This document shows, in pieces, positions 1 to 64,000 of a DNA stretch of 64,000 nt. How positions within the stretch are numbered: the first letter of the stretch is position 1; each line of letters opens with the position of its first letter. The stretch spans positions 1,952,001 to 2,016,000 of the forward strand of contig CP122380.1 in NCBI GenBank assembly GCA_024650005.2, read 5' to 3'. The translations under genes and the position numbers were made by a program. Source of the DNA: Candidatus Bathyarchaeum tardum. GTDB lineage: Archaea > Thermoproteota > Bathyarchaeia > Bathyarchaeales > Bathyarchaeaceae. The notes beneath the pieces are model-generated. The model had not been told where the DNA came from and made no database searches. It worked only from the letters and a program-made list of their open reading frames with translations.

Positions 1-27
1 AAAAATAATTATCGGACCAAATTAAGC

Positions 28-138
28 TCAAAGCTTATAACCAATTTTCCTAAGAAACTCTCTTCGTTCACCAACATCGTCTTTAGTTTCGATGCCTTTG
101 CTTTTGAAACCATCAACTACTCCTAAGATTCCTCTGCC
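28..138 (-). pseudogene. Displaced 3' end of the DUF355 adenosine-specific kinase gene (att-like duplication)
   Basis: Translates [36 protein letters not shown]; 28/36 aa and about 75% nt identical to 2602-2712 (hand count); in-frame TAA just upstream and no start codon. Confidence 0.9.
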
Positions 139-548
139 GTGTTATGTTCCAATACCTAAATCCAACAGACTAATTGCGGCAGATATATTATAAAGTTGTT
201 AATTTTTTAATTATTTTTTTGGTTCTTCTAATATACAAAGCACCTTTGCGTAGTTTAAAAATTAATGTGCATTTTTTAGATTTATTTAAACTTTAATGAC
301 TCATTTAGTCAAAATTCCTCAAAATTATTTGTTTTGATGCTATTGTTTTTGTAAGAAATTGTTACAAATCGCACTAAATATGAATTTTTAATAATAAATA
401 CGTAATTATTTACATATTGATGTTTTGATGACTTATATGTAAATTTTATTTTAAATTAATCTTATTTTCATCAAAGAATTTATTAATAAGTTATTGACTT
501 AATTATCGGTTAGAGAGAATTTAATGAATAAAAAAAATATTTTTACCT

Positions 549-661
549 CTTTGGTATTTGTCCTAAGTTTGCTTGTATTCTCAACAGTTTTGAGTCTAGT
601 GTTGGAGTAAAAGTTTGGATTGACTTTGGTATTTGTCCTAAGTTTGCTTGTATTCTCAACA
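549..661 (+). repeat. Perfect 38-bp direct repeat (549-586 and 624-661) with a 37-bp spacer, inside a signal-peptide coding region
   Basis: CTTTGGTATTTGTCCTAAGTTTGCTTGTATTCTCAACA occurs twice, 75 bp apart and in frame. Confidence 0.95.
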
Positions 662-1477
662 CCACTTGTCCACATAAATGCAGTCTATGGCATTAATTCG
701 CACGTAATTTGGGTACCTAACAATGAAACTGGATACGAACCAGATTATGAAGAAAGTTACTCTTGTGACGTTTGTGACGTAATTCATTACAGCATCGTTA
801 ACTATGGTAATTTTGATGGTTATGGAATCTTTTATAACCAAACAGTAACGCAACCATTCTATTTGTATGTCACAGGTTTTTGTGAATCAACTTATGACTA
901 TTGCGCTGTTTTCTCTAAAGGACACGACACCCCATGGGGCGACTGTGGAGAACACTATGAACTTAAAGCCCATAATGGTGCTGGAATTACAGATGCAGAC
1001 ATCTCTGATGAAACCGGAACTGATTACGACTTTGTTTTTCTTTGGCATTGTGGCACAGCACATGAATACCCATCGTCCGTGTGTTATCTAGGTGGCTGTT
1101 CAGGTTATGGTGAATACAAAGGTCATTGCTACGCGTGGACTCATGACAACTCTTTAGCTACTGATGGTTATAGTGAAACTACTGATACTGGTGCTGAAGT
1201 CTTTTTAGGTTTCATAAATGCTTCAGACAATTTCAAAAATCCAACAAATTATGATGGAAACGATTACGGTTGCTTTGCAGCGACATTTTATTACTATTTG
1301 CTAAATTATGACTATAGTGTAAAGACTGCTCTCAATTCTGCATCTGTCGCTACCCTTGGCTGTTTGTTTAGTAATAGCACATTATATAATGGGAAAAATG
1401 TGACAGTACCACCATTTCCAGACCCTTTTTGGAGTCGTTTGGCAATATACGGTAATGGAGATTTATCATTACCTTAG
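620..1477 (+). CDS. Secreted Cys/Tyr-rich protein, possible clan CD (caspase/gingipain-like) peptidase; original start probably ATG 524
   Basis: Hydrophobic N-terminus; AVFSKGH and FVFLWHCGTA resemble a His/Cys dyad; ends AIYGNGDLSLP. Confidence 0.6.
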   Translation: MTLVFVLSLLVFSTPLVHINAVYGINSHVIWVPNNETGYEPDYEESYSCDVCDVIHYSIVNYGNFDGYGIFYNQTVTQPFYLYVTGFCESTYDYCAVFSKGHDTPWGDCGEHYELKAHNGAGITDADISDETGTDYDFVFLWHCGTAHEYPSSVCYLGGCSGYGEYKGHCYAWTHDNSLATDGYSETTDTGAEVFLGFINASDNFKNPTNYDGNDYGCFAATFYYYLLNYDYSVKTALNSASVATLGCLFSNSTLYNGKNVTVPPFPDPFWSRLAIYGNGDLSLP

Positions 1478-1479
1478 AG

Positions 1480-2571
1480 GTGACGATGATGAACCAAAAA
1501 ATTCAAAGAATGTTCGTAGCTATCTTAGTTTTAATGTTTTCAGTTTCCTTGCCTCAACTGCCGGCATATTCTACAGAAGCAACTGCAAACGAAAAAGCAA
1601 TGGCTTTTCTATCTGAAGTGTCCATGATTGACCAAACCAAACAAAACGTGACATTACACTCATACGGTGTTAATCCTTTTGAGTCTGCTAAAGAAGACAT
1701 AAGTTACACTATTGAATCTAGTGAAAATAAATGGGATGCACTGCTACAATTGAAAAATGGAGCTATAAGTGCATATTCTCTTCGCATAGGTGAGGGAAGT
1801 GAACTACTTTATACTCAGTTGCAGTCCGCTGAAGTTTTGGATGATGCCAAAAATTTTCTCCAACGCTACTATAATTTCAAGAAAAATACTGAATTAACGA
1901 TGGATGTTGATCTGGAAAAAATGGTGAATATAATTGATACTGTAAATGAATTAACAACAACTACAAAAACAGTAGACAATTTGCGATTTCAATTAATCTG
2001 TGAAGAAAAGTATACAAATTTCAATTGGATAACCACAATTAATGGCGCAGATTACTCAACAGTAAGCCTTTCTTTTGAAGAATCTTGTTTTTCGTTCATG
2101 GATAATCGAAACAGGTATGCGATTGGGAACACTGATGTAAATCTAACAACAGATGAGGCAGTGAACATTGCACTAAAAGCTGTTGAAAATTATTCCTACA
2201 CTGTAAATGGAACTAAAATTAGTGGATTCAAAATAGCAGAAAATCATATAACAGCAAAATTGTTGACGCGACCAAAAGACTCTATGTTACAGCCTTATTG
2301 GGCTGTTGAACTGGGCCTAGAAGAGCTTTATCCAGGAAATATTTATGCCATTCGTGTTAATCTATGGGCAGGCACACCAGAAATTATTGAATGCTTTGGG
2401 CTAGGATTTAGTGGAGACCTTATGCCTAAAAACTCAACTACTGACACAACTAACTTAGAACTAGAAAACACTACAACTCTAACAATTGATAACATACTAA
2501 TTGGCACAGCAATTGTAGGGCTTCTCGCTATCGTGATTATAGTAATGATCATCAAGAAAAGGCGCAAATAG
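1480..2571 (+). CDS. Secreted, C-terminally anchored protein with a PepSY-like segment
   Basis: Signal peptide; LTTDEAVNIALKAV...PYWAVEL...VNLWAGTPEI; Thr-rich linker, TM helix and KKRRK tail. Confidence 0.7.
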   Translation: MTMMNQKIQRMFVAILVLMFSVSLPQLPAYSTEATANEKAMAFLSEVSMIDQTKQNVTLHSYGVNPFESAKEDISYTIESSENKWDALLQLKNGAISAYSLRIGEGSELLYTQLQSAEVLDDAKNFLQRYYNFKKNTELTMDVDLEKMVNIIDTVNELTTTTKTVDNLRFQLICEEKYTNFNWITTINGADYSTVSLSFEESCFSFMDNRNRYAIGNTDVNLTTDEAVNIALKAVENYSYTVNGTKISGFKIAENHITAKLLTRPKDSMLQPYWAVELGLEELYPGNIYAIRVNLWAGTPEIIECFGLGFSGDLMPKNSTTDTTNLELENTTTLTIDNILIGTAIVGLLAIVIIVMIIKKRRK

Positions 2572-2601
2572 CCCTTTTTTTCTTTTTTTTAAAAAAAATA
2601 G

Positions 2602-3084
2602 TTATAGTTTGTATCCAATTTTTCTTAGGAACTTTTTTCGTTCTGTGGCGTCTTTTTCTGCTTCGATTCCTTTGCTTTTGAAGCCGTCAATAACTCCAAG
2701 GATTCCTCTGCCCTGTTCTGTTTCTACAACTATAACTTCTAGAGGGTTAGCAGTTGCTGCATGCACATTACATACCTCGGGCACTTGTTTGATTTTGTCT
2801 AAAACATTAATAGGATAAGCATCTTTTAGAAAAACAATAAAGGAATGACCGCAACTTAATTTCAAAGCGTGTTCAGAAGCAGTCGTTTTCAGTTCTTCAT
2901 TGTTTCCTTCAACTCTCACCAAGCAGGGTCCAGAGGCTTCACAAAATGCTACACCAAATTTTACCGTGGGAACTGCATTAACTACGGCTTCATAGATGTC
3001 TTCGACTGTTTTTATGAAATGAGCAGAACCCAAAATCACGTTACAGTTGTCAGGAACCTCAACCTTAACTGTTTCAAGATTCAT
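2602..3084 (-). CDS. Adenosine-specific kinase (DUF355 family)
   Basis: [40 protein letters not shown] motifs. Confidence 0.9.
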
Positions 3085-3151
3085 CCAAACTCGCCCCTAG
3101 GTATCTTTTGATACTTTTCCTTAATAAATTTCAAGCCACAAAAAAGAAAGA

Positions 3152-4696
3152 TTATTCCCATTCTATGGTTGAAGGGGGCTTATGGGTTATGTCATATACT
3201 ACTCGATTTATTTTGGGCATCTCGTTAGTTATACGGGTTGAAATTCGTTCAAGTATATCGTAAGAAATTCTGGCAAAACCTGCAGTCATGGCTTCTTTGC
3301 TGTCAACAATTCGTACCGCAATGGTGTAACCGTAGGCACGAGAATCACCTTTCACACCAGTGCTTTTTGTCTGAGTCAACACAGCAAAATATTGCCACAA
3401 ACTAGTTCCAAGACCAGCTTCTTCAATTTCATCAGTAACAATTTTGTCTGCTTTGCGTACTAAATCTACTTTTTCTTCAGTTAATTCACCAATAACTCTG
3501 ACTGCCAATCCTGGACCAGGAAAGGGCTGCCTATGAACTAACTCGTCAGGTAAACCCATGATTTTTGCAACTTCACGAACTTCATCCTTGTAAAGATCAC
3601 GTAGAGGCTCAATTATTAATTTGAATTCGATATCTTCGGGTAAACCTCCAACATTGTGATGAGTTTTTATCGTATCGGAGTGTTTTCTAAAACCAGACTC
3701 GATTCGATCAGGGTAAATAGTTCCCTGAATGAGATAATCAGCCGCAATTTTTTTTGCAGCTTCTTCGAAAACCCTGATAAATTCTTCCCCAATGATTTTT
3801 CGTTTCGTTTCAGGGTCAATAACACCAAAAAGGCGTTTCATAAAACGGTCCTGAGCATGAATCGCAATGATATTAACTCCATGCTTTTTGAAGGTAGATT
3901 CAACGTATTCTGTTTCACCTTCGCGCATGAAACCATGATCAACATAAATCGCCAAAAGCCGCTTCCCTATAGCCTTAGCCGCCATAAACGTAGCAACACT
4001 AGAATCGATGCCGCCACTCAACCCAATTATGGCAGTTCCTTCACCAACTGTTTCTCGTATTTCCTGCACTGCATTTTCAATCAAAGATTCAGGTTTCCAG
4101 TTTGGTTCGCATTTGCACACTTCAAAGATGAAGTTTCTAAGCATTTTCATTCCATTTTCAGTATGGACTACTTCAGGGTGCCATTGTAGACCGAAAATTG
4201 GTTTTGTTTTATGATGATAAGCTGCTATTGGGCAACTTTCAGTAAAGGCCAACATCTCGTAATCTTGCGGCAGGTCATATACTGTGTCCCCGTGGCTCAT
4301 CCAAACTTTTTCATGTTTGTTAAGGTCTTTGAGGAGTCCTACTGGTTTGTCGATTGTTACATATGCTATTCCGTATTCTTTTGTTGTTCCGGGTTTGACT
4401 TTTCCGTTGGAGAAAAACGCGATCATTTGATGACCGTAACATAATCCAAGAATAGGGATGTCTAAAGTAAGGAGTTCAGGATCAAATTTTGGTGCATCTT
4501 GTTCGTAAACGCTCCATGGACCGCCAGAAAGTATTAAACCTTTGACGTTCAGGGTTTTGTTTAGTTCTTCGATTTCTTGGGGAGTTATGTCACAAGAAAC
4601 AATTTCTGAGTAAACTTTGAGTTCCCTGATTCTTCGAGCAATAAGATTACAATACTGCCCCCCAAAATCCAGCACCAAAATTGAATCATGCTTCAT
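3152..4696 (-). CDS. guaA: GMP synthase (fused GATase and ATPPase)
   Basis: LDFGGQY, GLCYGHQ, QWHPEV, SGGIDS, KTHHNVGG, KPPSTIEWE. Confidence 0.98.
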   Translation of the reverse strand: MKHDSILVLDFGGQYCNLIARRIRELKVYSEIVSCDITPQEIEELNKTLNVKGLILSGGPWSVYEQDAPKFDPELLTLDIPILGLCYGHQMIAFFSNGKVKPGTTKEYGIAYVTIDKPVGLLKDLNKHEKVWMSHGDTVYDLPQDYEMLAFTESCPIAAYHHKTKPIFGLQWHPEVVHTENGMKMLRNFIFEVCKCEPNWKPESLIENAVQEIRETVGEGTAIIGLSGGIDSSVATFMAAKAIGKRLLAIYVDHGFMREGETEYVESTFKKHGVNIIAIHAQDRFMKRLFGVIDPETKRKIIGEEFIRVFEEAAKKIAADYLIQGTIYPDRIESGFRKHSDTIKTHHNVGGLPEDIEFKLIIEPLRDLYKDEVREVAKIMGLPDELVHRQPFPGPGLAVRVIGELTEEKVDLVRKADKIVTDEIEEAGLGTSLWQYFAVLTQTKSTGVKGDSRAYGYTIAVRIVDSKEAMTAGFARISYDILERISTRITNEMPKINRVVYDITHKPPSTIEWE

Positions 4697-4792
4697 GAAC
4701 GATCCCTTTACCGTGTCCTTTAATCAAATGAGCATCTTTTAAAGTCTTCTTTAAAGCCAAAAAAGAATTGGAAAAATCTGTATTCTCTTTTT

Positions 4793-5773
4793 TTAGATTC
4801 GTGTCATGTCATTGATTGGAACAAAACAGTGTGACGTAAAGGTTACGTCATGCTCTCCTTCTTCAACCATTGCTGCCCCTGGAACAATTCCGCCAACCAT
4901 ACATATTCCGAACCTGTCCATGCCCACGGGTACACCAAGAACGGGTTCGTTGGGTTCTCCTAAAACTATTACTCCGCCCCAGCCTTTCTTTTGTTGTTCT
5001 TCAAGAATCTTTACAGTTTTTTCCCGTGCTTCTGAAGGCGCCTCACGTAAAGTAGCCAGCAGCATTCCTGAACCTGTTTTTAGTATACGTGAAATAGAAG
5101 TCATTTTTCGGTAAACAAAAACTTCCAACGGAGGAATAGTTGTTCCCTCGTAGGAGATTATTTCCACGAACCGGATTGGTTTTTTGTTTACTACTTGAAC
5201 AAGACCCCCATACTTGAAAAATAGGGGAATTCCCGAATGAATCAGTATGCTATCTAAAGTTAAGTTACAAACAGTGAAAAGGGCAAATTTGTCCTTTGGA
5301 ACGGAAATGTCACAGTATTCTTCCCCCTCGTTTAATATTTTGATGTAAGGTGCAGACAACAGATTCATGTTCTGGAGGGCTTTCATTGTATCCACGGCTT
5401 TATGCTGTAGAGTTTTGTCTAATAACGCCACGTTTCCAACAACAGTTCCAGAGTCAGCAACTGGATCGTAATTTGCAGAATAAGCTAAAGACATAAAACG
5501 GGTTGTAGTAAACCCAAGGCGCTGAGTGGCAAGAGATCTACTTAGTTCTTCTAAACCTTGTTGAGTTATTGTTCGTCCTTTGCGTTCATGGCCTAAAACA
5601 AAACCTTTTGCTTCTAACAACTGCAGATGATACCGCACTGTTCTTTCGCTGAGAAGAAAACCGCGTTTCCTTAATTCCCGTTTAAGCAATGTCGAACCCA
5701 CTGGATCTTCAAACTCGCTAAGAATTCGCAATATTTCAATTTCTTTTCGGGTGCTATCGCTGTCTTGTGCCAT
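4793..5773 (-). CDS. nrpR: NrpR-family nitrogen regulator (wHTH plus a single NRD domain)
   Basis: EILRIL...GST...ERTVRYHL wHTH; CNLTLDSILIHSGIP and RFVEIISYEGTTIPPLEVF. Confidence 0.85.
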   Translation of the reverse strand: MAQDSDSTRKEIEILRILSEFEDPVGSTLLKRELRKRGFLLSERTVRYHLQLLEAKGFVLGHERKGRTITQQGLEELSRSLATQRLGFTTTRFMSLAYSANYDPVADSGTVVGNVALLDKTLQHKAVDTMKALQNMNLLSAPYIKILNEGEEYCDISVPKDKFALFTVCNLTLDSILIHSGIPLFFKYGGLVQVVNKKPIRFVEIISYEGTTIPPLEVFVYRKMTSISRILKTGSGMLLATLREAPSEAREKTVKILEEQQKKGWGGVIVLGEPNEPVLGVPVGMDRFGICMVGGIVPGAAMVEEGEHDVTFTSHCFVPINDMTRI

Positions 5774-5948
5774 GAACTTTAACTCCGCTGTACAGTTATT
5801 CAATAAGCATACTATTTTACTTATCAGCTTTTCATTGTTGTTGTATTTACTGATGAAATTGTCCTTATATTCGTTTGAAAAGTTCCTAAAAATTGTTTAG
5901 TTCACTACGGTTTTATGATAAATTTTTGTTTTTGAACCCAAAAACTGG

Positions 5949-5973
5949 ATATGACATACGTCATATTTATATA
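5949..5973 (+). promoter_or_regulatory. Palindromic operator abutting the tfb TATA box
   Basis: ATATGAC-atac-GTCATAT running into TTTATATA. Confidence 0.55.
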
Positions 5974-6021
5974 CCAGACCGCCTAAGATATAGATGTGAG
6001 CGTTAAAGGGGTGAAATAATA

Positions 6022-6936
6022 TTGACTAAACAGGCAGTCTCACTCAAATGTCCTGAATGTGGCAGTACAAACCTAGTTTTAGACTCCGAAATGGGAGAAT
6101 CTGTCTGTAGCAAGTGTGGATTAGTAGTAGAAGACAGTCTGCAAAGCCAAGAAGCAGAATGGAGAGCATTTACACCACAAGAAAGAGACTCCAGAGCAAG
6201 AGCTGGAACCCCAACAAACTATTCTCATTACGATAAAGGGCTATCAACAGTCATACGCGTAGAAAAAGACGCTTTTGGGCGCCCACTTTCGCCAAAAGTT
6301 AAACAACAAATGTGGCGCCTAAGACGATGGCACACACGATCAAAAGTTCACGCATCACAAAGCAGAAACCTCATGCTAGCCATGAGCGAACTTCAACGCC
6401 TGTCTGATGTTCTCCACATGCCATCTTCAGTTCATGACATGGCAGCAATTGTCTACAGAAAAGCCTTGAATGAAGGATTAGTTCGGGGAAGAAGCATTGG
6501 AGGAATGGTCGCAGGATCATTATACGCTGCAGTAAGGTTCACTAAGGTGCCTAGAACATTAAAAGAAATTTCAGAAGCCAGCCAACGAACTGGAAAAGAA
6601 ATTGCCAGATCATACAGCGTAATCGTTAGAAATCTTGACATGCGAATGCCAATTGACGACCCAACAGATTACATTACAAAAGTAGCAGAAAACGCCAAAG
6701 TTTCCAGCGATGTTGAAGGATTAGCAATAAACCTGATACGAGAAGCAAAACGGAACTATGCAACCACAGGAAAAGATCCATCAGGATTAGCCGCCGCTAT
6801 TCTCTATTTGTCAGCCAAAATGCTTAAAGAAAAAGTAACACAGGCACAGCTTGCTAAAGCAGCAAACGTTACAGAAGTTACTGTTCGAAACAGAAAACGG
6901 GATCTAATGAAGAGTCTTAACTTGACAAAAGCCTAA
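6022..6936 (+). CDS. tfb: Transcription initiation factor IIB
   Basis: Zn ribbon CPECG...CSKCG, EWRAF, two cyclin repeats, VTEVTVRNR. Confidence 0.97.
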   Translation: MTKQAVSLKCPECGSTNLVLDSEMGESVCSKCGLVVEDSLQSQEAEWRAFTPQERDSRARAGTPTNYSHYDKGLSTVIRVEKDAFGRPLSPKVKQQMWRLRRWHTRSKVHASQSRNLMLAMSELQRLSDVLHMPSSVHDMAAIVYRKALNEGLVRGRSIGGMVAGSLYAAVRFTKVPRTLKEISEASQRTGKEIARSYSVIVRNLDMRMPIDDPTDYITKVAENAKVSSDVEGLAINLIREAKRNYATTGKDPSGLAAAILYLSAKMLKEKVTQAQLAKAANVTEVTVRNRKRDLMKSLNLTKA

Positions 6937-7333
6937 CTCTAACTGTAAACTGAGTTTAATAACAACAATTGGGCAATTGAGTTTGTTGTGGCAGGGAAAC
7001 ACAACTAAATTGATGAAACTTTTTCCCTACCTTTTTTAGTTTATTTTACTTTTTTATTTTTCATTGAATGTTTTTAGTGTATGCCAGTAACTTTCTTTGG
7101 TTATTAACGATGCGACAACAATCAAGCAGTCAATAACATCCAGGGGTCAATTTCTAACAACAAACGTGTTTGCAGTTTTTAATAATTGCAACTATTGCAG
7201 ATGCGTTGCAATTTACACTTTCAGACAGGATGAATCCCAGATAATTTAATAGTTCAATTGAAAGTTCATTAGCAGACACCATAACAACGCTGCAATAATC
7301 ATATCTTTAGCAGGGTGTATCAAAACAAAAAGA

Positions 7334-7939
7334 TCAAGAATCTTTGTCAGGGGTTTCTTTTTGTGTCCCTGAAGCTAAAGATTCAAAGTCTGCTTCTCCT
7401 TCAGCGTAACCGGCAGCAATCAAAACGTCACCTGCATGAATTACTGTGTTGGGGCGAGGTCGTAACCACCAGTTTGCTCGTCTAATAACCAAAACCCACA
7501 TGCCTGTTTCTTCTTGTATTTGGGCTTCTCGAATAGTTTTTCCCACGAACGAGGAATCTTCCGAAACAGTTACTTTAGTTACAGTCTCTTCTGCCTCTTC
7601 GATAACAAGGCGCAAAATGGGATGAGGTTCCAGTCCCTTAAGTACAACATCTGCAATTTCCATTGCTGCGTCTGCAATTTGCTCAGTAATAGCGCCTAAC
7701 CGTATTAAGCCCAAGAAGTCTTTTGATTCTTCAGGCGTAAATCCAACAGATAAGACTAATAGCTCAAATTCAGTGTAAAGGTCGTCTATGCGATTTTCTA
7801 GGGCTTCAACTTCTTCAGCTAAGGATTGGCTGTTAAGCAAAAGTGAAGAATAGGCCAGGTCAATCATGAGTTCAGACGTATTCTTCAGGATAACAAGCTT
7901 GTCAACTATTTGCTTTAAATGTTCATCAGTTATTGCCAA
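7334..7939 (-). CDS. PhoU + TrkA-C domain protein
   Basis: KNTSELMIDLAYSSLL; C-terminal RCK_C (GMWVLVIRR...GDVLIAAG). Confidence 0.85.
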   Translation of the reverse strand: MAITDEHLKQIVDKLVILKNTSELMIDLAYSSLLLNSQSLAEEVEALENRIDDLYTEFELLVLSVGFTPEESKDFLGLIRLGAITEQIADAAMEIADVVLKGLEPHPILRLVIEEAEETVTKVTVSEDSSFVGKTIREAQIQEETGMWVLVIRRANWWLRPRPNTVIHAGDVLIAAGYAEGEADFESLASGTQKETPDKDS

Positions 7940-7952
7940 TTCAGTTCTTTCC

Positions 7953-8561
7953 TTATTCTTCCAACTCGTTTAATTTACCAGAAGCTAAAGCCTTTAAATC
8001 ATCCGTACCATTGGGAGCACCCCTAGAAATCAAAACGTCACCGTCCACGATTTTCTCATCGTCCTCGGGGTCTATTATCCACTCACAATGACGCCGAATG
8101 GCTATTATGTCAACTCCGAGTTTAGCGGCTAATTCTAGCTCGCCAAGGGTTTTGTTAATTAAAATTGAATCCGACTTGACTATTGCTCGTCCTAAGCGTT
8201 CTTCAACTTGCTCAAAGGCTTTGCGCACAATTGGATGAATTCCAATGTTTTTTAGAACAATAGTTGCGATATCTGCTGCAGCGTCCGAAACTTTGTTTGT
8301 AGCTGCAGCTACTGTAGATACAGCTGTTAGGTGTTTTGCATCATCAGCATCTCTGGCTGCAAGCATGATGTTCATGTTTATGATATAATCTAGATAATCT
8401 ACTCTTTTTTCGAGTTCCATTACTTCTTCTGCGAGTTCATCACTGTTAAAAAGGGCTGCAGAATAGGCTAGGTCAATCATTATTTCGGACACATCTTTCA
8501 TTTCTTTAAGTGCGTCACGAACAGAGATAGGCCTGTACTCAATTTTACTAGAATCAGCCAA
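7953..8561 (-). CDS. PhoU + TrkA-C domain protein (paralogue)
   Basis: MKDVSEIMIDLAYSAALF; GVDIIAIRR...GDVLISRG. Confidence 0.85.
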   Translation of the reverse strand: MADSSKIEYRPISVRDALKEMKDVSEIMIDLAYSAALFNSDELAEEVMELEKRVDYLDYIINMNIMLAARDADDAKHLTAVSTVAAATNKVSDAAADIATIVLKNIGIHPIVRKAFEQVEERLGRAIVKSDSILINKTLGELELAAKLGVDIIAIRRHCEWIIDPEDDEKIVDGDVLISRGAPNGTDDLKALASGKLNELEE

Positions 8562-8669
8562 GCAGCGAAAACTTCCTTTGATTTGTTATTTTGAAGGCTA
8601 TCAATTTTATGTGTCGTAATAGTATAATTAATTGAATCTTTTAATTCTATCGTAAAAACGCCCGTTAGA

Positions 8670-9950
8670 TTACATTATTAAAACAAGAACAAAACCTGAA
8701 ACTAAAGGCAATAACAAATTATCGTTTAATGGATTTGGAAGTCCTTCAATCAACATACCCACAGCAGCAGCAACCAAAGCCATTACAGGACTTACAAAAA
8801 ACAATGCACCGAAAAAAGCACAAAAGAAACCTGCAATGGTTCCTTCTACACTTTTTCCTTTGTTAGAAGGCAAAGGATGTTTTCCAAACTTCATCCCAAA
8901 CACATGAGCACCCCCATCCCCCAAGGTGAGTACCGCAATAGATGCGTAATTTATCGGTTCAGGAAACACAAAAAGGGCAAGAGCGATTCCAAGAGCAAAA
9001 AATATTGGAGAAGTAGCAAACTCATAGAGTTCAGTTTTGTTTGCTGCTTTCCAAGTTATGAATGAAAGCACAGGAATATTTACGCCTCGTATTCGGGCAA
9101 TTTCGGATAAGGTGTACAAACCAGTAACCAAAACTATCAAAAAGGCAAGTAGAAAGCTTCCAAGAAAATACATTGAAATAAAGGTTAACAGGAAACTACC
9201 AATGTGAATTAATTCCCGGGGACCTTTAGGTTGTGTTTTTTTGGGTTTGGAAATTGATTGTTTTTCCCCCAATATTTGGGGCAAAATTTCTGTTAATGCG
9301 CCCCGTGTGATGAAATCAGATTTTGCAGTTAGTAAAAAATCAGGGTTGTAACCAATACGTAGTTTTGATAGTGAAAACATAGGAAGATTATTACGGTCAT
9401 CGGCTACAACAATACACTCTTCGGGGGTAATTTTTTCAGTTTCGAGAAGTTGCTTTAAAATAACAGCTTTTGCACCTGCTTTTGTCAAGTCATTTTTTAT
9501 TTTTCCGGTCAAAAGTCCGTCTGTTACTTCAAGATCAATTCCATAAGCATGGTCAACCTGAAGGGTTGCCGCAAAATCTTCTACTACTTTGGTTGGAAGT
9601 CCCGAACTAATAAGAGCAGTTTTATAGCCTTTTGAATTCAATTTTTTGAAAACTTCTTCAGTTCCAGGCATGAAGGGCACGTTTTTGGTAAGTTCTAGAA
9701 CTTCGTTTTCTGGAATTCCTTTAAACATTTGAAATATTTTTTCCAAAGCGTATTCTAGAGATAATACTCGGACTTCGTAAAGCAAACCAAGGATAACGAT
9801 TTTAATGAAGGAAAAAATGCCTGTTTTGCGGGATAACTCAAAGACTAAAAAACGGTTTTTTGGTATTATGACACCTTCAACATCAAAAATGACCAAAGGT
9901 TTGTTTTTACGGCTTTGAGGGCGGACAGTCATTTTGGTTTCCTTCTGCAA
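8670..9950 (-). CDS. HAD (SerB-like) domain fused to a CTP-dependent dolichol/phytol kinase-like membrane domain
   Basis: FDVEGV, ISSG, K, VADDRNN HAD motifs; RELIH, LGDGGAHVFG, KSVEG, NDNLLLP kinase motifs. Confidence 0.8.
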   Translation of the reverse strand: MQKETKMTVRPQSRKNKPLVIFDVEGVIIPKNRFLVFELSRKTGIFSFIKIVILGLLYEVRVLSLEYALEKIFQMFKGIPENEVLELTKNVPFMPGTEEVFKKLNSKGYKTALISSGLPTKVVEDFAATLQVDHAYGIDLEVTDGLLTGKIKNDLTKAGAKAVILKQLLETEKITPEECIVVADDRNNLPMFSLSKLRIGYNPDFLLTAKSDFITRGALTEILPQILGEKQSISKPKKTQPKGPRELIHIGSFLLTFISMYFLGSFLLAFLIVLVTGLYTLSEIARIRGVNIPVLSFITWKAANKTELYEFATSPIFFALGIALALFVFPEPINYASIAVLTLGDGGAHVFGMKFGKHPLPSNKGKSVEGTIAGFFCAFFGALFFVSPVMALVAAAVGMLIEGLPNPLNDNLLLPLVSGFVLVLIM

Positions 9951-10125
9951 TTAAGATGCTCTACAATGTTGAATAGTTTTCTGAAGAAGCAAAGCATAGA
10001 TATTATGCACTGGAAAAAAATAGTTAATTTTTATCATTTTGAAGTTATGGCAATTAACTAAAAATTTTTTGTCTATCTTATTTTTATTTCCGTTGTCTTT
10101 AAGTACATTATCTCTTTAAGGACGG

Positions 10126-11859
10126 ATGAGTCTAAGAAAACTAGTGGAAGTGTATGTGTTGACTAAAATTTTGGTTACTTCTGCATGGCCGTATATCAAT
10201 TATGTTCCACACCTAGGAAACATTGTTAGTTCGATTCTTTCTGCCGACGTTGTTGCTCGTTATTATCGACTAAAAGGAGAAGAGGTCGTTTACGTAACAG
10301 GTTCAGACGAACATGGAACCCCTATCGAAATCGAGGCAGTCCGTCTTAATATTCCTCCAAAACAATTGACTGATAGAAACCACGCCCAAGTATCTGACCT
10401 TTTCAAACGATGGGGAATAGCCTTCAGCAACTATACTCGCACAGAAAACCCTGTTCATAAACAGTTTGTTCATGACTTTTTGTTAAAAATTTATGAGAAC
10501 GGATATATTTTCACCCAAGAAACTGAACAGCTCTACTGTCCAAAATGTGACCGCTTCTTACCTGACAGGTTCGTTGAAGGGACATGTCCACAATGTAAAG
10601 ATACGGGTGCACGAGGAGACCAGTGCGATGCTTGTGGTATCCTTCTTGAGCCTACTAATCTTTTGGAGCCTCGTTGCGCAATCTGTAATGAGACCCCGGT
10701 TGTTCAAACAAGAAAGCACTGGTATTTTGATTTGCCAAAGTTGAGTGAAAAACTTCAAGATTACATTGAGGGCAACCAGAATTTGCCAGATAATGCTCGA
10801 AACTTTACTTTGAATCTTTTGAAAAGCGGACTAAAGCCTCGACCAGTTACCCGAGATAACAAATGGGGAATTGCTTCACCATTTCCGGGTTCTAAAGGTA
10901 AAACAATCTATGTGTGGGTTGAAGCGGTTTTGGGTTATTTGTCTGCTACTATTCAATACTTCAAGAATCTGGGACAGGAAGAAAAATGGAAAGAATACTG
11001 GTTTGACAAACAAACCAAAACAATTTACTTCATTGGAAAAGACAACATCCCGTTCCACACAGTTATTTTGCCTGCTTTGTTGCTTGCCACTCATGAATCA
11101 TATAATCTGCCTTGGACGGTTCATTCCACAGAGTTTTTGATGTTTGACGGTCAAGCCTTTTCTAAAAGCCGCAGAATCGGAGTTTGGATTGATGAAGCTT
11201 TGGAACTGTTTCCTGCAGATTACTGGAGATACTCCTTGCTGGCCATACGTCCCGAAGTAAAAGACACAAACTTTTCGTGGACAACTCTTATCGAAAAAGT
11301 GAACTCAGACCTAAACGACACCTTCGGGAACTTTGTTCACAGAACATTAACGTTCATAAACAAACGATTCGATGCCACAATTCCAGAGCCAAATAATCTT
11401 GATGAAAAAGACAAAGCAGCCCTGAATGAAGCAAAGGATATAATTAGAACCATTGCAGATCGGTTGGAAACTTTCAAACTTCAAGAGGCCCTGCGTCAGG
11501 CAATTAGTCTTGCTCATTTAGGAAACAGATACTTTAATGATAAAGAGCCTTGGAAGACCATCAAAACAGAGCCCCAACAAGCTTGCAATACAATGTATGT
11601 TGCTGTTCAAATCGTGAAACAGTTGGCGATAATTATGGCACCCTTTATTCCCTTTACTTCACAGAAAATATGGCAGTTGCTTAATTTAGATGGCTCAGTA
11701 CATGAACAAAACTGGAACCAAGCAGAACAAAAACTGCCTGCAGGTCACAAGATAAGCAACCCTACATTGTTGTTCAGCAAAATTGAAGAAAACGAAGAAG
11801 AGCTTCAAGCCAGAGTAGAGCAAGTAAGAGCCAAACTAAAAAAATCAAAAACACAATAG
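10126..11859 (+). CDS. metG: Methionyl-tRNA synthetase lacking the C-terminal dimerisation domain; true start probably 10156-10159
   Basis: TSAWPYIN, HLGN, GSDEHG, Zn knuckles, GKDNIPFH, FSKS. Confidence 0.97.
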   Translation: MSLRKLVEVYVLTKILVTSAWPYINYVPHLGNIVSSILSADVVARYYRLKGEEVVYVTGSDEHGTPIEIEAVRLNIPPKQLTDRNHAQVSDLFKRWGIAFSNYTRTENPVHKQFVHDFLLKIYENGYIFTQETEQLYCPKCDRFLPDRFVEGTCPQCKDTGARGDQCDACGILLEPTNLLEPRCAICNETPVVQTRKHWYFDLPKLSEKLQDYIEGNQNLPDNARNFTLNLLKSGLKPRPVTRDNKWGIASPFPGSKGKTIYVWVEAVLGYLSATIQYFKNLGQEEKWKEYWFDKQTKTIYFIGKDNIPFHTVILPALLLATHESYNLPWTVHSTEFLMFDGQAFSKSRRIGVWIDEALELFPADYWRYSLLAIRPEVKDTNFSWTTLIEKVNSDLNDTFGNFVHRTLTFINKRFDATIPEPNNLDEKDKAALNEAKDIIRTIADRLETFKLQEALRQAISLAHLGNRYFNDKEPWKTIKTEPQQACNTMYVAVQIVKQLAIIMAPFIPFTSQKIWQLLNLDGSVHEQNWNQAEQKLPAGHKISNPTLLFSKIEENEEELQARVEQVRAKLKKSKTQ

Positions 11860-11881
11860 AACCATCAACGAAGGGAAATCT

Positions 11882-12517
11882 TTGGGATTAAAAATCGATT
11901 TTCACGTTCATACATGTTATTCCAAAGATTCATCTATAACCCTTGAGCAGGTTGTTTCCTTCGCGAAAAAACGTGGACTAGACGGGGTTGCAATAACAGA
12001 CCATAACAGTGTTGAAGGAGCACTTAAACTAAAAACTAAAGAAATTATTGTTATCCCCGGAATAGAGGTCTCCACATTACAAGGACATCTTCTGGGGATT
12101 AACCTGACAACACCAATTCCAGCAAAATTAAGCATGGAAGAAACAATACAACAGATTCACGAAGCTGGAGGAATAGCAGTGGCTGCTCATCCTACTGCGT
12201 TTTACAAATCTCCTGCAACAAGAAAGGTGACAAGCTATGATGCAGTTGAAGTCATGAACGCTGCCTCTATTCCATTTTCTGTTTTGACTCATTACAGCAG
12301 AAAATTTGCAGAACAACTGAATCTTCCCCAAACTGGAGGAAGCGATTCGCATTATGCCCCAGAAATTGGTTCAGCATACACAGTTGTTGACGCAGATCCC
12401 AACATTGACGAAATTGCAAAGGCAGTAATTCGCGGAGCCACATCTCCGAGGGGAAAAGGGATACCGTTCAAAATTAGGGTAAAAAGGTCAATTTCAAAAT
12501 TCAAAAGAAAAATGTAG
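11882..12517 (+). CDS. PHP-domain metallophosphoesterase
   Basis: DFHVHT, AITDHN, GIEVST, AAHP, GGSDSH. Confidence 0.9.
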   Translation: MGLKIDFHVHTCYSKDSSITLEQVVSFAKKRGLDGVAITDHNSVEGALKLKTKEIIVIPGIEVSTLQGHLLGINLTTPIPAKLSMEETIQQIHEAGGIAVAAHPTAFYKSPATRKVTSYDAVEVMNAASIPFSVLTHYSRKFAEQLNLPQTGGSDSHYAPEIGSAYTVVDADPNIDEIAKAVIRGATSPRGKGIPFKIRVKRSISKFKRKM

Positions 12518-12530
12518 GAAATAGAAGAGT

Positions 12531-12722
12531 TTATTCTTCTAATTCTTCGATTTGGTCTAGACCAAAATCAACATAAACAATTGGTCCAGCGTCAGAGAAG
12601 CACTCAATGTTAGTTAGGTCTAGTTTGGGAAATGAAGGACAGATATCTAATGATTCCATTGCCATTTTAGTGAGATCGCTTGGGCGTTCAAGTTTTTCGA
12701 GTTTTTCTAGGTTTCTAACCAT
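12531..12722 (-). CDS. Small acidic hypothetical protein coupled to the RHH gene
   Basis: Start overlaps the upstream stop (ATGGTTAG); ends VDFGLDQIEELEE. Confidence 0.6.
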   Translation of the reverse strand: MVRNLEKLEKLERPSDLTKMAMESLDICPSFPKLDLTNIECFSDAGPIVYVDFGLDQIEELEE

Positions 12723-12870
12723 TTCGGCTACGCCCCCATGCTTCTATGCTGAGCAAGTCTCTGACAGCTGTGCGTATTGCTTCAGCACGGTTAGGGTAAT
12801 ACTTTTCATCGACTAAGTTGTCTAAGGCTTGGATGTACGGTTCAGGTAAGTGTAGTGTAATTAGTTTCAT
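12715..12870 (-). CDS. CdrS-like CopG/ribbon-helix-helix regulator (not in the ORF track)
   Basis: MKLITLHLPEPYIQALDNLVDEKYYPNRAEAIRTAVRDLLSIEAWGRSRNG (51 aa). Confidence 0.85.
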   Translation of the reverse strand: MKLITLHLPEPYIQALDNLVDEKYYPNRAEAIRTAVRDLLSIEAWGRSRNG

Positions 12871-13127
12871 TTTTTATTCTCTCCACTGTGACAATTATTT
12901 ATGCAGACAGTGGCTGGGACTTATATGTCTTAATGTTAAGATAAAAATATGATACAAACATGAATAGACATCAACTTATAAGATTTTGCATCATTCAGTT
13001 TTGTTTTCATATTACCAACGTGTTAAAAAGCCAATTCAGAAAACCATTAGGTTTTTGGCAATAGGTAAAACCGTATAACTCATATTACTCATTCTGTAAC
13101 GGTTTGATGTAACACGAGCTGAAAGTA

Positions 13128-14414
13128 ATGGGCAAAGAGTCTAAAATGGTTTACATCAAGAGTTTTGGGTGCTCAGCAAATCTTGCAGACGGAGAAGTCA
13201 TAGCAGGATGTCTTTCAGAGGCAGGATTTAGACTAGTTGAGAACATTGCTGACGCAGATTTTGTAGTTTATAACACGTGTGCCGTTAAGTCTCCAACTGA
13301 AAATCGGATTATAAACATGCTAAAAAAAGTTCCAAAAAACAAGAAGTTGATTGTTACTGGTTGTTTGCCAGTGATAAATTTTGAACGCATAGAGTCAGAG
13401 ATCAAATTTGATGCCATAACAGGTCCAGCTCCAGGAGAAAAAATTGTTGATGTGTTAGAGAGAGTAAAATCTGGAGAAAAAGTAGTTTCAGTAGATAACA
13501 ATTCAGAGTCAGGTTTAGAACTCCCAAGGGTTGCCGTAAATCCTGTTGTTAGCGTAATTCCAATTAATTACGGTTGTCTGGGCAATTGTTCATATTGTTG
13601 TGTTCATTTCGCTAGAGGTCAACTAAGGAGCAACTCTGTTGAGGGCATTGTCAATAGAGTGAATCAAGATTTGTGTTCAGGGGCGAAGGAGTTTTGGTTA
13701 ACATCTCAAGATACTGCATGTTACGGAAATGACAAAAAAACAAATCTTGCAAATTTACTCAAAAAAATAGGAGATATAGAAGGAAATTTTTTGGTCCGAG
13801 TAGGGATGATGAATCCAGATCATGTTTTGGGAATGCTTGACGAACTTGTTGAAGCATATGATTGTGATAAAATTTTCAAGTTCTTGCATTTGCCAGTTCA
13901 GAGCGGGGACGATAAAGTTCTTGGTTTAATGAATCGAAGATACACTGTTAATGAGTTTCAAACTGTTGTAGAAACATTTCGAAAAAAGTTTCCACAGTTA
14001 ACCCTTGCAACGGATGTCATCTGTGGTTTTCCAGGCGAAACAAAAGAAGCTTTTGAAAACACAAAACTCTTGATAACTAAGATTAGCCCTGATGTGGTGA
14101 ATGTTTCCAAGTTTTTTGCACGTCCTCACACTCCGGCAGAAAAAATGCATCCTATTGCACCAGAAGAGGTTAATCGCCGAAGCAAACAAATGTCATTACT
14201 TGCTAGGCATGTTTCGTTTGATCAAAACAAGAATTGGAAAGGCTGGACAGGAAAAGTTTTGATTAATGAAAAAGGAAAAAATGACTCTTGGATAAGCCGC
14301 AATTTTGCGTACAAACCCATTGTGATAAAATCAGTTGAAAACATGCTAGGAAAATTTGTTCAGGTTAAGGTTGTGAAGGCATTTTCTACATATCTTGAAG
14401 CTGAAATAACTTAA
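13128..14414 (+). CDS. tRNA t6A37 methylthiotransferase (archaeal e-MtaB/CDKAL1-like radical SAM)
   Basis: SFGCSAN, NTCAVK, TGCL, GCLGNCSYC, HLPVQSG, C-terminal TRAM. Confidence 0.9.
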   Translation: MGKESKMVYIKSFGCSANLADGEVIAGCLSEAGFRLVENIADADFVVYNTCAVKSPTENRIINMLKKVPKNKKLIVTGCLPVINFERIESEIKFDAITGPAPGEKIVDVLERVKSGEKVVSVDNNSESGLELPRVAVNPVVSVIPINYGCLGNCSYCCVHFARGQLRSNSVEGIVNRVNQDLCSGAKEFWLTSQDTACYGNDKKTNLANLLKKIGDIEGNFLVRVGMMNPDHVLGMLDELVEAYDCDKIFKFLHLPVQSGDDKVLGLMNRRYTVNEFQTVVETFRKKFPQLTLATDVICGFPGETKEAFENTKLLITKISPDVVNVSKFFARPHTPAEKMHPIAPEEVNRRSKQMSLLARHVSFDQNKNWKGWTGKVLINEKGKNDSWISRNFAYKPIVIKSVENMLGKFVQVKVVKAFSTYLEAEIT

Positions 14415-14535
14415 GAATAACAGGGTTTTCAGTTATTTTTCACGTTATTAGGGACGTGTTCTGGAGTTTACTCGATTAAACTTAAATAGCGCCACAAATT
14501 CTCAGAATAGCGTCATCATGTAATTTGTTGACAGA

Positions 14536-14612
14536 GCCGCCGTAGCTCAGTTCGGTAGAGCAACGGGCTGTTAACTCGTAGGTCGAAGGTTCGAGCCCTT
14601 CCGGCGGCGCCA
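14536..14612 (+). tRNA. tRNA-Asn(GTT), CCA encoded
   Basis: GCCGCCG/CGGCGGC acceptor stem, ACGGG-CTGTTAA-CTCGT anticodon arm, TTCGAGC T-loop. Confidence 0.97.
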
Positions 14613-14649
14613 AAAGTCTTGTTATATAAGAAATCACGTTAAACGCGTT

Positions 14650-14790
14650 TTAGATTATCTTCCGCGGTCCAGAGTCTTTTTTTTGCTTTAACTCCAACAA
14701 AGATGGCAGCAGCACAAAAAAAATGAACGCCACTACTAAAACAATCAAAAAAATAAGAAAATATTCAGTGGAACTCAGATTTAGAAACAA
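14650..14790 (-). CDS. Small single-TM protein (46 aa)
   Basis: GGGTGA directly before TTG; MFLNLSSTEYFLIFLIVLVVAFIFFVLLPSLLELKQKKDSGPRKII. Confidence 0.45.
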   Translation of the reverse strand: MFLNLSSTEYFLIFLIVLVVAFIFFVLLPSLLELKQKKDSGPRKII

Positions 14791-14910
14791 TTCACCCTTT
14801 TAATCAATTATTTGTAAATATAATACTTTCTAAATCAAACTTCAATGTTTACGTATATTCATCCGTATTTGGGATAGAAACTCATATGTTTCATGATATT
14901 TATAACGTAA

Positions 14911-15825
14911 ATGGGGCACAATGTGAGAAGATTTGTGTTAAGCTCTGTCCTACCAATTATGATGTGTTTATTGCTTGTGCTTGATTTTTGCGGGCAAACT
15001 AATGCCCAATCAGAACACACAATAGAAATACGAGGGAATACGTGGTCAGACACAACATTCAGAGTGGCCATAATTCCGCAGGAAAACCAATCATGGTGGG
15101 AACCCACGTACCTTGATGCTGCTCTTCACGGGGTCGCCCAGTGGAATGATGCAATTAAAGATTTTTCATCCCAATATCCAGAATTTGGATATTTGTCTAG
15201 AATCACTTTGATTCCAATAGTAACAACTGAAGCAGTTTCAGGGTTTGACATATACATCGGGTGGATTGCTGAATGTGAAATGGAATCAACAATTGGGCAA
15301 ACAAGACTTCTTGCTAATAAGCCATGCACCATAATTAACAGCACGGTTTGCCTTGCAGCAAAAGCACCTAGCGGTCATGTTATGACAGAGATCGACATGC
15401 AAAACATTGTTGTTCATGAATTAGGGCACACTTTTGGTCTAGGTCACTGCAGTTATTCTGAAGATGCCATGTACGCTGTTGTCCAATATCGTGAAACTGT
15501 TAAACCGCTTTCAACCCTTGATTTATATGCTGTTTCTCAAATTTTTGTCTGGATGAACGTCTCCGCACAGTTTAGTTCCTCAAGCCAGTGCCCCGAACAG
15601 TCTACGTTGAGTTTGCCGTCAAACATCGCTTACAGTAATTTTCAAATTGCAGAAGAAAACCTTCCTACATATTATCCCAAAGGTTTCATTGAAAAAGCGT
15701 TGGAACTATTTTTGCGTCCAGAAATTTTGATTGTATTGACAATTGGAGTTATGTTGTTATTGGGTGCAACAGTATTGAGCAAAAAACAAGAAAGTAATCA
15801 TTCAGCTAATGATCAAAAATTATAA
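14911..15825 (+). CDS. Membrane-anchored matrixin-like (metzincin) metalloprotease
   Basis: Signal peptide, HELGHTFGLGH, Met-turn DAMY, C-terminal TM. Confidence 0.88.
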   Translation: MGHNVRRFVLSSVLPIMMCLLLVLDFCGQTNAQSEHTIEIRGNTWSDTTFRVAIIPQENQSWWEPTYLDAALHGVAQWNDAIKDFSSQYPEFGYLSRITLIPIVTTEAVSGFDIYIGWIAECEMESTIGQTRLLANKPCTIINSTVCLAAKAPSGHVMTEIDMQNIVVHELGHTFGLGHCSYSEDAMYAVVQYRETVKPLSTLDLYAVSQIFVWMNVSAQFSSSSQCPEQSTLSLPSNIAYSNFQIAEENLPTYYPKGFIEKALELFLRPEILIVLTIGVMLLLGATVLSKKQESNHSANDQKL

Positions 15826-16044
15826 TTTTGAATGATTAAATAGGTGATGTTTTGAGATTCGACGTTAATTATTGTTGCTAATTTGTTTGTTTTATGATTG
15901 AAAAAGGCAGATTATTGTATGTTTTTACTGCAAAGCAAAAACCTTTAAATATCTGATGTGTTAAGATATCTTATACATATGTCCTGAAACAGACATATTG
16001 TATGGATGTAGAACAAAACTACACAAAAAATGGAAGGATAAAAA

Positions 16045-16416
16045 ATGTTGGAAATATTAATGGCAGGCTCCTTTGCGACGTTAGGAGCATACAGCATATG
16101 GTATTTTTTCAAAGCACAAACATATCACCCATTAAACCTAGATGAACTTGCACTAATGTGGAAAACCCACAAACACAACTCAGGTTGTAACGCATCAAAC
16201 ATTGAAACATTACTACTAAAAAACAACCAAGTAGTCGGCTACAAATGCAGTTGTGGCACAAAATATTATCAAAAACGTCTGATAACTCAAAGAGTCCACA
16301 AATTCACCAAAGACAAACTAATGCCAAAGGTTTCAAGCAGATTCACCAGCATTACTGATTTAACAAACTCCATGAATCAAATTGGCCTAACCGTTTCAAA
16401 CATTAAACAAATTTAA
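16045..16416 (+). CDS. Hypothetical membrane-anchored putative Zn-binding protein
   Basis: N-terminal TM; H..C and CSCG; SD-like GAAGG upstream. Confidence 0.7.
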   Translation: MLEILMAGSFATLGAYSIWYFFKAQTYHPLNLDELALMWKTHKHNSGCNASNIETLLLKNNQVVGYKCSCGTKYYQKRLITQRVHKFTKDKLMPKVSSRFTSITDLTNSMNQIGLTVSNIKQI

Positions 16417-16619
16417 AGTAAAAAACGAAAAGGACCCAATGGAAGTGCAACTGGAAAAAATATCCAAAATTTCACAATCGGAAAACAATGTAAAACACAA
16501 TTTTCCGAATCATGGGAACACCTCCATTTGTCATCTCCTTTTCTAAGTAGCATCGGATAGGAGACGCCGCCAACTGGGCGGGCAGTTTTACTGCTCGTCC
16601 AGTTGGTCAAAATTTTTTA

Positions 16620-17018
16620 TTAACTTAAATTCAATACAACCCCCAAAAAACGGGAACAACAAACATTGTTAAGAGCACCAGGCTCCAGATTCGTCATTTT
16701 ATTAAAATTATAGTCAACAATCAAGTGCCCCCAAGAATGCCCAATAACATAATGTCCAAAACCAAATTCAAACAAAAGCGTTATTGTTACCCAAAACGCT
16801 CCAATAAAAAGTAACTCCGTTAAAGTAGCAGTTGATTTAGTAGCAATAACAAACAAATAAGTTACCGCTAATGTGTAACAAACTGCAACAACAGAACTAA
16901 TCATGTGACCTTTTTGTTCACCAACTTTTGAGGCGTAAACAAAATTTCTGAGTGATCCATTTATGATTGCCAAGACTACAAAAAGTAACCAACGACCAAT
17001 GGAATACAAAAAAAGCAT
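16620..17018 (-). pseudogene. Membrane protein with a 3' frameshift and nonsense codon
   Basis: After DYN a +1 T (16704-16707) hides the frame LIK*RIWSLVLLTMFVVPVFWGLY*, which would supply a last TM helix. Confidence 0.65.
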
Positions 17019-17173
17019 AAATCCATTTCATTGCGTCATGTAATCTAGTTAATCAGTTGAAATAAAAAAGTGAATATAATTTTACTCCAAAACAAGAAAT
17101 AGACAATTTTGCCAGCAAGATCTAGAAGTTAAACTTTTATCACAATAACCTGAACCTAACTTAGTGGTTAAGT

Positions 17174-17875
17174 TTGCTCACGTTTATATTAGCAGAAGCA
17201 GCATTAGAAACAATTCCCAAAAAAATTTGGAACCACCCTTCAGTCGAGCGCCACGGCAAACGTCAAAAAAAAAATTCAGGACAACTTCTGTTAGATAGGT
17301 CTCTTCACCATGCAGCCATGCTCAAGCTTGAAAATAACTTGAAACGGGGGCGCCCAGACATTGCCCATTTTGTTTTGCTTGAAACATTAGGTTCTCCACT
17401 AAATAAGGCAGGTAGTCTTCGAGTTTTTATTCATACATACAATGATTATGTTATCAAGGTTAATCCAGAAACTAGGTTGCCCAAAAACTACAACAGATTT
17501 GTTGGATTAATCGAGCAACTGTTTCAACAAAAAAAAGTCCCTCAAGAAGGAAAAGCCTTACTTGTCTTGGAACAAAAAACGTTGCCTCAACTGGTTGCAG
17601 AAATTAAACCTGATTATATTTTGGGATTTAGCAGGAAAGGGGAACCAAAAACCATTGAAACTGCAGTTTCATGTCTTAGTTCTAAACAGAATCCCGCAGT
17701 TGTTGTGGGCGGGTTTGCTCATGACCATTTTTCCAAGACTACTACACAGCTTATTGATGAAACAGTTTGTGTGGATTCTGAGATGTTGGAAACATGGACA
17801 ATAACATCTAGGTTAATCTATGAATACGAACGTTTCCTTTCGCTACCAACCAAGCGGCTGAACTGTCAAAGATAA
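17174..17875 (+). CDS. nep1: 16S rRNA pseudouridine N1-methyltransferase Nep1/Emg1
   Basis: LLLDRSLHH, RGRPDI, SPLNKAG, RLPKNYNRFVGL, VGGFAH. Confidence 0.93.
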   Translation: MLTFILAEAALETIPKKIWNHPSVERHGKRQKKNSGQLLLDRSLHHAAMLKLENNLKRGRPDIAHFVLLETLGSPLNKAGSLRVFIHTYNDYVIKVNPETRLPKNYNRFVGLIEQLFQQKKVPQEGKALLVLEQKTLPQLVAEIKPDYILGFSRKGEPKTIETAVSCLSSKQNPAVVVGGFAHDHFSKTTTQLIDETVCVDSEMLETWTITSRLIYEYERFLSLPTKRLNCQR

Positions 17876-18312
17876 GTCAGAACATATGTTGCAATTCCGA
17901 AAACTAATGAAATCATCCAAAGCAGCAATGTTGCGTCCATTATTCTTTTTCGCTTGTAGCAACCGGCAATGTTTGATGAGTTAACTGCCCATATTGCAAC
18001 AAGAAATATTCCGAGTATCAGTGCAATTGCTCCGGGAACTGCGTGAATCCAAGTAACTTGTGCTAATGGATCACCAAATTGAGTAAAATAGAAGTCGAAG
18101 TATTCGAAGAAAATTGGCCCCATAACAGAAACAAAAGTCAAAAGATGCAAAATCACTGCAACGCCCATTATCGCCCCGTGGTGTTTCATTTTTCCTTTTC
18201 GTTTGTAGTATAAACTCACGAAGATTATCGCAAGGGTCAGAATCTGTATCAGCAGGTTCAAGTCGGTATGAATGAACCTAGGATGACCTAGTCCAATACT
18301 CAACATAAACAT
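17866..18312 (-). CDS. Four-TM membrane protein (DUF420-like, conserved His)
   Basis: Four hydrophobic segments; KHHG, LHLL, WIHA. Confidence 0.7.
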   Translation of the reverse strand: MFMLSIGLGHPRFIHTDLNLLIQILTLAIIFVSLYYKRKGKMKHHGAIMGVAVILHLLTFVSVMGPIFFEYFDFYFTQFGDPLAQVTWIHAVPGAIALILGIFLVAIWAVNSSNIAGCYKRKRIMDATLLLWMISLVFGIATYVLTYL

Positions 18313-18373
18313 CAGAACTAGTTACAACTTAAAGGCAAATAAAATTTTGCACCCAAATAAAGGCAAGTTAAAC

Positions 18374-18494
18374 AAAAAGAAACGGATTTACTGAGGCCGC
18401 CACACGATTATGAAGGTGAAAAAATGAAAAAACAGAACAAGTGTTTTGTAATTTTCATTTTTGTGTTTAAGCCTTTTCAGTTCCATTTTCTTTT
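18374..18494 (-). ncRNA. Candidate BHB-spliced (circular) RNA precursor, copy A
   Basis: Minus strand: AUGGA-ACUG-AAA-AGGC...GCCU-CAGU-AAA-UCCGU, a canonical 3-4-3 BHB; homologous to 37914-38036. Confidence 0.7.
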
Positions 18495-18697
18495 AGTTTC
18501 GTATTTAAGACATCAATATACTAAAAAAAGGTTTTTCTCAAGAAAATTTGACAAGACCCCTTTGAGTTAAAAAAAATCAGCATTTTTAAAATGGAAGTAA
18601 ACAAAAATTATTATTTGAACTAATCAGGTACTACACCTGTTTATTAGTCCCAAAAGCAATAACAAAAAATTGTGGTCAAATCACAGGAACTACAGCT

Positions 18698-19615
18698 ATG
18701 AGTGAAGTATTGGTTAAAGCTACCAAGCTAACTAAAAAATTTGGTGACCTTGTAGCAGTGGATGCTGTGGATTTCGAAATCTTCAAAGGGGAAAATTTTG
18801 GTTTTCTGGGACCTAACGGTGCAGGCAAAACTACTACCATGAATATGATACAAGGAGTTTCGCCCTTAACTGGTGGAGAATTAACCGTCGCCGGAAAGGA
18901 CATTACCAACGACTCCAGAGAAATAAAATACATGATCGGAGTTGCACCTCAAGAAGACAACTTGGACCCTGACTTTACTGTTTTTGAGAACCTGCTGGTT
19001 TATGCCCGATACTACGATATTCCTCGACAAAAGGCAAAAACCAAAGCCGAAGAGCTCCTTAAGTTCATGCAACTAGAAGAAAAACGGGATGTTATCATGA
19101 CAGCGTTGTCAGGAGGAATGAAACGCAGGCTAATTCTGGCAAGAGCCATGATGAACGACCCCCAAATCTTAATCCTTGATGAGCCAACAACAGGTTTGGA
19201 TCCCCAGGCTCGGCATCTTATTTGGTCTAAAATTAAAGAGTTGCAAAAACAGGGGGTCACTGTTATTCTTACTACCCACTACATGGATGAAGCAGCCCAA
19301 CTATGTGACCGAATCCTCATAATGGACCACGGAAAAATCATAGAAAAGGGCAAACCCGCAGAGCTTGTGGAAAAACATGTGGGTTACGAAGTTTTGGAAA
19401 CTTTGCACAGCGAAGAATCCATGCAATGCTTAAAAGAGGCTTTTCCAGATGCGCGAATTGATATCGTAAACGACAAAATTCAGTTGTTTGCAAACAATCC
19501 CCGAGGAGTTTTATCAGAAACTCTTGAAAAAATTTCCTTCAAGGGCGGAATAATTCGGGACAGTAACCTTGAAGATGTTTTTTTGAAACTAGCAGGAAGG
19601 AGCTTGAAAGACTAA
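18698..19615 (+). CDS. ABC-2 exporter ATPase (NodI/DrrA-like)
   Basis: GPNGAGKTT, LSGGMKRR, ILDEPTTGLD, TTHYMDEA. Confidence 0.93.
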   Translation: MSEVLVKATKLTKKFGDLVAVDAVDFEIFKGENFGFLGPNGAGKTTTMNMIQGVSPLTGGELTVAGKDITNDSREIKYMIGVAPQEDNLDPDFTVFENLLVYARYYDIPRQKAKTKAEELLKFMQLEEKRDVIMTALSGGMKRRLILARAMMNDPQILILDEPTTGLDPQARHLIWSKIKELQKQGVTVILTTHYMDEAAQLCDRILIMDHGKIIEKGKPAELVEKHVGYEVLETLHSEESMQCLKEAFPDARIDIVNDKIQLFANNPRGVLSETLEKISFKGGIIRDSNLEDVFLKLAGRSLKD

Positions 19616-20409
19616 TGATCGAATTAAATTCCCTGTTTCAGATGCCTAAGCTGTCGTATCGTGTTTTCAAAATATGGCAAAGAAACAAAGACGTCTTCAT
19701 GAGAACTTACAAAACCAATTTTCTTCCTTCTCTGTTGGAGCCAATTCTTTACTTATTGGCTTTTGGTTTGGGTCTTGGCGGATTTGTTGATACAATCAAC
19801 GGAACGCCTTATGTGAACTTCATTGCCCCAGCTATAGTTACAATGTCCATGATGTTTTCATCATTTTATGAATGCACATATGCGTCTTTTGTCAGGATGT
19901 ATTTCCAAAAAACTTTCGACGCCATAATCGCAACTCCAGTAAACATCGAAGAAGTAATCACCGGAGAAATCCTATGGGGCGCCACAAAAAGCCTGATTAA
20001 CTCATCCATAGTTTTGGCAGTCATAACCGCGGCAGGTTTAGTTTCTTCACCCCTGTTTTTGCTTATTCCCTTAGTCGCCTTTCTGGTTGGATTCTTGTTT
20101 GCATCCATCGCCATGTGCTTCACAGCAATAGTTCCCAACATTGACGCCTTCAATTATCCCACCTTTTTGTTCATAACCCCCATGTCATTGCTAAGCGGAA
20201 CCTTTTTCCCCTTAACAGCAATGCCCCAAATCGTTCAAACAGCCGCCCATGTGGTGTTTCCTCTAACCAATGCAGTAACCATAACCCGAGCCCTAACCTT
20301 AGGAAACATCGAAACAACAATACTATTCAGCCTAGCATGGATGCTAATAATAGCCCCAATCTTCTTCATACTCGCCATAAATCTCATGAAAAAAAGACTG
20401 ATTAAATAA
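19615..20409 (+). CDS. ABC-2 exporter permease (NodJ-like)
   Basis: EPILYLLAFGLG, FDAIIATP, LSGTFFP; TAATG overlap with the ATPase gene. Confidence 0.9.
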   Translation: MIELNSLFQMPKLSYRVFKIWQRNKDVFMRTYKTNFLPSLLEPILYLLAFGLGLGGFVDTINGTPYVNFIAPAIVTMSMMFSSFYECTYASFVRMYFQKTFDAIIATPVNIEEVITGEILWGATKSLINSSIVLAVITAAGLVSSPLFLLIPLVAFLVGFLFASIAMCFTAIVPNIDAFNYPTFLFITPMSLLSGTFFPLTAMPQIVQTAAHVVFPLTNAVTITRALTLGNIETTILFSLAWMLIIAPIFFILAINLMKKRLIK

Positions 20410-20683
20410 TCGGTAAACCAAAACACAATCATTTTGATACGTCAAAATGGAAGAAAAAATGTCAATTATTTGAACTACAAAACAGTGCTTGTGTAGAGCA
20501 AAAACAGCCGTTTTGCACATCTTTTAGGTGTAAGTTTAAAAATAAATGAAATGCCCCTGTTTTTGGAAGTAAAGCCGTTTAGAAATATACAATGAAACAA
20601 AATAGAAATGATAATGCCTAAACAAAACAGTTATATTTTTCAATAAAATGTATATAAAACGCATTACTTTTTTGTAATCTGGA

Positions 20684-20877
20684 ATGAAAAAAGCTAAAAA
20701 GTTTTATCCCCTAATTTCGGCCCTTGGTGCCGGTGGAGGTGGCTTAGTTTTAAGTGGTTTGTTCAAAAAATTATGTCTCATAAAGGAATCTCTTTGGAGA
20801 GGTTTTTAGCTTTTGAAATAATCGGGATTCTCCTGATTATTATTGGAATTCTTGTTTATTATAAAAAATTTACATAA
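20684..20877 (+). pseudogene. Frameshifted two-TM small protein
   Basis: One more A in the A6 run (20765-20770) yields MKKAKKFYPLISALGAGGGGLVLSGLFKKIMSHKGISLERFLAFEIIGILLIIIGILVYYKKFT*. Confidence 0.45.
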
Positions 20878-21107
20878 AAAGAAAATCACAATAATAGCGT
20901 CTTCAGATCATACTACTCAGATGCGCCATTCTTCAAAAAGTAGAAAAATGTGTGTTAAAATCCCTAAACTAATTCGAAAATGGATCTTTTTCAAATTCCA
21001 AAAGATAAAAAGAACAGGCCCCTTTTTTATAATATGTTGTAGGGTTGAATACTTGCAATATAAATTTGACAAGTTATAATGCATGTTATTGGATGCGGGG
21101 TTTGCGT

Positions 21108-21422
21108 ATGATTTCTGTTAAACAGATTGCTTTGCAGCGGGTTCACATACTATTTGGTTTAGCAAAGCAAGTGGCTCATGAAAACCCGGAATTAGCTCAA
21201 CGTTATGTTCGGTTGGCTCGTAAAGTTGCTATGCGGGCTCGTTTGCGTTTGCCTAGAGAATACAGGTTTTTGGTTTGCAGAAAATGTAAAAGCTTTATCT
21301 TACCTGGTGTAAACTGTCGTACCAGAATACAATCGAGAAGGGAACCTCACATAGTAATTACCTGCTTAAATTGTGGCAGAATTACTCGTATCCCGATTAA
21401 AGGAAGAAAAACCCAATGTTAA
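21108..21422 (+). CDS. rnp4: RNase P protein component 4 (Rpp21)
   Basis: IALQRVHILF, LAQRYV, CRKC...PG...TCLNCG. Confidence 0.93.
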   Translation: MISVKQIALQRVHILFGLAKQVAHENPELAQRYVRLARKVAMRARLRLPREYRFLVCRKCKSFILPGVNCRTRIQSRREPHIVITCLNCGRITRIPIKGRKTQC

Positions 21423-21703
21423 CGCCAAAAATGATAAGAAGAATAAAAAGTGCACTTAGCGCAGAAAAACCCACCGTGCGCATAGGAAAAGAAGGTGCCA
21501 CAGCCGAGATAGTTGGTGAGGTAGAAAAACAGCTTAAGGTCAGAGAAATTATTAAAGTAAAAATTCTTAAAACCGCCTTGCATGAACAGGAAGCACTAGA
21601 AGCAAAAAACATTGCCTCAACAGTTGCCCAACAAGCTGAAGCAGAGCTGGTTGATGTGCGTGGTCACACCTTTATGTTGTATAAAAGCAAGAAAAAACGT
21701 TAA
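21416..21703 (+). CDS. YhbY/CRM RNA-binding protein
   Basis: PTVRIGKEG, EIIKVKIL, VRGHTFMLY. Confidence 0.92.
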   Translation: MLTPKMIRRIKSALSAEKPTVRIGKEGATAEIVGEVEKQLKVREIIKVKILKTALHEQEALEAKNIASTVAQQAEAELVDVRGHTFMLYKSKKKR

Positions 21704-21782
21704 ATTCTCTTTTGTCACACACGAAACTAATATAAGGACAAGCCTTTTCCCTTACTGAAGGAAAAATTAGGAAGATGAAGCC

Positions 21783-22238
21783 TTGCCGACACCGTATGAT
21801 ATTCCAGCATCTGTTCTCATAGAGAGATTAGCCAAGCATCTAAAAGATGAAGTAGATGTAATAACTCCACCAGAATGGGCGAGCTTTGCCAAAACTGGTG
21901 TTTATAATCAAAGGTCACCTACTAACCCTGATTGGTGGTTTGTCAGGGTTGCCTCCGTTATGCGTAAAATTTACGTGAAAGGTCCCATCGGCGTTGAATT
22001 ACTTCGCCAAGAATACGGCGGCAGACAAGACAACGGAGCAAGACCCGAACATGCCAGCAAAGGAAGCGGTTCCATTGTGCGAACTGCAATTCATCAGCTT
22101 CAAAAAGCAGGTCTAGTAAAGACTCAACGAACAGAAGGACGCATAGTAACAAGTGAAGGAAGACGCCTGCTTGACAGGTTGTCAACCCAAATAAAAAGTG
22201 AACTAGAAAAAGCTCAACCTGAACTCGCAAAATATTAG
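21783..22238 (+). CDS. rps19e: 30S ribosomal protein S19e
   Basis: PPEWASFAKTG, DWWFVRVAS, GPIGV, GSGSIVR. Confidence 0.97.
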   Translation: MPTPYDIPASVLIERLAKHLKDEVDVITPPEWASFAKTGVYNQRSPTNPDWWFVRVASVMRKIYVKGPIGVELLRQEYGGRQDNGARPEHASKGSGSIVRTAIHQLQKAGLVKTQRTEGRIVTSEGRRLLDRLSTQIKSELEKAQPELAKY

Positions 22239-22247
22239 GTGTAAATA

Positions 22248-22577
22248 GTGAGTGAAGAAGAACTTGATTCTCTCAGGAAACGACGAATGCATGAGCTCCA
22301 GCAAAGAATGGAAGCGGAACAACAGCAAGCTCAGGCTCAACAAAATCTTGAGAACCAAAAACAAGCTCTTCTCCGCCGAATATTAACCCCTGAAGCGAGG
22401 AGCCGCCTCACAAACTTGAACATGGTTAAACCCGAGTTCACTGAGCAACTTGAAATACAGTTGATTCAGTTAGCCCAGGCGGGACGCGTAAAGTTGCCCA
22501 TAACTGATGAACAACTAAAAGAGCTACTAGTGAGGCTTCAGTCAGGAAAAAGAGATTACACGATTAGGAGAGTATAA
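22248..22577 (+). CDS. PDCD5-like DNA-binding protein
   Basis: [24 protein letters not shown]. Confidence 0.93.
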
Positions 22578-22579
22578 AA

Positions 22580-22735
22580 ATGGCACGAAACAAACCAACT
22601 GCCAAAAAATTGAGACTTGCCAAGGCTGGAAAAGAAAGTAAAGCTGTTCCAACTTGGGTTATTGCCAAAACTGGCGGTCAAGTTCGATCAAATCCCAAGC
22701 GGAGACGCTGGAGACAAAGAAAGATTAAAGCTTGA
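22580..22735 (+). CDS. rpl39e: 50S ribosomal protein L39e (not in the ORF track)
   Basis: [51 protein letters not shown]. Confidence 0.95.
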
Positions 22736-22746
22736 GGGATATCTAG

Positions 22747-23235
22747 ATGGAAAAACCTGTTGATGTTGCTGAAGTTAATGAAGAATTAGAAGAAACTGAA
22801 GAAGTTAAAGAAGAGGCGGAGTCAGAAGTTCCTGAAGAAGACGAAGTGGAACTAGAAGAAGACTTAGAAGAGGAAATGGAAGAGGAGTTCATAGAAGCAA
22901 AAAAGAGCTCCAAGAAAGTGAAAAAAGAAGACCTAGACGAAGACATTGTTGAAGAAAGGTTTTATACAATTCCTTTGCGTAATGCTTGGATTAGTCCAAG
23001 AAAGAAACGTGCTCCAAAAGCAGCAAGAATTGTGCGAAAGTTTGTTGCCAAGCACATGAAGGTTAGTGCCGAAGCTGTTGACGAGGACGAAGAGCCTGAA
23101 AGGGTCGTTATCGATAATGAAGTTAATGAAAAACTTTGGAGTCGAGGAATCGAAAAACCTCCAAGAAAAATACGCGTTCGTGTTGTTAAAGACAATGAAG
23201 GAGTAGTGACGGTTCTTCTCGCAGAAGGAGACTAA
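22747..23235 (+). CDS. rpl31e: 50S ribosomal protein L31e with an acidic N-terminal extension
   Basis: ERFYTIPL, KRAPKA, NEKLWSRGIEKPPRKIRV. Confidence 0.95.
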   Translation: MEKPVDVAEVNEELEETEEVKEEAESEVPEEDEVELEEDLEEEMEEEFIEAKKSSKKVKKEDLDEDIVEERFYTIPLRNAWISPRKKRAPKAARIVRKFVAKHMKVSAEAVDEDEEPERVVIDNEVNEKLWSRGIEKPPRKIRVRVVKDNEGVVTVLLAEGD

Positions 23236-23237
23236 CC

Positions 23238-23912
23238 TTGTCATTATATCTTTTTGATGTTTTTGGTAACGCAAGTATTGGAATTTATTGTCTTGCAAAC
23301 GATCGCATAGCAATTCTTCCTCCTCAGGTTCCTGAACCTAAACGGGAAAAATTTGCTGAATGGATGAATGTAAAGGTCGTTGCAACTACAATTGGTAAAT
23401 CTTTGATTAATGGTGCTTTAGCCTGTTCTAACTCCAATGGAGTTATTCTTCCTTATTTTGTAGCTGACGACGAAATTGACGCAATCAAATCTGTTGTTTC
23501 AGACATTAACATAGCAGTTATGGACACCAAAAGGACAGCTTACGGCAACATGGTTTTGGCTAACGACAAAGGAGCCATTGTTGATTCTAGGCTGGAATCA
23601 GATGTTATTGCTAAGATTTCTGACAATTTAGGTGTTGAAGTTGTTCGGGGAGACATTGCGGGGTTGCCTTATGTTGGTTCCCTTGCTACGGCAACAAATA
23701 AAGGGGTGCTGGCGCATCCTTTGATAAAGGAAAATGAACAGAAAATCTTAAGTGATGTATTGAAGGTTCCGGTTGATTTGGGAACAGTAAACTGTGGAAT
23801 CCCGTACGTCGCTACTGGCCTGATAGGTAACATTTATGGGGCAGTAGCGGGGTTGTTGACTACTGGACCTGAAATGTTCATAATTGGACAAGCCCTTGAT
23901 GTGGTGGAATAA
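23238..23912 (+). CDS. eif6: Translation initiation factor 6
   Basis: GNMVLANDKG, GTVNCG, TTGPE. Confidence 0.95.
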   Translation: MSLYLFDVFGNASIGIYCLANDRIAILPPQVPEPKREKFAEWMNVKVVATTIGKSLINGALACSNSNGVILPYFVADDEIDAIKSVVSDINIAVMDTKRTAYGNMVLANDKGAIVDSRLESDVIAKISDNLGVEVVRGDIAGLPYVGSLATATNKGVLAHPLIKENEQKILSDVLKVPVDLGTVNCGIPYVATGLIGNIYGAVAGLLTTGPEMFIIGQALDVVE

Positions 23913-23915
23913 ACA

Positions 23916-24155
23916 ATGAGTGAAGTAAAAGTATACCGAGTAAGCGGAAAAATCAACAAGCCAAACTTGAAAACCGAGTTCAGCAAAGAAATTCGAGCAA
24001 TAAAACCCGAAGATGCAGTAGAAAAAGTGTACACTTTAATCGGCAGCAAGCACAGAGTCAGACGTTTTCAGATGTCAATTTCTAAAGTCGAAGAAATCGG
24101 CTTAGACGAAATCGAAGATCTTATAGTGAAAAAGTTGACTCAAGGAGCTGAGTAA
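23916..24155 (+). CDS. rpl18a: 50S ribosomal protein LX/L18a
   Basis: KVYRVSG, FSKEIRA, EKVYTLIGSKHRV. Confidence 0.92.
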   Translation: MSEVKVYRVSGKINKPNLKTEFSKEIRAIKPEDAVEKVYTLIGSKHRVRRFQMSISKVEEIGLDEIEDLIVKKLTQGAE

Positions 24156-24156
24156 G

Positions 24157-24618
24157 CTGTCAAGTGACCAAGAAACTTTCCGTAGGTTAGTTTTAGAGTC
24201 ACGTTACTTAGAGGAAACTATGAACGAGTTGCAGTCCAGAATCAGCATGATTAATTCGGCCATAACTGAACTGCGACTTTCAAATGTAACCCTTGAAGGT
24301 TTAGAAAACCAAAAGAAAGGTACACAGCTTTTTGTTCCAGTTGGTGGAGGCTCATACGTTAAAGCCAAACTGGAGACGTCCAAACAGGTTATTGTTGGCA
24401 TTGGGGCTGATGTTGCTGTTGAAAAAAGTTTGACTGAAGCAAAAACAGAAACTGAAGCTCGTCTGGCTGACATGGAAAAAACTCGTCAAGCTTTCGGTGA
24501 ACAACTGAATCAGATTGTTGCAAGGCTTCAAGAAAATAACGCTAAAATGGAAGAGATAAGTGCTAAGCTAAGGAAAGGAGAACAGTCAGGTGTTCGACAA
24601 GCTCAGAAAGGGCCTTAG
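24157..24618 (+). CDS. pfdA: Prefoldin alpha subunit (probable CTG start at 24157)
   Basis: FVPVGGGSYVKA, VIVGIGADVAVEK; frame open 21 codons upstream of ATG 24220. Confidence 0.9.
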   Translation: MSSDQETFRRLVLESRYLEETMNELQSRISMINSAITELRLSNVTLEGLENQKKGTQLFVPVGGGSYVKAKLETSKQVIVGIGADVAVEKSLTEAKTETEARLADMEKTRQAFGEQLNQIVARLQENNAKMEEISAKLRKGEQSGVRQAQKGP

Positions 24619-25495
24619 CAGCGCAGTTAACAAGATTGTTGTAACAGAACTTAAAGCCGAAAAGCTTCAACCAATTTTAGATGATTTCAGGTTAAGCCTC
24701 ATCGAAAACGATGTTGCAGTTCCTGTTGCTTATTTTATTACTGACGAACTAGAAAAACGCCTTGAGGGTCGTCAAGTTAACCGTTTAGGTGACCGCAAAG
24801 ATTTGGTGAAGGATACCCTTCACGAAGTTTTGATTGACATTTTGACCCCCAAAGAGCCTATCAATCTTATAGAAAAAATTGAACAAAAACGAAAAACCAA
24901 CGAACCCTACGTGATAATGGTCGTGGGGATTAATGGTACGGGTAAAACTACCAGTATTGCAAAAGTTACTAGCTTTTTGTTAAAGAAAGGTTACTCTGTA
25001 GTTCTAGCAGGCAGTGATACGTACCGTCCAGGCTCTATTGAGCAGCTTGAGCAGCACGCGAAAAAATTGGGCGTAAAAATGATTAAGCACGATTACGGGG
25101 CAGACCCTGCAGCGGTGGCATATGATGCGATTAGTCATGCCCAGAGCCATGGAATTGATGTTGTTTTGATTGACACAGCGGGTCGTATTCAAACTGACCG
25201 TAACCTGATGAACGAGTTAGCCAAGATCAAGCGGGTTGTGGATCCAGATTTGACGGTTTTAGTTATTGACTCATTAATTGGCAACGATGCAGTTTTGCAG
25301 GCTGAAGAATTCCACAACAGCGTAACGGTAGACGCAAACATACTCACCAAAGTAGACGCCGACGTCAAAGGTGGAGCTTCTTTGAGTGTAGCTCACGTTA
25401 CCGGAAAGCCAATTATTTTCATTGGGGTGGGTCAGGAATACAAGGATTTGCAGTTGTTTGAGCCAGAAATGTTTGTCGACATGATGCTCAAATAG
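24590..25495 (+). CDS. ftsY: SRP receptor FtsY
   Basis: GINGTGKTT, DTYR, DTAGR, TKVD. Confidence 0.97.
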   Translation: MFDKLRKGLSSAVNKIVVTELKAEKLQPILDDFRLSLIENDVAVPVAYFITDELEKRLEGRQVNRLGDRKDLVKDTLHEVLIDILTPKEPINLIEKIEQKRKTNEPYVIMVVGINGTGKTTSIAKVTSFLLKKGYSVVLAGSDTYRPGSIEQLEQHAKKLGVKMIKHDYGADPAAVAYDAISHAQSHGIDVVLIDTAGRIQTDRNLMNELAKIKRVVDPDLTVLVIDSLIGNDAVLQAEEFHNSVTVDANILTKVDADVKGGASLSVAHVTGKPIIFIGVGQEYKDLQLFEPEMFVDMMLK

Positions 25496-25575
25496 GATGC
25501 ATATTTTAGGGGGAAACAAACTTATTTTTCTTAAAGTAACGGAGTTTTTGTGTGGTCAAGCAACGGAGGAAAACA

Positions 25576-27249
25576 ATGTTGAAGGTTGCCATGGCTCAGA
25601 TTAATGCAACTGTTGGCGATTTGCAGGGAAACATAGCAAAAATTAGACAATATCTTGCAGATGCAAAATCGTGTGGAGCTGAGTTGGTTGTTTTTCCTGA
25701 GTTGGCTGTTACGGGTTATCCGCCCCAAGACTTGTTGTTGGAAAATGGGTTTGTGCTAAACAATAAACGTGCAATCTTTGAATTAATTGAAAATAACACT
25801 GCTGATGTCATTGCGGTTGTTGGGTTTGTTGACTACAAAGGCAAAGACATCTATAACGCTGCGGCGGTTTTCCAAAAAAACCAGTTACTCGGTGTGGTTC
25901 ACAAGGCGCTTTTGCCTACTTATGACGTGTTTGATGAGGACCGTTACTTCAAACCAGCAAAAACAGATGAAATTAATCCAGTTCCAGTTACCATTAGTGG
26001 AAAACAGGTCCTTTTGGGTGTAGAAATTTGCGAGGACCTTTGGGACACAGATTACGAGGTTAAGGTTACAGATTTGCTTGTGGAGCGAGGTGCACAGTTG
26101 GTTGTTAATCTTTCTGCGTCGCCGTTTCTTGTGGGAAAGCAATTGGAACGCCATAAATTATTGGTAGAAAAAGCTTCCAAAAACAAAGTGCCAGTTTTTT
26201 ATGTGAATCTTGTTGGGGGACAAGATGAACTGGTTTTTGATGGTCAAAGCATGGCGATGGACAAAACTGGTAATTTAGTTGCTTTGAGTGCGCAGTTTAC
26301 AGAAGATTTAGTTGTAACAGATATTGACTTAACCAAAGGCACGGGAGTAGCGGTTGAAGCTCCGTTGCATGATAAGGTTAAGGAAATGTTTGGGGCTTTG
26401 GTTTTGGGGATTCATGATTATTTTGCCAAGACTGGTTTTGAAAAGGCGGTTATCGGTTTGAGTGGAGGAATAGATTCTTCAGTTACTGCCGCTATTGCTG
26501 TTGAAGCCCTGGGAAAACAAAACGTGATTGGGGTTTCTATGCCTTCCCAGTTTTCTAGCGACCACAGTAAATCAGACGCTGAACAACTTGCGGAAAATTT
26601 GGGGATTTGTTTTGTGCAAATTGGCATCCAAAATGTTGTTAACGTGTTTCATGAGCAACTAAACCAGCCCCTGCAAAAGATCCGGGATTGTTTTGGTACA
26701 AAAAATGACCAAGATGATCCCGTGGCAGACGAGAATATTCAGCCTCGCGTGCGGGGAAACATATTGATGGATATTTCTAATCGATTAAAGGAACTGAAGA
26801 TTTTGGTTTTGAACACGGGAAACAAAACTGAAATTGCGTTAGGCTTTTGCACCCTGTATGGAGACATGGCTGGTGGCATTGGTGTATTGGGGGATGTGAG
26901 CAAATTGGAAGTTTACAAGCTTGCACATTACATTAACAGCAAAACCGGAAAGATGGTTATTCCCAAAAATGTAATCGAAAAACGTCCGTCCCCTGAACTT
27001 AAAGAGTGCCAGTTTGACCCTTTTGATTTTGACATAGTAAGTCCCCTAGTTGATGAAATCATAGAAAACAGAAGAAGCAAACAAGACCTAATAAAAATGG
27101 GATATCCAGAAGCTGCAGTAGACGACACATACCAACGAGTAAGAAACTCCGAATACAAACGACGGCAAGCAACCCCTTGCATCAAAATAACCCCCAAAGC
27201 ATTCGGCATCGGATGGAAAATGCCCATGGTCAACAAATATAAAGGCTAA
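25576..27249 (+). CDS. nadE: Glutamine-dependent NAD+ synthetase (nitrilase plus synthetase)
   Basis: FPEL, K, ICEDLW triad; SGGIDS, ENIQPR, TGNKTE, EYKRRQ. Confidence 0.95.
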   Translation: MLKVAMAQINATVGDLQGNIAKIRQYLADAKSCGAELVVFPELAVTGYPPQDLLLENGFVLNNKRAIFELIENNTADVIAVVGFVDYKGKDIYNAAAVFQKNQLLGVVHKALLPTYDVFDEDRYFKPAKTDEINPVPVTISGKQVLLGVEICEDLWDTDYEVKVTDLLVERGAQLVVNLSASPFLVGKQLERHKLLVEKASKNKVPVFYVNLVGGQDELVFDGQSMAMDKTGNLVALSAQFTEDLVVTDIDLTKGTGVAVEAPLHDKVKEMFGALVLGIHDYFAKTGFEKAVIGLSGGIDSSVTAAIAVEALGKQNVIGVSMPSQFSSDHSKSDAEQLAENLGICFVQIGIQNVVNVFHEQLNQPLQKIRDCFGTKNDQDDPVADENIQPRVRGNILMDISNRLKELKILVLNTGNKTEIALGFCTLYGDMAGGIGVLGDVSKLEVYKLAHYINSKTGKMVIPKNVIEKRPSPELKECQFDPFDFDIVSPLVDEIIENRRSKQDLIKMGYPEAAVDDTYQRVRNSEYKRRQATPCIKITPKAFGIGWKMPMVNKYKG

Positions 27250-27388
27250 CAAAACTCAAATCAGTTTTTAGATTACAAAAAGAGGTTCTTATGTTCGTTT
27301 TTGCCAGCATCCGAACAGTTTTTTCAAAACCCCTGATTTTATTTTTCATTTATTTCGCATAATTGTTAGCACTTAAGTTTGTTAGCAG

Positions 27389-28060
27389 TTAGCCTATTCT
27401 GAAGCTTATTCCGCCTTTGCTGAAGTAGCCTTTGGGGGCTTTGACTTTGTCGCCGTATACTTGTTTGAGCGAGTTTACGTAGTTGTTATTTTCGTCCATT
27501 TTGAATTTGTATTTTCCGAAACTGCCTTTAAATTCGATTTCAAACTCGTACTGGTTATTGTCAGAGTTTCCGTAACTTTTACGTTTCAACTTGATTTCAC
27601 TTACCCCGCTGTTTTGTATCTCAAAGTTTCCTGCAGTTTCAGACAAAGCGACTGAGGGCTCCATAGTGTAATAACGCTGGGCAAACATTGACGAAGCTTT
27701 GAGTTGTTCCCCCCATTGTCCAAAAAAGCCTTTTCCTTCGGCTTTGGCTTGGGCGCGGGCTTTATTGATGATGTCCTTTAGCATATCAGAGGTCATTTGA
27801 GCAAAAACTAGGCGCTTATTGGTTAACACACCAAAGAATGTGTCGTAACGTCCAAGAGATTTGGGTTTTCTTAAAAGGATAACTCCTAGCACAGGTTCAG
27901 TTAATGAGGATTCTTGAGTTTTTTCGGAAACAGTAGATTCCACCGCAGCAGGTGCACTAACTGCTTCAACTTTAGCAGGTTCAGCAACTGGAGTTCCACA
28001 GGTGCCACAAAAATTGGAAGTTTCTTTGAGTTCTTTTCCACAATTTTCGCAATAGGGCAA
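27389..28060 (-). CDS. Zinc-ribbon plus PH-like domain protein
   Basis: YCENCG...FCGTCG; VLTNKRLVF. Confidence 0.75.
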   Translation of the reverse strand: MPYCENCGKELKETSNFCGTCGTPVAEPAKVEAVSAPAAVESTVSEKTQESSLTEPVLGVILLRKPKSLGRYDTFFGVLTNKRLVFAQMTSDMLKDIINKARAQAKAEGKGFFGQWGEQLKASSMFAQRYYTMEPSVALSETAGNFEIQNSGVSEIKLKRKSYGNSDNNQYEFEIEFKGSFGKYKFKMDENNNYVNSLKQVYGDKVKAPKGYFSKGGISFRIG

Positions 28061-28378
28061 AGCAAATCACAAACCCACTCAACCACTACGAGATTAAAAT
28101 CTTTTTCTGCATTACTGGATCAAAATCTTACCAAAACAAACAAGCATCAAATTACCCCTATGAAGTTGTTTTTTCTCTGTTTGGTCAACATGTTACTAAT
28201 ATAATAGAGGTTAATTGTTGAAAACAGTGTTCTCTCTGGTTTTGTACCTGAATCTACAATATTGAAAAGTGTATTTTTTCTTATATCATTCAAAATATTT
28301 CATGTGTAGGTTTTTGTGGGGATTTCTACGGTTTTGTCAAAAGAATTAAATATACTCTATATTTTTCCACATTAACTC

Positions 28379-28471
28379 ATGAGCTTTAAAGAGTGGATTA
28401 TACCTCAGGGCAAGATTTTTTTCAACTAAATAGAGGAACAAGCGGACATTGTGCTAAAAGCAGCCACATTG
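28379..28471 (+). pseudogene. N-terminal remnant of a DUF47 (Pit accessory/PhoU-like) gene
   Basis: MSFKEWIIPQGKIFFN*IEEQADIVLKAATL, then similarity is lost; TATA-like TTAAATA upstream. Confidence 0.6.
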
Positions 28472-28816
28472 TCTAGACGAGTAATGATACCAAAGGGTAA
28501 AACATTAGCATAAGCAAATAAAGTAAGGTAAGGTAGACAGTTTTTAATCATCATGAAAACAATGATGACACAAGAGTCATTTTTTGGTGACTTCTATAAA
28601 CAGGGAAATTGAACGCCACTAAGACAGGAATTCCATGTAACAGGTTAGGACATGACAAGCAAGTTAGTAATAAAAATACACCTTGGATAAATTGGTCAAT
28701 GCCAGTGGACAACTAAAACCATCAAACTGTTGAATATGCACCACTCAGGTTATCAGAACATGACATAGAATAAGTCCATTGCGAGGAAACAGAACAATAA
28801 ACAATAAAAAAGGAAA

Positions 28817-29980
28817 CTAGGGCATTTTTGTTTTTTGCCCGTTACCTGTGGGTTGTCGCCGCTTTTTTATGGGAACAAATTTTGTTCCGTAGGCTCCGAT
28901 GTAGCTTGATGTTGGTCGTAACAAAACTGAGTCTGAATATTGTTCAAGTATGTGGGCGGTCCATCCTGTTATTCTGCTGGCAGCAAAAAACAAGGTAAAG
29001 AATTCTTTAGGAATATCCAAGGCATTAAGAACAAGAGCAGCATAAAAGTCTACGTTGGGGTAAATGTTTTTTTCTTTGTGAACAACTGCTTGAATTTTTC
29101 TACAGGTACGATACAAATCCATGCGGTCTTTGCGTTCACACAAGGCTTTGCTTACAGTTCTAAGATGCCGTGACCGAGGATCATTAGACACGTAAACTCG
29201 GTGACCAAAACCCATGATCTTTTGGTGATCAAATAACATTCCCCGAATGTAAGCTTCAACTTCACCACTGCTAACATCCAAAAGCATATTCATTACCCGT
29301 TCGCTGGCTCCTCCATGCAGTTTACCTTTCAAAGTGCCAACCGCGGAAGTTACTGCAGAATACATGTCCGAAAAAGTACTGGCAGTCACACGAGCAGCAA
29401 AAGCAGATGCATTCAATCCATGGTCAGCATGCAAAATCATGTAACGTTCAATGGATTCGATTTCTTCTTTGTCGGCAGGTTTGCCCCGGAACATGTACAA
29501 AAAGTTTTCTGCAAAAGAGTAATCTTTCTTGGGTTCAACAGGTTCCAGATCGTTACGCAACCGATAAATTGCCGCAACTAATGTGGGAACCTTTGCAATC
29601 AAACTAAGCCCCCGCTTCAAACTGGAAGCTTCAGAGACATCATCTGGGTCGGGGTCAAATTCTCCAAGCTGTGAGATTGAGGTTCGCAATATTTCCATGG
29701 GATGGCTGGTTTTTGGAGAATGTTGTATGCTTTCAATTATTTTGTCAGGTAAATTCATTTCAGAAAACAGTGCATCTTTGATTTCTTTCAATTCTGTTTC
29801 TGTGGGTAATCTTTTGTGCAATAGTAGGTAAACAACTTCTTCGTAACAGACTCGACCTAAAAGACGGTCGATGTCGTATCCAACATAATATAATGCACCA
29901 AGGGGGTCAACAAAACTATTGCGTGTTTGACAAGCGGCAACATCACGCAATCCGCGAACATATTCTTTTTCATTAGACAT
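28817..29980 (-). CDS. gltA: Citrate (or 2-methylcitrate) synthase
   Basis: HADHGLNAS, LHGGA, MGFGHRVY, DPR, YPNVDFY. Confidence 0.9.
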   Translation of the reverse strand: MSNEKEYVRGLRDVAACQTRNSFVDPLGALYYVGYDIDRLLGRVCYEEVVYLLLHKRLPTETELKEIKDALFSEMNLPDKIIESIQHSPKTSHPMEILRTSISQLGEFDPDPDDVSEASSLKRGLSLIAKVPTLVAAIYRLRNDLEPVEPKKDYSFAENFLYMFRGKPADKEEIESIERYMILHADHGLNASAFAARVTASTFSDMYSAVTSAVGTLKGKLHGGASERVMNMLLDVSSGEVEAYIRGMLFDHQKIMGFGHRVYVSNDPRSRHLRTVSKALCERKDRMDLYRTCRKIQAVVHKEKNIYPNVDFYAALVLNALDIPKEFFTLFFAASRITGWTAHILEQYSDSVLLRPTSSYIGAYGTKFVPIKKRRQPTGNGQKTKMP

Positions 29981-30175
29981 TTTCTTATTTCAACTCGTTT
30001 TTTCAACTGAACGTTCTAACAAGCACCGAAAACCCAGTCTACTCAAACAAGTGAATGAGCAATTAACAACATACGGCTTAATTTGCATAAGACAACCTGC
30101 AGTTAACAGTGCATTGGAACGTAAATCTAATAACAAAAATGGAAAGACTGTTTTATAAGTCCTTTCCAGACCAAA

Positions 30176-31087
30176 CTATCTTAACAATTTATTGAGTATC
30201 GCCTTGGCAGAATACAAACGGTTCTCGCTTTGAGGGAAAATCACAGAATTAGGGTGCATTATTACATCATCAGAAATTTCGTATCCCCGATGGATGGGCA
30301 TATCATGCATTATAAGGGCGTCACTGTTAGTTGCAAGGAGTTTTTTGTTGACTTGATACGGAAGCATTAAGTTAACTCGTTTTTGTTTTTCTTTTTCAAA
30401 TTTTGGGTCTAAAAAGAACTCCATATCCACCCAAGTGTCAGTGTAAATTACGTCACAATCTTCCACTGCAGCATTTACGTCCATAGAATTGGAATATAAT
30501 CCCGTAGATTTTGCAGCCTCCAAGATATTCTCGTCAACTGAAGCTTTATTCACCAAAGGGGTAACTGTAACTATTTTCATTCCGGTTCGAGTGCATCCTT
30601 CAATCAATGAGTTACAAATGTTATTGTGAACACCAATGTAAGCAAGTTTAAGGCCTTTGAGTTTGCCTTTTTTTTCTTTGATAGTAACCAAGTCAGCAAT
30701 AATCTGGCAAGGATGATATTTTTCGTCACAGCCATTAATTACAGGAACAGTTGCCGCGTCAGCTATACTCTGCAAGGTTGAATTTTTCAGTACTCGAGCC
30801 ATAATTCCGTCAACATAACCAGAAATAGATTTAGTTTCATCCCCAAGGTCAGCTAAAACCAAATTGGTGTTTCTCCAATCCATGTAAGCTGCATGTCCCC
30901 CAAGTTGAGTCATTGCAACTTCAAAAGATAATCTAGTTCGAGTTGATGTTTTTTGAAAAATCAAAGCTAAAGACCTGCCCTCCAATGCGAACTCGTAATC
31001 CTGAGGATTTTGTTTTATTTCTAACGAATCATCAATGACCTGGTTGATTTCTGTTGAAGTCCAGTCTTTAAGCGTAATCAGGTGCAA
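30176..31087 (-). CDS. argF: Ornithine carbamoyltransferase-family enzyme with variant motifs
   Basis: STRTR, HPCQ, YTDTW, HDMP, QSENRL. Confidence 0.85.
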   Translation of the reverse strand: MHLITLKDWTSTEINQVIDDSLEIKQNPQDYEFALEGRSLALIFQKTSTRTRLSFEVAMTQLGGHAAYMDWRNTNLVLADLGDETKSISGYVDGIMARVLKNSTLQSIADAATVPVINGCDEKYHPCQIIADLVTIKEKKGKLKGLKLAYIGVHNNICNSLIEGCTRTGMKIVTVTPLVNKASVDENILEAAKSTGLYSNSMDVNAAVEDCDVIYTDTWVDMEFFLDPKFEKEKQKRVNLMLPYQVNKKLLATNSDALIMHDMPIHRGYEISDDVIMHPNSVIFPQSENRLYSAKAILNKLLR

Positions 31088-31247
31088 TACTTCTCTCTCC
31101 ACAATTATGCAGAATACTTGTTCACACAGACCGTTATATAAATTATCAAAAAACAATTCAATAAACCATAGAGTCAAAGTATGAAGTAAAAATTCTGAAT
31201 TATTATATTCTGTTATATGAATCTGAATGTAAGTTGAGGCACATCCA

Positions 31248-32501
31248 TTGAAAATAGGTAATAAAAAAATTAGGAGAAGAGTATTAAAAAACGTACAAAA
31301 TAATGGAATTTCTCCAATTCTAGCAAGTTTACTATTGATCGTAATAGTGGTAGCAGCAGCGATTGTTGCCTATTCTTGGGTTCAAAGCACCACCACAACT
31401 CAACTAAATCAGGCTAGCGGATTTATTATCATGGAAAATGTACGCTTTTACGACAGCGACAAAATTGAACTGTCCATACGTAATACTGGCACTGGAGACC
31501 TTAAAGTAGACACCATTTACATTGATGATGTGCCCCAAAAGGTTGCTCAGCAAATTCCAAGTAAAGAATGTATTAGTATTGTTCTGGATCATAATTGGGA
31601 ACTGGGAACAAAATACAGGATAAAAACGGCAACCACAGCGGGTCTTTATGCTGAAAAGACATGCATGTCGCCTTCAAGTTTGCAAGTGGGACTTGATGAG
31701 GTTTGGACTAAACGAAAACAAGTAACAATAGACAACAGTCTCAACCCTGAAGGCTTAACTAATTATCAAATCAAAATTAACGTTCCATACGATTCAGATA
31801 TGAACTCAGATTTTTCTGATCTTCGATTCACAAACAGTGATGAGCAAACTTTAATTCCGTACTGGATTGAAAGCTACATTGCTTCAGATTCTACTGTAGT
31901 TTGGGTTAATATTCCATCAATACCTGCTTTGTCCACTGAAACTGTCTACATGTATTATGGTAACCCATCTGCCAGTTCAGAAAGTGACCCAGAAGAAACA
32001 TTTGACATATTTTTGGACTTCACCACAGCTGGCGTAGAAACTTATGGCGGTACAAATCAAGACAGAGACCCCACCCAAGTAGAAATCATTGGTGACACGA
32101 CACTGCACATGTGGGGAAACAACTGGAAAGCTGTAATGAAAACCATAAATGTCGTTGGTGATGGCAGTCAAGCAATCTGTTTTGATTTTAAGAGCAACGG
32201 CACCCAAGCAGAAATTAACGCAGTAGGTCTAGACACTGATTCTTCAATAAGTGAAAGCCAAACGTACCGAATATACGGAACCCAAAACTGGGGAAGAACT
32301 GACCACTACGGATATACTCCTGATGAGTGGCAAGCCTATTCCATAATTTTGGATGATTTCAGCGGCAGTTTTAACCGAATTGTAATCGTTAACGATGCAG
32401 ATGCCGCACAAGCAACAAACGTTTACTACAGAAACGTTAGAGTTGCTAAAACAACATCCATTGAACCAGTAACAAGTCTTGGGGCAGAAGAAACAGTATA
32501 A
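31248..32501 (+). CDS. Archaeal type IV pilin-like protein with a DUF2341 domain
   Basis: Class III-like signal G/ISPILASLLLIVIVVAAA; DFSDLRF, IPYWIE, VWVNIP, YMYYGNP. Confidence 0.85.
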   Translation: MKIGNKKIRRRVLKNVQNNGISPILASLLLIVIVVAAAIVAYSWVQSTTTTQLNQASGFIIMENVRFYDSDKIELSIRNTGTGDLKVDTIYIDDVPQKVAQQIPSKECISIVLDHNWELGTKYRIKTATTAGLYAEKTCMSPSSLQVGLDEVWTKRKQVTIDNSLNPEGLTNYQIKINVPYDSDMNSDFSDLRFTNSDEQTLIPYWIESYIASDSTVVWVNIPSIPALSTETVYMYYGNPSASSESDPEETFDIFLDFTTAGVETYGGTNQDRDPTQVEIIGDTTLHMWGNNWKAVMKTINVVGDGSQAICFDFKSNGTQAEINAVGLDTDSSISESQTYRIYGTQNWGRTDHYGYTPDEWQAYSIILDDFSGSFNRIVIVNDADAAQATNVYYRNVRVAKTTSIEPVTSLGAEETV

Positions 32502-32599
32502 AAACTAGAAAATTTTTTCAAACTAAATCCCAAAAAACTGGGCGGATATAATCCGCAAAAGTTTATAATAAACTTCTAAAGAAGGACAAAGCTAATTAA

Positions 32600-33685
32600 T
32601 TGTCCACAGAAGGGAATCGTTTGAGAAAGTCTAAAAAAGTAATTGGAATCCCAAAAAACACGTTCATTATCGGAGTAATCATTGCTGCAATAGTCGGAGC
32701 AGCACTTTCGTTTGGTGTAACTACATTATTGAATGTTAATATTGGGAATACAATTCCAGAAAACACAACAATAGCAGTAACTGACGTAAACATTGATGTA
32801 CAAAATGCAGATTCTTTCAGCATAACTGTACTCAATCCAACGTATTCTCCCACAGAAGCTAAAATCAAAGAAATCATGGTTATAACAGAAAACGACGAAA
32901 TTCACAATATCTTGTCTGTAAACCCACAACTTCCATACGAACTAAACAAAGGAGAAACCCAAATCTTTGAGTGTAAATGGACATGGGGAGACTATATCGG
33001 TAAAAACATAAACATAGTTGTAGTAGTTGAAGATGGATCAGGTGCAGTTTACGAACTGGAAACAGCTGCCATAGGACTAGAAATAAAATCGTCGGCATTT
33101 TCAGGGGCAGACACAGAACACTTCACGTTAACAATCGGCAACCCTGAAGAATCAGAAGTTGACTTCACAATTACAAAAATTGTAGTAACCCTAGAAAACG
33201 GAACAGACCTTGACATACGGAACGTATCACCTGCATTGCCGACAGTAATTTCTAAAGACTCAACAATCACGATTACTTGCGCATGGAACTGGGATGACTA
33301 CAGGGATAAAGACATAACAATTACCGCTTACACGTCACAGGGTTACAAATTCAGTTTAGAAAGAAGCACACCAAAACTGTCCCAAATTCTGGTTAAAGAC
33401 GTAACCTTTGACCCAACCAGTCTACAAACCTTTGACATTACAGTTGAAAACTCTGAAAATTCAGCAGAACCAGCCACTATAGTAGCAATTGAAATCATTA
33501 CAGACACAACTACAATAAATGTTCCAGTAATATTACCCCAAACACTACCGTATGAGATTCCAATAGGTCAATCAGTAACAATGACATGCGCATGGGACTG
33601 GTCAGCAACCAGAAACCAAAACATAGTAATTACAGTAGAAACGTCAGAAGGGTTCCTTGGATACTCTTACGAAACAACATCGTAA
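32600..33685 (+). CDS. Membrane-anchored surface protein with three tandem beta-sandwich repeats
   Basis: Three repeats of about 95-100 aa, each F.IT..N...P.LP...C.W.W...I.I.....G. Confidence 0.8.
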   Translation: MSTEGNRLRKSKKVIGIPKNTFIIGVIIAAIVGAALSFGVTTLLNVNIGNTIPENTTIAVTDVNIDVQNADSFSITVLNPTYSPTEAKIKEIMVITENDEIHNILSVNPQLPYELNKGETQIFECKWTWGDYIGKNINIVVVVEDGSGAVYELETAAIGLEIKSSAFSGADTEHFTLTIGNPEESEVDFTITKIVVTLENGTDLDIRNVSPALPTVISKDSTITITCAWNWDDYRDKDITITAYTSQGYKFSLERSTPKLSQILVKDVTFDPTSLQTFDITVENSENSAEPATIVAIEIITDTTTINVPVILPQTLPYEIPIGQSVTMTCAWDWSATRNQNIVITVETSEGFLGYSYETTS

Positions 33686-33733
33686 ACTAAAAAATTGTTC
33701 ACAAAAATGGAAACCAGAAAAACTGGTTTCTGT

Positions 33734-34621
33734 TTAGATGGCAGCCCCTTCAGAGGGGTCTTCCCTAACTTTTTCGAAGGCTTCCAGTATTCGTTTAGTT
33801 ACTGGACCCATTTTACCTGAACCAATCACACGACTGTTTACGCTACTTATAGGTGCAACTTCTGCAGCTGTTCCAGTGAAAAACACTTCGTCAGCGGTGA
33901 ACAACTCATTAGGAGTAATGTTTCGTTCTATTATTTCGATTCCAAGTTTTTTTGCCAACTTGATAATCAAAGTTCGGGTTATGCCATCCAAGGCACCTGA
34001 AGAAAGACAAGGAGTCAAAAGCTTGCCATTTCGCACGATGAATATGTTCTCGCCGACACCTTCACAGACATAGCCTGCTTTGTCCAGGCAGATGGCTTCG
34101 TCGGCGCCGATGTTGTTTGCTTCAATTTTACCCAAGATGCTGTTAAGGTAATTCAAGGATTTCATTTCGTGGGTTGCGCTGTCCACAGAATTTCTTCGCA
34201 CCCAAGTAATAATTGTAGATATTCCTTTTTCTAGTTTGTCAGGAGAATGTAACTGAAGTTTAGGTTCAGTAATTATGATAACTGTTGCCTTTGGACATTT
34301 TCGTGGGTCAAGACCTAAATCTCCAACGCCTCTTGTGACCACTAGGCGAATGTAGGCGTCTTTTAGGTCGTTCTTTCTAAGAGTTTCAAGCACCGCTTGA
34401 GTCATTTCCTCTCTGGTTAGGGGGATTTTCAGAAAGATTGGATGGGCAGACCTGTATAGCCTGTCGATGTGCTCTTTTAGTTTGAAGACTACACCGTTGT
34501 AGGCTCGGATTCCTTCAAAAACGCCGTCTCCGTACAGAAGACCATGATCATACACTGAGATTTTTGCCTCAGATTTCGGATAATACTCGCCATCGATGTA
34601 AATAAGCAACTCATTTGCCAT
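33734..34621 (-). CDS. ilvE: Branched-chain amino acid aminotransferase
   Basis: YGDGVFEG, YIRLVVTRG, KSLNY, EGVGENIF, LDGITR, GTAAEV. Confidence 0.96.
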   Translation of the reverse strand: MANELLIYIDGEYYPKSEAKISVYDHGLLYGDGVFEGIRAYNGVVFKLKEHIDRLYRSAHPIFLKIPLTREEMTQAVLETLRKNDLKDAYIRLVVTRGVGDLGLDPRKCPKATVIIITEPKLQLHSPDKLEKGISTIITWVRRNSVDSATHEMKSLNYLNSILGKIEANNIGADEAICLDKAGYVCEGVGENIFIVRNGKLLTPCLSSGALDGITRTLIIKLAKKLGIEIIERNITPNELFTADEVFFTGTAAEVAPISSVNSRVIGSGKMGPVTKRILEAFEKVREDPSEGAAI

Positions 34622-34859
34622 ACAAATCTCTCCTTTTATTATAGACGTCAACCTTAAACTATCTGCTTGATATTTAAATTTTAACACAACACAAACTAAA
34701 TCTACCATTTTTGTAAAGAAAAAGAATTTTCCAGTTTTGTCTTCTATTTGGCTTTATTCTCGAAAAGAGTTAAAAAAATTGTTAGCATACCAGTAAGGCA
34801 AGTTAATCAAACAGAAACTAGTTATTAATAGCTAGTTTTAGTGACAGGAAAGTGGACTT

Positions 34860-35684
34860 GTGCTTAAAACAGAGCCGTGGCTGGAAATTACAACCATCAG
34901 CAAATGCAGTATTGACTGCAGGTATTGTCCACAACAAACGTTTCAAGAACAGTATCAAGGTGCCAAAATTCTCACACTAGAAAATTTCAAAAAGGCACTT
35001 TCGAAAGTACCCAGAAAAGTAGCAATTCATTTTTCAGGTTTTTCAGAACCGTTCCTTAATCCGCAATGTTTGGATATGATCGAACACGCATCCTTGAAAG
35101 GACACAAGATTGTCTTATTTTCAACCCTTGTTGGATTAAAAAGTGAAAACGTAGAACGAATTAGACGCTGTAACCCTGAAGTAATTTTGCATCTGCCAGA
35201 CAACATGGGTAACACCAATATTCCAGTTACTGAAAACTACAAAAAAACCCTAGATACAGTTTTGAAGAACTTAAACGTAACAGGCTATTACGTAATGGAC
35301 AAAAATTTCATTTCAAACGAACGAGCAGGCCATTGTGATGATACACCAAAAAGGCATGTTCGAGGTTGGTTTTTTTGTGAAAAACTGATAGGCCCCCAGT
35401 TTGTTATGCTCCCAAACTGTGATGTAGTTTTATGCTGCATGGATTATGAATTAAAACATCTTGTTGGAAACTTATTGAAACAGACATGGAATGAAATTGT
35501 TAACTCAGAAGAATACCAAACAGTTCGAGCAAACCGTTACAAATTTGATGGTGAAATTTTATGCAGAAAGTGTGTTTGGGCGTCATTAACGTTTAGGTCC
35601 AAGTATTACCTCAAAAGAATTCTTCAAAAGTATTACGAGAAACAAAGTATACAACAATACAAATCCAAAAAAATGAAAAATTAA
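34860..35684 (+). CDS. Radical SAM protein with a SPASM/twitch domain
   Basis: CSIDCRYC, GFSEPF, C...VVLCCMD...CRKC. Confidence 0.88.
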   Translation: MLKTEPWLEITTISKCSIDCRYCPQQTFQEQYQGAKILTLENFKKALSKVPRKVAIHFSGFSEPFLNPQCLDMIEHASLKGHKIVLFSTLVGLKSENVERIRRCNPEVILHLPDNMGNTNIPVTENYKKTLDTVLKNLNVTGYYVMDKNFISNERAGHCDDTPKRHVRGWFFCEKLIGPQFVMLPNCDVVLCCMDYELKHLVGNLLKQTWNEIVNSEEYQTVRANRYKFDGEILCRKCVWASLTFRSKYYLKRILQKYYEKQSIQQYKSKKMKN

Positions 35685-37546
35685 AAAGAAAACTGAGGTC
35701 TTTTTGACAGCAACTTGGGCAAGGCTAAAGGTTTGAAGGGCTTATCTGCAGTTTTTTCATTGATTTCATTGGTTAATTCTTGAAGTCTCATTTCACGGAT
35801 TTGTTTTCCAGCATTTCGGTCCCGAACTGGCAATACTTCAGAGTTTGCTTCTTTTTCGCCGTATACCAGCACGTAGTTTACCCATTCTTTTTCTGCAGCT
35901 CGAACTTTTTTGCCTAAACTTAGGGCTCTATCATCGACGTCAACGCGCACGTTACAGTTTTCGATTTTTTTCATCAGTTTTTCTGCCTCGTCGAGATACT
36001 TTTCGGAAACCGGAATAATCCTCAACTGAGTAGGAGCCAGCCATAAAGGCAAGATTGGTGTTTTTCCTTTCAAAGAGTCTCGGTGAGCTTTTTCCAGCAG
36101 GGCATATACGTCCCGTTCGATGGCTCCGCTTGGGGAACAGTGCAAAACCAAAGGATATTGTTTTTCGCCGTTTTCGTCCACGTAGGTCATGTCGTAGTGC
36201 TTAGAGTTTTCTATGTCGATTTGGTCAGTGGAAAGAGCAGAAGCCTTGTTTAGATTATCCACGAAATTGAATTCCCATTTCAAAACAAAATAGAAGAAGC
36301 GTTCTTCCCACATTTCAATGAGGACAGGTTTGCCAAATAACTTCACCATATTGAGAACAAAATCCTTGTTTTCAGCATAGAAGTCCTTGGTTACTCGGAT
36401 TGCTAACTCGTAATCGGTTTCTTTGTTTAGTTCCAGACTGTCCATAATTCCCATGGACATTTGGAAACGAACCAGAAACTCTTCTTTTGCTTGATCCATG
36501 TCAGCAACCAAAGCATGACAATCAGGCATAGTAAAACAACGAAGCCTGCGCAACCCTGTTACTTCGCCGCTTTTTTCTCGGCGGAAAGCGTATTTTGTTA
36601 ATTCATACATCCGCAACGGAAGTTGCTTGTAACTGAATTGGGTGTCGTGCACCATTAAAAACTGACCAAAACAGGCGCTGAACCTTAAAAAGAAGTCGCG
36701 CTTGTCCGAACATAAGACGTATTGACGGGCAGGAAAACGTTGAAGATAATGAGCAATTGCAGGGTGCTCAAGGTCGTACATGATGGGGGTTTCAACTTCC
36801 ATTCCCCCGTAATCGATTACTTTTTCGGTTACATACTGTTCTATCAACGATTTTATCATACGACCTTTAGGATACCACCGCAGGTTGCCAGGGTCGCTTC
36901 CAGGTTCATAGTCTGCGATTTCTAGCCGCTTCATCAAAGGAACATGAGGCGGAACATTCTGTTCAGCACGAACTTTCTTGATTTCATATTTGCATAATTT
37001 TTCTAAGTTTTTCCAGTCTTTGAAGCGATATTCTTTTACGGGAATTAACTCACCGTCAGGCTGCAACACATACCAATATGATTTGAGTTTTTCTTCTGCT
37101 TTAAGAGCATCACAGACAACCTCTTCTTTTTCTGAGTCACATGTAACTACTCTAAGGTGCTCAGCCAATGGGTGACCTTTAATGGAAATTGAGAACTGTT
37201 TGCACCAGCCAAAAGGTGAAGAATATGTTTCTATCCCCATCTCCTTGGCGACGTTTTTGAGTTCATTAAGAACCTTCAAAGCTTCAGAAGGTTTAGCCAA
37301 ATTGCTGCTCAAGTGAGCATAAGGATAAATCAACACACGATTAACTTTGAGTTGATCTAACGATACTTTAGTGCTTTCCATGGCTTTCTTTGCAACGTTT
37401 AGGTCGTCACCTTCTTCAACTGCAGTAAAAAGCACTACAACTTCTTCGATGCGGTCTTTGGTTTTTTCGAGTTCCTCTGCAGAGGGAATTTCTTTTTCAA
37501 TTGCTTCGTATTCGATAAAGTTTGAATGTAACTGAAGAATTCTCAA
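35681..37546 (-). CDS. thrS: Threonyl-tRNA synthetase, archaeal type
   Basis: YPYAHLS, SPFGW, KGHPLAE editing domain; HCSPSGAIER, LPLWLAPTQ. Confidence 0.97.
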   Translation of the reverse strand: MRILQLHSNFIEYEAIEKEIPSAEELEKTKDRIEEVVVLFTAVEEGDDLNVAKKAMESTKVSLDQLKVNRVLIYPYAHLSSNLAKPSEALKVLNELKNVAKEMGIETYSSPFGWCKQFSISIKGHPLAEHLRVVTCDSEKEEVVCDALKAEEKLKSYWYVLQPDGELIPVKEYRFKDWKNLEKLCKYEIKKVRAEQNVPPHVPLMKRLEIADYEPGSDPGNLRWYPKGRMIKSLIEQYVTEKVIDYGGMEVETPIMYDLEHPAIAHYLQRFPARQYVLCSDKRDFFLRFSACFGQFLMVHDTQFSYKQLPLRMYELTKYAFRREKSGEVTGLRRLRCFTMPDCHALVADMDQAKEEFLVRFQMSMGIMDSLELNKETDYELAIRVTKDFYAENKDFVLNMVKLFGKPVLIEMWEERFFYFVLKWEFNFVDNLNKASALSTDQIDIENSKHYDMTYVDENGEKQYPLVLHCSPSGAIERDVYALLEKAHRDSLKGKTPILPLWLAPTQLRIIPVSEKYLDEAEKLMKKIENCNVRVDVDDRALSLGKKVRAAEKEWVNYVLVYGEKEANSEVLPVRDRNAGKQIREMRLQELTNEINEKTADKPFKPLALPKLLSKRPQFSF

Positions 37547-37607
37547 TCTGAACAGCCAGCTTTCAAGTCAATAAAATTGAAGACCAATGAACAAACACAT
37601 TTAGGCA

Positions 37608-37814
37608 TTAGCCTTTGTGCCTCCATTGTTCGAGGAGTTTGTCTTTTTTGCTGCCTTTTTTGTATTCTTTGTAGTGTTCTCTGCAAAGGTATGATCGTTT
37701 TTCGCCGTCAACTTTTAGTCCTGCTGAGCTTACTTTTTCCCGCGGAAGAGAACGAATCGCATCTTTATCACAGCCTGAAACGCTACATTTTTGTCCTTTA
37801 CCTACTCGACCCAA
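37608..37814 (-). CDS. Small conserved archaeal Zn-finger protein
   Basis: CSVSGC...YLCREHYKEYKK. Confidence 0.8.
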   Translation of the reverse strand: MGRVGKGQKCSVSGCDKDAIRSLPREKVSSAGLKVDGEKRSYLCREHYKEYKKGSKKDKLLEQWRHKG

Positions 37815-37913
37815 AGTATTTCACTGCTCCTTTTCTGTTAATAATTTAACTTCATTGCATATTAGCCCAGCGCTAATTTAATTGTTTTGAGTAAGAAAAA
37901 AGACAACTAAACG

Positions 37914-38036
37914 GAAAACAAGGGTTTGCTGAGATCCTAGCACAAGGCTTTGAAGGAATGAAAAAATGAAAAAACCATTGCTACTATCTTTTGGTTATTT
38001 TCATTTGTGCTAGGGTCTTTTCAGCCCCTTGTTTTC
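37914..38036 (-). ncRNA. Candidate BHB-spliced (circular) RNA precursor, copy B
   Basis: Minus strand: GAAAACAAGGG-GCUG-AAA-AGACCCUAGCACAA...UUGUGCUAGGAUCU-CAGC-AAA-CCCUUGUUUUC. Confidence 0.72.
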
Positions 38037-38083
38037 TTCCAATGGATTCTCCCACGAAAAAAAGGGGAGAAAGGGGGGTTGAT

Positions 38084-40615
38084 TTATTTGCGTTTGAGCA
38101 GAACGTATGCGGCTACGCCGATTACTGCTGCGACTGCAATTGCTGCGATTATGGCTACTTCTGTTGTGATGAAGCCTGCTGGTTCTTCTGTTTCTACGGG
38201 TTCAGTGTCGACTGGTTCGTTGTCGATTGGAGTTGCTGGTGTAGGTGCTGGACCAACATTGAGGTATGTTGATTGTGAGGAGCCATAGTATCCGTCAGAG
38301 CCTTCAAAGGTTGCAATGATGGTGTATATTCCTTCCATTTCGGGAGTAAATGCCAAGGCATAGTTGCCATAAGAGTCGCTTGTGGTTGTGCCTAGGGGTA
38401 TGCATTCCATGTCTGGAGTTATTGCTTCAATTTTGACTGAAACACCAACTGCATCTGCTGGGCGGTCTGCTTGTTGGTAGACGTATTTCATCCATGCGCC
38501 CATGTCGTTGTCAGAGATTGCTGCAACACCATCTGGGAATCGGATTGTCAAACCTGCTTCGTTTGTGCCTGGAGAAACATCCATCACAGTTCCCGTGACC
38601 AATGCACTGTTTCCTAGGGAAACAACATTGTTCTTGATTTCAACGGTGGTTGCGCTTGCACCTTTTCCGAAAGCGTAGATTTGCATGTCATAGGTGTTCA
38701 TTGATGCAATGATGCTGTCACCGATGACTGCGTCGCCTCCCCAAACTGTTGATCGGACAATACCGTCAACACGGAAGATTTCGTCACCAGTTTTTACATC
38801 TAGACAGATGAAGGGTGCACCACGTGCTTTAGGATCAAGGGGTGAGTGTTCAGAGTGAGCAATGTAGACTTTTTCGTCAGTGAAGAATAGTGTGTCTAGT
38901 GGCCAGCTGTTGCCCCAGAGAATTTCGGAGTATGTGTCCACTGCGTCATAGGTCCATAGTAGGCTCCCGTCGGTAATGTCGTAGCAGTATACTATTCCAC
39001 CATATCCTGCCGAGAAGAGTTTGTTGTAAGCGATGTTAACTCCAAGGTTAATGAAGGCATTTTCGACCCACATGTCCATGTAGTATTGAGAGTCAGTTGA
39101 CCATTCAAAATCGCCGTCGTCAATGCTGAAAGCGTGGTGAGTTCGTGATTCTTTTGCAGATATTACAAACACGCCGTCTTCAAAGCTTGCAGCAGACCAT
39201 AGGAAACTCAAGTTACCACCTGCAGGCGGAGTCCAAGTTGTGTCGAATAATACGTCTCCTTGGTTTCCTTCAGACAAGTCAATTCCCCACATTTCAATGG
39301 GTGTACCGTCTGAATCTTGGACGAACAATGCGCCAACATCAACACCGATGATTCGGTCGCCAACTACTGCTTGAGCAGTTCCAACCAGATCTGTTGGGAT
39401 AGTTACGTTCCATTGATAGCCTGCTGTGGCATCGTATGTTCCGAAACCAGAACCTGAGAACCCAGCCATCCAGCTTCCTGAATCGGAGACTACATGCGTT
39501 GAGTTCCACATACTCATCCAACCAGCATTCAAGTTTACAGTGTATATCAGAAATTCACCGTTTTGACCAACTTTTAGAAGACCACCAGGTACATTTTCCA
39601 TGCTGTAAACAAGTTCACCATTGATTGGGTCATATGCATGCCAAGTAGTAGCTGAAAGTCCCATTAAACCAGGAGCACTTTCGAGAGTCCATATGTAATC
39701 AAAGGTTCCGTGGTAGTTAAATGAGGACCAGAACAAAGTTTGACCGTATGCTACTTGTTCGTTGTTACCTAAAGTCTTGCACCATAGTTCTTCACCAGTG
39801 TGAAGATCTACTGCAACAACTTCCTGAATGGGATAGCCGCTCTTGTATTTGTTGTAGTAAAGGTTACCAGCAAGGACTACTGAATTGCTCCAGAATCCTT
39901 CGTATGCGTCACCAGATTCAAAGGAGTGATCTCCTAGTTCACCGCCAACAAGACCTCCTGTTGTTAGTGTTTTTCGCCACAGAATGTGGACAGTGTTTGG
40001 CGCTTCGTCATTGTAGGGAGCATACAAGTTTTCAGGAGTCATTAACCAGTTTCCAGCAATTGTGTTCCATTCACGAAGTTGGGAATCGATTGGTCGAGTC
40101 CAGTATTCGTTTGGAAGGTTTGCTGCTGGGTAGTACTCAACTTGCACGTCTTCAACGATGAGCTCTAGAACGTCACTGGTGCCTTCTTCATAGTAAGTTG
40201 CAGAACTAACTGGGAACCCGTAGTAGAATCCAGTGTAGTTGTACCATTGTGCAGGGAAATTTGTTACTAACTCGTAGGTTCCTGCCATAGTAGGGGTGTA
40301 AACTGTACCAGTTCCACCAGTTGAGTCGGTTCTGAAGGGACCAAGGATTTCTTCGTTTCCTTCAGGGTCAGTGACAGTTACAGTTAGACCTGTAAATCCA
40401 TCTTCTGTGGTTTGTGTTGAATCGGTTATACCGACGTGCAACAAAACCATTTGACCCACACCAACTGGGTTGGGAATTCCACCGATATAAGGGTAGGATT
40501 GTTTTCGGGTTGCTTGAGCGTTAACGGTTGGCAAAGCAATGATTAAAGTTGATAATGTTAATATTAGTACCAAAGCGATAGTAGAAGTTTTAGATTTTTT
40601 AATCGTATTTTCCAT
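38084..40615 (-). CDS. Large secreted PQQ-like beta-propeller surface protein with a C-terminal anchor
   Basis: Signal peptide; repeats AVDLHTGEELW, CYDITDGSLLW, CLDVKTGDEIF; Pro/Thr linker, TM, KRK. Confidence 0.85.
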   Translation of the reverse strand: MENTIKKSKTSTIALVLILTLSTLIIALPTVNAQATRKQSYPYIGGIPNPVGVGQMVLLHVGITDSTQTTEDGFTGLTVTVTDPEGNEEILGPFRTDSTGGTGTVYTPTMAGTYELVTNFPAQWYNYTGFYYGFPVSSATYYEEGTSDVLELIVEDVQVEYYPAANLPNEYWTRPIDSQLREWNTIAGNWLMTPENLYAPYNDEAPNTVHILWRKTLTTGGLVGGELGDHSFESGDAYEGFWSNSVVLAGNLYYNKYKSGYPIQEVVAVDLHTGEELWCKTLGNNEQVAYGQTLFWSSFNYHGTFDYIWTLESAPGLMGLSATTWHAYDPINGELVYSMENVPGGLLKVGQNGEFLIYTVNLNAGWMSMWNSTHVVSDSGSWMAGFSGSGFGTYDATAGYQWNVTIPTDLVGTAQAVVGDRIIGVDVGALFVQDSDGTPIEMWGIDLSEGNQGDVLFDTTWTPPAGGNLSFLWSAASFEDGVFVISAKESRTHHAFSIDDGDFEWSTDSQYYMDMWVENAFINLGVNIAYNKLFSAGYGGIVYCYDITDGSLLWTYDAVDTYSEILWGNSWPLDTLFFTDEKVYIAHSEHSPLDPKARGAPFICLDVKTGDEIFRVDGIVRSTVWGGDAVIGDSIIASMNTYDMQIYAFGKGASATTVEIKNNVVSLGNSALVTGTVMDVSPGTNEAGLTIRFPDGVAAISDNDMGAWMKYVYQQADRPADAVGVSVKIEAITPDMECIPLGTTTSDSYGNYALAFTPEMEGIYTIIATFEGSDGYYGSSQSTYLNVGPAPTPATPIDNEPVDTEPVETEEPAGFITTEVAIIAAIAVAAVIGVAAYVLLKRK

Positions 40616-40730
40616 TTGTATTTTCACCAATTATTTTTCATTTTTTCAAAGAGATGGAATAAGCAGTAAAAATGCTTCATTCCTTCTACAGAAATGTCAA
40701 AATCAAAGAGCAACATTTAATGGTTTGAGT

Positions 40731-40743
40731 GTCCCATTAGGAC
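40731..40743. promoter_or_regulatory. Palindrome between the divergent PQQ and TrmB promoters
   Basis: GTCC-catta-GGAC between two TATA-like boxes. Confidence 0.35.
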
Positions 40744-40797
40744 GAAAAGGTTGAAATATTTAAGCTAAAACGTACAAAAACTAAAATCTTTAAAGAA

Positions 40798-41598
40798 GTG
40801 AAAAAGTTGAACAATCCACGAAATGAAGTTCAAACAATGACAAAATTAGGACTTACAAGCAGGCAAGCCATAGTTTACCTTTGGTTAACTAAATCAGGCA
40901 TAGCACCCATCAAAACTATTTCAAGAGGTACAAAAATTGCCCGACAGCACATTTACAAAATAACAGAAAACCTCAACCAAATAGGGTTAGTTGAAAAAAT
41001 TTTAGACGCCCCAACAAAATTCAAGGCAACCCCAATAGAGATTGGAATCTCGATTTTAATGGAGAATAAAAATACAGAATTCACCAACCTGAAAACAGAA
41101 ACCACAGACTTGATTAAAAGCGTCAAAAAACAAACAATAACAAGTTCGGTCCAAGATGAAAAACCAGAATTTGTTGTTGTTTCTGGAAAAGCGCTGACTT
41201 TATCGAAGTTACATCAAGGATTAGGTGAAAGCCAAAAAGCAATAGACGGAATTGGGGCATGGATTAGAATAAAAAAAGCATTTTACAATAACTATGCAAA
41301 CATCAAAAAGTCTTTGGACAAAGGCATCCAAATTCGCCAGATTATAGATACACCTCCAGACAAAGAGCAATTTAAAAATGAACTCAAAGAGATATTAGAG
41401 CATCCATTATATTCAATCAAGTGTATTCCACCCCCGCCTCCAGCAATATTGTTTCTGCGTGATAAAAAAGAGGCAATGATTAGCAATTCAGTTGCCAGTC
41501 CAGAAGAAACTCCAGATTTATGGGTAAGTAACCAGCACTTAGTTACAATTCTTCAAGACTATTTTGAAATGATGTGGAACAAGGCAACCGAAATATAG
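40798..41598 (+). CDS. TrmB-family transcriptional regulator
   Basis: LGLTSRQAIVYL, IARQHIY, GLVEK...PTKFKATP; DKKEA...YFEMMW. Confidence 0.9.
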   Translation: MKKLNNPRNEVQTMTKLGLTSRQAIVYLWLTKSGIAPIKTISRGTKIARQHIYKITENLNQIGLVEKILDAPTKFKATPIEIGISILMENKNTEFTNLKTETTDLIKSVKKQTITSSVQDEKPEFVVVSGKALTLSKLHQGLGESQKAIDGIGAWIRIKKAFYNNYANIKKSLDKGIQIRQIIDTPPDKEQFKNELKEILEHPLYSIKCIPPPPPAILFLRDKKEAMISNSVASPEETPDLWVSNQHLVTILQDYFEMMWNKATEI

Positions 41599-41901
41599 AC
41601 AAAACAATTAGGCACTAAGACTTGAACAAAGTCGTCAGGTATGTTGACCCTCAAGGTAAAAACATAGTTTTAGGGGATGAAAACATAAGATACATGAACA
41701 GGGAGCCGTAGATATTTAATAATCTTTAAGTTGTTTTTTACTGTTTTCAATTGACAGTTGATTTTTTCGATAGGAATCATTTTTGTTAAAAACATAAAAA
41801 TAATGGTACTTTTTGAAAAGGCAAACAATAGCGCTCCGACTTCAAATGAAATCATAGCTTAAGACAGGGTTTATAAGTGGTGCTGAGAATATATTTTAAT
41901 G

Positions 41902-42037
41902 TGAGCGGGGGAGCACGCTTAGAACCTTTTTGCGTTCTAACAACGAGCGAACCAATCCAAAAGGCGAAAGATTGGGAAACGACAAAAACGTTGTTTTATA
42001 CGGGCCAAACAAAAAATCAAGGCTTAGACCCCGCTTG
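41902..42037 (+). ncRNA. Candidate multi-branched structured RNA upstream of dodecin
   Basis: UGAGCGGGG/CCCCGCUUG closing helix, three to four internal hairpins, TTTATAA about 25 nt upstream. Confidence 0.5.
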
Positions 42038-42071
42038 ATAATTATATTTTGTTAATATACGAGGTGAAAAA

Positions 42072-42284
42072 ATGACCATTATTAAAGTAATTGAGCTAGT
42101 TGGAGTTTCAGATAAAAACTGGCAAGATGCTGTTGACAATGCTATTGAACGAGCAGCAAAAACAATTAGAAACATACAAGGCGTAGATGTTCTAAGCTGG
42201 ACTGGGCATGTAGAAAACGGAAAGATTGTTGAGTATCGAACAAATGTCAAAATTGCTTTTGCTGTTGACAAAGTGTCTTGCTAA
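42072..42284 (+). CDS. Dodecin family flavin-binding protein
   Basis: KVIELVGVS..NWQDAVDNAI, GKIVEYRTNVKIAF; SD GAGGTGA. Confidence 0.92.
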   Translation: MTIIKVIELVGVSDKNWQDAVDNAIERAAKTIRNIQGVDVLSWTGHVENGKIVEYRTNVKIAFAVDKVSC

Positions 42285-42365
42285 GTGCAAGAATTTGAGT
42301 GATCATCCCTTGTTCGATAATCCTATTAAGAAGATAGAACATGTGTTTTATGGGGGCAAATAATT

Positions 42366-42581
42366 TTGATTATTAAAGAAGATAATGGGAATTGGCTTGC
42401 AAAATGTGATCTTTGCCAATGGAAAACTTTACAACCAAAAAGAAGTCAGGCACAGAACAAATTGTCGAACCATATTAACAAGGTACACAAAAAAGGAATC
42501 AAAACAATTGATCAACAAAAAGTACCGAATTCACCAGCAAAGATGCCACCAAACCTTCCTGCACCAATCAAAGAGAATTAA
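42366..42581 (+). CDS. Small C2H2 Zn-finger protein
   Basis: CDLC-x15-HINKVH; Pro-rich tail. Confidence 0.65.
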   Translation: MIIKEDNGNWLAKCDLCQWKTLQPKRSQAQNKLSNHINKVHKKGIKTIDQQKVPNSPAKMPPNLPAPIKEN

Positions 42582-42723
42582 TAATTGATCTCAAAATTCT
42601 CTTTTCTAAATAATTCTTTTGTGTTTCAGTTTTTTGTTTTAAGCCTCTAATTAAATGAGGGAAAATATTGAGTTCTATTTTTATAAAAAAATATTATATG
42701 CGGGTCATAACATACGACATGTC

Positions 42724-43167
42724 ATGAATAATAAAGATGAACAGATTTTGCAGGTGTTAGAAAAAAATGCAAAATTGTCTAGTAGATCTATTGCACAGAA
42801 AATTGGATTACCAATCTCAACAGTCCATAGACGGATAAGGAAGTTAGAACAAGAAAAAATCATCAAGGGTTATAGAGCAAATATTGAATATGAAAAAACC
42901 AATAGACCGATAGGGGCATATCTTTTTGTTAATATATCTGAAACTACGCCTAACACTGACCGTGTTCCAAAATCTAAAATTGTGGATAGTCTTCTAAAAA
43001 ATACAGAGGTACACGAATTAGCTGACGTTCAGGGGGCCAATTTTGATCTAATATTGAAATGTAGATTTGAAACACTTAAAGCGTTATCCTCTTTTATTGA
43101 AAAATTAAGAGGTCAAAGAGGGGTTGAAGAGCTTTTTTCTTCAATAATAACAGATGAAATAGTTTAG
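42724..43167 (+). CDS. Lrp/AsnC-family regulator
   Basis: DEQILQVL, IAQKIGLPISTVHRRIRKLE, GANFDLIL. Confidence 0.92.
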   Translation: MNNKDEQILQVLEKNAKLSSRSIAQKIGLPISTVHRRIRKLEQEKIIKGYRANIEYEKTNRPIGAYLFVNISETTPNTDRVPKSKIVDSLLKNTEVHELADVQGANFDLILKCRFETLKALSSFIEKLRGQRGVEELFSSIITDEIV

Positions 43168-43288
43168 AACAAAAACTTTTTCAAAAGTTTAAATTTTTTT
43201 CTCACAAAATGACACATTTTTGCCATTTTTTGGTAGAAATGTACATATGGTCTAGCAATAAATTTAACAATTTAATGGAGCAACAAAA

Positions 43289-43477
43289 ATGAAACTTAAT
43301 GTAAAACACATCTGGGTATTTGCTTTTATTTCAGACATGCTTGCAATTTATTTTGCTTTTAACCAAGAACTAATAGGTGTTATTGGGTTTACAAGTTTAT
43401 ATATTGCATTGCTAGCAAGCACAAAATGGGTAAACATTGAAAAAACACGTAACAATTTGGAAGCAGTGATGGGTTGA
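43289..43477 (+). CDS. Small two-TM hypothetical protein
   Basis: SD GGAG; two hydrophobic segments. Confidence 0.6.
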   Translation: MKLNVKHIWVFAFISDMLAIYFAFNQELIGVIGFTSLYIALLASTKWVNIEKTRNNLEAVMG

Positions 43478-43606
43478 AATTCATAAACAGATATGAAATC
43501 GACACAAAACCAACTTTTTTTAAGGTAAACTACCTTACGAAATCATGAAGTGAAACCGTTTATATTTACCATAACTATAAATTGTTTATAGAAGAAGGGG
43601 GATAAT

Positions 43607-43912
43607 TTGACAGCAAAGAAAATAAATTTTAAAGGAAGACTCGAAGCAGATAACTTGATTTTTCAAAAAGACACTTGTTTTCCTGAGACTTACAAAATCT
43701 TTTTTCCTTTAGATTCAACTCCTGATTCCAAATGGGAAAAATGTTTTGATAGAGTGGCTCGTATTAATGAAGCCTATTTGGGTCGAAGCATTTCAATTAG
43801 TGGAGATAATTTAGTAATTATTGCACCACTTGATGAATTAGACAGACAAATGTTTGAAAAATTGCAGGAAATTATGGACGACACCAATCGTTGTGTTGAA
43901 GAACAAGGCTAG
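43607..43912 (+). CDS. Hypothetical protein
   Basis: TATA TTTATAT and purine-rich RBS; FPLDSTPDSKWEKCF. Confidence 0.65.
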   Translation: MTAKKINFKGRLEADNLIFQKDTCFPETYKIFFPLDSTPDSKWEKCFDRVARINEAYLGRSISISGDNLVIIAPLDELDRQMFEKLQEIMDDTNRCVEEQG

Positions 43913-43948
43913 AAAATGAGATTATAGTTAAATTGTGTATGTTTCAGA

Positions 43949-44284
43949 TTAAAAATAACAACAACCGTGTTCTTTTAACATTTTGAACATATCTTTTTGA
44001 TCCTCTGATGTGACGTCAAAACTTTCAACTAATTCATTTATTAGTTTGTTTAGGATGGATTCTGCTTCAATTAATTTTTCGGCCAAATAAATTTGATTTT
44101 CTCCCATTTGAATTTGTTTTAAAATGACATGAATGGCTTTTCCAAAAGTATACCACCCTATTTTGAAACCATATTTGTTAAACAAATCTAATTGTTCAAA
44201 ATCTTCTATAGGAGTTAAGTTTTCAAGTTGAAGATCTAAGCCATTTTTTGATGCAACCAGTAATCCACTAGTCATAATCATCAC
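43949..44284 (-). CDS. Hypothetical protein
   Basis: 111-codon ORF with no recognised motif. Confidence 0.5.
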   Translation of the reverse strand: MMIMTSGLLVASKNGLDLQLENLTPIEDFEQLDLFNKYGFKIGWYTFGKAIHVILKQIQMGENQIYLAEKLIEAESILNKLINELVESFDVTSEDQKDMFKMLKEHGCCYF

Positions 44285-44394
44285 ATTAGCTAGAATAGAA
44301 TTTGTATATTGTTACTATTAAAGAGCTTACTGAAAAATTTTGTACAACCTAAAAAACTTTAGTCTTAATTTTTCTTAGAAAGACACCTAAGTTT

Positions 44395-44563
44395 TTAACT
44401 AATTTTTTCTCCTCCACCATAAGTAAAAGACAACTCAAAACATTTCGGGCATTTTAACATATCCCTTCGGTGGTGATCCGTAAATCTTTTCCCCCAAATG
44501 TTCTGTATCGCATTTTGGTGGAAACTTGTGAACTTTCTTATCTTTAACACAATATTTGCCCAA
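44395..44563 (-). pseudogene. Small putative Zn-binding protein with a frameshift
   Basis: SD GAGGGG then TTG; MGKYCVKDKKVHKFPPKC...GYVK; removing one A restores CPKCFELSFTYGGGEKIS*. Confidence 0.45.
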
Positions 44564-44905
44564 ATGTTCTCCCCTCGCTTAAAAATGGTTTTCCTTATTT
44601 TTCAATTTTTCGTAAGCAATAAAATACATTTGGTTTCTTTATGGCATCGTTAAACAATTCACAGTTCATTAAAATAGTAATTAGACGAGAATAGGTTTTG
44701 GGTTTGTGATAAATTATTCAGCATTGCAGTAATAATCTGACAATCCAAACATGCCTAAACAACAGTTTTATTAACCCCTATCCGAATTACTAGAATCCAA
44801 TAAATTAGGTATATTAGACAAAAAAGTATGTATAATAAAGGTCCACACATTTGTCAATGTATACTTAATAATCTCAAAAAGAATTTAGAGTATGAGGAAA
44901 AGAGG

Positions 44906-45205
44906 ATGCCAGTAAAACGAAAATCCAGAGGCAGAGCAAAAGGAAGCAAAGGAAAAGGATCACTTGTTCAATGTCAAGGGTGTGGACAGCAAGTGCCACG
45001 TGACAAAGCAAAACGTGTTTCCCGAAGAGTTTCGTTAGTTGACTCTCTACTCTACAAGGAACTTAAACAACAAGGCACATACATTGCCAGCAGCCAAGAA
45101 ACAAAATTCTATTGCATCTCATGTGCAGTACACCGTGGAGTAGTCAAAGTACGCAACAAAGACGAACGCCGATCAGGTCCTCCAAAAAGACCCAGACGCA
45201 GATAA
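44906..45205 (+). CDS. rps26e: 30S ribosomal protein S26e
   Basis: MPVKRKSRGR, CQGCG..VPRDKA, YCISCAVHRGVVKVR. Confidence 0.96.
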   Translation: MPVKRKSRGRAKGSKGKGSLVQCQGCGQQVPRDKAKRVSRRVSLVDSLLYKELKQQGTYIASSQETKFYCISCAVHRGVVKVRNKDERRSGPPKRPRRR

Positions 45206-45229
45206 ACAATTTCTTTCTTCTTTTAATTT

Positions 45230-45820
45230 TTATTTTGCCGCTTTGCGGAAATAGTTCACCCGCTGTAAAACTGTAAAGTTTGTTAATACAGCAAGGATTA
45301 GGATACTCCAGTTTAATGCATCAATCCAGAAATAGCTAACAAAGCTTGCTAACCCAACTAAAACTATACGTTCTGCACGTTCTGCTAAGCCTACAGACTC
45401 CATTTTTACTTCAGCTGCTTCTGAACGTGCCCGAGCATAGCTAACCATCATGGAACCCACCAAAGCAGCAAGACCCCAAGCAATATTGGTCAAGCCCCCA
45501 ACGATAATTCCGCACAGAACAATAGCGTCAGCATATCGGTCAAGCATAGAATCAAAAAATGCACCAAAGGTTGTTGCTTTTCCGTGGACTCGAGCGATTA
45601 CTCCGTCCACGGCATCAAATAATCCAGAGACTAGCATTAGAACAGGGGCAAGTATCAAAAATGTTCGATTAACATGCCATTGAGAATAAACCACGCCAGC
45701 GAGTATAGAAAAACTGATTCCCAAGATGCTAACGTGATTAGGAGTTAAACCTAAACTGTGAAACGTATTCGCAGTTGAAGTCAAGGCGGTTTGGACTTGT
45801 TTTTTTAGTTTTGTAAGCAC
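45230..45820 (-). CDS. CDP-alcohol phosphatidyltransferase (archaetidylinositol phosphate synthase-like)
   Basis: TPNHVS, DAVDGVIAR...GAFFDSMLDRYAD, SYARARSE, ERAER. Confidence 0.92.
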   Translation of the reverse strand: MLTKLKKQVQTALTSTANTFHSLGLTPNHVSILGISFSILAGVVYSQWHVNRTFLILAPVLMLVSGLFDAVDGVIARVHGKATTFGAFFDSMLDRYADAIVLCGIIVGGLTNIAWGLAALVGSMMVSYARARSEAAEVKMESVGLAERAERIVLVGLASFVSYFWIDALNWSILILAVLTNFTVLQRVNYFRKAAK

Positions 45821-45912
45821 GGTTTATATTCCACACTTAATTGTTCAAGTTAACAGTAACGGCTAATGGTTTCTTAGATTTACGGTCAACCCAGATTAAA
45901 CAGCTTTGGTAA

Positions 45913-47367
45913 CTAATAAGCCGAAGCAACCCGCACAACGTTTTCAGCGGATTCGTCACAAATGACACATTTACCATCAATCTTTTCATTGATATCTTCA
46001 GGGATTCCCAGCAGCCGAGCGTCAACTTCTTCTTCTAGCTTATGACCGCATTCCTCTTTGCCACACCATGGAACTTCAACTATGCCGGTTTTGCGTTTCA
46101 ATAAACTTTTGGCTTCAGTAAGTCGACTTACACGATAAATGTGCTGTTTCATCAAAGCCGCAGCGCTTGTTTTCAAGTCTGCTGTGACTGTTTCTGCCAA
46201 AAAGTGGACACCAGAAACAACTTCATCCATTTTTAGTTGCTGTTTCTTCAAGGTGTCTCGCCTAACAACCGTAACAACACCATTAGCCAAATCCCGTGGA
46301 CCAATTTCGATGCGAATAGGCACTCCACGAAGTTCCCAGTAATAGAACTTGTTTCCAGGAGTCAACTCGTTTCTGTTGTCTAACTCCACGCGGTAACCTG
46401 CATTTTTCAAAATTTCAGCAACTTGGGCACAGGCTTGCTTGACTTCTGTTTCCTGTCCTTTGTAAGGAACCGGAACCACAACCACCTGCACGGGAGCAAT
46501 TTCAGGAGGCAAAACAATACCATTATCGTCTCCATGGGCGATGAAAATTGCAGCGATTCCTCGTCCAGAAATGCCGTAACTGGTGGTCCAGATGTATTGT
46601 TGATCTCCGTCTTTGGTTTCATATTTTATGTCGAAAGCTTTGCCAAAGTTTTGTCCAAGATTGTGCACAGTTCCAATTTGCAAAACTCTACCATCGGGAC
46701 ATAACAAATCAAACGCTAAAGTGTAAAGGGCACCTGCAAACTTGTCCCAGTCAGGGCGTTTAGAAAGCACGTAAGGAACTCCCACAGAATCAAAAAATTG
46801 TTTGTACAATTCGATAGCTTGCCGGACTTGTTGTTCGGCTTCTTCGCCGTCAGCGTGGCAGGTATGGGCTTCTTTGAAGGTAGCAACTTCCCGCATTCTG
46901 ATTATTGGACGGGTTGCTTTGGTTTCGTATCGGAAAACGTTCACAACTTGGTAAAGTTTCATGGGCAAATCTACATGGGAACGTATCCAAAGCTTGAGCA
47001 TAGGAGCAATAACAGTTTCACTGGTAGGTCGTAACGCGAACCGGACCTTAAGTGGCTCGTACCCCCCATGAGTGACCCAGAAGCATTCCCCTTCAAAACT
47101 TTTTATGTGATCGGCTTCTTGAGCCAAAGAAGTCTCAGGAATAAGTAAAGGAAACAAGGTTTCGTCATGCCCAGTGTTATCTAGCAGGTCGCGCAGGATT
47201 TGGAGAGTGTTTTTTCGTATCTTAAACCCGTAAGGCATCCAAACTCCTGAACCCTTAACAGGATAGCGATAATCCATTATTCCCGCATTAATCAGAACAT
47301 CACGGAACCATTCACCAAAATCTTCACGCCATTTTTGTCGTTTCACAGGCAAACCGTACACCCTCAA
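45913..47367 (-). CDS. proS: Prolyl-tRNA synthetase, archaeal/eukaryal type
   Basis: LRPTSET, FRYE, HNLGQNF, LPPEIAP, C-terminal Zn site and terminal Tyr. Confidence 0.97.
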   Translation of the reverse strand: MRVYGLPVKRQKWREDFGEWFRDVLINAGIMDYRYPVKGSGVWMPYGFKIRKNTLQILRDLLDNTGHDETLFPLLIPETSLAQEADHIKSFEGECFWVTHGGYEPLKVRFALRPTSETVIAPMLKLWIRSHVDLPMKLYQVVNVFRYETKATRPIIRMREVATFKEAHTCHADGEEAEQQVRQAIELYKQFFDSVGVPYVLSKRPDWDKFAGALYTLAFDLLCPDGRVLQIGTVHNLGQNFGKAFDIKYETKDGDQQYIWTTSYGISGRGIAAIFIAHGDDNGIVLPPEIAPVQVVVVPVPYKGQETEVKQACAQVAEILKNAGYRVELDNRNELTPGNKFYYWELRGVPIRIEIGPRDLANGVVTVVRRDTLKKQQLKMDEVVSGVHFLAETVTADLKTSAAALMKQHIYRVSRLTEAKSLLKRKTGIVEVPWCGKEECGHKLEEEVDARLLGIPEDINEKIDGKCVICDESAENVVRVASAY

Positions 47368-47493
47368 ACTTCACAACATTAACGACCCATAATAAAAAAC
47401 TGTAAGATATTTATGTTATTCAACCAGCACAATACGCAAAAACAGTTACAAGATTGATTTAAAGCCAGCGTTCAACAAACATACAAAAATCAA

Positions 47494-47543
47494 GTCAAAA
47501 AATGTTGACCAAACAAAACATCTGATGGTCAAGAAAGTTTGAC
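47494..47543. promoter_or_regulatory. Tandem palindromic operators GTCAA-N6-TTGAC
   Basis: 47494-47509 and 47528-47543, upstream of the NosD-like gene. Confidence 0.55.
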
Positions 47544-47590
47544 AAAAATCCTTTTACTTTTTCAGGTATTAGATGTAATTCGGTATTACA

Positions 47591-49276
47591 ATGCAGAAAA
47601 TATTTGGTATTCTAGTTTTGTTACTTCTTAACTCATGTCTGTTTTCTGTTCTGCCAAGTGTAAATTCTGTTGAATCAGAACAGTCAATTATAATCAAATC
47701 AGATGGTTCAATCACAGGAACAGATAAGATTGAACATGATGGCGACTATTACTATTTAACAGATGACATTAATGTTTCCAATTTTACTCTTGGAATTTTC
47801 GCAGGAATTACAGTTCAAAGAGACAACATTATCCTTGATGGAAAGGGTTTCAGCATTCAAAATAATGCCTCGTTTTCTTCAGGCATTGACCTTTCTGGGC
47901 GATCAAATGTAACTCTGCAGAATTTGAACATTATAGGTTTTTGTATTGGACTTTATATGTTCGATGGAACCTCAAACAACATAATTGTTGAAAACACAAT
48001 AATCGGTCCCAGTGACCAAAGTTTCCAAATTGGCATTTGGCTTCAAGGTTCAACTAACGATAAACTGATAAACAACACAGTGAAAGGATACAACGAATTT
48101 GGTGTTTACCTTTATTTAACAAGTAATTGTTACATTTCTGGCAACGTAGTAACTGACAACAAAATTGGAATTAGTGTTGAATACTCTACAGGCAACATAT
48201 TTCGTGACAACCAAATATATGGAAATACAGAAAATTTCTTAGTTGCCTTCAAAGACTTTGAAGATGTTGTTCATGACGCTGACGACTCAAACATTGTCAA
48301 CGGCAAACCCATCTATTATTGGGTGAATAAACATAACATATCAGTTCCGTTTGATGCGGGTTTTGTAGCGTTAATAAACTGTTCAGGAATATCTGTTCAA
48401 AACTTAGAAATCTCGAACAATGGTGTTGGAATCCTTTGTTATTCAACAACTGGTTCGGCGATAAAAAATAATACGTTCGAACTCAACGGCAACACAATTG
48501 AAATAAGAAACTCTCAAAACATCACAGTTTCGTTCAACACAATAAATGGCAGCATACATTCAGGGATTCGGCTTGCAAGTTCATACAACATTCAAATTTT
48601 CGAAAACATGTTAGTTAACAATGCTTTTGGAATCACACTATCTGGATACAACTATCAACACACTGGTTATGAGGGCTCAAACAATGTATCAATACGGTGC
48701 AACAATTTTACCGGAAATACCCCTGCAATTGATGTCAGCCGATCCAACAATAATATCATATCTGGAAATAACTTCACAGATAACGGTTCTGCAGGAATTA
48801 GATTAGTTAATTGTCAAGAAAATTTAGTAGTGAACAATACATTTACGGCAAACCTTGCACCTGCAGTTTACTTGTCAGGAGCCACCAACAACATTTTTTA
48901 TCATAACAACTTCATCAATAATAGAACAGAAGGTCTTTCAATTTCTAACCCTTGGTTTTGGGGGTCGGGAGAATCTGAAAGTAATAATTGGGATAACGGA
49001 TATGAAGGAAATTATTGGAGCGACCATTCTACAAGATATCCGAATGCAACAGAATTAGATAATTCAAGCATATGGAACACACCATTTGTTATTAACGAAG
49101 TAAACATTGACCACTTCCCCTTAACAGACCCTGTTGAAATCGAATTAGTAACAATCCCAGAATTTGAGTCATACATAATGTTATTGATAATCGGAACTGC
49201 AACATTTGTAATTACTGTACTTGTAATTATTATATATAGAAAAAAAATAGATAATAGCGTAAAACAACAAAATTGA
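47591..49276 (+). CDS. Secreted NosD-like right-handed beta-helix protein with a PEF-type C-terminal sorting signal
   Basis: Asn-rich repeats, NGKPIYYW, NNWDNGYEGNYWSD, IPEF then TM and RKK. Confidence 0.87.
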   Translation: MQKIFGILVLLLLNSCLFSVLPSVNSVESEQSIIIKSDGSITGTDKIEHDGDYYYLTDDINVSNFTLGIFAGITVQRDNIILDGKGFSIQNNASFSSGIDLSGRSNVTLQNLNIIGFCIGLYMFDGTSNNIIVENTIIGPSDQSFQIGIWLQGSTNDKLINNTVKGYNEFGVYLYLTSNCYISGNVVTDNKIGISVEYSTGNIFRDNQIYGNTENFLVAFKDFEDVVHDADDSNIVNGKPIYYWVNKHNISVPFDAGFVALINCSGISVQNLEISNNGVGILCYSTTGSAIKNNTFELNGNTIEIRNSQNITVSFNTINGSIHSGIRLASSYNIQIFENMLVNNAFGITLSGYNYQHTGYEGSNNVSIRCNNFTGNTPAIDVSRSNNNIISGNNFTDNGSAGIRLVNCQENLVVNNTFTANLAPAVYLSGATNNIFYHNNFINNRTEGLSISNPWFWGSGESESNNWDNGYEGNYWSDHSTRYPNATELDNSSIWNTPFVINEVNIDHFPLTDPVEIELVTIPEFESYIMLLIIGTATFVITVLVIIIYRKKIDNSVKQQN

Positions 49277-49666
49277 AAAATATATACGAAGCTCAAAGGT
49301 CCACACGTTTGTGCAGTATATATGGAGGTTAACAGAAGGAGAATATCGAAACGACCTATTTTTTGAAATTGTTCTGCACTACACACTTTTAGATTCAAAA
49401 GTTCACTCTTGCATTGGTAAATTTTGTTCTAAGATTTGTTGATCATTATAGTTTTGGTTTTGTTTGGTTACAGCCACAATTTTTTTGTTGTTTTGTGAAT
49501 CAAGTTGAGAGGGAATATTTTATTGAGTTATTTTTTGACATTTTTATGTTAATTTGCCACGGTTATTGTAAAAAATGCCATTGAAAGTTAACGCGTCAAT
49601 GTAGACTATTTAGGCAAAATTTATATTATCGCATTTAAGTTGCTATTGGAATTACGGTGAAATATC

Positions 49667-50614
49667 GTGATAACTTTAGTCTTAAGCATCGCCGCACTGG
49701 CAGCGAGCCTGATTATACTTTATTGGGGCTCCAAGCGAATAGTCAGAGGTGCTTCAGGACTGTCTTCTTGCTTAAACATCAGTAGAGTAGTTGTTGGAAC
49801 CGTTTTTGTTGCCTTTGTAACCGCCCTGCCCGAACTGCTTAGTTCAGTTTTCGCAGTTGGCTTAGGCTCATCCCACATGGCCTTGGGAAACATAATTGGC
49901 TCAAACATTTACAACATTCCCCTTATCATCGGAATCTGCGGCCTAGTCGGTGGAGGACTTCAAATAAAGAACGCATCCATCAACAAAGAATGCATGTTCA
50001 TGCTCGGTCTTAGCGTTATGCTGGTCACCTTACTAGCAGTAATGCAACAGGTAACATGGTGGATGGGTGCAATTTTTATCACATTTTATCCCATATTCAT
50101 TTACCACTCAATCAAAAACGGAACATGCACTGTTGAAGAAAATTGCTCAGAACACAAGCCCAACAAGAAAAACATAGGCACAGACATACTTCTCGGAGCA
50201 ACGGCTCTGGTAATCAGCACATTCATATTGGTAAACAGCGCCATCACGATATCTACAATCTTTGGATTAGACCAATTCTATGTTGGACTCACAGTACTAG
50301 CCCTTGGATGTGTTGTCCCAGAAGTCGCAGTCTCCGTGGCTGCAGCCCTTGCTGGTGAAGAAGAGATAACAATCGGCAACGTAATCGGTGACAATATGCT
50401 GACTCTCACTCTTGTTTTTGGAACCGTGGGATTAACATCCCAATTTACTGTTTCATTGGCTGAAATTTTGTATACCGCACCTTTTATGATAATTGCAACT
50501 CTTATGCTGTTCACCATGAACAAACTAGGGCACAACGTGAACAAAACGTGGAGTGTTGTAATGCTAGCCACAGCAGGGATAGCTTTTGTTTTCCAAACTT
50601 CAATCCCCATTTAG
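49667..50614 (+). CDS. Na+/Ca2+ antiporter (YrbG/CaCA family)
   Basis: TALPEL...GNIIGSNIYN; CVVPEV...GNVIGDN. Confidence 0.9.
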   Translation: MITLVLSIAALAASLIILYWGSKRIVRGASGLSSCLNISRVVVGTVFVAFVTALPELLSSVFAVGLGSSHMALGNIIGSNIYNIPLIIGICGLVGGGLQIKNASINKECMFMLGLSVMLVTLLAVMQQVTWWMGAIFITFYPIFIYHSIKNGTCTVEENCSEHKPNKKNIGTDILLGATALVISTFILVNSAITISTIFGLDQFYVGLTVLALGCVVPEVAVSVAAALAGEEEITIGNVIGDNMLTLTLVFGTVGLTSQFTVSLAEILYTAPFMIIATLMLFTMNKLGHNVNKTWSVVMLATAGIAFVFQTSIPI

Positions 50615-50707
50615 ACAAATAATCCAAGACTGATTTTTTACGGAAAAAGTTAAAGTGATAGTTTGCAACCTGAAAGATTACATCCGTCATTGTTGGAGAG
50701 AAACTGA

Positions 50708-51295
50708 TTGCTCGAAGCGTGGTTACAACAATTCACACAATTTGGGTATCTGGGCATTTTCATTATAAGCTTCGTTGGCTCGGTTTCGGTTATCTTTCCA
50801 ATACCATACACTCTCGTAATCTTTGGCTTAGGAAGCGTTTTAGACCCAGTCCTTATAGCAATCAGCGGAGGACTAGGAGCAGCTCTTGGAGAATTTTCAG
50901 GATACGCTTTAGGTTACTACGGCACATCTAAAATAAGTGAAGAAAGACGCAAAAAAATGGATTTCATGGTAAAAATCTTTGACAAGTATGGACCAGTTAC
51001 AATATTTTTATTTGCATTAACTCCGTTGCCTGACGATCTGCTGTTTATTCCTCTAGGCGTAATGCGTTACTCATTTTTAAAAGCCTTCATACCAGCTATA
51101 ATTGGAAAAACCTTGATGACATTCATTATCGCATACAGTGGTCAACAGTCTTTGGAATTAATCACAGTAATCTTGGGCGAGTCAGGGTTTCTTGGAACAG
51201 CAATCACCGTTGTACTTCTCGCCATAGTAATTTTTGCCATGATAAAAATTGACTGGGAAAAAGTTTTCAAAAAACACGTTGGCTCAAAAGATTGA
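50708..51295 (+). CDS. DedA/VTT-domain membrane protein
   Basis: GAALGEFSGYALG, FALTPLPDD. Confidence 0.88.
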   Translation: MLEAWLQQFTQFGYLGIFIISFVGSVSVIFPIPYTLVIFGLGSVLDPVLIAISGGLGAALGEFSGYALGYYGTSKISEERRKKMDFMVKIFDKYGPVTIFLFALTPLPDDLLFIPLGVMRYSFLKAFIPAIIGKTLMTFIIAYSGQQSLELITVILGESGFLGTAITVVLLAIVIFAMIKIDWEKVFKKHVGSKD

Positions 51296-51491
51296 AGTAA
51301 CATAAAGGCAATTTTGAACACAGAAGAACCATACAACATTAAATATTGTAATTGAACAAATAAAATTCATTTGTATATGTGAATTAAATAATTTGTTTTA
51401 TGGTAAAAATAGTGTTTAATTAACCCAATAGTAACTAAAAAGCTTAAATATCAGCGCAAGCTCCTTGCATTCTTCTCAGTCGGTACCAAAA

Positions 51492-51680
51492 ATGGTAAAC
51501 AAAGCAAAAGGACGACTCTTCAAGCGAAAAGATGGAAAATATCTAATCTACATCCCTGTAGATTTAGCTGAAGACAGCATGTTCCCATTTCAAACAAATT
51601 CTGCTGTTCCCGTTAAAATCAGCTTCTCCATCGGAGATAACAAACTCATTGTAGAAGATTGGAAGGAAAAAACAGAATGA
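51492..51680 (+). CDS. Small AbrB-like hypothetical protein
   Basis: GRLFKRKDGKYLIYIPVDLAEDSMFPF. Confidence 0.7.
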   Translation: MVNKAKGRLFKRKDGKYLIYIPVDLAEDSMFPFQTNSAVPVKISFSIGDNKLIVEDWKEKTE

Positions 51681-51874
51681 ATCAATCTTTTCAAATAAAC
51701 AGACTTCATCTAGCCGAAAAAATAATGCAATGTTAACCAAAAAGCACCCAACGCGATGATGCCAAAAATTTTACTAGATAAAAAGTCACGATCAATTTAC
51801 ATTTTTATAAATAGAATTATCTTTAGCGCTCACCAAAATAATGGTGGTAAAAGAATTTAAAAGAACAAAAAAAT

Positions 51875-52189
51875 TCAGCCCATTTGGGCAGGCAATTCTA
51901 TCGAGGATACATTTAGTTCATCGAAGACGTGTAGGGCGTTGTTGATTTCTTTGACGTTTCGTAGAGCATTCAAACCTAATTCAGTTATGGCGTAGACTTT
52001 TCGCGATTGGCTTCTTTTGCTTATTGATTGTTCTTTGATTAAATTGCGTTCGATCAAAAAGTCTAGGCATTCTTTTAAGGCGCTGCAGTTTACATTTGCT
52101 TTATAGGTAATGTGAGTTGGCTTTAAACGGCCATGATAGGCCAAAGCCCGAAGAATTGCGATATGAATTTCCAATTTAGAGCGTCTCAT
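51875..52189 (-). CDS. Winged-helix regulator (HTH_45-like)
   Basis: MRRSKLEI, KPTHITYKANVN, YAITELG. Confidence 0.88.
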   Translation of the reverse strand: MRRSKLEIHIAILRALAYHGRLKPTHITYKANVNCSALKECLDFLIERNLIKEQSISKRSQSRKVYAITELGLNALRNVKEINNALHVFDELNVSSIELPAQMG

Positions 52190-52590
52190 TTGCGTTAACC
52201 AAGCTCCAGTATACCAAAAATTGTATATATCCTTTGAGAAGACAAAATAATAATCAAAATAATTCTTTATCAATTAGCATTAAGCGACAATACAAGTCCT
52301 ATTGAGTTGAGATAAGTAGTATTCATATCAATTTATCATTTAATTAACAAATTAAAACAATGAAAAAATAAAAGAAAATAATATTCTTTTTATTAGTAAA
52401 AAGTAACTGTAAAATACAATTACTATTAAGGTTCCAATTCTGAATCGAAAACAAAATTTTAGAGTTAACCCAAACGTTTCATTGTTCACTTAGACTAAAA
52501 ACATTAAAAAACAACAAAGGCAGTTAGAAAACAGCAAACCCCCAGAAAACCTTAATTCAGGGTTAGGCATCAACATAAAAAGAAAACAAC

Positions 52591-52698
52591 GCCGGGGTAG
52601 CCTAGCCTGGCTATGGCGCCAGACTCATGATCTGGAGAGCAATCTCCTAAAAAATAGGTGCCCAGAAGTCGTGGGCTCGAATCCCACCCCCGGCACCA
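52591..52698 (+). tRNA. tRNA-Met(CAT), elongator type, with a 30-nt intron at 45/46 (52638-52667)
   Basis: GCCGGGG/CCCCGGC acceptor, CCAGA-CTCATGA-TCTGG anticodon arm; removing the intron restores the AGGTC variable loop; CCA encoded. Confidence 0.92.
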
Positions 52699-52739
52699 AA
52701 GTGTTTTGTAAAAATGTGTAACTTTAGGCTTTACTTTTT

Positions 52740-52870
52740 GTGCGACTTAGGTTGACCAGCTGCACATTTTGTTTATGGTTTTAGTATTGTAGAATCAAGC
52801 TCTGTTTCTGAGTCTCCAACTCCTTTAGGTTGTTTAGTCCATTTTTTAGTTTAAGCACACACCTACTTTT
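52740..52870 (-). pseudogene. Decayed fragment paralogous to the flavodoxin at 54026-54592
   Basis: KKWTKQPK and SETELD versus KKWTKEPE and IETELE. Confidence 0.45.
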
Positions 52871-52924
52871 GTTAAATTATGATTTTGATTTTAACCCCAA
52901 ACCAAAAAGGAGTTGCATAGTGCC

Positions 52925-53728
52925 TTATTTTTGGTTAATTATATCTGTTGCCAAAACATCAGGGTGATGATATCTTCCTCGATTAACAGTGTTTCTTCCC
53001 ATTATTTGAATTGCGCAATCAGGACAATAGTGTAAGCAGGCTAAACAATAAGTACATTTGACGTTTTCTTGCCAAACAGGCTTCTTATCTACAATTTTTA
53101 TCTTATTGGATAAACAAACTTGTTCACATATTCCACATCCCGAACAGTTGTTATCTACATAAAAAGACCGTTCCATTTTGGGAAAACGTCTCTTTTGAAA
53201 CCAATAAGTGAGTAGGGGATAAACAACATGAGATAAACCAAAATACATTGGATTGTCTTTTGGTCGAAATGTTTCTCTATTGTTTACCACTTGAACAAAT
53301 GAATCCAATTTTTCCAACATTTTAGATTCAGCATTATCAATTTTTTCTTGAGAATAAGTATTAAACATAAGAACATAGTTGGTCGGCATCTCAAATGATA
53401 AGTATGCATCTAGGGACCGATTTTGATTTGCTAACAATTTATCTATCTTTGAAAAAACTGTTGCAAAACATTCCCTTGTTGCAATTGCAAACAGGTAAGA
53501 ATCGGATTCCAGATCAATTTTTTGTAAAAAATCCTTAACAACCCAAGGGAAAGTTAATGCATGAATAGGAAAAACTATTCCCACTTTCTCGGCGTTTACT
53601 TTAATTTTTTCTTTTTTTAAAAGGCTAATAATTGGTAACAAAGAAGATTTTGGAAGTCTATTCTGCAATTCCTTTGAAACATGTAAAGAGTTACCAGTTC
53701 CTGAAAAATAATAAATTTCTGTACTCAT
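52925..53728 (-). CDS. EFR1-family flavodoxin-ferredoxin fusion
   Basis: YFSGTGNS, CSGCGICEQVC, CTYCLACLHYCP, RYHHP. Confidence 0.92.
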   Translation of the reverse strand: MSTEIYYFSGTGNSLHVSKELQNRLPKSSLLPIISLLKKEKIKVNAEKVGIVFPIHALTFPWVVKDFLQKIDLESDSYLFAIATRECFATVFSKIDKLLANQNRSLDAYLSFEMPTNYVLMFNTYSQEKIDNAESKMLEKLDSFVQVVNNRETFRPKDNPMYFGLSHVVYPLLTYWFQKRRFPKMERSFYVDNNCSGCGICEQVCLSNKIKIVDKKPVWQENVKCTYCLACLHYCPDCAIQIMGRNTVNRGRYHHPDVLATDIINQK

Positions 53729-54025
53729 AATAACTAATTAATTGAGATTCTATTAAAAATTTTGCACTGAGAATAAAATTTACCCCAAATCCGTCAACAG
53801 TTAATTACATCACCAGAAACAGACAAGATACAAGTAACCATTTGCCGTTTCACATTTCTGTTACGAACATTAATATAAGCAAAATAAAAGATGTTAACAA
53901 ATAGTTTTTTTCAGAAAAATTTCTGCTTTGTTCGTTTTAAATCAAAAAAATTTGTATAACCTGATTCAAACACTAAAGCGTCAGGCAACACATAGATGTA
54001 AAGGACGTTAGAATTTTTTGTAGAA

Positions 54026-54592
54026 TCAGGAATTTGCTTTTTGTGCGACGTCTTTTGCCCAGTTGCGTATATTGTTGATATCTCTAGTGTCGTATAGTCC
54101 AGGTTCTGTTTGTGGGACTCCGGCTTCTTCTAGTTGGGGTTTAACGCCTGACAAGGTTTTTTTAAAAAACCATCCCATCCTGTTGAAGTTGTAAACTCCA
54201 CCAAATAGTCCCAAAGAGATTGGTTGCAGATTGTATTTGGCAGCTTTTTCTTCCAGATGATGCGTTCGGGCGTACTCTAGTTCTGTTTCTATGTTGGTCT
54301 TTTCGTCCAAAGGGTATTTGGCGCCGCAACAGATGAACAGCGCAGTTTTCTTGTTCGCTAATTCATTTTTAAACGTGTTAAGAAACTTTTCAGGTTCTTT
54401 GGTCCACTTTTTTATTTTAATTCCGCTACCGACTACAACAAGGTCGTAATCGTTTATGTCTTTGACTTTTCCGTTTTTGAGATTAACCACCGTGGTATCT
54501 AATCCTTCTTGACGAAAAACATCCGCAATTTCGTTCGAAGTCATTTCAGTTGCCCCATAACGGGTACCATAAACAATCAAGGCTTTACTCAT
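54026..54592 (-). CDS. Flavodoxin-domain protein (HemG-like)
   Basis: IVYGTRYGAT, YDLVVVGSGI, LFGG, DTRDINNIRNWA. Confidence 0.9.
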   Translation of the reverse strand: MSKALIVYGTRYGATEMTSNEIADVFRQEGLDTTVVNLKNGKVKDINDYDLVVVGSGIKIKKWTKEPEKFLNTFKNELANKKTALFICCGAKYPLDEKTNIETELEYARTHHLEEKAAKYNLQPISLGLFGGVYNFNRMGWFFKKTLSGVKPQLEEAGVPQTEPGLYDTRDINNIRNWAKDVAQKANS

Positions 54593-54832
54593 TTTTGTAC
54601 CTCCCACGTATTGGTTATTCGATTTAATTTGTAAAGTTTTTGTTCACCAATATGTTTCATATCCTCAATTAATTATCAGCTACAGAAAAACGCCAACAAC
54701 TTGCTCGATTCAACAATAAAATGCATGACTAAAGCAGTTTTTATGTAATAAACACAGCTTTCTAAAACAGGTTAAAGACCACGTTAAGCGTCCTTAGAAA
54801 ATGTAAAACACCATAAAAGTTATAATAAAAAT

Positions 54833-55202
54833 TTACGAACCGAGTTTCTCTTCAATTTTCTTAATTACAGTTTCCGGAAGATAACATGCAAGATTAAAAG
54901 CCAAATTGTAAACCAGTTCTTGTTCAATATCTAAAAGTTCAGTGAACATTTTTGTTACCAGCCAGTGTTTTTTGATTGATTTCAACGCAATTCTTGTGCC
55001 GTCATCTGTGAGGGTGACACCAAAAGGGTTGATGATGTACTAAGCCTTTGTTTTTGAGTTTAGATACTGTGTTAGTTACTGTTCCATAAACTACACCAAA
55101 CATTTTTGCAAGGTCACCGGTTCGGGCAAATTCATTCTTTTCTTGGAGAATATATATGCCTTCAAGGTACCGTTCAAAACAAGGAGTAACGTGTTTGGGC
55201 AT
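54833..55202 (-). pseudogene. Frameshifted DtxR/MntR paralogue
   Basis: ERYLEGIY...ARTGDLA...GLVHHQPF, frameshift near 55022, then GVTLTDDGTRIALKSIKKHWL...KKIEEKLGS*. Confidence 0.85.
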
Positions 55203-55242
55203 TAAAATTCACAAGACAGTTCAAAAATAAAAAAGGGGAGAG

Positions 55243-55515
55243 CTATTTTGGCTGCAGGTATGTTTTTCCTTTTTCAGTAATGGTGTATACAGCAGGAACA
55301 TTTGTGTTTGTGTTGCATCCTGTGCAACCTGAACAGCAAAGGCATGCTTTAGAGGTTGCAGCATTGGCGTTGTCAATTTTTTTTAGGTAGCCCTTAGAGG
55401 AAAGAAGAGAAAAAACACTTTCCAGAGTTGCTTGCTGGATTCCTACCCGGTCGGCAATGTCGTTCTTGCTTAGTAGACCGCCATCCCGGACCAAGGTCAG
55501 GATTTCTTTTATCAA
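55243..55515 (-). CDS. feoC: FeoC-like wHTH protein
   Basis: wHTH with a CLCCSGCTGC wing, inside the feo operon. Confidence 0.8.
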   Translation of the reverse strand: MIKEILTLVRDGGLLSKNDIADRVGIQQATLESVFSLLSSKGYLKKIDNANAATSKACLCCSGCTGCNTNTNVPAVYTITEKGKTYLQPK

Positions 55516-55518
55516 GGG

Positions 55519-55992
55519 TTATTCTCTCCATTTCTTTTTTGTGAAAGACAGATACGTTCCGGGCAACGCTAAAAGGAACAGCCATATTCCGGGTCTTAGG
55601 TCGTCCAGCCATATCCATTCTAGCCAATCTTCAAACTGGAATAGGTATCCGACACCGTTAGAGAGCATTATTGCCAAGTATACTCCAAAGAAGACTGTTG
55701 CAAGAAGGCTACCTACAAGAAGGAAAGATAACCCTTCCCGGTTGCCTTTTGCTTGCTGTTTTACTCCTGTGAGGTATACTATAGCGATGATTATCAGCAT
55801 GACTCCGCCAAAGACGTCTGGGGGTACAACTGTTACTCCTGCTAATTCCAGCGACGGAATAAGTGATACACCGGTTCCAGTTAAGTCTCCCCAACCGATT
55901 AGTATCTCTAGGACTCCGAAGACTGCATATAGTATTCCGATTATTACAGAGTATATTGCTAGTTTTGTTCCAATGTTTTTGTTGAATCCCAT
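55519..55992 (-). CDS. Four-TM membrane protein in the feo operon
   Basis: SD GAGGTGA; four hydrophobic segments. Confidence 0.75.
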   Translation of the reverse strand: MGFNKNIGTKLAIYSVIIGILYAVFGVLEILIGWGDLTGTGVSLIPSLELAGVTVVPPDVFGGVMLIIIAIVYLTGVKQQAKGNREGLSFLLVGSLLATVFFGVYLAIMLSNGVGYLFQFEDWLEWIWLDDLRPGIWLFLLALPGTYLSFTKKKWRE

Positions 55993-56006
55993 ATTTTTTC
56001 ACCTCT

Positions 56007-57995
56007 TTATGCAAATCCTAATAGTGCTCCTATTCCTGTGATGACCAAGCCAACAATGTATGCCACGACAAGAGTCAATAACACTTGGAAGATTGTCCAC
56101 TTCCATGAGCCGGACTCTTTTTTCATGGTGCCAATTGTTGCGACACATGGAATATACAGCAACGTGAAAGCCATCAGCGTGAAACCGATAACTGGATTGT
56201 AGTTTGCCACTAAAGCGCCTGCAATCGCTGTTTCACCTTCTACTATGTAGATTATTCCAAGGGCTTCCACTGCGATCTCTTTTGCCAGTAAACCGAAGAC
56301 CAGTGAAGATACGATTCGCCAGTCAAAGCCTAATGGTGCAAACAGTGGCGCAAGTGCTTGACCGATTTGTCCAGTGTAAGACATTTCTACTTCAGCACCC
56401 CACGGGAAGGTTGACAAGAACCATAATATGATAGCTCCCGCCAACAGGTATGTTCCAGCTTTCTTAAGGAATAGAACACCACGTTCCCACATGTGAGTCA
56501 CAATGGCACTAATAGTAGGCGCCTTGTATAGAGGCAATTCCATGATGAAAGGTGCAGGTTCACCTTTCAGCACAGTTTTCCGTAACAGAAGCGCTAAACC
56601 GATTGCTACTACAATGCCAAGGAAATACATGGACCAAACTGCTGCGGTTGCCATTGAACCAAAGAATGCTCCTGCGATTAGGATGTACACTGGAAGTCGT
56701 GCACCGCAAGAAATGAAAGGGTTAACTAGCAGGGTAATCAGTCGATCTTTTTTTCCTTCAATGCTTCGCGCTGCCATCATAGCAGGAATGTTACATCCAA
56801 AGCCGAGTAACATAGGAATAAACGAGCGCCCGTGCAATCCAAGTTTGAACATTATACGGTCCATTATGAATGCTGCTCGGGCAAGGTAGCCACTGTCTTC
56901 TAGAAACGATATTCCAAGGAACAGGAAAAATATCGGCGGTATGAAAGTCAGTATGAAGCCTAGTCCGCCGAAGATTCCGTCACCTACAAAGGACGCGAGA
57001 ATTTCATTGGGAATAACTGCTGATGCTTCGGCAAAGGATCCAAACAGCAAACCAATTATTTCCATAAAAGGAGCAGAAGCATCAAAGGCAAACTTGAACA
57101 TAGCCCAAAACAGGGTTATGAAAACAGGTATGCCCAAGTACTTATGAATGAAAACCTTGTCCAGCATGTCAGTTATGGTCCATTTTTTTGCGCCCTTAAC
57201 CAGACTTAACCCCAATGCTTCGCTGACAAGGTCATATCGTTTATCGGCAAGAACAATCTCAGGATCTTCTCCGATGGTTTTTTGTGCGTGGTTTATAGCA
57301 TCTTGAATTTCGTTTTGGATTTTAATGCCTTTGATTTTGTCAAGGGCATCTTTGTCGTTTTCGAGTAGCTTTATGGCAAGCCAGCGTTGGGGATACTTGT
57401 TTGTTAGCGCTGAATCTTTTGTGACAACCTGTGCAACAGAATTTATCTGGTTTTCAAGTTCTTTTCCATAGTTAATCTTAGGACTAGTTATCCATACCTG
57501 TTTTTTGGCAGCATAAACAATCTCGTCCTTGAGCTTGTCTAAACCTTCTTTAGCTGTGGCTACAGTTGGAACAACGGGCACACCAAGCTGTTTTGAAAGT
57601 TTTTTCACATCAATTGTGTAACCCTTCTCTTTGGCAACATCAAACATGTTCAATGCAACGACTACGTTTGCTTCTAGCTCTAACAGCAAGAACGTGAAAT
57701 ACAAGTTTCGTTCAATGTTTGAAGCGTCAATAATATGAACAACAACATCTGGTTTTTCTTCTACGATATAGTTGCGTGACACTAGCTCGTCTACTGCACG
57801 GGCAGTTAAACTGTATGTTCCAGGCAAGTCAACAATTTTGAGTTCAGTTCCTTTGTGAACACATTTGCCTTCTTTTTTTTCAACAGTTTTTCCAGGCCAG
57901 TTTCCAACATGTTGCCGAGCACCGGGCACAAGGCTGTTAAATATTACTGATTTTCCAACGTTGGGGTTTCCTATCAAAGCAACCGTGTGGGGCAT
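56007..57995 (-). CDS. feoB: Ferrous iron transporter B
   Basis: GNPNVGKS, VGNWPGKTVE, DLPG, NMFD, GFGCNIPA, FIMELP. Confidence 0.98.
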   Translation of the reverse strand: MPHTVALIGNPNVGKSVIFNSLVPGARQHVGNWPGKTVEKKEGKCVHKGTELKIVDLPGTYSLTARAVDELVSRNYIVEEKPDVVVHIIDASNIERNLYFTFLLLELEANVVVALNMFDVAKEKGYTIDVKKLSKQLGVPVVPTVATAKEGLDKLKDEIVYAAKKQVWITSPKINYGKELENQINSVAQVVTKDSALTNKYPQRWLAIKLLENDKDALDKIKGIKIQNEIQDAINHAQKTIGEDPEIVLADKRYDLVSEALGLSLVKGAKKWTITDMLDKVFIHKYLGIPVFITLFWAMFKFAFDASAPFMEIIGLLFGSFAEASAVIPNEILASFVGDGIFGGLGFILTFIPPIFFLFLGISFLEDSGYLARAAFIMDRIMFKLGLHGRSFIPMLLGFGCNIPAMMAARSIEGKKDRLITLLVNPFISCGARLPVYILIAGAFFGSMATAAVWSMYFLGIVVAIGLALLLRKTVLKGEPAPFIMELPLYKAPTISAIVTHMWERGVLFLKKAGTYLLAGAIILWFLSTFPWGAEVEMSYTGQIGQALAPLFAPLGFDWRIVSSLVFGLLAKEIAVEALGIIYIVEGETAIAGALVANYNPVIGFTLMAFTLLYIPCVATIGTMKKESGSWKWTIFQVLLTLVVAYIVGLVITGIGALLGFA

Positions 57996-58249
57996 CAGTT
58001 GTCAACCTCCTGAACCATTATTTTTGTAGCAACGCCCCTGCCAAAAGCTACACGAGAATCTTTTATTTCAACAACTAAAGGTCCACCGCGGTCGGGGTTA
58101 GGACAAGAATGGGAGCATATCACGGTTACTTCAGAGTCACGGGTAAGTCCCATGTCGTTTAATCGCCTAATCAGCTCTTTTCCGCCCCGAATTCGAGTTA
58201 TTTTTCCTTTAGCACCCACAGAAAGTAAAGCAAGAGGAACTTCCATCAT
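57995..58249 (-). CDS. feoA: FeoA family protein
   Basis: RRLNDMGL, GPLVVEIKDSRVAFGRG. Confidence 0.92.
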   Translation of the reverse strand: MMEVPLALLSVGAKGKITRIRGGKELIRRLNDMGLTRDSEVTVICSHSCPNPDRGGPLVVEIKDSRVAFGRGVATKIMVQEVDN

Positions 58250-58485
58250 TGTTTTTCCTCCAACGAGACGTAGATGCATTCTGCTTCTTTTTTGCGCAGG
58301 GTTAAATTATAGTCACGGATTTCGAATTCCACAGGATCACCTAGGGGCGCTCTGCGGATTACTTTGATTTTTGAGCCCCGAACGATACCCATGTCCATGA
58401 TTCGGCGCCTAATGGTGCCGCTTCCTTTGACGGTTACAACAATGGCTTTTTGTCCAGGTTCAAGTTTGTTTAATTGTAATTCCAT
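58246..58485 (-). CDS. feoA: FeoA family protein
   Basis: RRIMDMGI, APLGDP, LRKKEA. Confidence 0.95.
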   Translation of the reverse strand: MELQLNKLEPGQKAIVVTVKGSGTIRRRIMDMGIVRGSKIKVIRRAPLGDPVEFEIRDYNLTLRKKEAECIYVSLEEKQ

Positions 58486-58500
58486 TTAGCACACCTAATT

Positions 58501-58555
58501 TTAGGTCAATCTAATTTTTTGTTTTACTAAACTAAACACAGTTAGGTGAACCTAA
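58501..58555. promoter_or_regulatory. Two DtxR/MntR-type operators upstream of feoA
   Basis: TTAGGTCAATCTAA (58501-58514) and TTAGGTGAACCTAA (58542-58555). Confidence 0.8.
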
Positions 58556-58899
58556 ATCTTGCCCGAACAAAAATAGGAAAAAAACAAAAAAACCGAGAAA
58601 AATTAGGTTTGAATACATTAAACCTAAGAAACAAAAATTACATAAGCATTAAACTCAAATTATTGAAAAAATATTTCTCAAGCAATTTTTTAGCAACAAG
58701 CAATTAAGTTTGAATATGCGTGCATCAATGAGGTTACGGGATTCGTTCCCGTAGCGATACTAAAGGTACTCAAAGGTTTACCCAATAACCCCACCCCTGT
58801 TTCTGCCGCTGATACAATTACTTTAGCATTTCGTTCATGTATAACTTGCCGTAAAAAATTAAGAAACTAAGTCATAAACTAATAAACTATTTTGATTTA

Positions 58900-58985
58900 G
58901 TTGATGCGCAAATTGGGACCATAAGACTTTGGTTAAAGTGGAGGCACGAAAGGTTTTTCTTATGACCCCAATTTTAGGCGCAAAC
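58900..58985 (-). ncRNA. Candidate BHB/BHL-closed hairpin RNA (copy C, unrelated sequence)
   Basis: GUUU-GCGC-CUA-AAAUUGGGGUCAUAAGA...UCUUAUGGUCCCAAUUU-GCGC-AUC-AAC; tandem G-U pairs form only on the minus strand. Confidence 0.55.
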
Positions 58986-59022
58986 AATTATCATTTTAAT
59001 TAATTGGCAATTCGGTTTATGT

Positions 59023-59036
59023 ATAGATTACCCTAA
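59023..59036. promoter_or_regulatory. Degenerate DtxR-type box overlapping a minus-strand TATA-like element
   Basis: TTAGGGTAATCTAT on the minus strand, running into TATACATAAA. Confidence 0.45.
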
Positions 59037-59149
59037 AAAATTTAGAAAAATGAAATACAAACTAACAAACAATCAAAACATAGTCCTTGAAATCACATAA
59101 CAATCCACATAAAAGAGCAAAAACATCGTGCAACAGGTTCAAAATTATG

Positions 59150-59620
59150 CTACGAATTCTTGTTTTTGACGGTTTTTTGTTCACAGTATTTTTTGAATTC
59201 ATCCATCCATCGTTTCATGAACATTGGTCGCTCAGAATACTCAGTTATGAACTCAACAAACCGCGAAAACTGCTGTATCGTGTTAGAGGTTAATTCGTGT
59301 TCAAGGATGTGGGCATCTTTGAGTGCCACATCTTTTGGAACCAACAGGATTTCTAAAAAATTTTTAAAAGTTTCATGGCGGTTCTCGATTAGTTCAGCTA
59401 TTTGTGTTCCACGGTCAGTTAACGTGATTCCACCATATTTTTCGTAAACAACTAAACCTTTTGTGTCTAGTTTTTTCATCATTTCCACGGCAGTAGGAGG
59501 CTTAACATCGAGTTCGCGGGCAACATCTTTGATGCGAACAAAGCCTTTTTTGTTAACCACTTCGTAGATTGCTCGCAGATAATCTTCGACTTTACTGGAA
59601 ATTCCTGCATCACTAACCAT
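59150..59620 (-). CDS. DtxR/MntR-family metal-dependent repressor
   Basis: EDYLRAIY, VRIKDVA, YEKYGGITLT, RHE, DAHILEH. Confidence 0.95.
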   Translation of the reverse strand: MVSDAGISSKVEDYLRAIYEVVNKKGFVRIKDVARELDVKPPTAVEMMKKLDTKGLVVYEKYGGITLTDRGTQIAELIENRHETFKNFLEILLVPKDVALKDAHILEHELTSNTIQQFSRFVEFITEYSERPMFMKRWMDEFKKYCEQKTVKNKNS

Positions 59621-59653
59621 TAAGTTTACCCTAAAAAGATTAGGTTAACTTAA
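59620..59653. promoter_or_regulatory. Autoregulatory DtxR-type boxes
   Basis: TTAGGTTAACTTAA (59640-59653) and TTAAGTTTACCCTAA (59620-59634). Confidence 0.65.
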
Positions 59654-59690
59654 CATTTAAAGTAAACGAAACAAAAAATGAAAATGCTGC

Positions 59691-60299
59691 CTAAAAACAG
59701 GTGGATTTACGAGCAATACACAAATAGCATCCGGGTTCGTCTTTGATGCTGATTTCTGTAAATCCAGAGGATTCAAGCAGATTTTTCATGTCCGCCATTT
59801 TGGGCAACAGGTCATGGGCTACCTGGTTTGAAACTTGTTTATGGTGATCTTTGAGTTCGTCGCTGCTGAAGGCATGAGAAATTACAAGTTTGCCTTCAGG
59901 TTTTAGCACATAATTGATGTTTTGAAGGACTTTTTGTTTGTTTTGCAGGTGAGGAAACACTCCAAAGCAGATAACTGTGTCAAAAGTTTCTGCTTGTAAT
60001 TGTTTTTCTTCGATGTTTCCCAGTTTTACGTTCACGTTTTTAAGGTGTTTATGTTTTGTTTTGCATAGTTGAACCATGTTTTCAGAAAAATCAAGGGCAG
60101 TAACTGAGCCTTCGGGTCCAAGTTCTTTAACCAAATATGGAATTAAAACGCCAGTGCCAGTGCCGACATCAAGAACGTTTTGTCCAGGTTTCAATCCAAA
60201 TTGGGGGACAAGTTTTTCCAAAAAAGAAGAAAGATGGGGAGTTAGAAATTTTTCGTCCCACGTGCTTGCGGCGTTGTCAAAGTAGTCTTTAGGGTTCAT
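59691..60299 (-). CDS. Class I SAM-dependent methyltransferase
   Basis: VLDVGTGTG, LDFSENM, LKPEGKLVISH. Confidence 0.9.
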   Translation of the reverse strand: MNPKDYFDNAASTWDEKFLTPHLSSFLEKLVPQFGLKPGQNVLDVGTGTGVLIPYLVKELGPEGSVTALDFSENMVQLCKTKHKHLKNVNVKLGNIEEKQLQAETFDTVICFGVFPHLQNKQKVLQNINYVLKPEGKLVISHAFSSDELKDHHKQVSNQVAHDLLPKMADMKNLLESSGFTEISIKDEPGCYLCIARKSTCF

Positions 60300-60309
60300 G
60301 GTTTTTGTC

Positions 60310-61272
60310 TCATTTCTTTTTGCGTGAATAAAGCATAACGGCTTCAGTTGCAGCAATTACAACTGCAATAACGGTGGTTATCTGATAAAGGGTTACTTGG
60401 TTTCCCAGGTTGATTTTTTCTGCTTTCAAAGCAGAAGCAATATGCCAAGTAGAAGCGCCCCTGAAGAGTTGTTCGGCATTGTAACGTAACATTTTGGCTA
60501 AAGTTTCAGTTCCGGGAATAGCCCCAGGGAAATTAGTTAACACCAAATGCTCTGCACCCACCTGTGAAGCAATTCCTCCACCAAAATCTGTGTCAATTTG
60601 AAGGTTATCCACGATTAAGGCTACATCGTCAGTGTGGGCAGTTTCTAATAAAGCGGTTATGTCCCCAGCAGACAGAGTTTCTGGAGGATTAAAAGTTGAA
60701 ACAACATTAAAGCCAGCAGATTCAATGAAGGTTTTAAGCCACCCCATGCAGATGACGTTCAAGTTTGAGGCTTCCAAACTTTCAGCTTGAGTTGTTATCC
60801 AAGTTGAAACTTGGTCAATTTCTGTTATCATTTCAGAGGTTTCTGAATCTAAATTGATTCCTAAGATTTGGCTAAGGTTTCCTCCTACATCACGTATGTA
60901 ACTTTTTGCGCCTTCAGGAGTGTTATAAACACCAGGGATTGCTACTACTGTTAGGTCATCGTTTCCTGCAGATTCAAGTAGGTTATCTAGCCAGAATTCT
61001 CCTTGAATGTTTTGTTTGAATAGAATTGTTGCTTTGCTTACTGCGTCCACGTATCCGGGTTTCAGATCAAAATCTGCTGGACACAACCCAGGCTGTACAA
61101 GCACTAAAACTTCGGCGTTATCATCTAGGAAGTCTTCAACTACGCTCCCTACTGCAGTTGTGGTGCATACGATTATTGGTTTTTCTGCAGTCTGGGCATG
61201 GGTTACTGACACTAACAGTAACGGAAGCATCAGTAAAGTCATACTAAAAGTAAATATTTTTTTGTTTTTCAT
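60310..61272 (-). CDS. Metal ABC transporter substrate-binding protein (ZnuA/TroA fold, atypical ligands)
   Basis: IIVCTTT, LVQPGLCPADFDLKP; signal peptide and C-terminal TM. Confidence 0.8.
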   Translation of the reverse strand: MKNKKIFTFSMTLLMLPLLLVSVTHAQTAEKPIIVCTTTAVGSVVEDFLDDNAEVLVLVQPGLCPADFDLKPGYVDAVSKATILFKQNIQGEFWLDNLLESAGNDDLTVVAIPGVYNTPEGAKSYIRDVGGNLSQILGINLDSETSEMITEIDQVSTWITTQAESLEASNLNVICMGWLKTFIESAGFNVVSTFNPPETLSAGDITALLETAHTDDVALIVDNLQIDTDFGGGIASQVGAEHLVLTNFPGAIPGTETLAKMLRYNAEQLFRGASTWHIASALKAEKINLGNQVTLYQITTVIAVVIAATEAVMLYSRKKK

Positions 61273-62096
61273 TTTTTGGGTTCCTCCTTTCTTTTTCGTT
61301 TAGGTGAAAGAAGAAGTGCAACAACAAAAACTATTGTTGAAACAATTACGATACAGGAACCTACAGGCAAATCAAAAAACAATGAAACAACCAGTCCTGT
61401 AACTGTTGTTGCCATCCCTACGAGGGGGGATGCGATTACTACTTTTCTCATGTTTTCTGAAAACTGCAAAACAGTAGAAGCAGGATTAAACAACAATGCA
61501 TAGATAAGCAATCCACCTACAAGTTTAAGGGAAAAAGTGATAACTACACCTGCTAGAAATATGATTAAGTACACGAAGGGTTTGGTGTTGATGCCATCTG
61601 CTTCGGCTAGTTTTCTGTTAAACATTATGGCGAATAATTCTTTCCAAACAAAATAGACCACAGCCAACGTAACTGCAAACAAGGTAGTAAGATACAACAA
61701 GTCACTGTTGGTCATGGAAATTATGCTGCCCCATAAGACGTTGGCTACTTGGCTGCTAAGTCCCACTTCGGGGGTCAAGGTTAGAAAAACGAAGGCTAAC
61801 GCCATGTTTAATGGAAAAACTATGCTTGTTATGGTGTCTGCATGTAAGCGTGCTTTATCTGCTATTGGACCTATGACCAAGGCTGTGCCAGATGCAAAAA
61901 GCAATCCGGTTACAAGGGGGTTTGTTGCTGTTGCTACTCCAAGGGCTGCTCCTGCAAAGGCTCCATGTGACATGGAATAACCAATGGCGGAAAGGCGCAT
62001 TCTGACCACAAAAACTCCAATTAGTCCCATTAAAAATCCAGCAAAAATGCAGGCGATTAGGGCTCTTTGCATTATGGCAAACTCTAGCCAAATCAT
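61269..62096 (-). CDS. Metal ABC transporter permease (ZnuB-like)
   Basis: MSHGAFAG, LWGSI, AEADGIN, KLVGGLLI. Confidence 0.92.
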   Translation of the reverse strand: MIWLEFAIMQRALIACIFAGFLMGLIGVFVVRMRLSAIGYSMSHGAFAGAALGVATATNPLVTGLLFASGTALVIGPIADKARLHADTITSIVFPLNMALAFVFLTLTPEVGLSSQVANVLWGSIISMTNSDLLYLTTLFAVTLAVVYFVWKELFAIMFNRKLAEADGINTKPFVYLIIFLAGVVITFSLKLVGGLLIYALLFNPASTVLQFSENMRKVVIASPLVGMATTVTGLVVSLFFDLPVGSCIVIVSTIVFVVALLLSPKRKRKEEPKK

Positions 62097-62848
62097 TGGC
62101 GATGTTCCTCCAAGTTAGTTGTGTGAGGATGGTTTTCCACAATAGGCAATGCTTGTTCAGGGGTTCCGTCAAAAGTTACTTTGCCACCAGTTATAACAAC
62201 AACCCGGTTGCAGTGATCCAGCATGTGATGGACATCATGAGTAACAATAAGGGTGGTTAAGTCTTGCTCATCATGAAGTTTAGTAATCAACAAAGGGATT
62301 TGTCCCCGTGAATCTGGGTCTAAATTACTGAAGGGCTCATCCAAAAGCAGGATTTTTGGTTTTTTAGCTAAAGCACGAGCCAGCATTACTTTTTGTTGTT
62401 GCCCACCAGAAAGTTTACCCATTGCCCGATCTGCTAGGTCTTCAATGCCGATTAGTTTCATTGCGTCGAGGGCTTTTTGTTTGTCTTCGGCTTCGGGTTG
62501 TTTAAGAAAACCAATTTGCCCGTATCGACCCATCAAAACTACGTCAAGGGCTTTGTAAGGTTCCCCAGGTTTGACCATAAAGTCTTGGGGCACATATCCG
62601 ATTTGACACCTGATTTTTTTGCCATTCGATTTTAGATCCAATCCAAAAACTGTTACTTTTCCGTTAAATGCAGGGAGCAACCCATTTATGGTTTCAATTA
62701 AAGTTGTTTTTCCAGACGCGTTTGGTCCGACGATGTAAACTAGCTCGTTTTGTTTGAAAGTTAGGTTGATTCCTTTGAGGGCGGGTCGTGTTTCGCCTTC
62801 ATAAACTGTTGAGACGTTTTCGAGCTTAATTATCGCGTCTTCAGACAT
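62093..62848 (-). CDS. Metal ABC transporter ATPase (ZnuC-like)
   Basis: GPNASGKTT, GYVPQ, LSGGQQQK, LLLDEP, VTHD. Confidence 0.93.
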   Translation of the reverse strand: MSEDAIIKLENVSTVYEGETRPALKGINLTFKQNELVYIVGPNASGKTTLIETINGLLPAFNGKVTVFGLDLKSNGKKIRCQIGYVPQDFMVKPGEPYKALDVVLMGRYGQIGFLKQPEAEDKQKALDAMKLIGIEDLADRAMGKLSGGQQQKVMLARALAKKPKILLLDEPFSNLDPDSRGQIPLLITKLHDEQDLTTLIVTHDVHHMLDHCNRVVVITGGKVTFDGTPEQALPIVENHPHTTNLEEHRQ

Positions 62849-62893
62849 AATTTTGGAGGTCTCCCTTGAAGTTACAAGCAAAAACACTTTACA

Positions 62894-62921
62894 GTATTAC
62901 TATTAATTCTTTTCGTAATAC
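62894..62921. promoter_or_regulatory. NikR-like operator
   Basis: GTATTAC-N14-GTAATAC (= GTATTA-N16-TAATAC) about 45 nt upstream of the ABC operon. Confidence 0.6.
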
Positions 62922-63210
62922 GACATGATTATTAAATGTTTAGTAAACGACACAAACCCAATTGAAGCAAACTAAATACCAAGGGATTTTTGAATTCTAC
63001 ATCTAAAAGGGGTATCACATTTGGTTCAGTTAAAGTGTTGTTGTACGGGCAATAATTTTTCAGCCGAACAACAACATTAGACACACCTAGGATAAAAGCT
63101 AATTAAACAAGATCACCAAAAATTCAAGGCAATCTGCATGATATCAACAAGAATTTGGGCTAAACATTTAAACCTCCCATGCGTTGAAATCCATAGAAAA
63201 AATCAGGAAG

Positions 63211-64000
63211 TTGACCAAAACGGCGAAATGTAAATTCTGTGGTGACGATGTTACGCTGCCCTTCAAGTGTAAGTATTGTGGGGACTCCTTTTGTGGGGAT
63301 CATCGCATTCCAGAAAGCCATAACTGTCCTGAAGCGTGGAGAGCAAAAGCCCCAAGAGAGACTCCACCGATTGTGGGTAAACAATGGTCTGCTCAGCCAA
63401 AATACAAATACACTGTGTCGTACGCGCCACAAAATTCTCGCGTGTTTTGGTTTAGCAAAAAAGAACTCCAACATTTACTCTTAGGAACACTGTTGGTCAT
63501 GGCAGTTGGTTTAAGTTTCTTTTTGAATACAAGTTCATCAACAATAATCATTGTGGGATTAACAATAGCTTTCACATTGTCATTTCTTTTACACGAAATT
63601 GCCCACAAATTTTCAGCTCAACATTTCAACATGTGGGCAGAATTTCGGCTAACCCTGCAAGGCGCCCTCATCACGTTGCTTTCAGCCTTTTTGCCTCCGC
63701 CCTTTAAGATCATCTCTCCAGGAGCTGTAATGATTGCAGGGTCAGGAAACCTTGAAACCATCGGAAAAGTTGCAGTTTCTGGACCGATAACAAATATTGG
63801 TCTTTCTGTAATTTGTGCTTTTATTGCCGCGGTTACAAATCAGGGTCTTTTCTGGGTTGTTGCGTTTATCAACGCATTTTTGGCGACGTTTAACCTTATA
63901 CCCTTTGGAATAATTGATGGGATGAAAGTTTACAAGTGGAACAAACTAGTGTGGGCAACAGTGTTTGCTGTTGCAGTTGGCTTGATGGCTTTAACGTATA
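63211..64000 (+). CDS. AN1 zinc finger fused to an M50 (site-2) intramembrane protease; runs off the window end
   Basis: CKFC...PFKCKYCGDSFCGDHRIPESHNC; HEIAH, GPITN, FNLIPFGIIDG. Confidence 0.9.
   Translation, partial: MTKTAKCKFCGDDVTLPFKCKYCGDSFCGDHRIPESHNCPEAWRAKAPRETPPIVGKQWSAQPKYKYTVSYAPQNSRVFWFSKKELQHLLLGTLLVMAVGLSFFLNTSSSTIIIVGLTIAFTLSFLLHEIAHKFSAQHFNMWAEFRLTLQGALITLLSAFLPPPFKIISPGAVMIAGSGNLETIGKVAVSGPITNIGLSVICAFIAAVTNQGLFWVVAFINAFLATFNLIPFGIIDGMKVYKWNKLVWATVFAVAVGLMALTY

Follow-up and report, generated by a model that had tools for sequence, protein, structure and literature searches.

The spacer between a dtxR gene and a feo operon of Candidatus Bathyarchaeum tardum carries a conserved structured RNA element on the minus strand, made up of two related neighbouring units. 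A hairpin noted there in a preliminary description of the 64,000-nt stretch that we analysed (the window) is the core of a larger unit, termed unit B (approximately 58891-59073), beside which lies the related unit A. The two units are probably functional structured RNA genes. Beyond this, we tentatively take them for a pair of small RNA genes that are specific to the lineage and repressed by a DtxR-family protein, a reading to which we give slightly less than even weight. The argument is built on structure, conservation, covariation, paralogy, a match to an operator box and the use of Shine-Dalgarno (SD) sequences. Overall, the genomic comparison presents the locus as a well-supported computational candidate of very narrow distribution, and as a plausible metal-responsive sRNA pair.

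In the model that we favour, units A and B would be paralogous non-coding RNA genes on the minus strand, with A placed 180 nt downstream of B. Each 5' block would present a DtxR/TroR-type operator, CCTAA-N5-TTAGG-N4-YCTAT, resembling that of dtxR itself, and would be followed by an RNA of about 95-110 nt, predicted to form a long irregular hairpin with a pyrimidine-rich loop of 31-37 nt (the B loop contains CCUCC and CUUUA, that of A two CCUUU motifs). Under ample metal, the product of the neighbouring DtxR-family gene would occupy the box and keep the units off. When metal is scarce, the RNAs would be made, and their single-stranded loops would pair with purine-rich SD regions of mRNAs. Transcription, its start, metal control and the targets are predicted parts of this model.

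The dtxR-feo locus and its host genome

We compared the genome holding the window (G000) with three congeners, G016, G004 and G017. G000 is a single 2.15-Mb contig with a GC content of 38.1%, and several of its traits look archaeal: the tRNA-Met contains an intron, the 3' end of the 16S reads ...GGATCACCTCCT, and CTTAAAT-like elements occur about 30 nt 5' of tRNA genes. On the minus strand of the window, ZnuA/ABC-3 transporter genes are followed by a methyltransferase gene, dtxR, a gap, two successive feoA genes and feoB; the transporter genes are thus close neighbours of the DtxR-family regulator gene. Pfam searches confirmed the identities of dtxR, both feoA genes and feoB. The gap, earlier put at about 665 nt, spans 58486-59149 and measures 664 nt. 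The genes that border it are as follows.

59150..59620, minus strand: DtxR-family regulator of 156 aa, without SH3/FeoA domain (Pfam Fe_dep_repress, 7.4e-20; Fe_dep_repr_C, 5.6e-11)
58246..58485, minus strand: first feoA (Pfam)
56007..58485, minus strand: feoA-feoA-feoB operon (Pfam)

A second feo locus lies outside the window (G000:C1:1261422-1264346) and consists of a gene for a 229-aa DtxR-like protein, feoA, and a feoB whose product is 39% identical to the first FeoB. The coding sequence of the DtxR-like regulator at this second locus contains a perfect TTAGGTCACCCTAA.

Two related hairpin units

Both units could be delimited within the gap.

58896..58988, minus strand: unit B RNA core: closing helix (5 bp in G000, 8 bp in G016), CUA bulge, 17-bp helix, apical loop of 31 nt (fold, G000/G016 alignment, covariance model)
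58904..58975, minus strand: the stretch originally noted, GCGC...GCGC around the 17-bp helix (repeat search, fold, genome hairpin scan)
58712..58820, minus strand: unit A RNA core: 6-8-bp closing helix, 15-nt internal loop on the 5' side, 13-bp helix, loop of about 37 nt (alignment, folds, covariance model)

The original drawing of the unit B hairpin was confirmed. The arms of the 17-bp helix (58910-58926 and 58958-58974, 17 nt each) are 88% complementary on DNA, and the two non-complementary positions, A.C and C.A on the plus strand, become the described tandem G-U/U-G pairs on the minus strand. The minus-strand fold includes the UGCGC/GCGCA closing pairs and the CUA bulge on the 5' side, and the CCUCC reported for the apical loop was located there as GUGCCUCCAC. 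The 3' side of the closure can be drawn in two ways in G000, as the proposed 1x3 loop of U versus AUC or, in the minimum-energy fold, as a 2-nt UC bulge with a fifth, U-A pair.

The minus-strand fold of unit B has a minimum free energy of -29.7 kcal/mol (z = -4.72), and none of 200 shuffles folded as well. The plus strand folds about equally well (-30.7 kcal/mol, z = -3.61), and because energy fails to separate the strands, our strand call rests on the G-U pattern and on gene orientation. A scan of the 2.15-Mb genome for ungapped hairpins (arms of 17 nt or longer, no more than two mismatches) returned 22, nine of them intergenic, including the unit B hairpin. Other identities were considered and rejected: a 42-aa minus-strand ORF (58859-58987) is broken by indels in G016, plus-strand GGAGG-ATG mini-ORFs differ between G000 and G016, and an intrinsic terminator for dtxR was dropped on inspection by eye.

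Unit A (approximately 58717-58884) is found directly downstream of unit B and has the same architecture and a similar 5' block. Aligning 58700-58900 with 58880-59085 gave 75% column identity, direct repeats D1-D4 recur in the two units about 182 nt apart, and the score of the local alignment between units A and B was reached by none of 500 shuffles. The opening blocks are likewise similar, TTTTTTAGGGTAATCTATACATAAAC in unit B and TTTTTTACGGCAAGTTATACATGAAC in unit A. The 13-bp helix of unit A is formed by GGGGUUAUUGGGU and AUCCCGUAACCUC, and its loop carries AACCUUU and CCUUUAGU, with two CCUUU motifs, kept in both species. Right after the unit A box, both species have a 6-codon ORF with a common TAA end (MNEMLK* and MNQTIK*; window 58818-58838, minus strand, and L023:6326-6346), and unit B has a 9-codon ORF in G016 and no ATG in G000. 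These short ORFs are probably meaningless.

Covariation and comparison with known RNA classes

The covariation data comprise four sequences from two species. The G000/G016 alignment of unit B comprises 25 pairs, and standard pairs fill 93.8% of the 48 pair cells. At three pairs both partners differ between the species, two of them in the closing helix (G-C replaced by A-U, U-A by C-G) and one in the long helix (C-G replaced by U-A). When the partner columns were slid as a control, pairing fell to 22-47%. For unit B alone, that is, for two sequences only, the shuffle control was weak, as 49 of 500 shuffles reached the covariation score. A 12-pair helix common to all four sequences is paired in 93.6% of 47 cells, five of its pairs are changed on both sides, and its covariation score was reached by 4 of 500 shuffles. 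The same helices were returned by RNAalifold with the alignment as sole input. G-U or U-G pairs occupy 6 of the 47 cells of the shared helix, and these would be A.C mismatches if read on the plus strand.

We then compared the units with established RNA classes, defined by C/D boxes, by an ACA box with a pseudouridylation pocket, or, for K-turns, by tandem G.A pairs after a 3-nt bulge. The sole match to a C/D-box, H/ACA or K-turn RNA was SNORD50, at 15.4 bits versus a threshold of 42 bits and outside unit B. By direct reading for a K-turn or an H/ACA RNA, the CUA bulge is followed by A-U pairs, and the two species have no ACA box in common. Across the window, Rfam at gathering thresholds matched two tRNAs and no family for the units, and an E-value scan of 58600-59150 yielded four sub-threshold chance matches.

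Operator-like boxes and candidate promoters

Each unit is preceded by a block that resembles the regulatory regions of dtxR and feoA.

59008..59046, minus strand: unit B 5' block, candidate operator/promoter, TCTAA-N5-TTAGGGTAATCTAT followed by ACAT (PWM, local alignment)
58835..58854, minus strand: unit A 5' block TTACGGCAAGTTATACATGA, with the box degenerate in G000 (PWM, direct repeats D1-D4 with unit B)
59621..59653, minus strand: operator pair of dtxR itself, TTAAGTTAACCTAA-N5-TTAGGGTAAACTTA, abutting the ATG, downstream of the TATA-like CTTTAAAT (kept in G016 and G017)
58501..58627, minus strand: feoA promoter, three TTAGG/CCTAA boxes (58603-58627; 58542-58555; 58501-58514) (kept in G000, G004, G017 and the G016 feoA contig)

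The DtxR-like box, described as lying about 40 nt upstream of the hairpin, was recovered as TTAGGGTAATCTAT at 59023-59036 on the minus strand, and 35 nt separate it from the closing helix downstream, which in the wider reading starts at 58987. Exact or near-exact copies of TTAGG-N4-CCTAA are found 5' of feoA and dtxR in the four genomes, and the unit boxes are one-sided variants of this motif, TTAGG-N4-YCTAT. The available text of PMC10783522 gives a ChIP-derived motif for Haloferax TroR, an iron regulator of the DtxR family in archaea; this motif, TTTAGGC-NNN-CCTAAA, has the same TTAGG-N4-CCTAA layout.

To quantify the match, we derived a position weight matrix (PWM) from 11 boxes in the promoters of feoA and dtxR across the four genomes and scanned both strands (about 4.3 million positions). 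The unit B box of G000 scored 14.5, a value reached at only 24 genome positions, several of which are training sites. The G016 boxes scored 16.2 (unit B) and 15.5 (unit A), as high as only 12 and 13 of the roughly 4.3 million positions, versus a mere 3.5 for the unit A box of G000. In local alignments of the 5' blocks with the dtxR operator (CCTAATCTTTTTAGGGTAAACT), the best four pairings were reached by 21, 10, 11 and 0 of 1000 shuffles, and four of the eight alignments had no significance. These comparisons support grouping the unit box with the operators of feoA and dtxR in one motif family. That the units are actually controlled through the box is, in our estimate, evenly balanced. A hint from MAFFT that the units might originate from the feoA promoter was discarded, the score being reached by 161 and 330 of 1000 local-alignment shuffles.

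The arrangement at dtxR, which is kept in G016 and G017, suggests that this gene is autoregulated and nearly leaderless, as it appears from the operator abutting its start codon. Searching for a wider regulon, we found that the other exact TTAGG-N4-CCTAA sites of the genome (38322, 1261803 and 1592947) all fall inside coding regions, so that the search revealed no such regulon.

Several elements could serve as the TATA box of the units. The first, TRTTAG, is positioned about 30 nt upstream of the box, is common to all four units and parallels the order of TATA element and operator in the dtxR promoter. The second, CTATACAT, just past the unit B box, weakly matches the CTTAAAT-type TATA before tRNA genes. 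The third is an AT-rich element nearer the hairpin, which would place the start inside the closing helix; we disfavour it because the compensatory changes in that helix suggest that its 5' strand is transcribed. In the 5' block of unit B (59008-59030, minus strand), GGU...ACC in G000 is replaced by GGC...GCC in G016, a compensatory-looking change that could mark a small 5'-leader hairpin or a symmetric operator.

Narrow distribution and the surrounding genes

BLASTN searches against 41 relatives detected the two units above noise only in G016, at 79% and 76%. The mean column identity of the units between G016 and G000 is 84%, with the similarity ending right past each structure, and the neighbouring dtxR and feoA genes share 81-86% DNA identity between these genomes. 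Covariance models built from the G000/G016 pairs scored 105.3 and 103.5 bits on the two unit B copies (model R1) and 125.3 and 128.7 bits on the two unit A copies (model R2). The R1 search located unit B in 2 of 25 genus genomes, and the R2 search, run on 141 genomes sampled from the order, located unit A in two and gave a further weak match in G071 (21 bits, E = 0.06). A dtxR orthologue is present in 4 of the 25 genus genomes. Each unit occurs once per genome.

Beyond these relatives, a pattern search of metagenomes (AAATTGGGG-N15-30-GCCTCCACTTTA) returned two loci, neither of which matched R1 or R2 at E up to 1, and we regard both as chance. A search of species genomes with the 5'-block pattern, leaving out records near the window, returned 17 loci, 16 bacterial and one from a Methanosarcinales MAG, which were also taken as chance.

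Conservation of the hairpin and of its bulge-helix-bulge-like (BHB) closure in the dtxR-feo spacers of relatives had been proposed as a check, and its outcome was mixed. The hairpin is kept in G016, is missing in G004 and G017, and shows a BHB-like 3' bulge in only one of the four family members. G004 and G017 have a plain dtxR-feoA spacer of about 155-165 nt, followed by feoA-feoA-feoB. G000, G004 and G016 are about equally related (81-90% DNA identity in dtxR and feoA genes), and G017 is more distant. In G016, the order is dtxR, unit B, a 2.7-kb feo cassette, unit A, and then at least 580 nt without an ORF; each unit retains its own 5' block despite the cassette between them. The G016 orthologue of feoA-feoA-feoB resides on another contig, behind a different gene, with its three boxes kept. 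Since G004, G017 and this separate contig keep the boxes without the units, we view the units as an accessory insertion linked to dtxR and outside the core feoA promoter. The cassette itself (L023:3712-6190, G016:C6) is a third feo system, situated exactly between the units and encoding a 200-aa Fe_dep_repr_C-FeoA fusion and a 629-aa FeoB; the latter is 31% identical to the main FeoB. The third system has no counterpart in G000.

This layout bears on a reading in cis, by which the units would belong, as structured segments, to the 3' UTR of dtxR or to a long leader of feoA and would act as a stabiliser, a processing site, an attenuator or a metal-sensing leader. Their strand and their position between dtxR and feoA would suit such a role, as would the 120 nt that separate unit B from the feo cassette downstream of it in G016. 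It fits poorly with the T5-T7 runs that lie between the dtxR stop codon and the box in both species, with the ORF-free stretch after unit A in G016, and with a three-box feoA promoter that stands without units in G004, G017 and the separate G016 contig. The 5' blocks kept by two units 2.7 kb apart, and the lack of a match to any riboswitch family, point the same way, and we consider a role in cis improbable.

We give similarly little credence to the proposal that the units act at the level of DNA or are relics, whether as extra operators with duplication palindromes or as junctions of a mobile feo cassette, and have no function as RNA. G-U pairs confined to one strand, together with the compensatory changes, point to selection on RNA, and the loop motif is invariant against varying stem bases. 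Moreover, the units are as conserved as coding sequence and, unlike a MITE, occur in one copy each per genome. These observations outweigh, in our view, what speaks for a relic, namely the patchy presence among equally related species, the placement of the units at either side of the cassette in G016 and the resemblance of the 5' block to a copied dtxR operator. An integron attC site was also considered and set aside, as its core motifs were absent by eye.

The loop motif and its predicted targets

A candidate region for pairing is found in the apical loop of unit B.

58934..58945, minus strand: invariant loop motif GCCUCCACUUUA, 12 nt, containing the anti-SD-like CCUCC, candidate seed (identical in G000 and G016)

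The mean predicted probability that this 12-mer is unpaired is 0.77 and 0.80. SD 5-mers peak at -16 to -8 before translation starts, with 153 and 240 per bin versus about 22 in background bins; SD sequences are thus used in this organism, which makes anti-SD pairing feasible. We computed duplex energies for 2248 translation-start regions, with gene calls and a duplex method that are both crude. The energies were distributed in an unremarkable way (mean -11.3, sd 3.8, minimum -25.6 kcal/mol). Allowing up to two mismatches, the complement of the 12-mer occurs at 113 sites, near-perfect complements are absent from translation starts, and among the local genes none stands out as a target in both G000 and G016.

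Two specific expectations about targets had been voiced. The flavodoxin site GGGAGGTACAAAAATG does precede a Flavodoxin_5 gene (54026-54592, minus strand), but it is no special target, ranking 236 of 2248 with -16.1 kcal/mol. Flavodoxin is normally induced, rather than repressed, under iron scarcity. The anticipated enrichment of iron proteins failed to appear, as no iron-protein domain could be recognised in any of the 15 best duplex targets; these include PheRS, a PAS kinase, Hsp20, ribosomal protein L21e, EPSP synthase, HisF and similar proteins. In our estimate, action by anti-SD pairing is on the unlikely side. As a separate observation, two unrelated genes (G000:C1, minus strand, 3281 and 1516814) have the common start sequence AAAATTGGAGGCTAAA(C)ATG, which is complementary to the unit B loop at 10 of 12 positions and resembles the unit B 5' arm AAAAUUGGGG.

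The units could instead be functional sRNAs that work otherwise, through protein binding or through mutual pairing of A and B. The scans of duplexes, of the 12-mer and of local genes yielded no specific mRNA target, as such a mode of action would lead one to expect, and in both species a G-rich internal loop of unit A is complementary to the loop of unit B, with CUCCAC/CCUCC in B facing GGGGUGGGG/GGGAGGGG on the 5' side of A. This pairing is deduced purely from short complementarity, and part of the G-run is used in a helix of unit A itself. We hold action of this kind, too, to be improbable.

The closing region as a proposed splicing substrate

The preliminary description had further proposed that the splicing endonuclease cuts the BHB-closed hairpin and that ligation yields a 72-nt circular sRNA. 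For G000 a fitting closure can be drawn: an outer helix of 3 bp, AUC bulged opposite a single U, GCGC as a 4-bp helix, the CUA bulge and the 17-bp helix. Its bulges are on the correct strands, and it agrees with the relaxed BHB as defined in the available text of PMC3978253. The strict motif (hBHBh') requires two 3-nt bulges on opposite strands and a central helix of exactly 4 bp between helices longer than 2 bp; against this definition the G000 copy is relaxed at best. The archaeal BHB substrates treated there (tRNA and rRNA introns, circular intermediates) share with the G000 copy an exact 3-nt bulge and a long inner helix, and their central 4-bp helix is one of two ways to read that of G000. 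The family here departs from them in its second bulge, which is imperfect in G000 and missing from G016, and in its paralogue, which has no such bulges. The central helix of G000 can be read as GCGC/GCGC, or as 5 bp with the U-A pair, which the minimum-energy fold with its 2-nt UC bulge favours, and the outer helix is only GUU/AAC.

The comparison across the family goes against the circle. In G016, GUGCGCAC and GUGCGUAC form 8 continuous bp, so that the 3' bulge is gone and with it the second cleavage site, and only the CUA bulge is common to both species. Unit A has, in both species, a one-sided 15-nt loop and no 3-nt bulges. The geometry is therefore present in one of four members, which amounts to no conserved processing signal, and the compensatory changes in the closing helix indicate that this helix is retained in the mature RNA. 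The spliced circle is thus unsupported by these sequences, and we consider it very improbable.

Relation to known regulatory RNAs

Metal-responsive sRNAs are central to bacterial iron economy. The units have on prediction two marks of this class, a conserved single-stranded seed and a metal-repressor operator (in three of four units, with PWM scores of 14.5-16.2). A close parallel is MrsI (ncRv11846), a mycobacterial iron-sparing sRNA that, according to the available text of PMC6016810, carries a site for the DtxR-family protein IdeR close to its start and its seed in an apical loop. The units resemble it in having a DtxR-family operator at the putative sRNA promoter, a conserved seed in the apical loop of a hairpin and a setting in iron homeostasis. 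They differ from MrsI in lacking sequence or Rfam similarity to it, in their archaeal host and in the length of the loop, 31 nt versus 7. They are, moreover, two tandem paralogues and come from two species only.

IsrR of staphylococci and FsrA of Bacillus are Fur-repressed sRNAs whose C-rich single-stranded regions bind SD sequences, as described in the text available from PMC9410917. Like them, the units have repressor boxes at the candidate promoter and pyrimidine-rich motifs predicted to be single-stranded, and they belong to an AT-rich genome, in which G-rich SD sites are distinctive as targets. In contrast to these RNAs, the repressor here would be a DtxR-family protein rather than Fur, a single long hairpin takes the place of three stem-loops and a terminator, homology is absent, and the predicted targets have no bias towards iron proteins.

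For the operator, Haloferax volcanii TroR offers a close likeness, with TTAGG-N4-CCTAA and tandem motifs in the promoters of iron-uptake genes and of a DtxR paralogue; here, however, the motif precedes non-coding units, and the available text of PMC10783522 mentions sRNA zero times. Our literature search found no archaeal sRNA linked to an operator of the DtxR family. Should expression and metal control be borne out, the locus would provide such a case. It would also illustrate how an sRNA gene may be born beside a regulator, through a copied operator module, tandem duplication and presence or absence among close species. In its most extended form, our proposal is that archaeal riboregulators arose here from a copied autoregulated dtxR promoter-operator, giving two paralogous sRNAs whose anti-SD-like loops would tune translation when iron or manganese is scarce. 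The locus would then be the archaeal equivalent of RyhB, IsrR and MrsI, observed shortly after it arose, given its presence in only 2 of the 25 genus genomes searched. We put this full scenario forward as rather doubtful.

Additional tRNA calls in the host genome

The window also contains a 105-nt intron-containing tRNA (52591-52695, plus strand; Rfam, 54.5 bits), which ARAGORN missed at default settings. With introns allowed, ARAGORN called tRNA-Leu, tRNA-Ser and tRNA-SeC genes of 314, 225 and 717 nt at G000:C1:82298-82611, 1299093-1299317 and 1690708-1691424, and a 'tRNA-Stop' at G000:C1 247946-248038. These long calls could represent very long introns or false calls.
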